A stretch of DNA of 28,048 nucleotides, from NCBI GenBank assembly GCA_900769965.1, contig CAAGIQ010000065.1:1-28048 (forward strand), given 5' to 3'. This stretch comes from Bacilli bacterium. Its GTDB lineage: Bacteria; Bacillota_I; Bacilli_A; RFN20; CAG-288. Both the position numbers and the translations under genes were made by a program. Under the pieces are notes generated by a model. It was not told the origin of the DNA. It did not search any database and saw only the letters and a list, made by a program, of their open reading frames with translations. This document shows positions 1-28,048 of the stretch, one piece after another (position 1 is the stretch's first letter; each line of letters starts with the position of its first letter).

Positions 1-196
1 CAATAACTCCTTCAAATCTCTCATTTTTTAGTGTTTGAAAAAAATTTACTGATTCGTTGCATTTACTATTTCAATTAACAGAATTTTTTAGAAAAATTTT
101 GTTTGAAGTTTTTCTGTTTAATGCATCAATTTCAAATGCTTTGTTATTTTATAATAACTAGTAAAATAAGGCAAGGTCTTTTTACTAAAAAACTAC

Positions 197-237
197 AAAA
201 AATCCACTAGTTTCTATTGAGTGTGAAGCTAGTGGAT
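197..237 (-). terminator. Intrinsic terminator of the aldehyde dehydrogenase gene
   Basis: Minus-strand stem ATCCACTAGCTTC...GAAACTAGTGGAT followed by a T run, about 35 nt after the ALDH stop. Confidence 0.75.
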
Positions 238-270
238 ATATATTTCTATATATATGTAGTAAATGACCTA

Positions 271-1638
271 TTATTTAACTACTTTTCTAATCATCTTTTC
301 CTTCTTATTAGAATATGGATGATATCTAAGCGATAGATCTAGATAGGTCTTATGATCCAAAATTCCTTTCGCATGTGTGAAAGTATCAAACGATTTCTTT
401 CCATGGTATTGCCCCATTCCCGATTGCTTCAATCCGCCGAATGGTAAAGCGTTATTTGAAAGGTGCATTAAACAATCATTAGCGCATCCAGCTCCAAATC
501 TAACTTGCTCAAACACCCTATTTATCTCTTTCTTATCGCTTGAGTAGATATATAAAGCTAAAGGGGTTTGGCGTGCATTTACTTCATTTATAACTTCATC
601 GATAGAAGAGAAAGTTATAACTGGAAGAATAGGTCCAAATATCTCATCTTCCATCACTTTGGATTTAAATGTAGCGTCAACTAATGTTAGCTCTACTTTT
701 GTCTCACTACACTTCCCTCCTAAAATAAGATGATCTTTTTCAGCTTCTATTAATTCTTTTAATCTTAATACGTTCTTCTCGTTGACAATCTTTGGGAATT
801 CCTCGTTTTCAATAAATTCGCCGTTAAACTGAATCTTTATTTCCTCTTTAAATAACTTTATGAAATCATCTTTTATCGATTCATCTATCAACAAGTAATC
901 TGGAGCCACACAAGTTTGACCTGCGTTAACAGCTTTTCCAAAAAGTATTCTTCTTGCAGCGATTCTTAAATCGCATGACTTAGTTACAATACAAGGAGAT
1001 TTTCCTCCAAGTTCAAGGACGCATGGAGTAAGGTTATTCGCTGCATGCGCTAAAACTTTTTTGCCTATGTTTGGAGAACCTGTAAAGAATATCAAATCGA
1101 AATCTAAATCTAACAATATATCAGCGATATCTCTTCCGCCTTTTACGCAGCAAAGATATTTAGAATCGAATTCTTCGTTTATGATTTTCTCTATTACTTC
1201 TGTGACATTCTTTGTCTGGGACGAAGGTCTAATCATACATGTATTTCCACCTTCAATAGCACCTACTAGTGGCTGAATGGTAAGAAGGAAAGGATAGTTC
1301 CACGGAGACATGATCATCGTTACCCCATAAGGTTCTTTATAGATGTAACTTCTAGATGGAAAAGCAGCTAAACAGGTACTCACCACATCTCTTTTCATCC
1401 ATCTTTTTAGATGTTTTAAAGAGTGAGAAATCTCTTCGTATACCAAACCTATTTCAGTCATATACGCTTCTTGGCTGGATTTATTTAAATCCTTTTTTAA
1501 AGCTTCTAAAAGTAAAGCTTCATTTCTCTTAATGCTATCTTTTAATTTGATAAGCATCTTTCTTCTAAACTCATATGAAAGAGTTTCATGAGTTAAAAAA
1601 TATTCCTTTTGACTTTGGAAAACTTGTTTTACGTCCAT
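271..1638 (-). CDS. NAD(P)-dependent aldehyde dehydrogenase (ALDH3/YwdH-like)
   Basis: PWNYP, FTGS, LELGGKSP (catalytic Glu), GQTCVAPDY (catalytic Cys), EIFGPILP and PFGG motifs; GGAGG RBS upstream. Confidence 0.93.
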   Translation of the reverse strand: MDVKQVFQSQKEYFLTHETLSYEFRRKMLIKLKDSIKRNEALLLEALKKDLNKSSQEAYMTEIGLVYEEISHSLKHLKRWMKRDVVSTCLAAFPSRSYIYKEPYGVTMIMSPWNYPFLLTIQPLVGAIEGGNTCMIRPSSQTKNVTEVIEKIINEEFDSKYLCCVKGGRDIADILLDLDFDLIFFTGSPNIGKKVLAHAANNLTPCVLELGGKSPCIVTKSCDLRIAARRILFGKAVNAGQTCVAPDYLLIDESIKDDFIKLFKEEIKIQFNGEFIENEEFPKIVNEKNVLRLKELIEAEKDHLILGGKCSETKVELTLVDATFKSKVMEDEIFGPILPVITFSSIDEVINEVNARQTPLALYIYSSDKKEINRVFEQVRFGAGCANDCLMHLSNNALPFGGLKQSGMGQYHGKKSFDTFTHAKGILDHKTYLDLSLRYHPYSNKKEKMIRKVVK

Positions 1639-1655
1639 ATAATTAACCTCCTAAC

Positions 1656-1678
1656 AAAAAAGGACCAATAAAGGCCCT
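1656..1678 (-). terminator. Possible weak intrinsic terminator after the Sel1-repeat gene
   Basis: Minus strand AGGGCC-TTTATT-GGTCCT followed by TTTTT. Confidence 0.5.
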
Positions 1679-2642
1679 AACTATGTAATTTATAAGCGAA
1701 AACGTCACCGCGAATCTTATCTACTCTTCTAATGGCTTCCTTGGCTTTTTCATCACCTCTAGAAGCAGCGGATTGATAGTAGAAATAAGCTTTATCGTAA
1801 TCTTGATCAACATATTTGCCTTCAAAATAGACATCGCCTAAAAAACATAAAGCTTCTTTCAAGCCGGCTTTTGCAGCTTGATAGATCTTATTCAAACCTA
1901 AAGAGATGTTTTTAGACGAAGATAAGGTACCAATCAATATGTTATATCCTAATAAGTACTTAGCTTTAATAGAGCCTAATTCCTCAGCTTTTTGATAGAA
2001 GAGATAAGCGAGGTTAACATCCTTTTCAACAACTACGCCTTCTAAATAGGCATTACCTAAATAGATGCAAGCTCTAATATTACCGTTATCAGCTTCTCTT
2101 TTTATCGAATCAACTATTTCGATATTCTCGTATTTGTCTTGTTGATCGTTAAGTTGAGAAATCAAATTAACTAATCTGTCATAAGATGAGGAATCGATGT
2201 CTTCTTCTTTTTCCTCTTTTTGAATCTCTTTTAAAGTAGCTTTAGCTTCTTCTAAAGATAAAGCGTCATAGCTATCCGCTAATTCGTTAAGAGTCTTAAC
2301 CTTTTCATCATCCTTAACGAAATCGCAAAGAGGAATATCGTAATATTTAGCGAGATATCTCGTCGCTAAAGAATCGTGATTTTCAATAGAAAGCTTTTCG
2401 AGCATCGGGTAAGCCTTTTTTAATATCTTGTTCCCTTTTTTTAACTCGACGTTAATATCTTTATAACCGGTAGCTAAAATGAAACCGAGCAAAAAAATCG
2501 CTTTCGGATTATTCAACTTAGCAGCTTTTTTTAAAGGCTTAACAAACTTCATGTCAGTTTGTAAAGAATCCTTGCTTTCACTTTGCAAAGCTCTGTAGCC
2601 TTCTTCAAATAGCAATTCGCTTCTTTCTAAATCGACTTTCAA
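1677..2642 (-). CDS. Sel1-like (SLR/TPR) repeat protein
   Basis: Repeated Sel1 signatures: ACIYLGNAYLEGVVVEKDVNLAYLFYQKAEELG and ALCFLGDVYFEGKYVDQDYDKAYFYYQSAASRG; TTG start with GAGAGG RBS. Confidence 0.85.
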   Translation of the reverse strand: MKVDLERSELLFEEGYRALQSESKDSLQTDMKFVKPLKKAAKLNNPKAIFLLGFILATGYKDINVELKKGNKILKKAYPMLEKLSIENHDSLATRYLAKYYDIPLCDFVKDDEKVKTLNELADSYDALSLEEAKATLKEIQKEEKEEDIDSSSYDRLVNLISQLNDQQDKYENIEIVDSIKREADNGNIRACIYLGNAYLEGVVVEKDVNLAYLFYQKAEELGSIKAKYLLGYNILIGTLSSSKNISLGLNKIYQAAKAGLKEALCFLGDVYFEGKYVDQDYDKAYFYYQSAASRGDEKAKEAIRRVDKIRGDVFAYKLHS

Positions 2643-2727
2643 CTTCTAAGCCTCTCTTTCTATATAAATTATATAAAAGAAAAGGTGTAAATGAAATACA
2701 ATTTTTTCGAATAGTCTCTTTTGTTAT

Positions 2728-3414
2728 CTAGTCAGTGAATTTATAAACAATTTTATTAGATATCAAAGAATAAATCTCATTTTCAGTAACGATTAAGTTA
2801 TCTATCAACTTGAGTTTAAACGCTTTTAGTTGAGATTTTAGTATATCGTTTATCCTTTCATCTTCTTTAGATGGTAGATGATTGGCGGAAGGATGATTAT
2901 GAATTAGCAAGACATATGTCGCTTCATTTTTTAAAGCTGATTTAATTATTTCCCTCGATTCAAAATAAACCTTATCTTGCGAGTCTGACTCCTTAAGTTC
3001 AAAACTAATAACGTTCTTAGCTTTATCTAGATATATAACTTTTAGCTTCTCGTTAGTAAGATAGCGCATGTCCTGAGTAATTAAAGGATAGAATAAAGGT
3101 TCATCATAAGTGGTTTTATATAGATAACTATCTTTGATTCTTTTACCTAACTCAACACTAGCTAAAAGCTTTAAGGCCTTCGCTTTCTTTATCCCTTTAA
3201 TCTTGCTTAATTCAAAGCATGATATCGTTTCTAACTTTTCAACTCCACCTATCTCATTAATTAATCGAGAGGATAAAGTAACAACATCCTCATTATGGTT
3301 ACCACATTGGATGATAATGGCAATTATCTCCGCATCTGAAAGAGACTTCATCCCGTGAAGCAGCGCTTTTTCACGTGGCTTACAAGAGGAAGGTAGTTCT
3401 TTAAATATCATCAC
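2728..3414 (-). CDS. radC: RadC family protein (HhH + JAB/MPN domain); start is GTG at 3414 or ATG at 3411
   Basis: N-terminal KPREK...LSDAEIIAII, HhH IKGIKKAKA and JAMM motif HNHPS...PSKED. Confidence 0.88.
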   Translation of the reverse strand: MMIFKELPSSCKPREKALLHGMKSLSDAEIIAIIIQCGNHNEDVVTLSSRLINEIGGVEKLETISCFELSKIKGIKKAKALKLLASVELGKRIKDSYLYKTTYDEPLFYPLITQDMRYLTNEKLKVIYLDKAKNVISFELKESDSQDKVYFESREIIKSALKNEATYVLLIHNHPSANHLPSKEDERINDILKSQLKAFKLKLIDNLIVTENEIYSLISNKIVYKFTD

Positions 3415-3599
3415 TTACCCCATTTGAAAACGAAGCCACCAGGTAAAGTCACATCTCCTTTAGCCGATACAAAAAACCTATAACAAATTACCGCTACTAT
3501 CGCTATAGCTAATATAGCCATCACTCCAGTAAGAGTTATAGCTTCTCCACCCTTAATCTCTTTGCATTCTTCATCAGATAATACTCTTAATTCTTCCAT
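3411..3599 (-). CDS. 62-aa double-glycine-leader peptide (class II bacteriocin/pheromone-like precursor)
   Basis: Start reassigned to ATG 3599 because AAGGAGG lies upstream. Leader MEELRVLSDEECKEIKGG fits LSxxE(L)xxIxGG and is followed by a 44-aa hydrophobic, cationic core. The stop overlaps the radC start. Confidence 0.75.
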   Translation of the reverse strand: MEELRVLSDEECKEIKGGEAITLTGVMAILAIAIVAVICYRFFVSAKGDVTLPGGFVFKWGK

Positions 3600-3648
3600 A
3601 AAAATATCCTCCTTCACTTCTTATTAGGAGCAAAAGGAGGATTTTTTT
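3600..3648 (-). promoter_or_regulatory. Hairpin between valS and the peptide gene (valS terminator and/or RBS sequestrator)
   Basis: Perfect inverted repeat ATCCTCCTT (3606-3614) / AAGGAGGAT (3634-3642); on the minus strand the 3' arm is the peptide's Shine-Dalgarno and is followed by ATTTTT. Confidence 0.65.
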
Positions 3649-3652
3649 AAAA

Positions 3653-6220
3653 TTATTTTAGATATTTAGCTAATTCTTCTTCGTTAGCCTTTAACTTTTC
3701 TCGCTCTTTGTTAACTAGGGCTTCAGGAGCTTTCTTTACAAAGGCAGGATTATTTAACATCTTTGAAGATCTTTCGATTTCCTTTTTTAGAATTTCGATT
3801 CTCTTGTTGATTTCAGAGCTATCTTCTTTCTTAGCTTCATAAGAGACTTTTAAGCCTATCTTCGAGAAGTAAACTAGACCTTTTTCCTCTTCTTTAAGCA
3901 AGGTCAAAGAGGAAGCAAAACACAATCTAGAAAGGTAATCTTTCACTTCGTCAAAGTCATTTTTTGAAGCGAATAAGGATAAATCAACTTTGTAGTTAGG
4001 TTCTAAAGAAGCGTTAACTTTGATCTGACGGACATGCTTGATCATCTCGACGATAGAAGCGCCAATCTTATCTTTAGTTAATCTCTTCTTGAGTTTAGAT
4101 GGGTATTCTTCTTCATAGATGCTCTTCTTATGTTTTGGAAGATGGAGATAAATGTCTTCTGCGATAAATGGTGTGAATGGGAACAAGGCGATTAGCAAGC
4201 GTTTTAAAACGTCGTACAAGACATTTTTAACAACCTTTACTCTCTCTTCATCTTTCTTTAAATCAATTTTTGCAAATTCGATGTAGTTGGAGCAGAAAAT
4301 ATCGTAGATAAAGTTATATAGATACTTGCTAGCTTGACCTAGCTCGTACTTATCCATGTTCTTCTTAACCGCTTCGATAGTAGAATTGAAATTCTTATAT
4401 AAGTATTGATCAGCTGCGCTTAACTTCAACTTACTAACATCTTCAACAGGTTCAAAGTCATCGCCTAAGTTAATCAAGATATATCTTGAAGCGTTCCAAA
4501 TCTTATTTAAGAATGTTGAGGAAGATTTAATCTTATCCATTCCGAAGGACATATCTAAACCAGGAGTAACAGTAGTTGCTAAAGCGTATCTTAAAGAGTC
4601 GACTCCATACTCTTTAACAACATCGATTGGATCGATACCGTTACCTAAAGATTTAGACATCTTGCGGCCGAATTCATCTCTAACTAAACCGTGAATAAAG
4701 CAATCTTTAAAAGGCATATTTTTAGTAAAATGTACCGCTTGGAAAGCCATTCTTGCAACCCAGAAGAAGATGATATCGTAGGCGGTAACTAGAAGCGAAG
4801 TTGGATAATATCTCTTGTAGTAAGGATCGTTAACATCTGGCCAATTCTGCAAAGCAAATGGAGACAAAGCAGAAGAGAACCAAGTATCTAATACATCCTC
4901 ATCTTGGTAGTACTCGTTCTCGTCTAACTTCTCTAATGAACAGACAATTTCGCCAGTTTTCTTAGAGTAGTAGATTGGAATTCTATGACCCCACCAAAGT
5001 TGACGTGAGATGCACCAGTCATCGACTTCCTCCAACCAACGCTTAAAGATCTTATTAAATCTCTTCGGATAGAAATTGATCTTATCTTCGCTGTTTTGAA
5101 GCTTTAATGCCGCTTCTGCTAAAGGTTTCATCTTGATAAACCATTGTTTAGAAAGATATGGTTCGACTACAGTATCCGATCTTTCAGAGTGACCGACGCT
5201 GTGGACTATATTCTCAATCTTTTCTAAATCGCCGTTCTTTTCGATATCCTTTACTAAAGCTTCCCTACACTCATATCTATCCATACCTTGATATTTATGA
5301 GCAAGTTCGTTCATAGTGCCGTCTTTATTCATACAAAGAGGCATACTTAACTTATGACGCTTAGCAATCTCAAAGTCGTTAGGATCGTGAGCTGGAGTAC
5401 ATTTCATAAGTCCAGTACCGAATTCGATATCGACATAGCGATCAGCTATCATTATTAACTTTTCACCGTTAGCTGGGTTAATCACATATTTGCCTTCAAG
5501 ACCTTTATATCTTTCATCGTTCGGATTGAAGACGACACAGACATCACCAAACATCGTCTCTGGTCTAGTAGTAGCGATGACAAAATATTTTGAAGGATCA
5601 TCGTAAAGATGATAACGGAAGTAATAGAATTTACCTTCGATATCTTTATGGATTACTTCGATATTCGATAGAGCTGTCTGTAAGATTGGATCCCAGTTGA
5701 TGATTCTTTCACCTTGGTAAATAAGCCCTTCATCGTAAAGGTCTTTAAAGACTTTTTTAACTGCTTCATCGGTCTTCTCATCAAGAGTAAACCTCTCTCT
5801 TTTATAGTCCATGCCAATACCTAAACACTTCCATTGGTCATGGATATAAGAAGCGCTATCCTCTTTAAACTTCCAGACGATTTTTAAGAATTCCTCACGT
5901 CCAATTTTATATTTATCAATTCCATCCTTTTTAATTAAAGCTTCGACTTTGGCTTGAGTAGCGATACCAGCATGATCGGTACCCGGAGTGAACTCTACGT
6001 CATATCCCATCAAATTCTTATATCTTGCGATGATATCTAGTATCGATGTATTTAAAGCGTGACCGATATGGAGATGGCCGGTAACGTTTGGTGGGGGAAC
6101 TATCATCGAAAACGGCTTTTTAGATGAATTTACATCGCAATCAAAATAATTATTGTCTTTCCAGAAATCAAACTTTCCCTCTTCGGAAAGCACATGGGAG
6201 TAACTCTTTGCTAATTCCAT
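3653..6220 (-). CDS. valS: Valine--tRNA ligase
   Basis: PPPNVTGHLHIGH (HIGH), DHAGIATQ, DWCISRQLWWGHRIP, KMSKSLGN and C-terminal coiled coil; preceded by a Val T-box. Confidence 0.98.
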   Translation of the reverse strand: MELAKSYSHVLSEEGKFDFWKDNNYFDCDVNSSKKPFSMIVPPPNVTGHLHIGHALNTSILDIIARYKNLMGYDVEFTPGTDHAGIATQAKVEALIKKDGIDKYKIGREEFLKIVWKFKEDSASYIHDQWKCLGIGMDYKRERFTLDEKTDEAVKKVFKDLYDEGLIYQGERIINWDPILQTALSNIEVIHKDIEGKFYYFRYHLYDDPSKYFVIATTRPETMFGDVCVVFNPNDERYKGLEGKYVINPANGEKLIMIADRYVDIEFGTGLMKCTPAHDPNDFEIAKRHKLSMPLCMNKDGTMNELAHKYQGMDRYECREALVKDIEKNGDLEKIENIVHSVGHSERSDTVVEPYLSKQWFIKMKPLAEAALKLQNSEDKINFYPKRFNKIFKRWLEEVDDWCISRQLWWGHRIPIYYSKKTGEIVCSLEKLDENEYYQDEDVLDTWFSSALSPFALQNWPDVNDPYYKRYYPTSLLVTAYDIIFFWVARMAFQAVHFTKNMPFKDCFIHGLVRDEFGRKMSKSLGNGIDPIDVVKEYGVDSLRYALATTVTPGLDMSFGMDKIKSSSTFLNKIWNASRYILINLGDDFEPVEDVSKLKLSAADQYLYKNFNSTIEAVKKNMDKYELGQASKYLYNFIYDIFCSNYIEFAKIDLKKDEERVKVVKNVLYDVLKRLLIALFPFTPFIAEDIYLHLPKHKKSIYEEEYPSKLKKRLTKDKIGASIVEMIKHVRQIKVNASLEPNYKVDLSLFASKNDFDEVKDYLSRLCFASSLTLLKEEEKGLVYFSKIGLKVSYEAKKEDSSEINKRIEILKKEIERSSKMLNNPAFVKKAPEALVNKEREKLKANEEELAKYLK

Positions 6221-6242
6221 ACTTTTTCTCCTTTTCTAACAA

Positions 6243-6447
6243 ATAAAAAAATCCTCTACTTGAGGACGAAATATTCGCGGTACCACCTCAATTCGTGAAG
6301 ATTCTTCACGCACTTATAACAAGTTTAACGTTTACCATAAACGGGTTTCCACCATGCTCCAAGACGACCATACCTAAGCTATCATATCTTTTCTCAGCTT
6401 CAAGACTCTCTGTGATGCTTCGCTTAGATAACCTTCTCTTCAACGCT
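6243..6447 (-). promoter_or_regulatory. T-box riboswitch (Val) upstream of valS
   Basis: T-box AATTGAGGTGGTACCGCG, stem I with GA/K-turn motif, AGAGA and GCTG distal motifs, Val codon GUC (6368-6366) at the specifier position, terminator TCCTC-AAGTA-GAGGA + T run. Confidence 0.92.
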
Positions 6448-6452
6448 CTTTT

Positions 6453-6482
6453 ATGATAGCAAAATATGACATTTATTTTCAA
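6453..6482 (-). promoter_or_regulatory. Sigma-A-like promoter of the T-box/valS leader
   Basis: TTGAAA-18 nt-TATCAT with extended TG, immediately upstream of T-box stem I. Confidence 0.65.
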
Positions 6483-6486
6483 CACT

Positions 6487-6528
6487 AAAAAAGAGGATAG
6501 AAGACCTATATAAAGGTCTAATATCCTC
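6487..6528 (-). terminator. Terminator of lon-engB
   Basis: Interrupted stem GAGGATA..AGACCT / AGGTCT..TATCCTC followed by a T run on the minus strand, starting at the engB stop. Confidence 0.7.
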
Positions 6529-7094
6529 TAACTTAACCTAGTAGAAATATCTCCTCTTAACTCTTTGATGCCTAGTTCTTCACTAGATGAGGTAAAAAAG
6601 CAGGTTCTATCTTTAAAATAAAGATCTCTTTCCTTCTTTATAGCGCTCTTCTCCTTTTGATTCAACTTATCAAATTTAGTAAAGACTATAACGAATTCGA
6701 TTTGGTTTTCGTTTAATAAATCGATTATAGCAAGATCATCTTCAGACACCTTTCTACGCGAATCTAGAAGAAGATAAGCGCAGACAAGTTTCTTTTTAGA
6801 AAGAGAAAAGTAATCTAACATCATGTCTTCAAAATTAAACGAAGCATCTTTGTAATAGCCATACCCCGGAGCGTCAACTAAATACGCTCTATTTTCTAAA
6901 AGAAAATAGTTAAGCATCTTCGTACATCCAGGAGTTTTAGAAACGTATACTAGTTTCTTATTCGAGCAGAGAGAATTGATCAAAGATGATTTACCGACAT
7001 TCGATTTTCCTAGAAAACAAACTTGCTTTTTATCGAGAAGAAAATCCTTTTTAGTCGGAGCGGACTTAACAAACTTCGCACTCGCTAGATTCAT
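6528..7094 (-). CDS. engB: Ribosome biogenesis GTPase YsxC/YihA/EngB
   Basis: G1 GKSNVGKSS, SKTPGCT, DAPGYGY and G4 TKFDK; directly after lon. Confidence 0.95.
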   Translation of the reverse strand: MNLASAKFVKSAPTKKDFLLDKKQVCFLGKSNVGKSSLINSLCSNKKLVYVSKTPGCTKMLNYFLLENRAYLVDAPGYGYYKDASFNFEDMMLDYFSLSKKKLVCAYLLLDSRRKVSEDDLAIIDLLNENQIEFVIVFTKFDKLNQKEKSAIKKERDLYFKDRTCFFTSSSEELGIKELRGDISTRLS

Positions 7095-9459
7095 CTTTCA
7101 CCTTGATATTTTTTGCAAGAAATGGATTTGTAACAAAAGCGTAGTTACAAGCTTCTTTAACATTCTCTACTTCGATGATATTTAAGCCATCTTTAACTTC
7201 TTGAGGAAGTTCTTCGACATCTTTATGGTTGTCTTTTGGAACTAGGATAGTCTTCAATCCTTCTCTTAAAGCAGCTAGCGATTTCTCTCTTAAGCCACCT
7301 ATAGGCATCGAGTTACCACGAAGATCAACTTCACCAGTCATACCGACATCGCTTCTTAATGGAAGGTTTGTACAGCAGGACAAGATAAGTAAAGATAAAG
7401 CGACACCAGCTGAAGGACCATCTTTTGGAACAGCACCTTCTGGAGCGTGGATGTGGAAGTCGTTTTCCTTGAAGAAATCCATATTTACTCCGCATTGAGG
7501 AGCAACAGACTTAACATAGGAAAAAGCAGCACGAGCTGATTCTTCCATAACCTTACCTAAGTTACCGGTGATAAGTACTTGACCAGTTCCTTTGTAATTA
7601 GTTATTTCAATAGGTAATATTTCTCCGCCGAAATCGGTGTAAGCAAGTCCATTAACGACACCGACTTGATCTTTAGATAAGTTTTTGGTGTGGTTATAGA
7701 TAGGTTTACCGAGATATTCTTCGATGATTTCTTTAGTCACTTCTATATGAGCATCATCTCTCTTCTCTCCTTTTGTAAGGAAAGAAACAGCAAACTTACG
7801 CATTATAGAACCGATCTTTCTTCTTAATTCTCTAACACCAGCTTCCATGGTGTAGTTTTCGATTAAGTAGAACATGGATTCTGGAGTAAAGGAGATATTC
7901 TCCTTTTTTAAGCCATTAGCTTCTAATTCAAGCGGAATTAAATGCTCGAAAGCAATGTGATATTTCTCGTATTTAGTGTAAGTATTTAACTCGATCAATT
8001 CCAATCTATCTCTTAGAGGAGCAGGAATGTCTTTGATGTTGTTAGCGGTACAGATAAATAAGACGTTAGAAAGATCAAAAGTTTCTTCGAGATAATTATC
8101 TTGGAATCTGACGTTTTGCTCTGGATCTAAAACTTCTAAGAGAGCAGAAGCAGGATCGCCGTGATAGCCTCCATCTCTTAACTTGTCGATTTCATCGAGG
8201 AGCATAACTGGGTTATTAACTCCAACTCTATTTAAATTAGCGATGATTTTACCTGGCATGGCCCCGACATAGGTACGTCTATGACCTCTAATTTCCGATT
8301 CATCGGAAATACCGCCTAAAGCGATTTTAACAAACTTTCTGTTTAGTGCCTTGGCTATTGAAATAGCTAAGCTAGTTTTACCAGTTCCTGGAGGTCCATA
8401 TAGACAGAGGATAGGCGATTTAAGCGAATGAGTTAATTCCTTAACTGCAAGATATTCTAGAATTCTTTCCTTCTGTTTAACTAATCCGTAATGGTCATCG
8501 TCGAGAACTTTCTTAACTTTAACCATATCGCTGTTATCATCGGTGTGAGCAACCCATGGAAGTTTGATTAAAATGTCTAGATAAGTCTTAATAACTGCCG
8601 CTTCTTGAGAAGCTCCTGGCATGGTTTTAAGCCTTGTCATCTCACTTTTAACTTTGGCTTTAACCGATTCAGGATAGTTGCCATCTTTATCTTCTAACAC
8701 TTTATTGTAGAGATCTTCATCAGTTGGTCCATCAAATTCTTTAAGTTCATCTTTTAGAGCTTTCATCTTCTCTCTCAAGATGAATTCTTTCTGGTTGTTC
8801 TCGATGGCTTTTTCAACTTTAGCGTTGATTCTATTCTCGATTTCTGGATCGCTATTTAAAGTATTAACTTTCGTAGATACGAATTTAAGACGTCCTTGAG
8901 GGTCTCTATTACGTAACAAAGTCAACTTATCATCGTGTGAAAGATTTAAGAAGAAAGCGAGGTAATAGGAAGGCTCGTATTTATTAAGTTCTTCATCCGA
9001 TGGGAACTTTGGAAGACCTTTAAGCTTCTTAGTTAAAGCTTCGTAGCGATTTTTTATCTCCTTAATAAATGGAGCTAACATAAAGCTATCGACTTGAACG
9101 TTATCGACCAAGTTACCGGTTCCGACGATGATAGGTGATTCTTCTAATACTCTAGCACCGCTTAAGAAAGCGACTTGTTCAGCGGTAAATTCAACCTTAT
9201 AACTCGTCTTATATTTGACGATTCTATCAATCTTACAAACAACAGCAATAGGTTCAACTGAAGAGAGAGTATCTTCGCCTAAACCATCCGAGAAAACAAA
9301 ATCTTTAGTCGTTGGGCAAAACAAGAAATATTGATTAGCCGATAAGAAATTGAACAATGATTTCGAATATTCGTCGTACACTCTAATCTTGTAAGACAAT
9401 GTAGGAAGAGGAATATCTTTGGAATCTGGATACATAGGTAAAATGAATTCTTTTTCCAT
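7066..9459 (-). CDS. lon: ATP-dependent Lon protease (start reassigned to ATG 9459, 797 aa)
   Basis: Walker A GPPGTGKTS, GHRRTYVGAMPG, Walker B LLDEIDK, catalytic PKDGPSAG and GGLREK; AAGGAG RBS precedes MEKEF rather than the longer ORF-track start. Confidence 0.96.
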   Translation of the reverse strand: MEKEFILPMYPDSKDIPLPTLSYKIRVYDEYSKSLFNFLSANQYFLFCPTTKDFVFSDGLGEDTLSSVEPIAVVCKIDRIVKYKTSYKVEFTAEQVAFLSGARVLEESPIIVGTGNLVDNVQVDSFMLAPFIKEIKNRYEALTKKLKGLPKFPSDEELNKYEPSYYLAFFLNLSHDDKLTLLRNRDPQGRLKFVSTKVNTLNSDPEIENRINAKVEKAIENNQKEFILREKMKALKDELKEFDGPTDEDLYNKVLEDKDGNYPESVKAKVKSEMTRLKTMPGASQEAAVIKTYLDILIKLPWVAHTDDNSDMVKVKKVLDDDHYGLVKQKERILEYLAVKELTHSLKSPILCLYGPPGTGKTSLAISIAKALNRKFVKIALGGISDESEIRGHRRTYVGAMPGKIIANLNRVGVNNPVMLLDEIDKLRDGGYHGDPASALLEVLDPEQNVRFQDNYLEETFDLSNVLFICTANNIKDIPAPLRDRLELIELNTYTKYEKYHIAFEHLIPLELEANGLKKENISFTPESMFYLIENYTMEAGVRELRRKIGSIMRKFAVSFLTKGEKRDDAHIEVTKEIIEEYLGKPIYNHTKNLSKDQVGVVNGLAYTDFGGEILPIEITNYKGTGQVLITGNLGKVMEESARAAFSYVKSVAPQCGVNMDFFKENDFHIHAPEGAVPKDGPSAGVALSLLILSCCTNLPLRSDVGMTGEVDLRGNSMPIGGLREKSLAALREGLKTILVPKDNHKDVEELPQEVKDGLNIIEVENVKEACNYAFVTNPFLAKNIKVKDESSECEVC

Positions 9460-9540
9460 ATTTAGTTTCTCCTTTCTTTTGATACATATTATATATGTAT
9501 TTTCAATAATTGTAAGCAATATGCTCAATTATCTTTTTGA

Positions 9541-9582
9541 AAAATAAAGTTTCAAGCCAATTCATAACTTGAAACTTATTTT
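9541..9582 (-). terminator. Terminator after tig
   Basis: Inverted repeat AAAATAAAGTTTCAAG / CTTGAAACTTATTTT just after the tig stop. Confidence 0.7.
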
Positions 9583-9595
9583 TAAAAGATCTTAA

Positions 9596-10903
9596 TTAGT
9601 TGTTATTAAGGAGGTATTCGTTAATCTTTTCGCTGATAACGGAATCCTTAACGTTACTTATATAGCCGTCGACGTTGAAAGATGGGTTTTTCTTTCTTTG
9701 TTCTTCAGCAGCTTTCATGATTTCATCAAACTTCTCTTTACCACCGAATTTAGCTTCTAATTCTTCTTGAGTGCATTCGATGTTCAAGGTGTTTTGTAAA
9801 CCGCGGATAATAGCGTATTTCTCAACTTCAACCTTAGCTTGTTTAAGAGAATTTTCATTGAATTGATCTAAGGTTAAACCTGTCAACTTCAAGTATTCAT
9901 CTAAGTTTAAGCCATATTGTTTGAATTGGTTAAGTTGATTTTGTTGAATTTGGTTAGAAACCAATTCGACATATTTATCGTTGACGATGATGTTGCTATT
10001 CTCTTTAACTAAATCGAAGACTTTGTTCAACTTAGCGTTTCTAGCGTTGGTCTTGAAGTTAGCGTTTAACTTCTCTTCAACAGCTTTCTTGAATTCTTCA
10101 ACGCTCTTACAATCTTTGTAATCGTTTAAAGAAGCGATGAATTCTTCGTTAAGTTCTGGGAGAACAACTTTCTTAACGCCTTTACATAAGACAGCGAATT
10201 TAGCTTTCTTGTTAGCTAAAGAAGCTAAGTAATTCTCTGGGAAAGTAACTTCGATAGTTCTCTTTTCGCCTTCTTTGATACCAACTAAAGCTTCTTCAAA
10301 ACCTGGAACGAAGCTGTGGCTACCTAAGACTAAATCGTAATCTTGAGCGGAACCACCATCGAATTCCTTGTTGTCAACATAACCGGTGAAGTCGATTGTG
10401 ACGTGATCATCGTTACAAGCTTCTTCTTGAGAAGGAACTAATTCAGCACCATCTTTTAACAATCTATTAACTTCAGCATTGACATCGTCTTCAGAAGCGA
10501 CTTTAACATCTTCCTTGACGTCGAAACCAGAACATTTTTTGATTTCGGCTTCTGGGAATTTTACAAATACATATAAGAAGTTGTAGATGTCGTTCTTTTG
10601 GTCGTAATCGACAGATAATGTTGGTTGAACGTTAGCGACATCTTCTGGTTTATCAAAACCATCTAAAAGAGTTGGGAAATCTCTATCGATGATCTTGTTA
10701 ACCATACCGTTATAAAGATCTTCATTAGAGACGTATCTCATAGCTAAATCGCGTGGAGCTTTACCTTTTCTAAAACCTTTAACAGTAACGTTTTCCAAAA
10801 GTTTATTCATAACTTTTGTTAAAACTGGTTGATAGTCAGCTCTAGCGTATGAAACGGAAACGTTCAATGTTCCGTCGTGGTTGTCTTTAAAAATCTTTTC
10901 CAT
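9596..10903 (-). CDS. tig: Trigger factor
   Basis: Ribosome-binding signature GFRKGKAP; FKBP domain (IDFTGYVDNKEFDGG...LGSHSFVPGFEE...VTFPENY). Confidence 0.96.
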   Translation of the reverse strand: MEKIFKDNHDGTLNVSVSYARADYQPVLTKVMNKLLENVTVKGFRKGKAPRDLAMRYVSNEDLYNGMVNKIIDRDFPTLLDGFDKPEDVANVQPTLSVDYDQKNDIYNFLYVFVKFPEAEIKKCSGFDVKEDVKVASEDDVNAEVNRLLKDGAELVPSQEEACNDDHVTIDFTGYVDNKEFDGGSAQDYDLVLGSHSFVPGFEEALVGIKEGEKRTIEVTFPENYLASLANKKAKFAVLCKGVKKVVLPELNEEFIASLNDYKDCKSVEEFKKAVEEKLNANFKTNARNAKLNKVFDLVKENSNIIVNDKYVELVSNQIQQNQLNQFKQYGLNLDEYLKLTGLTLDQFNENSLKQAKVEVEKYAIIRGLQNTLNIECTQEELEAKFGGKEKFDEIMKAAEEQRKKNPSFNVDGYISNVKDSVISEKINEYLLNNN

Positions 10904-11003
10904 TTTTTCCTCCGAATTATACTTTTTTTAACTCTATAAACTACTTTTAAGTTTTTAATAGTGCAACATTATATAATATACAATTTATTGCAAAATTTGA
11001 CAA

Positions 11004-13406
11004 TTATCTTTTGATAGGTTCTAGATGCCAAATCTCATCGTTGTATTGCTTGATGGTTCTATCGGAGGAGAAATATCCAGCCTTAGAAACGTTAACTAAG
11101 CACATCTTAGCCCATCTCGATCTACCTAAGTACAACTCTTCTGTCTTCTTGCTAGCCTTTAAGTAGCTGTCGAAGTCCTTCAAGATAAAGTACTCATCTC
11201 CTCTGTACATGATTTCATCGAAAATCATTCTAAATCTATCTTTGTTTTGATCGAAGGTTCCATCTAATAAGGAATCCATAACTTTTTTAACATCGCTTGA
11301 TGAATTATAAACATCGAATGGATTATAAGAGTTCTCGAATCTGATCTTGTTAATCTCATCTTCGTGTAAACCGAAGATAACAGCATTTTCATCTCCAACT
11401 AACTTAGCGATTTCAACATTAGCACCATCTAAAGTACCAAGTGTAACGGCTCCGTTAATCATGAACTTCATGTTAGAAGTGCCGCTAGCTTCCTTACCAG
11501 CAGTGGAGATCTGTTCGCTAACATCAGCAGCAGGAATTATAACTTCAGCTTTAGAAACACCGTAGTTTTCAATGAAGACAACCTTCATAAACTTGTTGAC
11601 TTCTGGATCGTTATTAACCTTATTTGCAACAGCTAAGATAAGTTCAATAATCTTCTTAGCATAGACGTAAGAAGGAGCTGCCTTCGCACCGAAGATGAAG
11701 GTGTGAGGATACATCTTAAAGTCTTTATTTGTTTTTATTTGTTGATAGTAATGGATGATTCTAAAGATGTTCATAAGTTGTCTCTTATAAGCGTGGAGAC
11801 GTTTGATTTGAACATCGAATATAGAATTCTCATCGACATCGATATTGTTTTCTTTCTTAATTAAGTCGATTAAAGCTTTCTTATTATGCTTTTTGATCTC
11901 ATTAACTTTATTTAATACATCTTTGTCATCGACATATTTTCCTAATTTTTCTAAATCATCAGGATTCATAATCCAGCTATCGCCGATTAAGGAAGTAACA
12001 TAATCTGATAATTCTCTATTAGCAGCTAAGAACCATCTTCTATGGGTGATACCATTAGTCTTGTTGTTGAACTTCCATGGGTAGATGGAATAGAGATCTT
12101 TGAAGGTATCAGCTTTTAAGATGTCGGTATGTAACTTAGCAACGCCGTTAACTGAGAAAGCGACGTGGATAGCTAATTGACACATTCTAACCATGCCATC
12201 TTTGATGATAACCGAGTTATCGATAACCGATTGGGAAAGATGTTTTTCACGCATGGAGATAAGTGTTCTTCTGTTGATCTCTTCGATAATCATGTAGACA
12301 CGTGGGCAGAGGTTAGCGATGTAATGACATGGCCATTTCTCCAAAGCTTCAGCCATAACTGTGTGGTTAGTAAATGCAAAGCATTTAGTAGCGATTTCAT
12401 AAGCTTTATCCCAGCCGTAATCGTGTTCATCCATCAACAATCTCATGAGTTCAGGAATAGCCATGATCGGGTGAGTATCGTTAAGTTGGAAGACGTAGTG
12501 ATCAGGAAGATTATCGTAGGTCTTATACTTTCTATAATGAGCTCTTAAAGCGGATTGTAAACCAGCGGAAACTAAGAAATATTGTTGACGCAATCTCAAT
12601 AACTTTCCGTTTTCAGTCGTATCATCTGGATATAAACCATGGGTGATATTTCTGACGAAATTCAAGTATTCGGTGAAGCTTTCACCTTGTGGAATATCTT
12701 CATCAGCTGGTTCAGCGGTCCATAATCTTAAAGTGTTAGTAACTTTGTTGTCGTAACCGATTATAGAAACATCGCATGGAATAGCTAAAACTTTTAATGC
12801 GTTAACTGTTCTTCTCTTGTATTCACCATTTTCATAATATGTTTCAGCATTGCCGTAGAAATTAACGGTAACAGCATGTTTTGGCTTTCTAATTTCCCAA
12901 ACGTTGCCGTTAACTAACCATTGATCTGGCAATTCTTCTTGGTGTCCATTTTTAATCTTTTGACGGAAGAAACCGTAATCGTAACGGATGCAATTTCCGT
13001 GTCCTGCTAAGCCTAAAGAGGCGATAGAGTCCATGAAGCAAGCTGCTAATCTACCTAAGCCACCATTACCTAAACCGGCATCTGCTTCCTGATCTTCTAA
13101 CTTTTCTAAATCTAATCCTAAGTCAGCTAAACCTTCTTTAACAACGTTGTAAACACCTAAGTTAATCATGTTGTTAGAAAGCAAACGACCGATCAAGAAT
13201 TCCATCGAGAAATAAATCAATTGCTTGTTTCCGGATTCAGTAACTTCATCCTTACATTCCTTGGCGTTAATCGTCGCAGCATCTCTAACCATCGAACCTA
13301 AGATATCGTAACATTCAGTGATGTCACAAGCTTTGATATCACGGCCATATTTTTCAATTAATCTAACTTGAAATTCCTTTTTAAAAGCTTCTTTATTTTC
13401 AAACAT
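11004..13406 (-). CDS. glgP: Glycogen/starch/alpha-glucan phosphorylase (GT35)
   Basis: GLGNGGLGRLAACFMDS, QLNDTHP, QIKRLHAYKRQ and PLP site EASGTSNMKF. Confidence 0.96.
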   Translation of the reverse strand: MFENKEAFKKEFQVRLIEKYGRDIKACDITECYDILGSMVRDAATINAKECKDEVTESGNKQLIYFSMEFLIGRLLSNNMINLGVYNVVKEGLADLGLDLEKLEDQEADAGLGNGGLGRLAACFMDSIASLGLAGHGNCIRYDYGFFRQKIKNGHQEELPDQWLVNGNVWEIRKPKHAVTVNFYGNAETYYENGEYKRRTVNALKVLAIPCDVSIIGYDNKVTNTLRLWTAEPADEDIPQGESFTEYLNFVRNITHGLYPDDTTENGKLLRLRQQYFLVSAGLQSALRAHYRKYKTYDNLPDHYVFQLNDTHPIMAIPELMRLLMDEHDYGWDKAYEIATKCFAFTNHTVMAEALEKWPCHYIANLCPRVYMIIEEINRRTLISMREKHLSQSVIDNSVIIKDGMVRMCQLAIHVAFSVNGVAKLHTDILKADTFKDLYSIYPWKFNNKTNGITHRRWFLAANRELSDYVTSLIGDSWIMNPDDLEKLGKYVDDKDVLNKVNEIKKHNKKALIDLIKKENNIDVDENSIFDVQIKRLHAYKRQLMNIFRIIHYYQQIKTNKDFKMYPHTFIFGAKAAPSYVYAKKIIELILAVANKVNNDPEVNKFMKVVFIENYGVSKAEVIIPAADVSEQISTAGKEASGTSNMKFMINGAVTLGTLDGANVEIAKLVGDENAVIFGLHEDEINKIRFENSYNPFDVYNSSSDVKKVMDSLLDGTFDQNKDRFRMIFDEIMYRGDEYFILKDFDSYLKASKKTEELYLGRSRWAKMCLVNVSKAGYFSSDRTIKQYNDEIWHLEPIKR

Positions 13407-13410
13407 TTAA

Positions 13411-15309
13411 TTACTCCTTATCTTGTTTTTGTTCAGAATCTTTTTGTGAGACAACTTCTTTTACTTCTTCCTTCTTCGGAGCGATATATTTTAAGTAAAT
13501 AGCGCTAAATGAAGCAATTTGTAAAGAGATTGAATGAGCTTGATTGTGCATGCTAATCGGACGAGAAACTAGTGGAAGACCATTGTACTGATCAGAGCCA
13601 CCATAGACTCCCTTATCCGAGTTAAACACCTCTTCATAACTTCCTTCAAATGGTACACCAACCTCATATGAATGATAGAAGTTAGGAGTCATATTGAAGA
13701 TGAATATCATCGTCTCGTCTTTATATGTACGACGGAATACAAATATCGATTGCATCGAGTTATCGACGATGATCCAACGGAAGTTAGCAGGATTATATTC
13801 TTCCATATACATCGATTGATGATTTCTGTAGATGAGGTTTAAATCTCTCATCATACGGGATACCGAATCGTGTTTTGGGAATTCTTTAAGTTTCCAGGTT
13901 AATGAACGTTTTTCATTCCACTCGTCAAAGGAAGCTAATTCATTACCCATGAAGTTGAGTTTCTTACCTGGGTGAGCAAATTGATAGGCGTAAAGATTTC
14001 TAACTAAAGCAAACTTAGTATCATAAGAACCAAACATCTTGTTGATGATTGTTCCCTTTCCATGAACTACTTCATCGTGAGAAAGAGGTAACATAAAGTT
14101 TTCAGAATAGAAGTAAGCCATGGAGAAAGTAATCTTGTTATGGCAGTACTGCTTGTAAATCGGATCGGTACCATAATATTTTAAGGTATCGTTCATCCAA
14201 CCTAAATCCCACTTGTAGTCGAAGCCAAGTCCATCTTGCGAGAAGCCCTTAGTAACTTGACCATAAGCAGATGAATCTTCTGCAATCATCATTACTGATG
14301 GATATTTTTCATGAATCATTCTGTTAGCATTTCTAACAAAACCGACGCCACCTTCGTTAACGCCTCTAGATGAATCACCTCCGTAATAGATGACATTAGA
14401 AACCGCATCTAATCTTAAGCCGTCGAAGTGGAAATAATCTAGGAAATAACACATCGATGAGATCAAGAAGCTTCTAACTATATCTTTACCTAAGTCGAAG
14501 TTCTTAGTTCCCCATTGAGAGTACTCGCTGTCCCCGCTGTATTCGTAGACACACGAACCATCGAAACGGCATAATCCATAATCATCGGTAGCGAAGTGAA
14601 CAGGAACGAAATCGAGGATGACACCGATTCCCGCTTTATGCATCTGATTGACAAATGACATCAACTGTTTTGGATTTCCATATCTCGAATCAACCGAATA
14701 GTAACCTGTAACTTGATATCCCCATGATCCATCGAATGGATACTGAGTAATCGGCATAATTTCAATATGCGTATATCCATGATATTTTATATAGTCGATA
14801 AGTTTTGGAGCTATCTCTTCATATGATAGATACCTTCCATCCTGCATTCCTAACCAGCTACCTAAATGCATCTCGTAAATGCTCATAGGTCTATCGAAAT
14901 TTCTGTTTCGATCCTTTAAGAAATCTTCATCATCAAACTCGAAACCTTCGATATCGAAAACTCTCGAATTAGAGAGAGGTCTTAAATCTGAGAAGAAAGC
15001 GAACGGATCAGCTTTATCTCTCCAAATGTCATCAACACCTAATATGTGATACTTGTAGTTATCGTATTGCTTAACACCTTTAACAAAAAGTTTAAATAGT
15101 CCTCTGTAATCGACTTTTTCCATCTCGCTTCCTAAAATGCTCCAGGAATTAAATGTACCAATTACATTAATTCTTTTTGCTTGTGGTGCGTAAACGACGA
15201 ATTCGACACCTTCTTCTCCGTCCTCATTCTTTTTGAGATGAGCGCCGAAGTATTTGTAGGCATCAGTTAGTCGTCCGTAAAGAAAATCTTCAAACCAATT
15301 ATTCGACAT
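13411..15309 (-). CDS. glgB: 1,4-alpha-glucan branching enzyme (GH13)
   Basis: IYEMHLGSW, SWGYQ, DGLRLDAV (nucleophile), AEDSS and SHDEVVHGK. Confidence 0.96.
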   Translation of the reverse strand: MSNNWFEDFLYGRLTDAYKYFGAHLKKNEDGEEGVEFVVYAPQAKRINVIGTFNSWSILGSEMEKVDYRGLFKLFVKGVKQYDNYKYHILGVDDIWRDKADPFAFFSDLRPLSNSRVFDIEGFEFDDEDFLKDRNRNFDRPMSIYEMHLGSWLGMQDGRYLSYEEIAPKLIDYIKYHGYTHIEIMPITQYPFDGSWGYQVTGYYSVDSRYGNPKQLMSFVNQMHKAGIGVILDFVPVHFATDDYGLCRFDGSCVYEYSGDSEYSQWGTKNFDLGKDIVRSFLISSMCYFLDYFHFDGLRLDAVSNVIYYGGDSSRGVNEGGVGFVRNANRMIHEKYPSVMMIAEDSSAYGQVTKGFSQDGLGFDYKWDLGWMNDTLKYYGTDPIYKQYCHNKITFSMAYFYSENFMLPLSHDEVVHGKGTIINKMFGSYDTKFALVRNLYAYQFAHPGKKLNFMGNELASFDEWNEKRSLTWKLKEFPKHDSVSRMMRDLNLIYRNHQSMYMEEYNPANFRWIIVDNSMQSIFVFRRTYKDETMIFIFNMTPNFYHSYEVGVPFEGSYEEVFNSDKGVYGGSDQYNGLPLVSRPISMHNQAHSISLQIASFSAIYLKYIAPKKEEVKEVVSQKDSEQKQDKE

Positions 15310-15410
15310 AAATTACCCCTTTATATGTTGTAATAGTGTGTATAACACCTTTTATATCTTATCAAACAAGGTGACTAAATTAAAGAAGTATATATAATAT
15401 ACTTTGCTTA

Positions 15411-15424
15411 AGAAACCGCTTTAA
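15411..15424. promoter_or_regulatory. Possible cre/LacI-family operator between divergent glgB and ackA
   Basis: AGAAACCGCTTTAA matches the cre consensus TGWNANCGNTNWCA with two mismatches. Confidence 0.35.
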
Positions 15425-15507
15425 CAAAATTTTTTATCGATTTATTTGAAATGTTTTGATTTTTTTCACTTAAAGCACAATTTTAACTACGTTTAAACGA
15501 CTATAAA

Positions 15508-15536
15508 TTGAAAATGAATAAACTGAATAGTAATAT
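15508..15536 (+). promoter_or_regulatory. Sigma-A-like promoter of ackA
   Basis: TTGAAA-17 nt-TAATAT upstream of the AAGGAG RBS. Confidence 0.55.
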
Positions 15537-15564
15537 ATAGTGTGAAAAAAGGAGTTCATATAAA

Positions 15565-16767
15565 ATGTATAAAGTAATGAGTGTTAACGCTGGTAGTTCC
15601 AGCCTCAAATTCAAATTGTTCGAAATGCCTGAAGAAGTCGTTATCGCCTCTGGTATCGTCGAGAGAATCGGTCATGATGACGCTATTTTCACCATCAAAA
15701 AACCTGACGGATTCAAAAAGACTGAAGTCTTAGAAGTTGTCGATCATGCCGTCGCTGTCGACTTAGTTCTCAACGGTTTAATCGAACAAAATATAGTTAA
15801 GAGTTTAGATGAAATCAAAGGTGTTGGTCACCGTATCGTTCAAGGTGGTAAATACTTTGCAGATTCCGCTGTCTTCGACAAAGATACCGAAGATAAGATC
15901 GAATCTTTGATTCCATTAGCACCTCTTCATAACGCTGCTCACCTAGTCGGTTTTAGAGCATTTAAGAAAGCTTTACCAGATGTTGGTGAAGTCGCTGTCT
16001 TCGATACCGCCTTCCACCAAACCATGCCAGAAGAAGAATATCTATTCCCAATCAAATATGAATATTCCATGCAATACGATATTAGAAGATACGGAGCTCA
16101 TGGAACATCACATAAATATTTAAGCGAACTAGTTAACCACAAATACTTAAACGATAAGAAAGATTCTTGTATCATCACCTGCCACATCGGTAGCGGAAGT
16201 TCATTAGCTGCAGTTAAAAACGGAAAATGTATCTCCACAACCATGGGTCTTACTCCTTTAGGTGGTGTCATGATGGGTACTCGTACCGGCGATATGGATC
16301 CTTCTGTCTTCAACTACTTAGTTACTTGCACTGGTAAATCTGCCGAACAGATCTATCAAGAATTCAACAAAGAATCCGGTTTATTAGGTGTCTCCGGCGT
16401 TTCAAACGATACAAGAGATATCGAAGCTGGAGCAGCTAACGGTAATGAGAGATGCGTATTAGCTATGAAGATGTTCGCTAATAGAATCGCTTCCTTCATC
16501 GGTAACTACTTCATCAAATTAGGCCATGTCGATGCCATCGTCTTCTCCGCTGGTATTGGAGAAAACGCTCCAGAGTACAGAGAAGCTATCATCGATGACT
16601 GCAAGGAAGCTATGAAGTTAGAACTCGATAAAGGAGCTAACAAAGAAATAAGATTCGGAAAAGAAGGTATCATCTCTACCCCATCCTCTTCCTGCCCAAT
16701 CATCGTCGTTCCAACCGATGAAGAATTGATGATTGCTCGCGATACAGTAAGACTTCTTAAACTCTAG
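15565..16767 (+). CDS. ackA: Acetate kinase
   Basis: NAGSSSLK, GHRIVQGG, APLHN, FDTAFHQT, RRYGAHGTSH, MGTRTGDMDP and PTDEE. Confidence 0.97.
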   Translation: MYKVMSVNAGSSSLKFKLFEMPEEVVIASGIVERIGHDDAIFTIKKPDGFKKTEVLEVVDHAVAVDLVLNGLIEQNIVKSLDEIKGVGHRIVQGGKYFADSAVFDKDTEDKIESLIPLAPLHNAAHLVGFRAFKKALPDVGEVAVFDTAFHQTMPEEEYLFPIKYEYSMQYDIRRYGAHGTSHKYLSELVNHKYLNDKKDSCIITCHIGSGSSLAAVKNGKCISTTMGLTPLGGVMMGTRTGDMDPSVFNYLVTCTGKSAEQIYQEFNKESGLLGVSGVSNDTRDIEAGAANGNERCVLAMKMFANRIASFIGNYFIKLGHVDAIVFSAGIGENAPEYREAIIDDCKEAMKLELDKGANKEIRFGKEGIISTPSSSCPIIVVPTDEELMIARDTVRLLKL

Positions 16768-16793
16768 TCTCTCATTCGTCTCAAAGTTTTATC

Positions 16794-16819
16794 AAAGCTC
16801 GTTTATTCGAGCTTTTTTT
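16794..16819 (+). terminator. Terminator of ackA
   Basis: AAAGCTCG-TTTATT-CGAGCTTT followed by a T run. Confidence 0.85.
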
Positions 16820-16820
16820 G

Positions 16821-16848
16821 TTGAAATCTAAAAAATAAATATTAAAAT
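16821..16848 (+). promoter_or_regulatory. Sigma-A-like promoter of the lipoprotein gene (possibly leaderless)
   Basis: TTGAAA-16 nt-TAAAAT, ending 6 nt before the ATG; no properly spaced SD. Confidence 0.5.
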
Positions 16849-16854
16849 AAGGCT

Positions 16855-17841
16855 ATGAAAAACAAAAGTTTAAAACTCGGCTTAGTCCTCTCTTCAATCA
16901 TAAATCTCACGTCTTGCACTAGTGTAGATAAAGTACGTCTTTTTAAATCTAGTCAAGATAATTTTTCTTCATATGTCGAATTAAACGATAAAGAACTTGT
17001 CGAGAAACAAGCTCAAAACGAAGATATCGTTGTTTTCGCCTATCTAGAAGGCTGCTCCGCTTGCAAGACTTTAAAAGAACATATCTACGATTATGTAAAA
17101 GAGACGAAAGCGATAATCTACGCTATTGAAAACTACTATTACAACATGATTGAAGTCAGCGAAAACTTCCCGCTACTTAACGGATTTCCTACCATTCTAT
17201 TCTATAGAGAAGGAAAACTTATAAATCAAAACTCCGGAACTCCTTCTACCTATCAAAAATTTAAGAAGCTTATGAATGATAACACCTACCTAACTAACAT
17301 AAACGTAGTTAACGACTTTAAGTTAGTAGAAGGTAGCAATATCGAAGGAAAATATAAGTATTACCATATCGATTACACCTCTACAGATATCCTAGATGAG
17401 CTCATCAGTTCTAAAACTTGTAAAGTTCTCTTCTCCTGGGATAAGTGCAACGACTGCAAGAGCCTTATAAAAGAATATATGTTCTTAGACAAGGTCTTAA
17501 AGATGCCAACTGATTACTACATATATAAAGTTAACTACTTCCGTGAAAAGAAAAATGAAGATATTTCTATTTGGACTAATTTCGCTCAAAAATACGGATT
17601 TGATACTTTTAGAGAAGGAAAAGTTCCAACCTATGTCAAATACGTCGACGGGGTTAAAAGCGACATGGTAGTCTACCTAAACGAAGGCGATATATACGAA
17701 GAAGATGGTTATTTCCTATATAAAGAAGCGTTCTTTGACGAAGTTAACAATCTTAGATGCAAATCGAAAGATGAGCTTAGAGAAGAAGCTAAAAAGATCG
17801 AACTAAATAAGTTTGATGAATTTCTTGGAATCAAAAAATGA
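16855..17841 (+). CDS. Lipoprotein with two thioredoxin-like domains
   Basis: Signal peptide with lipobox LTSC (Cys21); domain 1 CSAC...GFPT and domain 2 CNDC...KVPT (CxxC plus cis-Pro pattern twice). Confidence 0.7.
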   Translation: MKNKSLKLGLVLSSIINLTSCTSVDKVRLFKSSQDNFSSYVELNDKELVEKQAQNEDIVVFAYLEGCSACKTLKEHIYDYVKETKAIIYAIENYYYNMIEVSENFPLLNGFPTILFYREGKLINQNSGTPSTYQKFKKLMNDNTYLTNINVVNDFKLVEGSNIEGKYKYYHIDYTSTDILDELISSKTCKVLFSWDKCNDCKSLIKEYMFLDKVLKMPTDYYIYKVNYFREKKNEDISIWTNFAQKYGFDTFREGKVPTYVKYVDGVKSDMVVYLNEGDIYEEDGYFLYKEAFFDEVNNLRCKSKDELREEAKKIELNKFDEFLGIKK

Positions 17842-17859
17842 GGTCAACGCCTCATTTTT
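17833..17859. terminator. Bidirectional terminator between convergent genes
   Basis: AAAAATGAGG-TCAACG-CCTCATTTTT, overlapping both convergent stop codons. Confidence 0.8.
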
Positions 17860-19447
17860 ATTTTGCTTTTAATTCATCTAGATAATCTTCAAATTCGTCG
17901 TAAGTCATGTACTTATCGATATAAGAACCATCTTCCTTGATATAGATGATTCTATTAGCGATAGTGTTCAATAACTCTCTATCGTGCGATGAGAAAAGAA
18001 TGACGCTTTTAGTCTTCTTTAGACCCTTATTTAAAGACTCGATCGATTCGAGGTCTAAGTGGTTTGTCGGATCATCTAACATTATAAGATTTCCAGGTTG
18101 CATCATAACTCTTGAAAAACGTAATCTAACTTTTTCTCCACCTGAAAGAACTTTAACCTTTTTTAAAGCCTCCTCACCTGAGAAAAGCATTCTTCCTAAA
18201 AAGCCTCTAATATAGGAATCGTTTTGATCTTTCGAATACGGTCTTAAATAATCTACTAAGCTTTCTTCGATATTATCGAATTCGCTTAAAGAAGAAGGAA
18301 TATAGGAAGGATGTACTGTGATGCCATATTTATAACTTCCTTCATCGAAATTATCTACGTTAGCTAAGCAGTTAAACAATGTTGTAATGGCTAAGGAGTT
18401 ATCAGCTAAGAAAGCAACTCTATCGGTTTTTAACAAATTAAACGACAACTTTTTAAATAGATTACCCTTAGAGACTTCTTCTACTTTTAAAATATCGTTC
18501 CCAAGGTTAAACTCGCTGTTGAAATCGATGAATGGATAACGTCTAGAGGAAGGCTTGATATCGTCGAGTTGAATCTTTTCAAGAAGTTTCTTTCTCGAAG
18601 TAGCTTGACGAGATTTACTAGCGTTAGCAGAGAATCGGGCGATGAAGTCTTGTAGCTCCTTTATTCTCTCTTCTTTTTTAGCGTTCGAATCTTTCATCTG
18701 CCTTAAAAGAAGTTGCGATGACTCGTACCAGAAGTCGTAGTTACCAACGTATACTTTTATTTCGTTATAATCGACATCTAAGATTCTCGTACAAACTTTA
18801 TTTAAGAAATATCTATCGTGAGATACGATTAGCAAAGTATTTTCAAAATCTGCTAGATAATCTTCTAACCAGTGACAGGCTTTATTATCTAAGTTGTTAG
18901 TAGGCTCATCTAGGATCAGGATATCTGGATTTCCAAAAAGCGCTTGAGCTAAAAGAACTTTAACTTTCATCTTTGAATCGAGTTCTTTCATAAGCATGTG
19001 CTCATATTCAAGAGGAACTCCTAATGAGTTCAATAAGTTCTCAGCATCAGTTTCAGCATTCCAACCATCTAACTCAGCAAACTCAGTTTCAAGTTGGCCA
19101 GCTAATTCCCCATCTTTTTCCGAAAAATCAGGTTTAGCATATAGTTTTTCCTTTTGATCCATGATTTCAACTAAACGCTTATGGCCAAGCAAAACTGTAC
19201 GCAATACTTCAACATCATCGAAAGCGTTATGGTCCTGTTTAAGAACGGACATTCTCTCGTTTTTATCGTAAGTTACAACTCCTTCAGTAGGTTCTAATTC
19301 ACCAGAAATAATCCTGAGCAGAGTAGATTTTCCTGCTCCGTTAGCACCGATAATTCCATAACATTCACCTTTTGAGAAAGAAATGTTGACATCTTTAAAG
19401 AGGACGCGGCCTCCAAACTGCATCTTTAATGAAGAAACTTGTAACAT
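17858..19447 (-). CDS. ABC-F family ATPase (YbiT/YkpA-like ribosome-associated factor)
   Basis: Two NBDs and no membrane domain; GANGAGKST, LDEPTNNLD, inter-domain linker YVGNYDFW...FSANASKSRQATSRKK, LSGGEK. Confidence 0.92.
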   Translation of the reverse strand: MLQVSSLKMQFGGRVLFKDVNISFSKGECYGIIGANGAGKSTLLRIISGELEPTEGVVTYDKNERMSVLKQDHNAFDDVEVLRTVLLGHKRLVEIMDQKEKLYAKPDFSEKDGELAGQLETEFAELDGWNAETDAENLLNSLGVPLEYEHMLMKELDSKMKVKVLLAQALFGNPDILILDEPTNNLDNKACHWLEDYLADFENTLLIVSHDRYFLNKVCTRILDVDYNEIKVYVGNYDFWYESSQLLLRQMKDSNAKKEERIKELQDFIARFSANASKSRQATSRKKLLEKIQLDDIKPSSRRYPFIDFNSEFNLGNDILKVEEVSKGNLFKKLSFNLLKTDRVAFLADNSLAITTLFNCLANVDNFDEGSYKYGITVHPSYIPSSLSEFDNIEESLVDYLRPYSKDQNDSYIRGFLGRMLFSGEEALKKVKVLSGGEKVRLRFSRVMMQPGNLIMLDDPTNHLDLESIESLNKGLKKTKSVILFSSHDRELLNTIANRIIYIKEDGSYIDKYMTYDEFEDYLDELKAK

Positions 19448-19448
19448 T

Positions 19449-20423
19449 CTATTTAGCCTCGTCCAAATCTTTAATTAAGGAATCAAGTTCACTTAAATCT
19501 AATAACTTAGCTCCAGAAGCGAATTTATGTCCGCCTCCTCTATACTTTTTAGCGACTTCCTCAACCCCTTTTAAAGTTCCTCTTAAGGATACTCTCCACT
19601 CATTACGGGAAACATCTTCAGTTATCGAAGCTACGCATTTAACTCCTTCGACATTCCTAAAAGTGTTGATGTGAAGTTTACCTTCAGAAGGAAGGATACC
19701 TAATTTCTTGCATGTCGCATCGTCGATAACATAATAACAAGTACCTTCTTTAGTTATCTTGTAGTTATTTAAAACCCACTTTAAGAATTCTAATTCTTCC
19801 ATGCTTTGGGCGTACATCTTGTTGTAGATATCGTCTTTATCTATGCCTATATCGCAAAGATCACCAGCGATTCTAAAAGTCATCGATGAGGTATCTGGAT
19901 ATAAGAATCTTCCAGTATCTCCAACTATACCAATATATAGATAAGTAGCAGCTTCTTTAGATATTATCTGTTTTCTCTTTTTCATCGAGAAAATGAACAA
20001 GGAAATAAGTTCAGCGCAGCTAGATAAAGAAGGATAAACACAGTTTATATTACCAAAAGGTTCCACGTTTGGATGGTGGTCGATCTTGATGATGTTTGTA
20101 GCATTTCTAAACTCGTTATTTGACGCTACTCTTTTAACATTTCCAGTATCGACAACGATAGCTAAATAAGGTTTATCAAAAATAGAAGGATCTTCTTTAA
20201 TCTCTGGGAATAAAGAAGGAATGAAAGATCTATGGCTATCACCGACATAAAAAACTTCCTTTGAAGGATAATTTTCTTTGATAAAAGTATATAAACCCAT
20301 CTGCGAACCTAAAGCGTCGTAATCTGGCATCTCGTGTCTGAATATGATTATTCTATTAGCTTTATTAATCTCGGCGATGATAAGCTTGAACTCGTCATGA
20401 ATTTTCTTAAAATCAATTGTCAT
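19449..20423 (-). CDS. nrnA: DHH/DHHA1 phosphoesterase (NrnA-like nanoRNase/pAp phosphatase)
   Basis: HEMPDYDALGS, VVDTG, IDHH, GIVGDTGRF, RVSLRG and GGGH motifs. Confidence 0.9.
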   Translation of the reverse strand: MTIDFKKIHDEFKLIIAEINKANRIIIFRHEMPDYDALGSQMGLYTFIKENYPSKEVFYVGDSHRSFIPSLFPEIKEDPSIFDKPYLAIVVDTGNVKRVASNNEFRNATNIIKIDHHPNVEPFGNINCVYPSLSSCAELISLFIFSMKKRKQIISKEAATYLYIGIVGDTGRFLYPDTSSMTFRIAGDLCDIGIDKDDIYNKMYAQSMEELEFLKWVLNNYKITKEGTCYYVIDDATCKKLGILPSEGKLHINTFRNVEGVKCVASITEDVSRNEWRVSLRGTLKGVEEVAKKYRGGGHKFASGAKLLDLSELDSLIKDLDEAK

Positions 20424-21070
20424 CAGTTATTCTCCTTATCAGTCAAAGTATGTTCATTATACACCAAAAGTTCTCTTATTTCTTCCTTTTTCACTTTAGA
20501 ATATATAAAGTCAACGAGCTTCATAATATAATAAGCGCCAATTCCTAATAGAGTTCCTAAAACTGCTCCAGCAAGAACATCAGTAAAGTAATGGACTAAT
20601 AGATATAATCTTGAAAAACCCATGAAAACAGCAAAAACATATGCTAAAATCCAATATCTCTTGTTTTCTCTATTGAACATCAAAACGATAAAGGCAAACA
20701 TGAACGACAAACCTGTATGACCTGAAACAAATGATGGCGAAGAAGGAGGAACAAGAATAGAACTAACTAGAGGAAGAAACTCTTCGTGTTCCATAAATGG
20801 GCGATTACGTCCAACAACTTTTTTGATAAATAGATCGTTAACTAACAAGCAAAGCAAAAGGCCAATGGAGAGAACGACACCAAATCTTCTAGTCTTCCTA
20901 GATAACAACAAGATAATAGCAAGCAAGATGAAGAAGATTCCAAAATTCCCTAATCCATCGAAAAGCGTACATAACTTATTTAAAAAAGAGTTATGTATAC
21001 TTGCCATAAAAGAAGATATCGCATAATCAAATGGATTATCCATAAATCCAACCGGTCTTAATAAAAACAT
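20423..21070 (-). CDS. PAP2 family membrane phosphatase (start reassigned to ATG 21070)
   Basis: KKVVGRNRP, SFVSGH and SRLYLLVHYFTD motifs with several TM segments; GGAGG precedes MFLLRP; TGATG overlap with the DHH gene. Confidence 0.88.
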   Translation of the reverse strand: MFLLRPVGFMDNPFDYAISSFMASIHNSFLNKLCTLFDGLGNFGIFFILLAIILLLSRKTRRFGVVLSIGLLLCLLVNDLFIKKVVGRNRPFMEHEEFLPLVSSILVPPSSPSFVSGHTGLSFMFAFIVLMFNRENKRYWILAYVFAVFMGFSRLYLLVHYFTDVLAGAVLGTLLGIGAYYIMKLVDFIYSKVKKEEIRELLVYNEHTLTDKENN

Positions 21071-21193
21071 ATTATACCCTCCAAATTCCATTTATTATTA
21101 TATCAAGTATAAGTTATCTTTATAAGGTTATTAGAAAAGATAATGACGAAGTGTTGCAAGAAAACAAAAAATTGTAAAACGGCAAAAAAATAC

Positions 21194-21225
21194 TTGATTT
21201 TATCTATACTTTAATCTAATATAAT
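21194..21225 (+). promoter_or_regulatory. Sigma-A-like promoter of tRNA-Arg
   Basis: TTGATT-17 nt-TAATAT with an overlapping TATAAT, just upstream of the tRNA. Confidence 0.5.
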
Positions 21226-21237
21226 TAAGCATGCGAT

Positions 21238-21314
21238 GGCCCTGTAGCTCAGCTGGATAGAGCAACAGCCTTCTAAGCTGTGGGCCGGGCGTTCGAGTCG
21301 CTCCAGGGTCACCA
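21238..21314 (+). tRNA. tRNA-Arg (anticodon UCU)
   Basis: 77-nt cloverleaf: acceptor GGCCCTG/CAGGGTC, D arm GCTC/GAGC, anticodon arm ACAGC-CTTCTAA-GCTGT, T arm GGGCG-TTCGAGT-CGCTC, encoded CCA. Confidence 0.97.
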
Positions 21315-21325
21315 TCTATTGCTTT

Positions 21326-21346
21326 CAGCCTTGAGGCTGTTTTTTT
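21326..21346 (+). terminator. Terminator of tRNA-Arg
   Basis: CAGCC-TTGA-GGCTG followed by a T run. Confidence 0.85.
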
Positions 21347-21616
21347 ATGTTTGTTTTAAGATTTATAACTTCAATATTTCTTTCAATAAACGTAAAAAAA
21401 GGATGTCAAATCGTAAATTTTTAACATCGTAAAATCTTTTCTAAACGCTCTTATTCCTTAAAAAACATTAAAAAAAGCTAACTTCAACTGAAAAAAATAG
21501 CTTTCTTTAAACATTATAAAGTATCATACAAGTCAAAAATTGTCTTCATTTATAAGTATTTTAGTGATTTTTTCAAAAAAATTGCTCTATTATCCCTTTT
21601 TTGTCGCATATCATTG

Positions 21617-21645
21617 TTGTTATAAGTTTTCATTTCTAGTAAACT
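21617..21645 (+). promoter_or_regulatory. Sigma-A-like promoter of the candidate sRNA
   Basis: TTGTTA-17 nt-TAAACT; predicted +1 near 21652, at the base of the first hairpin. Confidence 0.5.
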
Positions 21646-21651
21646 AATAAT

Positions 21652-21769
21652 ACTTAATTCTTCTGTAGTTAAGTCTATCATTGTCGATAGTATAGTCAAA
21701 TAAGATTCCCCCACTTATTCTTATTTGACCCCCACTAAAAGCCATTTGGATTATTCTAAATGGTTTTTT
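21652..21769 (+). ncRNA. Candidate structured small RNA (family not recognised)
   Basis: Four consecutive hairpins (21652-21674, 21675-21690, 21695-21729, terminator 21737-21769); G-U wobbles favour the + strand; CCCCCACT occurs twice; upstream promoter. Confidence 0.6.
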
Positions 21770-21820
21770 CTTTTCAGAAGTTTACAAAAAAATAAGTTAC
21801 AAAATCATAAAATATTAAAC

Positions 21821-21851
21821 AAAAAGCCTCTATATGTCTAATTACAGAGGC
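21821..21851 (-). terminator. Terminator of the mrp-CBS operon
   Basis: Minus strand GCCTCTGTA...TATAGAGGC followed by TTTTT, just after the stop. Confidence 0.8.
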
Positions 21852-21857
21852 CAAAAA

Positions 21858-22595
21858 CTAGATTTTGTTTTGGATTTTCCGCTTGTATAGAGGAATCTTA
21901 AGAAGATCCGATTCAGTTAGTACTCCTAGTACAAACTCGTCTTTCTTACCGTTTTCTGTAACGAAGATCAAAGATATTCTTTTATCTCCAATTCTCTTCT
22001 TACTGAAGTAGTTAAGTAAAGAATACGCTTTGACTTTTCGAGAAACGAAAAGAAAGTCTTCCGCCGTGTGAGAGGAGAAAATGATCTCTTCTCTAAGGTC
22101 ATTAATTGTATTATCGATAATACTAATATTCTTTTTCTTATAAAGATAATCGAAAAAGGTGGTTCTAGAGAAAACACCAATTACTTTTCCATTATCATAG
22201 ACTGGAACATTCGAATAACCTCTTTCGTTCATAAGCTTACAAACGGAAGTAATCTTATCATCTACTGAAGCGAAGGTTAAATCTTTTCTTAAAGTAGCTA
22301 TATCTAGGCAAGTTAAAGGGTTAACTATAGCGTCTACTATCTCTTCGAATTTTTCGTTAAAGGAAGAGGTTGGTATACAGACGTTATTTTCATGAGAAAG
22401 AATGTTTCTTAAATCTGAAGCCTGTTTTAAGATTTCGTAGTTATCTTCATCTGAAACTACATCGTTGATCTTGCGCTGATATACGTTACTTAAAGCGCGA
22501 GAAAAAGATATGAAGTCATCATTTAATGAAGATAACTTAACTAGTTCAGATTCTAACTTTTTAAAGTTAGATAAGAAACGATTTATTTCATCCAT
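21858..22595 (-). CDS. CBS-pair protein with N-terminal HEPN-like helical domain
   Basis: C-terminal CBS pair (LMNERGYSNVPVYDNGKVIGVFS...IFVTENGKKDEFVLGVLTESDL); N-terminal helical region with E15 and RNILSH (R-x4-H). Confidence 0.8.
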   Translation of the reverse strand: MDEINRFLSNFKKLESELVKLSSLNDDFISFSRALSNVYQRKINDVVSDEDNYEILKQASDLRNILSHENNVCIPTSSFNEKFEEIVDAIVNPLTCLDIATLRKDLTFASVDDKITSVCKLMNERGYSNVPVYDNGKVIGVFSRTTFFDYLYKKKNISIIDNTINDLREEIIFSSHTAEDFLFVSRKVKAYSLLNYFSKKRIGDKRISLIFVTENGKKDEFVLGVLTESDLLKIPLYKRKIQNKI

Positions 22596-22599
22596 AAAA

Positions 22600-23439
22600 C
22601 TACTTTACGCTATCTTTGAACTGTTCGATTCCAGTTACAATCGAATCTAGGTAGTCGACTTCAAGGTCTTCGATTTTACCTTGATCGACATGGTTAGTAA
22701 TAACTGGATCAAATGGAACAGAAGCGTAGGTTTGAATGTTATATTTTTTAGCAACTTCCGCTACTTTATCTTCTCCATAGATATAGATTTTTTCACTGCA
22801 AGTTGGGCATTTAACATAAGCCATATTGGAAACTAACCCTAAAGAAGGAACGTTCATCATATTTGCCATATTAACGCTCTTATCAACGATCAAGTTAACT
22901 AACGCTTGAGGAGTTGAAGCTATGACAATACCATCGATTTTGATTGATTGAAAAACGGTAAGAGGAACATCGCTAGTCCCTGGAGGCATATCGATAAGCA
23001 AGAAATCTAAGTCATCCCAGAAAACTTGGGAATAGAATTGGTCAACCATTTGACCGATCATTGGTCCACGCCAAATGATAGGATCGGTGTCATTATCTAA
23101 TAGCATGTTTGATGAGATGATTTGAATTCCATATTTTTTAGAATAAGCTGGAATAATATATCTATCTGTACCAAGAGCTTTCTCTTTGATACCGAAAGAA
23201 AACGGTATAGATGGACCGGTGATGTCCGCATCTAAAATACCAACTCTATATCCTTTTCTAGCAAGTAATACAGCTAGATAAGATGATACGAAAGATTTAC
23301 CAACTCCGCCCTTTCCTGACAAAACACCGATACAATGTTTTATAGAGGCGCCGCTCACTAGTGAAGATTTTTGAATCTTTGATTCACAACCTTCAGCTTT
23401 AGAGCAATTTTCACAATTATGATTACATGATTCTGACAT
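22600..23439 (-). CDS. mrp: Mrp/NBP35/ApbC Fe-S cluster carrier ATPase
   Basis: Cys-rich N-terminus CNHNCENC, SGKGGVGKS, DADITGPS, WRGP, DMPPGTSD and CPTC. Confidence 0.93.
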   Translation of the reverse strand: MSESCNHNCENCSKAEGCESKIQKSSLVSGASIKHCIGVLSGKGGVGKSFVSSYLAVLLARKGYRVGILDADITGPSIPFSFGIKEKALGTDRYIIPAYSKKYGIQIISSNMLLDNDTDPIIWRGPMIGQMVDQFYSQVFWDDLDFLLIDMPPGTSDVPLTVFQSIKIDGIVIASTPQALVNLIVDKSVNMANMMNVPSLGLVSNMAYVKCPTCSEKIYIYGEDKVAEVAKKYNIQTYASVPFDPVITNHVDQGKIEDLEVDYLDSIVTGIEQFKDSVK

Positions 23440-23457
23440 TTTTTTACTCTCTTTCTA

Positions 23458-23494
23458 CAAAATTAAAGGCACTTATTTCTAAGCACCTTTAATT
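23458..23494 (-). terminator. Terminator/hairpin after hydA
   Basis: Minus strand AATTAAAGGTGCTTA-GAAA-TAAGTGCCTTTAATT with G-U pairs and a GNRA loop. Confidence 0.7.
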
Positions 23495-23529
23495 ATACTA
23501 CATAAAGTTATTTATTCCTTAATTAATAC

Positions 23530-25269
23530 TTATCTTTTGCGAGAAGCGAAAGTAGTATGTAATAATTCGTGAGCTTTATGAGAGCCGAATTCTTCTAAAT
23601 ACTCATCGTAAAGTTTGATGATCGATTTATTTTCAGCAGAAATACGGCGTAATTTTCTTCTATCTTCGTTATACAAGGCTTGTTGTCTAGCTTTAACGAG
23701 AGTGTTAGATAATTTCTTTGGTTGAATCGGTTGACCACCACCGTTAACACAACCACCTGGACAAGCCATGATTTCGATAACATCGTAATGCTCTTCTCCG
23801 CTCTTGATCTGTTCAAGAACCTTTTGAGCGTTACCTAAACCTGAAGCGACGCAAGCTCTTAAGACTTTACCACCGATCTTGACTTCGCCAACTTTTATAC
23901 CTTCTAAGCCTCTAATTGCTTTGATTTCTAAATCTTCACACTTACCATCTAACCAGTATTTTGCGGTACGGATAGCAGCTTCCATAACACCACCGGAATT
24001 ACCGAAGATATCAGCACCTCCTGTAGATTCACCCATTGGATCATCGAATTTTTCAACTGGAAGATCATCGAAATTAATACCGGTTTCTTTGATCATTCTA
24101 GCGAATTCTCTAGTAGTTAAAACGTAATCGACATCCTTCAAACCGAAGTTCATGAGTTGTTCACGGTTCATCTCATCCTTTTTAGCAGTACATGGCATAA
24201 TAGACACGACTACGACATCTTTTGGATCATAGCCCATCATCTTAGCAAAGTATGATTTAGCGATAGCACCGAACATCTCATGAGGTGATTTACATGAAGA
24301 AGGAAGGTGTAATAGTTCTGGGAAACGTTTTTCAATAAGGTTTATCCAACCTGGACAACAAGAAGTGATAAGAGGTAAATTCTTACCTTCCTTAAGTCTT
24401 TCAACTAATTCATTAGCTTCTTCAACAATAGTTAAATCCGCTCCGAAGTTAGTATCGAAAACGTGTTCAAAACCCATTCTTCTCAACGCTGCTGGAATCT
24501 TTTCAGCAACAGAAGTTCCAATGTGATAGTGGAACTCTTCACCAAGTGCCGCTCTAACAGCTGGAGCAACCTGAACGACGACATGTTTAGATTTATCGCC
24601 GATTTCTCTCCATACATCGTTAACTACGCTCGACTGAGTGATAGCACCAGTTGGACAAACGTTAACGCATTGACCACAATAAGTACAATCTGTTTCATCT
24701 AAGCCTAAAGAGAAGGCTGGACCAACTTCGGTCTTAAAGCCTCTGTTAAATTGATGTAATACACCAATTCTTTGAACTTTGTTACAAACGGTAACACAAG
24801 CTCCACAAAGGATACACTTAGCTGGATTTCTTCTAATAGCATATCTATTTGAAGAATATTCATCTTTTTTAGACATTTCACCTTTATATGGGAGATCTGT
24901 GATACCCATTCTATAGGCGATGCTTTGAAGTTTACAATGCATGTTCTTGTCGCATGTTGGACAATCTTGTGGGTGGTCAGAAAGCATCAATTCGATGACA
25001 GTTCTTCTCGCCATAATAACTCTTTGGGAGTTAGTATAAACTTCCATTCCTTCAGTACAAAGAGTTGAACAAGAAGGAGCCAAATTTCTTCTTCCCTTGA
25101 TTTCAACTACGCAAACACGACATGAAGCGTTGTTATTCTTCTCGTTAGCAAGATGCATTGGAACATAACAAAGAGTTGGAATGTCGATGTTTAATTGTCT
25201 ACAGGCTTGGAGTACAGTTAACCCTTCTTCTACTTGAAGAGGTACATCATTAATCTTAATATTTACCAT
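23530..25269 (-). CDS. hydA: Group A [FeFe]-hydrogenase catalytic subunit (HydA/HndD type)
   Basis: H-cluster motifs TSCCPGW, MPCTAKKDE and EIMACPGGCVNGGG; N-terminal 2Fe-2S, His-ligated 4Fe-4S (HPQDCPTC...C) and two 4Fe-4S motifs. Confidence 0.96.
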   Translation of the reverse strand: MVNIKINDVPLQVEEGLTVLQACRQLNIDIPTLCYVPMHLANEKNNNASCRVCVVEIKGRRNLAPSCSTLCTEGMEVYTNSQRVIMARRTVIELMLSDHPQDCPTCDKNMHCKLQSIAYRMGITDLPYKGEMSKKDEYSSNRYAIRRNPAKCILCGACVTVCNKVQRIGVLHQFNRGFKTEVGPAFSLGLDETDCTYCGQCVNVCPTGAITQSSVVNDVWREIGDKSKHVVVQVAPAVRAALGEEFHYHIGTSVAEKIPAALRRMGFEHVFDTNFGADLTIVEEANELVERLKEGKNLPLITSCCPGWINLIEKRFPELLHLPSSCKSPHEMFGAIAKSYFAKMMGYDPKDVVVVSIMPCTAKKDEMNREQLMNFGLKDVDYVLTTREFARMIKETGINFDDLPVEKFDDPMGESTGGADIFGNSGGVMEAAIRTAKYWLDGKCEDLEIKAIRGLEGIKVGEVKIGGKVLRACVASGLGNAQKVLEQIKSGEEHYDVIEIMACPGGCVNGGGQPIQPKKLSNTLVKARQQALYNEDRRKLRRISAENKSIIKLYDEYLEEFGSHKAHELLHTTFASRKR

Positions 25270-25281
25270 AATCTATATCTC

Positions 25282-27192
25282 CTAAAGTGTAATAGCTCTG
25301 ATTGGGCAGTTAGTATCACAAGTTCCGCATCTTATACACTTAAATTCATCGATTTGATAGACAAATAATTTTGGATTTCGTGTTGCATGTCTCTCAGTCT
25401 TGAAGATAGCTTCAACTGGACACTTACGGAAACAGTTACCACAACCGACACACTTATCTTCGTTGATGACGTATCTAGCAAGAGCTCGACAAGCTTTAGC
25501 TGGACATAACTTATGAACTACGTGCATCATGTATTCATCTTTGAAGTAACGTAAAGTGGAAAGAACTGGGTTTGGAGAAGATTGACCTAAACCACATAAA
25601 GCGGTGTCTTTAATGACTAAAGATAGTCTTTCGAGTTGATCGACATCTTCAACAGTACCTTCACCGTTACAAATTCTTTCGAGAATTTCATATAGTCTCT
25701 TATTACCGATACGGCATGGAGTACATTTACCACATGATTCTTCAACGGTGAAACCTAAATAGAACTTAGCGATGTCAACCATACAGTTATCTTCATCCAT
25801 GACGATAAGACCACCAGAACCCATCATCGAACCTATGGCCATAAGGTTATCGTAATCGATTGGAGTATCAATTAAGCTAAATGGGATACAACCACCTGAT
25901 GGACCACCGGTTTGAGCAGCTTTGAACTTCTTATCGTTCTTGATGCCACCACCGATTTCATAGATGATTTCTCTTAATGTTGTACCCATTGGTACTTCAA
26001 CTAAGCCGACGTTGTTGATCTTACCAGCAAGAGCAAAAACTTTTGTTCCCTTACTCTTTTCGGTACCTAAAGAAGCGAAGTTTTCAGCTCCTTCAGTAAA
26101 GATATATGGAACGTTAGCGTAGGTTTCTACGTTGTTAACAATAGTTGGTTTTTCAAATAAACCGGATTGAGCTGGGAATGGAGGTTTAACAACTGGTTCA
26201 CCTCTTTCACCTTCGATAGATTTGATTAAAGCAGTTTCTTCACCGCAAACGAAGGCACCAGCACCATATTTAATAGAGATATCAAATGAGAAATCTGAAC
26301 CCATGATATTTTTGCCCAAAAGACCTAACAATCTAGCTTCATTGATAGCGATTTGAAGTCTTTCAACAGCCAAAGGATATTCAGCACGAATATAGACAAC
26401 ACCTTCATCCGCTCCGATAGTATGTCCTGCTATAGTCATAGCTTCAACAACACTAAATGGATCTCCTTCCAAAATAGAACGATCCATAAAGGCACCTGGG
26501 TCACCTTCATCAGCGTTACAGATGACGTATTTCTTTTCACCTTTATTCTTACGGCAAATATCCCACTTTAAGTAGGTTGGGAAGCCACCGCCACCTCTAC
26601 CTCTTAAACCTGATACCTTCATGATATCGATGGTTTCTTCAGGAGTTAAATCGAAGATAACCTTCTCTAAAGCTTTATAACCATCGTTAGAGATATATTC
26701 TTTAATGTTTTCTGGATCGATTAAACCACAGTTACGTAAGGCAATACGTTTCTGTTTTTTGTAGAATGGAATTTCGTCTTGAACAGCGATGCGTTTTCCA
26801 TCGATTGGATTAACGTAAAGAAGATCTTCGACATATTTATGTCCGATGATATCTTCTTCGATAATTCTCTTAGCATCTTGAGGTTTTACTTGAACGTAGA
26901 AAGTGTGGTCTGGGAAGATTTTAACGATTGGTCCTTTTTCGCAGAAGCCGAAACAACCGGAAATGTGGACTTCAACCTTATCTTCAAGGCCATGAGCCTT
27001 AACTTCATTAACTAATTCATCGTAGATGGATTGAGATTCTGAAGCTCGACAACCAGTAGAGGAACAAACGCCAATGATGTACTTATCATGTACTTCGGAT
27101 TTGACACCTCTTTTAATATCTAACAAACCGTGAAGCTTATTAGAAAGTTCAACAAACTCTTCTCTATTGTTAATTCTTGTTAAACATGACAT
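25282..27192 (-). CDS. hydB: NuoF-like diaphorase subunit of the [FeFe]-hydrogenase (HydB/HndC)
   Basis: N-terminal thioredoxin-like 2Fe-2S, GRGGGGFP, NADEGDPGAFMDR, GAFVCGEETAL, GGPSGG, ESCGKCTPCR and two C-terminal 4Fe-4S motifs. Confidence 0.94.
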   Translation of the reverse strand: MSCLTRINNREEFVELSNKLHGLLDIKRGVKSEVHDKYIIGVCSSTGCRASESQSIYDELVNEVKAHGLEDKVEVHISGCFGFCEKGPIVKIFPDHTFYVQVKPQDAKRIIEEDIIGHKYVEDLLYVNPIDGKRIAVQDEIPFYKKQKRIALRNCGLIDPENIKEYISNDGYKALEKVIFDLTPEETIDIMKVSGLRGRGGGGFPTYLKWDICRKNKGEKKYVICNADEGDPGAFMDRSILEGDPFSVVEAMTIAGHTIGADEGVVYIRAEYPLAVERLQIAINEARLLGLLGKNIMGSDFSFDISIKYGAGAFVCGEETALIKSIEGERGEPVVKPPFPAQSGLFEKPTIVNNVETYANVPYIFTEGAENFASLGTEKSKGTKVFALAGKINNVGLVEVPMGTTLREIIYEIGGGIKNDKKFKAAQTGGPSGGCIPFSLIDTPIDYDNLMAIGSMMGSGGLIVMDEDNCMVDIAKFYLGFTVEESCGKCTPCRIGNKRLYEILERICNGEGTVEDVDQLERLSLVIKDTALCGLGQSSPNPVLSTLRYFKDEYMMHVVHKLCPAKACRALARYVINEDKCVGCGNCFRKCPVEAIFKTERHATRNPKLFVYQIDEFKCIRCGTCDTNCPIRAITL

Positions 27193-27206
27193 AAGAAATA
27201 TTCTCC

Positions 27207-27689
27207 TTACTTATATTCTTCAAGGATTTGCTTAACTGTTTCAATAGTAGCATTTCCGTAAGTTTTTCCATTAACTTGGATAACTGGTGCTAATCCGCAA
27301 GCACCGACGCAACGTAAGGATGAGAGAGTGTATAAACCATCCTCGGTAGTTTGACCGCATTTGATCTTTAATTTTGCTTCGAATTCATCAACGATCTTTT
27401 GACTACCTCTAACAAAGCAAGCTGTACCTAAACAGATGTTAATCGTGTATTTACCTTGTCTCTCTGTTTTAAAGAAAGAATAGAAAGTAACAACACCAAA
27501 GACTTTAGATGCAGGTATGCTAAGTTTTTCAGCAACGAATTCTTGAACCTCCCTTGGAAGGTAACCAAAAATATGCTGAGCACGATGAAGAATTGCAATC
27601 AATTCGTGGGAGTTATAATTGTGCTCCTTCATGAAAGCATCGAGTTCATCGAATTTAGCTTTTGTAGCTTCATCAATTGTATTATTCAT
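27207..27689 (-). CDS. hydC: NuoE-like 2Fe-2S subunit of the [FeFe]-hydrogenase (HydC/HndA)
   Basis: VVTFYSFF, CLGTAC and CVGACGLAP motifs. Confidence 0.94.
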   Translation of the reverse strand: MNNTIDEATKAKFDELDAFMKEHNYNSHELIAILHRAQHIFGYLPREVQEFVAEKLSIPASKVFGVVTFYSFFKTERQGKYTINICLGTACFVRGSQKIVDEFEAKLKIKCGQTTEDGLYTLSSLRCVGACGLAPVIQVNGKTYGNATIETVKQILEEYK

Positions 27690-27827
27690 ATTATATGTCC
27701 TTTCACATAGTTAATTATAAACACAATCAGAAAATATTGTAAGGGGATACATAAAAGGATATAAATTAAATATGAATTAAGTAAATGATTTATGCTCATT
27801 TCTAGTCTTTTTTAAAAAAAAGGACAT

Positions 27828-27862
27828 AAAAAAACTGCCGATATAACGTATCAAGCAGTTTT
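27828..27862 (-). terminator. Terminator after the partial hydrogenase gene
   Basis: Inverted repeat AAAACTGC...GCAGTTTT, extended by a T run on the minus strand. Confidence 0.75.
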
Positions 27863-27875
27863 AAAAGATAATAAA

Positions 27876-28048
27876 CTAATTAATTGATTTATCGAAGTGG
27901 CAATCGATATCTTCAAATCCTTCCTTGGAGGACTCGATTGTAACAGATTTAACCTGTTCATTTTCAGCCTTAGCAAGACCGTTAATTAGAAGAGCGTTAG
28001 CAACTTGTGAATCGACACCAGCGATACATCCGCCTTCACACATCATAC
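27876..28048 (-). CDS. 3' end (partial) of a second [FeFe]-hydrogenase-like gene
   Basis: Manual translation MMCEGGCIAGVDSQVANALLINGLAKAENEQVKSVTIESSKEGFEDIDCHFDKSIN*; MxCxGGCxxG is the third H-cluster motif. Confidence 0.75.
   Translation of the reverse strand, partial: MMCEGGCIAGVDSQVANALLINGLAKAENEQVKSVTIESSKEGFEDIDCHFDKSIN

Follow-up and report, generated by a model that had tools for sequence, protein, structure and literature searches.

Does the gap between a tRNA gene and the protein-coding gene that faces it hold an independent small RNA gene and, if it does, what kind of RNA would that gene make? We asked this of a 28,048-nt window, contig C65 of an 87%-complete source genome (1.33 Mb, 34% GC), in which an initial annotation had described a four-hairpin RNA with a duplicated C-rich seed. 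Our computational predictions support well a candidate plus-strand non-coding RNA gene at this locus that would be independent, structured and outside any Rfam family.

Locus, predicted promoter and fold

The candidate small RNA (sRNA) unit lies within a 543-546-nt gap that runs from tRNA-Arg(UCU) (21238-21314, + strand; detected by ARAGORN and by the Rfam tRNA model at 64.7 bits) to the convergent gene of a CBS-domain protein (21858-22595, - strand). Each neighbor has its own terminator-like hairpin: that of the tRNA gene (21326-21349, + strand; stem 21326-21339, then a T run) would part the tRNA from the sRNA unit, and the terminator of the CBS gene occupies 21825-21852 on the - strand. Since the downstream gene is convergent, a leader or attenuator was rejected. 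The CBS gene comes after a NUBPL/Mrp-type ATPase gene, which in turn follows a three-subunit [FeFe]-hydrogenase-like cluster (2Fe-2S thioredoxin, Complex1_51K and Fe-only hydrogenase; 21858-27689, - strand).

At the 5' end of the unit, the initial annotation had placed a promoter, TTGTTA-17-TAAACT (21617-21645, + strand; TTGTTA at 21617 and TAAACT at 21640). A model fitted to 360 upstream regions from the same genome, with the element's own region left out, ranks this site best on the + strand, whereas a generic sigma-70 scan omits it (7/12). Its score of 11.1 bits is above that of 88% of real upstream regions and is reached by <0.5% of shuffles, and the transcription start that the model expects is the first base of hairpin 1. 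We also identified two - strand signals missing from the initial annotation: a facing promoter-like site, TTGACT-16-TAGACT with a TG element (21699-21672; 10.1 bits, 1% of shuffles), and a terminator-like hairpin that no ORF feeds (21510-21468; -13.4 kcal/mol, z -3.6, compared with -7.0 kcal/mol on the + strand), which may be an insulator or the end of an antisense transcript. Together they could bound an unstructured antisense RNA of ~195 nt across the sRNA promoter; the body of such an RNA has a fold z-score of +1.3. Strain variants, described below, indicate a spacing of 15 nt in 14 of the 16 that are informative, and because the 16-nt spacing is not kept in most of them, the facing site is probably incidental.

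The RNA predicted from the fold, the structure ranking and the promoter model is ~120-124 nt long (21652-21775, + strand), with its start placed 6-7 nt past the -10 box and its end at the U tail. All the motif positions claimed for it were reproduced on the sequence, and the segment 21651-21775 folds into exactly the four back-to-back hairpins that had been proposed, with identical minimum free energy and centroid structures. Hairpin 1 (21652-21674) has nine pairs, one of them G-U, and a bulged U21666, with arms ACTTAATT at 21652 and AGTTAAGT at 21667. Hairpin 2 (21675-21690) has five pairs around a 6-nt loop (CTATC at 21675, GATAG at 21686), and hairpin 3 (21695-21729) has a perfect 11-bp stem (GTCAAATAAGA at 21695, TCTTATTTGAC at 21719) and a 13-nt loop. 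The intrinsic terminator (21737-21775; arms at 21737 and 21755) has 14 pairs when G-T is allowed, two of them G-U, a UUAU loop and a U tail. All three imperfect stem positions are thus G-U on the + strand, in agreement with the initial annotation. Amid the two convergent terminators, at 21781-21805, a direct repeat, TTACAAAA, occurs twice, 15 nt apart.

Both copies of the proposed seed are present and would be exposed in the predicted fold, with UCCCCC open in loop 3 and CCCC open in the linker. Seed 1, CCCCCACU within the loop UUCCCCCACUUAU (21708-21715), is fully accessible, with a predicted opening energy of 0.04 kcal/mol. Seed 2, (C)CCCCACU in the linker ahead of the terminator (21729-21736; 0.05 kcal/mol), is not wholly unpaired as had been assumed: its first C, C21729, closes stem 3, so that seven bases are free. 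The duplication is as striking as had been claimed. The 8-mer CCCCCACT, at 21708 and 21729, occurs five times in 1.33 Mb on both strands, two of them in the element, and across the 310 intergenic regions, which total 88,002 nt, no other 8-mer with at least six G+C recurs within 30 nt.

The segment 21651-21775 has a predicted folding energy of -35.1 kcal/mol (z -7.63), which none of 200 shuffles equals, and the - strand gives a z-score of -3.72. When the terminator is left off, the body keeps a z-score of -5.6 on the + strand and -2.8 on the - strand, with close energies (-19.9 and -18.4 kcal/mol). The 86-nt body ranks first among the 178 windows upstream of intergenic terminators genome-wide, and stem 3 is one of seven perfect inverted repeats of such length without an A/T tract in intergenic DNA. 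No + strand ORF of at least 60 aa lies upstream of the terminator. From these features we infer that the element is very probably transcribed, and transcribed as a structured RNA that would fold in vivo much as predicted.

Strain variants and distribution among relatives

To compare strains, we used as a proxy a spurious - strand ORF across the element that gene callers report in other assemblies. A search with this ORF found 38 sequences in six clusters; our counts rest on 24 of the 38 (23 plus the source genome; ~95 contigs). The variant sequences come without genomic context and are assumed to represent the same locus in near strains, and changes on the + strand were deduced from conceptual translations by parsimony, with synonymous positions invisible and the terminator hardly covered. 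A profile search with all cluster representatives reached nothing more distant.

Five substitutions were inferred, and they fall at the bulge, a G-U wobble, a loop base and a terminal pair, sparing every inner pair and every unpaired seed base. In hairpin 1, the bulged U21666 is changed in eight sequences, and G21668 in one, where G-U becomes A-U. A21680 in loop 2 is changed in two sequences. The remaining substitutions, at G21695 and C21729, affect both bases of the outer pair of stem 3; this pair is lost in most strains, and the 10-bp core is unchanged where visible. Indels occur in the spacer at 21691-21694 (14 variants), at the foot of stem 3, and in the C-run of the loop in one variant, which has six C instead of five. 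The chance of sparing both inner pairs and seeds is 0.016-0.03 among these related strains, and that of sparing inner pairs alone is 0.11-0.18; these statistics are weak because synonymous positions are invisible and the variants are related strains. No two-sided compensatory change was seen among the variants examined (24 of 38). In the promoter, one variant has a -35 box TTGTCA and another a -10 box TAAAAT, both nearer consensus and with the 17-nt spacing kept, and the DNA upstream varies at at least six sites.

The same variants bear on what the - strand might encode. If the element were the antitoxin or antisense partner of a small - strand gene, in a type I toxin-antitoxin pair or a pair of face-to-face promoters, the 10.1-bit promoter-like site, the - strand hairpin and the overlapping - strand ORFs of 33-54 aa would all have a place. 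However, 6 of 24 variants share one early stop codon in the antisense ORF and most show a shifted frame where it crosses the element; its substitutions are radical, its hydropathy maximum is <1.0, it has no Pfam match and no relatives beyond the strains, and the promoter spacing and unstructured body noted above give this arrangement no help. We therefore regard it as very improbable. A peptide is unlikely because the antisense ORF is broken in many strains, and with no conserved ORF present we rejected protein coding on either strand.

We then looked for the element in related genomes. CBS homologues occur in 32 of 36 family genomes, and at 14 of 29 relatives' CBS loci tRNA-Arg(UCU) is convergent and directly downstream. 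The motif CCCCAC is present in the tRNA-Arg/CBS gap of none of these 14 relatives with the same neighborhood. Their gap measures 6-221 nt in 12 of the 14, including the lone congeneric genome (69 nt); in the two others it measures 522 and 633 nt. Each of these two longer gaps holds a small gene (L036:2250-2750 and L050:2250-2840) that, by its motifs, we take to be desulfoferrodoxin-like. A homologue of this gene lies on contig C143 of the source genome; no host-ORF remnant was found in the region, and we rejected a decayed copy of the gene as the source of the element.

Broader searches were also negative. Blastn against 60 relatives gave only short AT-rich matches. A covariance model built from the single sequence returned five weak matches in 149 relatives, all to terminators or coding strands, one match in 149 genomes of the class, to a terminator only, and no homologue at the 29 CBS loci; a model of this kind has low sensitivity and scoring covered 23 candidates per genome, so diverged homologues may have escaped it. 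Motif patterns found no homologue in 66 family genomes, where the loci of 30 matches were checked, or in about 400 genomes of the order. In the lone congeneric genome, 19 of 20 motif sites lie inside ORFs and the remaining one is dissimilar. GTDB contigs yielded 0 homologues, plasmids and phages none, and viral contigs chance matches only; in a metagenome scan, none of the at least 120 matches listed, mostly low-complexity, has the element's layout. Given the swamped metagenome matches and a model made from one sequence, we describe homologues as not found rather than absent.

Within the source genome the element is single-copy; a candidate paralogue on contig C176 proved to be the end of a ribosomal-protein-like ORF. 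Overall, the check for homologues and covariation proposed with the initial annotation found no homologue beyond the species and no compensatory change among its strains, and without sequences from other species covariation could not be shown. The simplest reading of this distribution would be a recent gain at the 3' end of tRNA-Arg, the alternative being loss in all relatives.

Known RNA families and partner proteins

The view that the RNA belongs to no assignable family held up against Rfam 15: no model reaches its gathering threshold on the element, and the only Rfam matches in the window, a tRNA and a T-box, lie away from it. The T-box leader (102 bits; 6259-6452, - strand) precedes valS, and elsewhere in the genome a tmRNA gene (C219:2527-2920) encodes the tag GNKTIFNNAPAFAAAAC, whose last residue is Cys. 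The best score on the element is that of Qrr (RF00378), 24.4 bits against a gathering threshold of 50. Qrr resembles the element in its four-hairpin outline and a similar terminator, but the alignment is carried by the terminator and bypasses the C-rich part. We also rejected 6S RNA: the element forms four separate hairpins rather than a long rod with a central bubble, and RF00013 was not found in the 87%-complete genome, with a positive control.

The closest parallels in architecture are sRNAs with C-rich seeds. RoxS carries a duplicated 10-nt C-rich sequence, CCCCUUUGUU, in single-stranded regions (PMC4409812), and RsaE a duplicated UCCCC motif, also in single-stranded regions (PMC9217828). 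The RsaE/RoxS RNAs of Staphylococcus and Bacillus share with the element a length of ~110-120 nt, an own terminator and a duplicated C-rich stretch; they differ in that the element's motif is CCCCCACU, and in that RsaE is kept across genera whereas the element is seen in one species only. The RsaE/RoxS model RF01820 has 0 matches in the source genome, its control being positive in B. subtilis. LhrC has a C-rich motif in a hairpin loop and in a single-stranded stretch ahead of the terminator, and works without need for Hfq (PMC4132741). LhrC1-5 of Listeria monocytogenes are therefore like the element in placing the motif in a loop and in the pre-terminator linker; unlike them, the element is single-copy, has two extra 5' hairpins and has no third motif in its terminator loop (UUAU). 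FsrA and CsfG of Bacillus subtilis likewise have C-rich regions in predicted single-stranded parts, as reported in PMC4409812, and that much they have in common with the element. It has no Rfam match to LhrC1-5, FsrA or CsfG.

The feature that marks C-rich-seed sRNAs, UCCC-type motifs that are unpaired more than once, is present in the predicted fold. By sequence, then, the element is an orphan of a known kind, with no recognizable relative and no assigned Rfam family. Among the literature surveyed, which covers the subject thinly, we found no account of small RNAs of such a lineage.

Turning to possible protein partners, searches of the 87%-complete genome, in which positive controls worked, found neither Hfq nor CsrA; a separate LSM protein search carries little weight, as its control gave no match in bacteria. 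With CsrA not found and no GGA loop in the fold, a CsrB-type protein-titrating RNA was rejected. The hexaloop of hairpin 2 is of an ANTAR-like A1/G4 type. A genome search for ANTAR carries little weight, as its own control gave no match anywhere.

Pairing partners and competing explanations

What would such an RNA do? The reading that we favor, though by a modest measure of confidence only slightly better than even, is a trans-acting sRNA of the RsaE/LhrC kind with a small G-rich regulon. The unit would produce a ~120-nt RNA from its own promoter-like site to its own terminator, and its two CCCCACU motifs, single-stranded in the predicted fold, would act in trans by pairing with G-run stretches of mRNAs. 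Its main partners would be a few G-rich ribosome-binding sites, with translation damped independently of Hfq. The stable stems would serve as a scaffold that keeps both seeds open, so that pairing could nucleate at either one, redundantly or depending on the target, as is the case for LhrC and RsaE/RoxS.

The ribosome-binding sites of the genome narrow this model. Their motif is the canonical AGGAGG, and with start codons taken from a simple in-house caller, AGGAG precedes 317 of 1074 starts, GGGGG 10 of 1074 and GTGGG 1 of 1074. The seed cannot pair cleanly with an AGGAGG Shine-Dalgarno sequence, and AGGAG is far commoner than GGGGG or GTGGG, which led us to reject an anti-Shine-Dalgarno mimic. 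The analogy drawn by the initial annotation with RNAs that pair with G-rich ribosome-binding sites therefore stands for the architecture, which fits LhrC and RoxS/RsaE, but not for general complementarity to the Shine-Dalgarno sequence of this genome. GGGG lies within 20 nt of the start in about 29 of 1074 genes. Genes with G-rich ribosome-binding sites form a mixed set, perhaps with some lean to carbon uptake, that includes rpsL, rplD, obg, tsaD, radC, an aldolase (fba), a glutamate dehydrogenase (gdh), a transposase, a PTS-EAL protein, a sugar-binding protein and a pair of adjacent ABC permeases; two further candidate target ORFs, L327 and L328, were left out of it. At C28:2315-4393 (L352) the genome encodes a fusion of a PTS EIIC domain with an EAL domain.

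The target prediction suggested for the RNA did not single out a partner. The best start-region target reaches -13.9 kcal/mol, compared with -13.7 to -15.9 for six shuffled loops. Genome-wide, the best non-self partners reach -18.8 and -17.7 kcal/mol, no better than 12 shuffled loops (-17.3 to -21.9). Because no start-region target beats shuffled loops and the seed is not an anti-Shine-Dalgarno sequence, we name no target. Thus, of the trans-acting or titrating RNA first proposed, the structured RNA gene is supported, but no target rises above shuffled sequences; that the seeds act by pairing, and on which mRNAs, we infer.

Few good mRNA partners in the genome and a rigid scaffold that displays the same motif twice would also suit a real sRNA that acts as a decoy, either titrating a protein that binds C-rich RNA or sponging a G-rich RNA. 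A precedent for the latter is the pairing of RsaE with RsaI, which employs the same C/G motifs (PMC9217828). Against a decoy, a candidate protein is missing, with CsrA and Hfq not found and no GGA loops in the fold, and the ANTAR-like hexaloop of hairpin 2 is single and altered in two variants. We consider a decoy distinctly unlikely.

A different concern is that the motif also occurs in mobile and repeated DNA. The IS605 right-end hairpin, ISL3 ends and repeats upstream of DUF4143 genes all contain CCCCACT(T/A), often twice, and in IS605 elements that circulate in the order CCCCCACU supplies one arm of the hairpin at the end. In those elements the motif is paired inside a palindrome or belongs to repeats of 24-31 bp that adjoin a transposase or ATPase gene; in our element, by contrast, it is unpaired, its flanks are unrelated and no transposase or ATPase gene is near. 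An insertion-sequence end of the ISL3 or IS200/IS605 type was rejected on the grounds that the window holds no transposase, the genome's own ends differ and the element is single-copy.

The source genome carries several such repeats. An IS605-type element with Y1 tnpA and tnpB occupies C128:1-1340 (L332); its right end, present in 8 of 201 order genomes with differing flanks and in several with multiple copies, was likely mobile recently. Short MITE-like repeats with the genome's own ISL3 end sequence lie at contig ends C106, C141 and C15 and at C71:5340-6790. There are 13 DUF4143 loci (L268-L280). Across these and loci L221, L222, L229 and L236, many AAA_14/DUF4143 ATPase genes have about three gene-specific 21-25-bp tandem repeats upstream that overlap the promoter, and at L221 and L236 repeats of this type persist without a whole gene. 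TGTCAA repeats were considered as IS21 ends, an assignment we rejected, as two of the four sit upstream of DUF4143 ATPases.

These repeats lend some substance to the possibility that the locus encodes no functional RNA and consists of two insulating terminators and a relic at the DNA level, for example the remains of an insertion-sequence end, or of the repeats and promoter of an AAA_14/DUF4143 ATPase gene since lost. In 401 genomes of the order, the remaining doubled CCCCACT sites between genes are ISL3 ends or DUF4143 repeats (two ISL3 ends were confirmed by Pfam, and two loci as 24-25-bp tandem repeats before DUF4143 ATPases). Moreover, the element is lineage-restricted and sits at a tRNA 3' end, and some of these sites are like the element in part, TGTCAATAAAAATCCCCCACTT at L221 to its GTCAAATAAGATTCCCCCACTT and CCCCACTAAAGTTTAGAGCC at L220 to its CCCCACTAAAAGCC. 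None of the ISL3 or DUF4143 loci, however, has the hairpin-loop-linker-terminator layout, the ISL3 ends and DUF4143 repeats of this genome itself are unlike the element, its two copies have only 8 nt in common rather than a 24-nt unit, and the region lacks a host-ORF remnant. The first-ranked structure among 178, a promoter in register with stem 1 and structure-neutral mutations would all be unexpected in a relic, which we judge to be unlikely.

The same IS605 element raises a more speculative use for the RNA as a host sRNA against mobile-element RNAs, whose loop would strand-invade the 3' hairpin in the omega (guide) RNA of the IS605 TnpB and mask G-rich transposase ribosome-binding sites. 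All 13 bases of the loop find a partner in the 3' arm of the C128 tnpA-tnpB right-end hairpin, in a duplex with a single bulge. At -17.7 kcal/mol this is the strongest non-self duplex on a strand that is presumably transcribed, the same right end recurs in 8 of 201 order genomes, and the top start-region match is an HTH_Tnp_1 transposase. Yet the duplex is no better than the best matches of shuffled loops, its site is buried (net -4.9 kcal/mol), the lead was noticed post hoc, and our searches detected no trace of the RNA in the seven other genomes that carry this right end. In the literature surveyed, whose coverage is thin, no host RNA against a TnpB guide is described. We see very little chance that the RNA invades the omega RNA in this way, and equally little that it is a recently gained inhibitor of an OMEGA nuclease, possibly a domesticated IS end, that polices insertion sequences.

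Returning to the C-rich-seed sRNA that we favor, if it is real, small-genome, uncultured Bacilli-like bacteria would use this type of riboregulation in a genome where Hfq, CsrA and RsaE were not found. Its importance would be greater only if its targets were mobile-element RNAs. It would also mean that such an RNA can arise in a single species at the 3' end of a tRNA gene, and as many strains of that species have been sampled (the CBS protein cluster has 162 members), the locus would offer a tractable case of sRNA birth.
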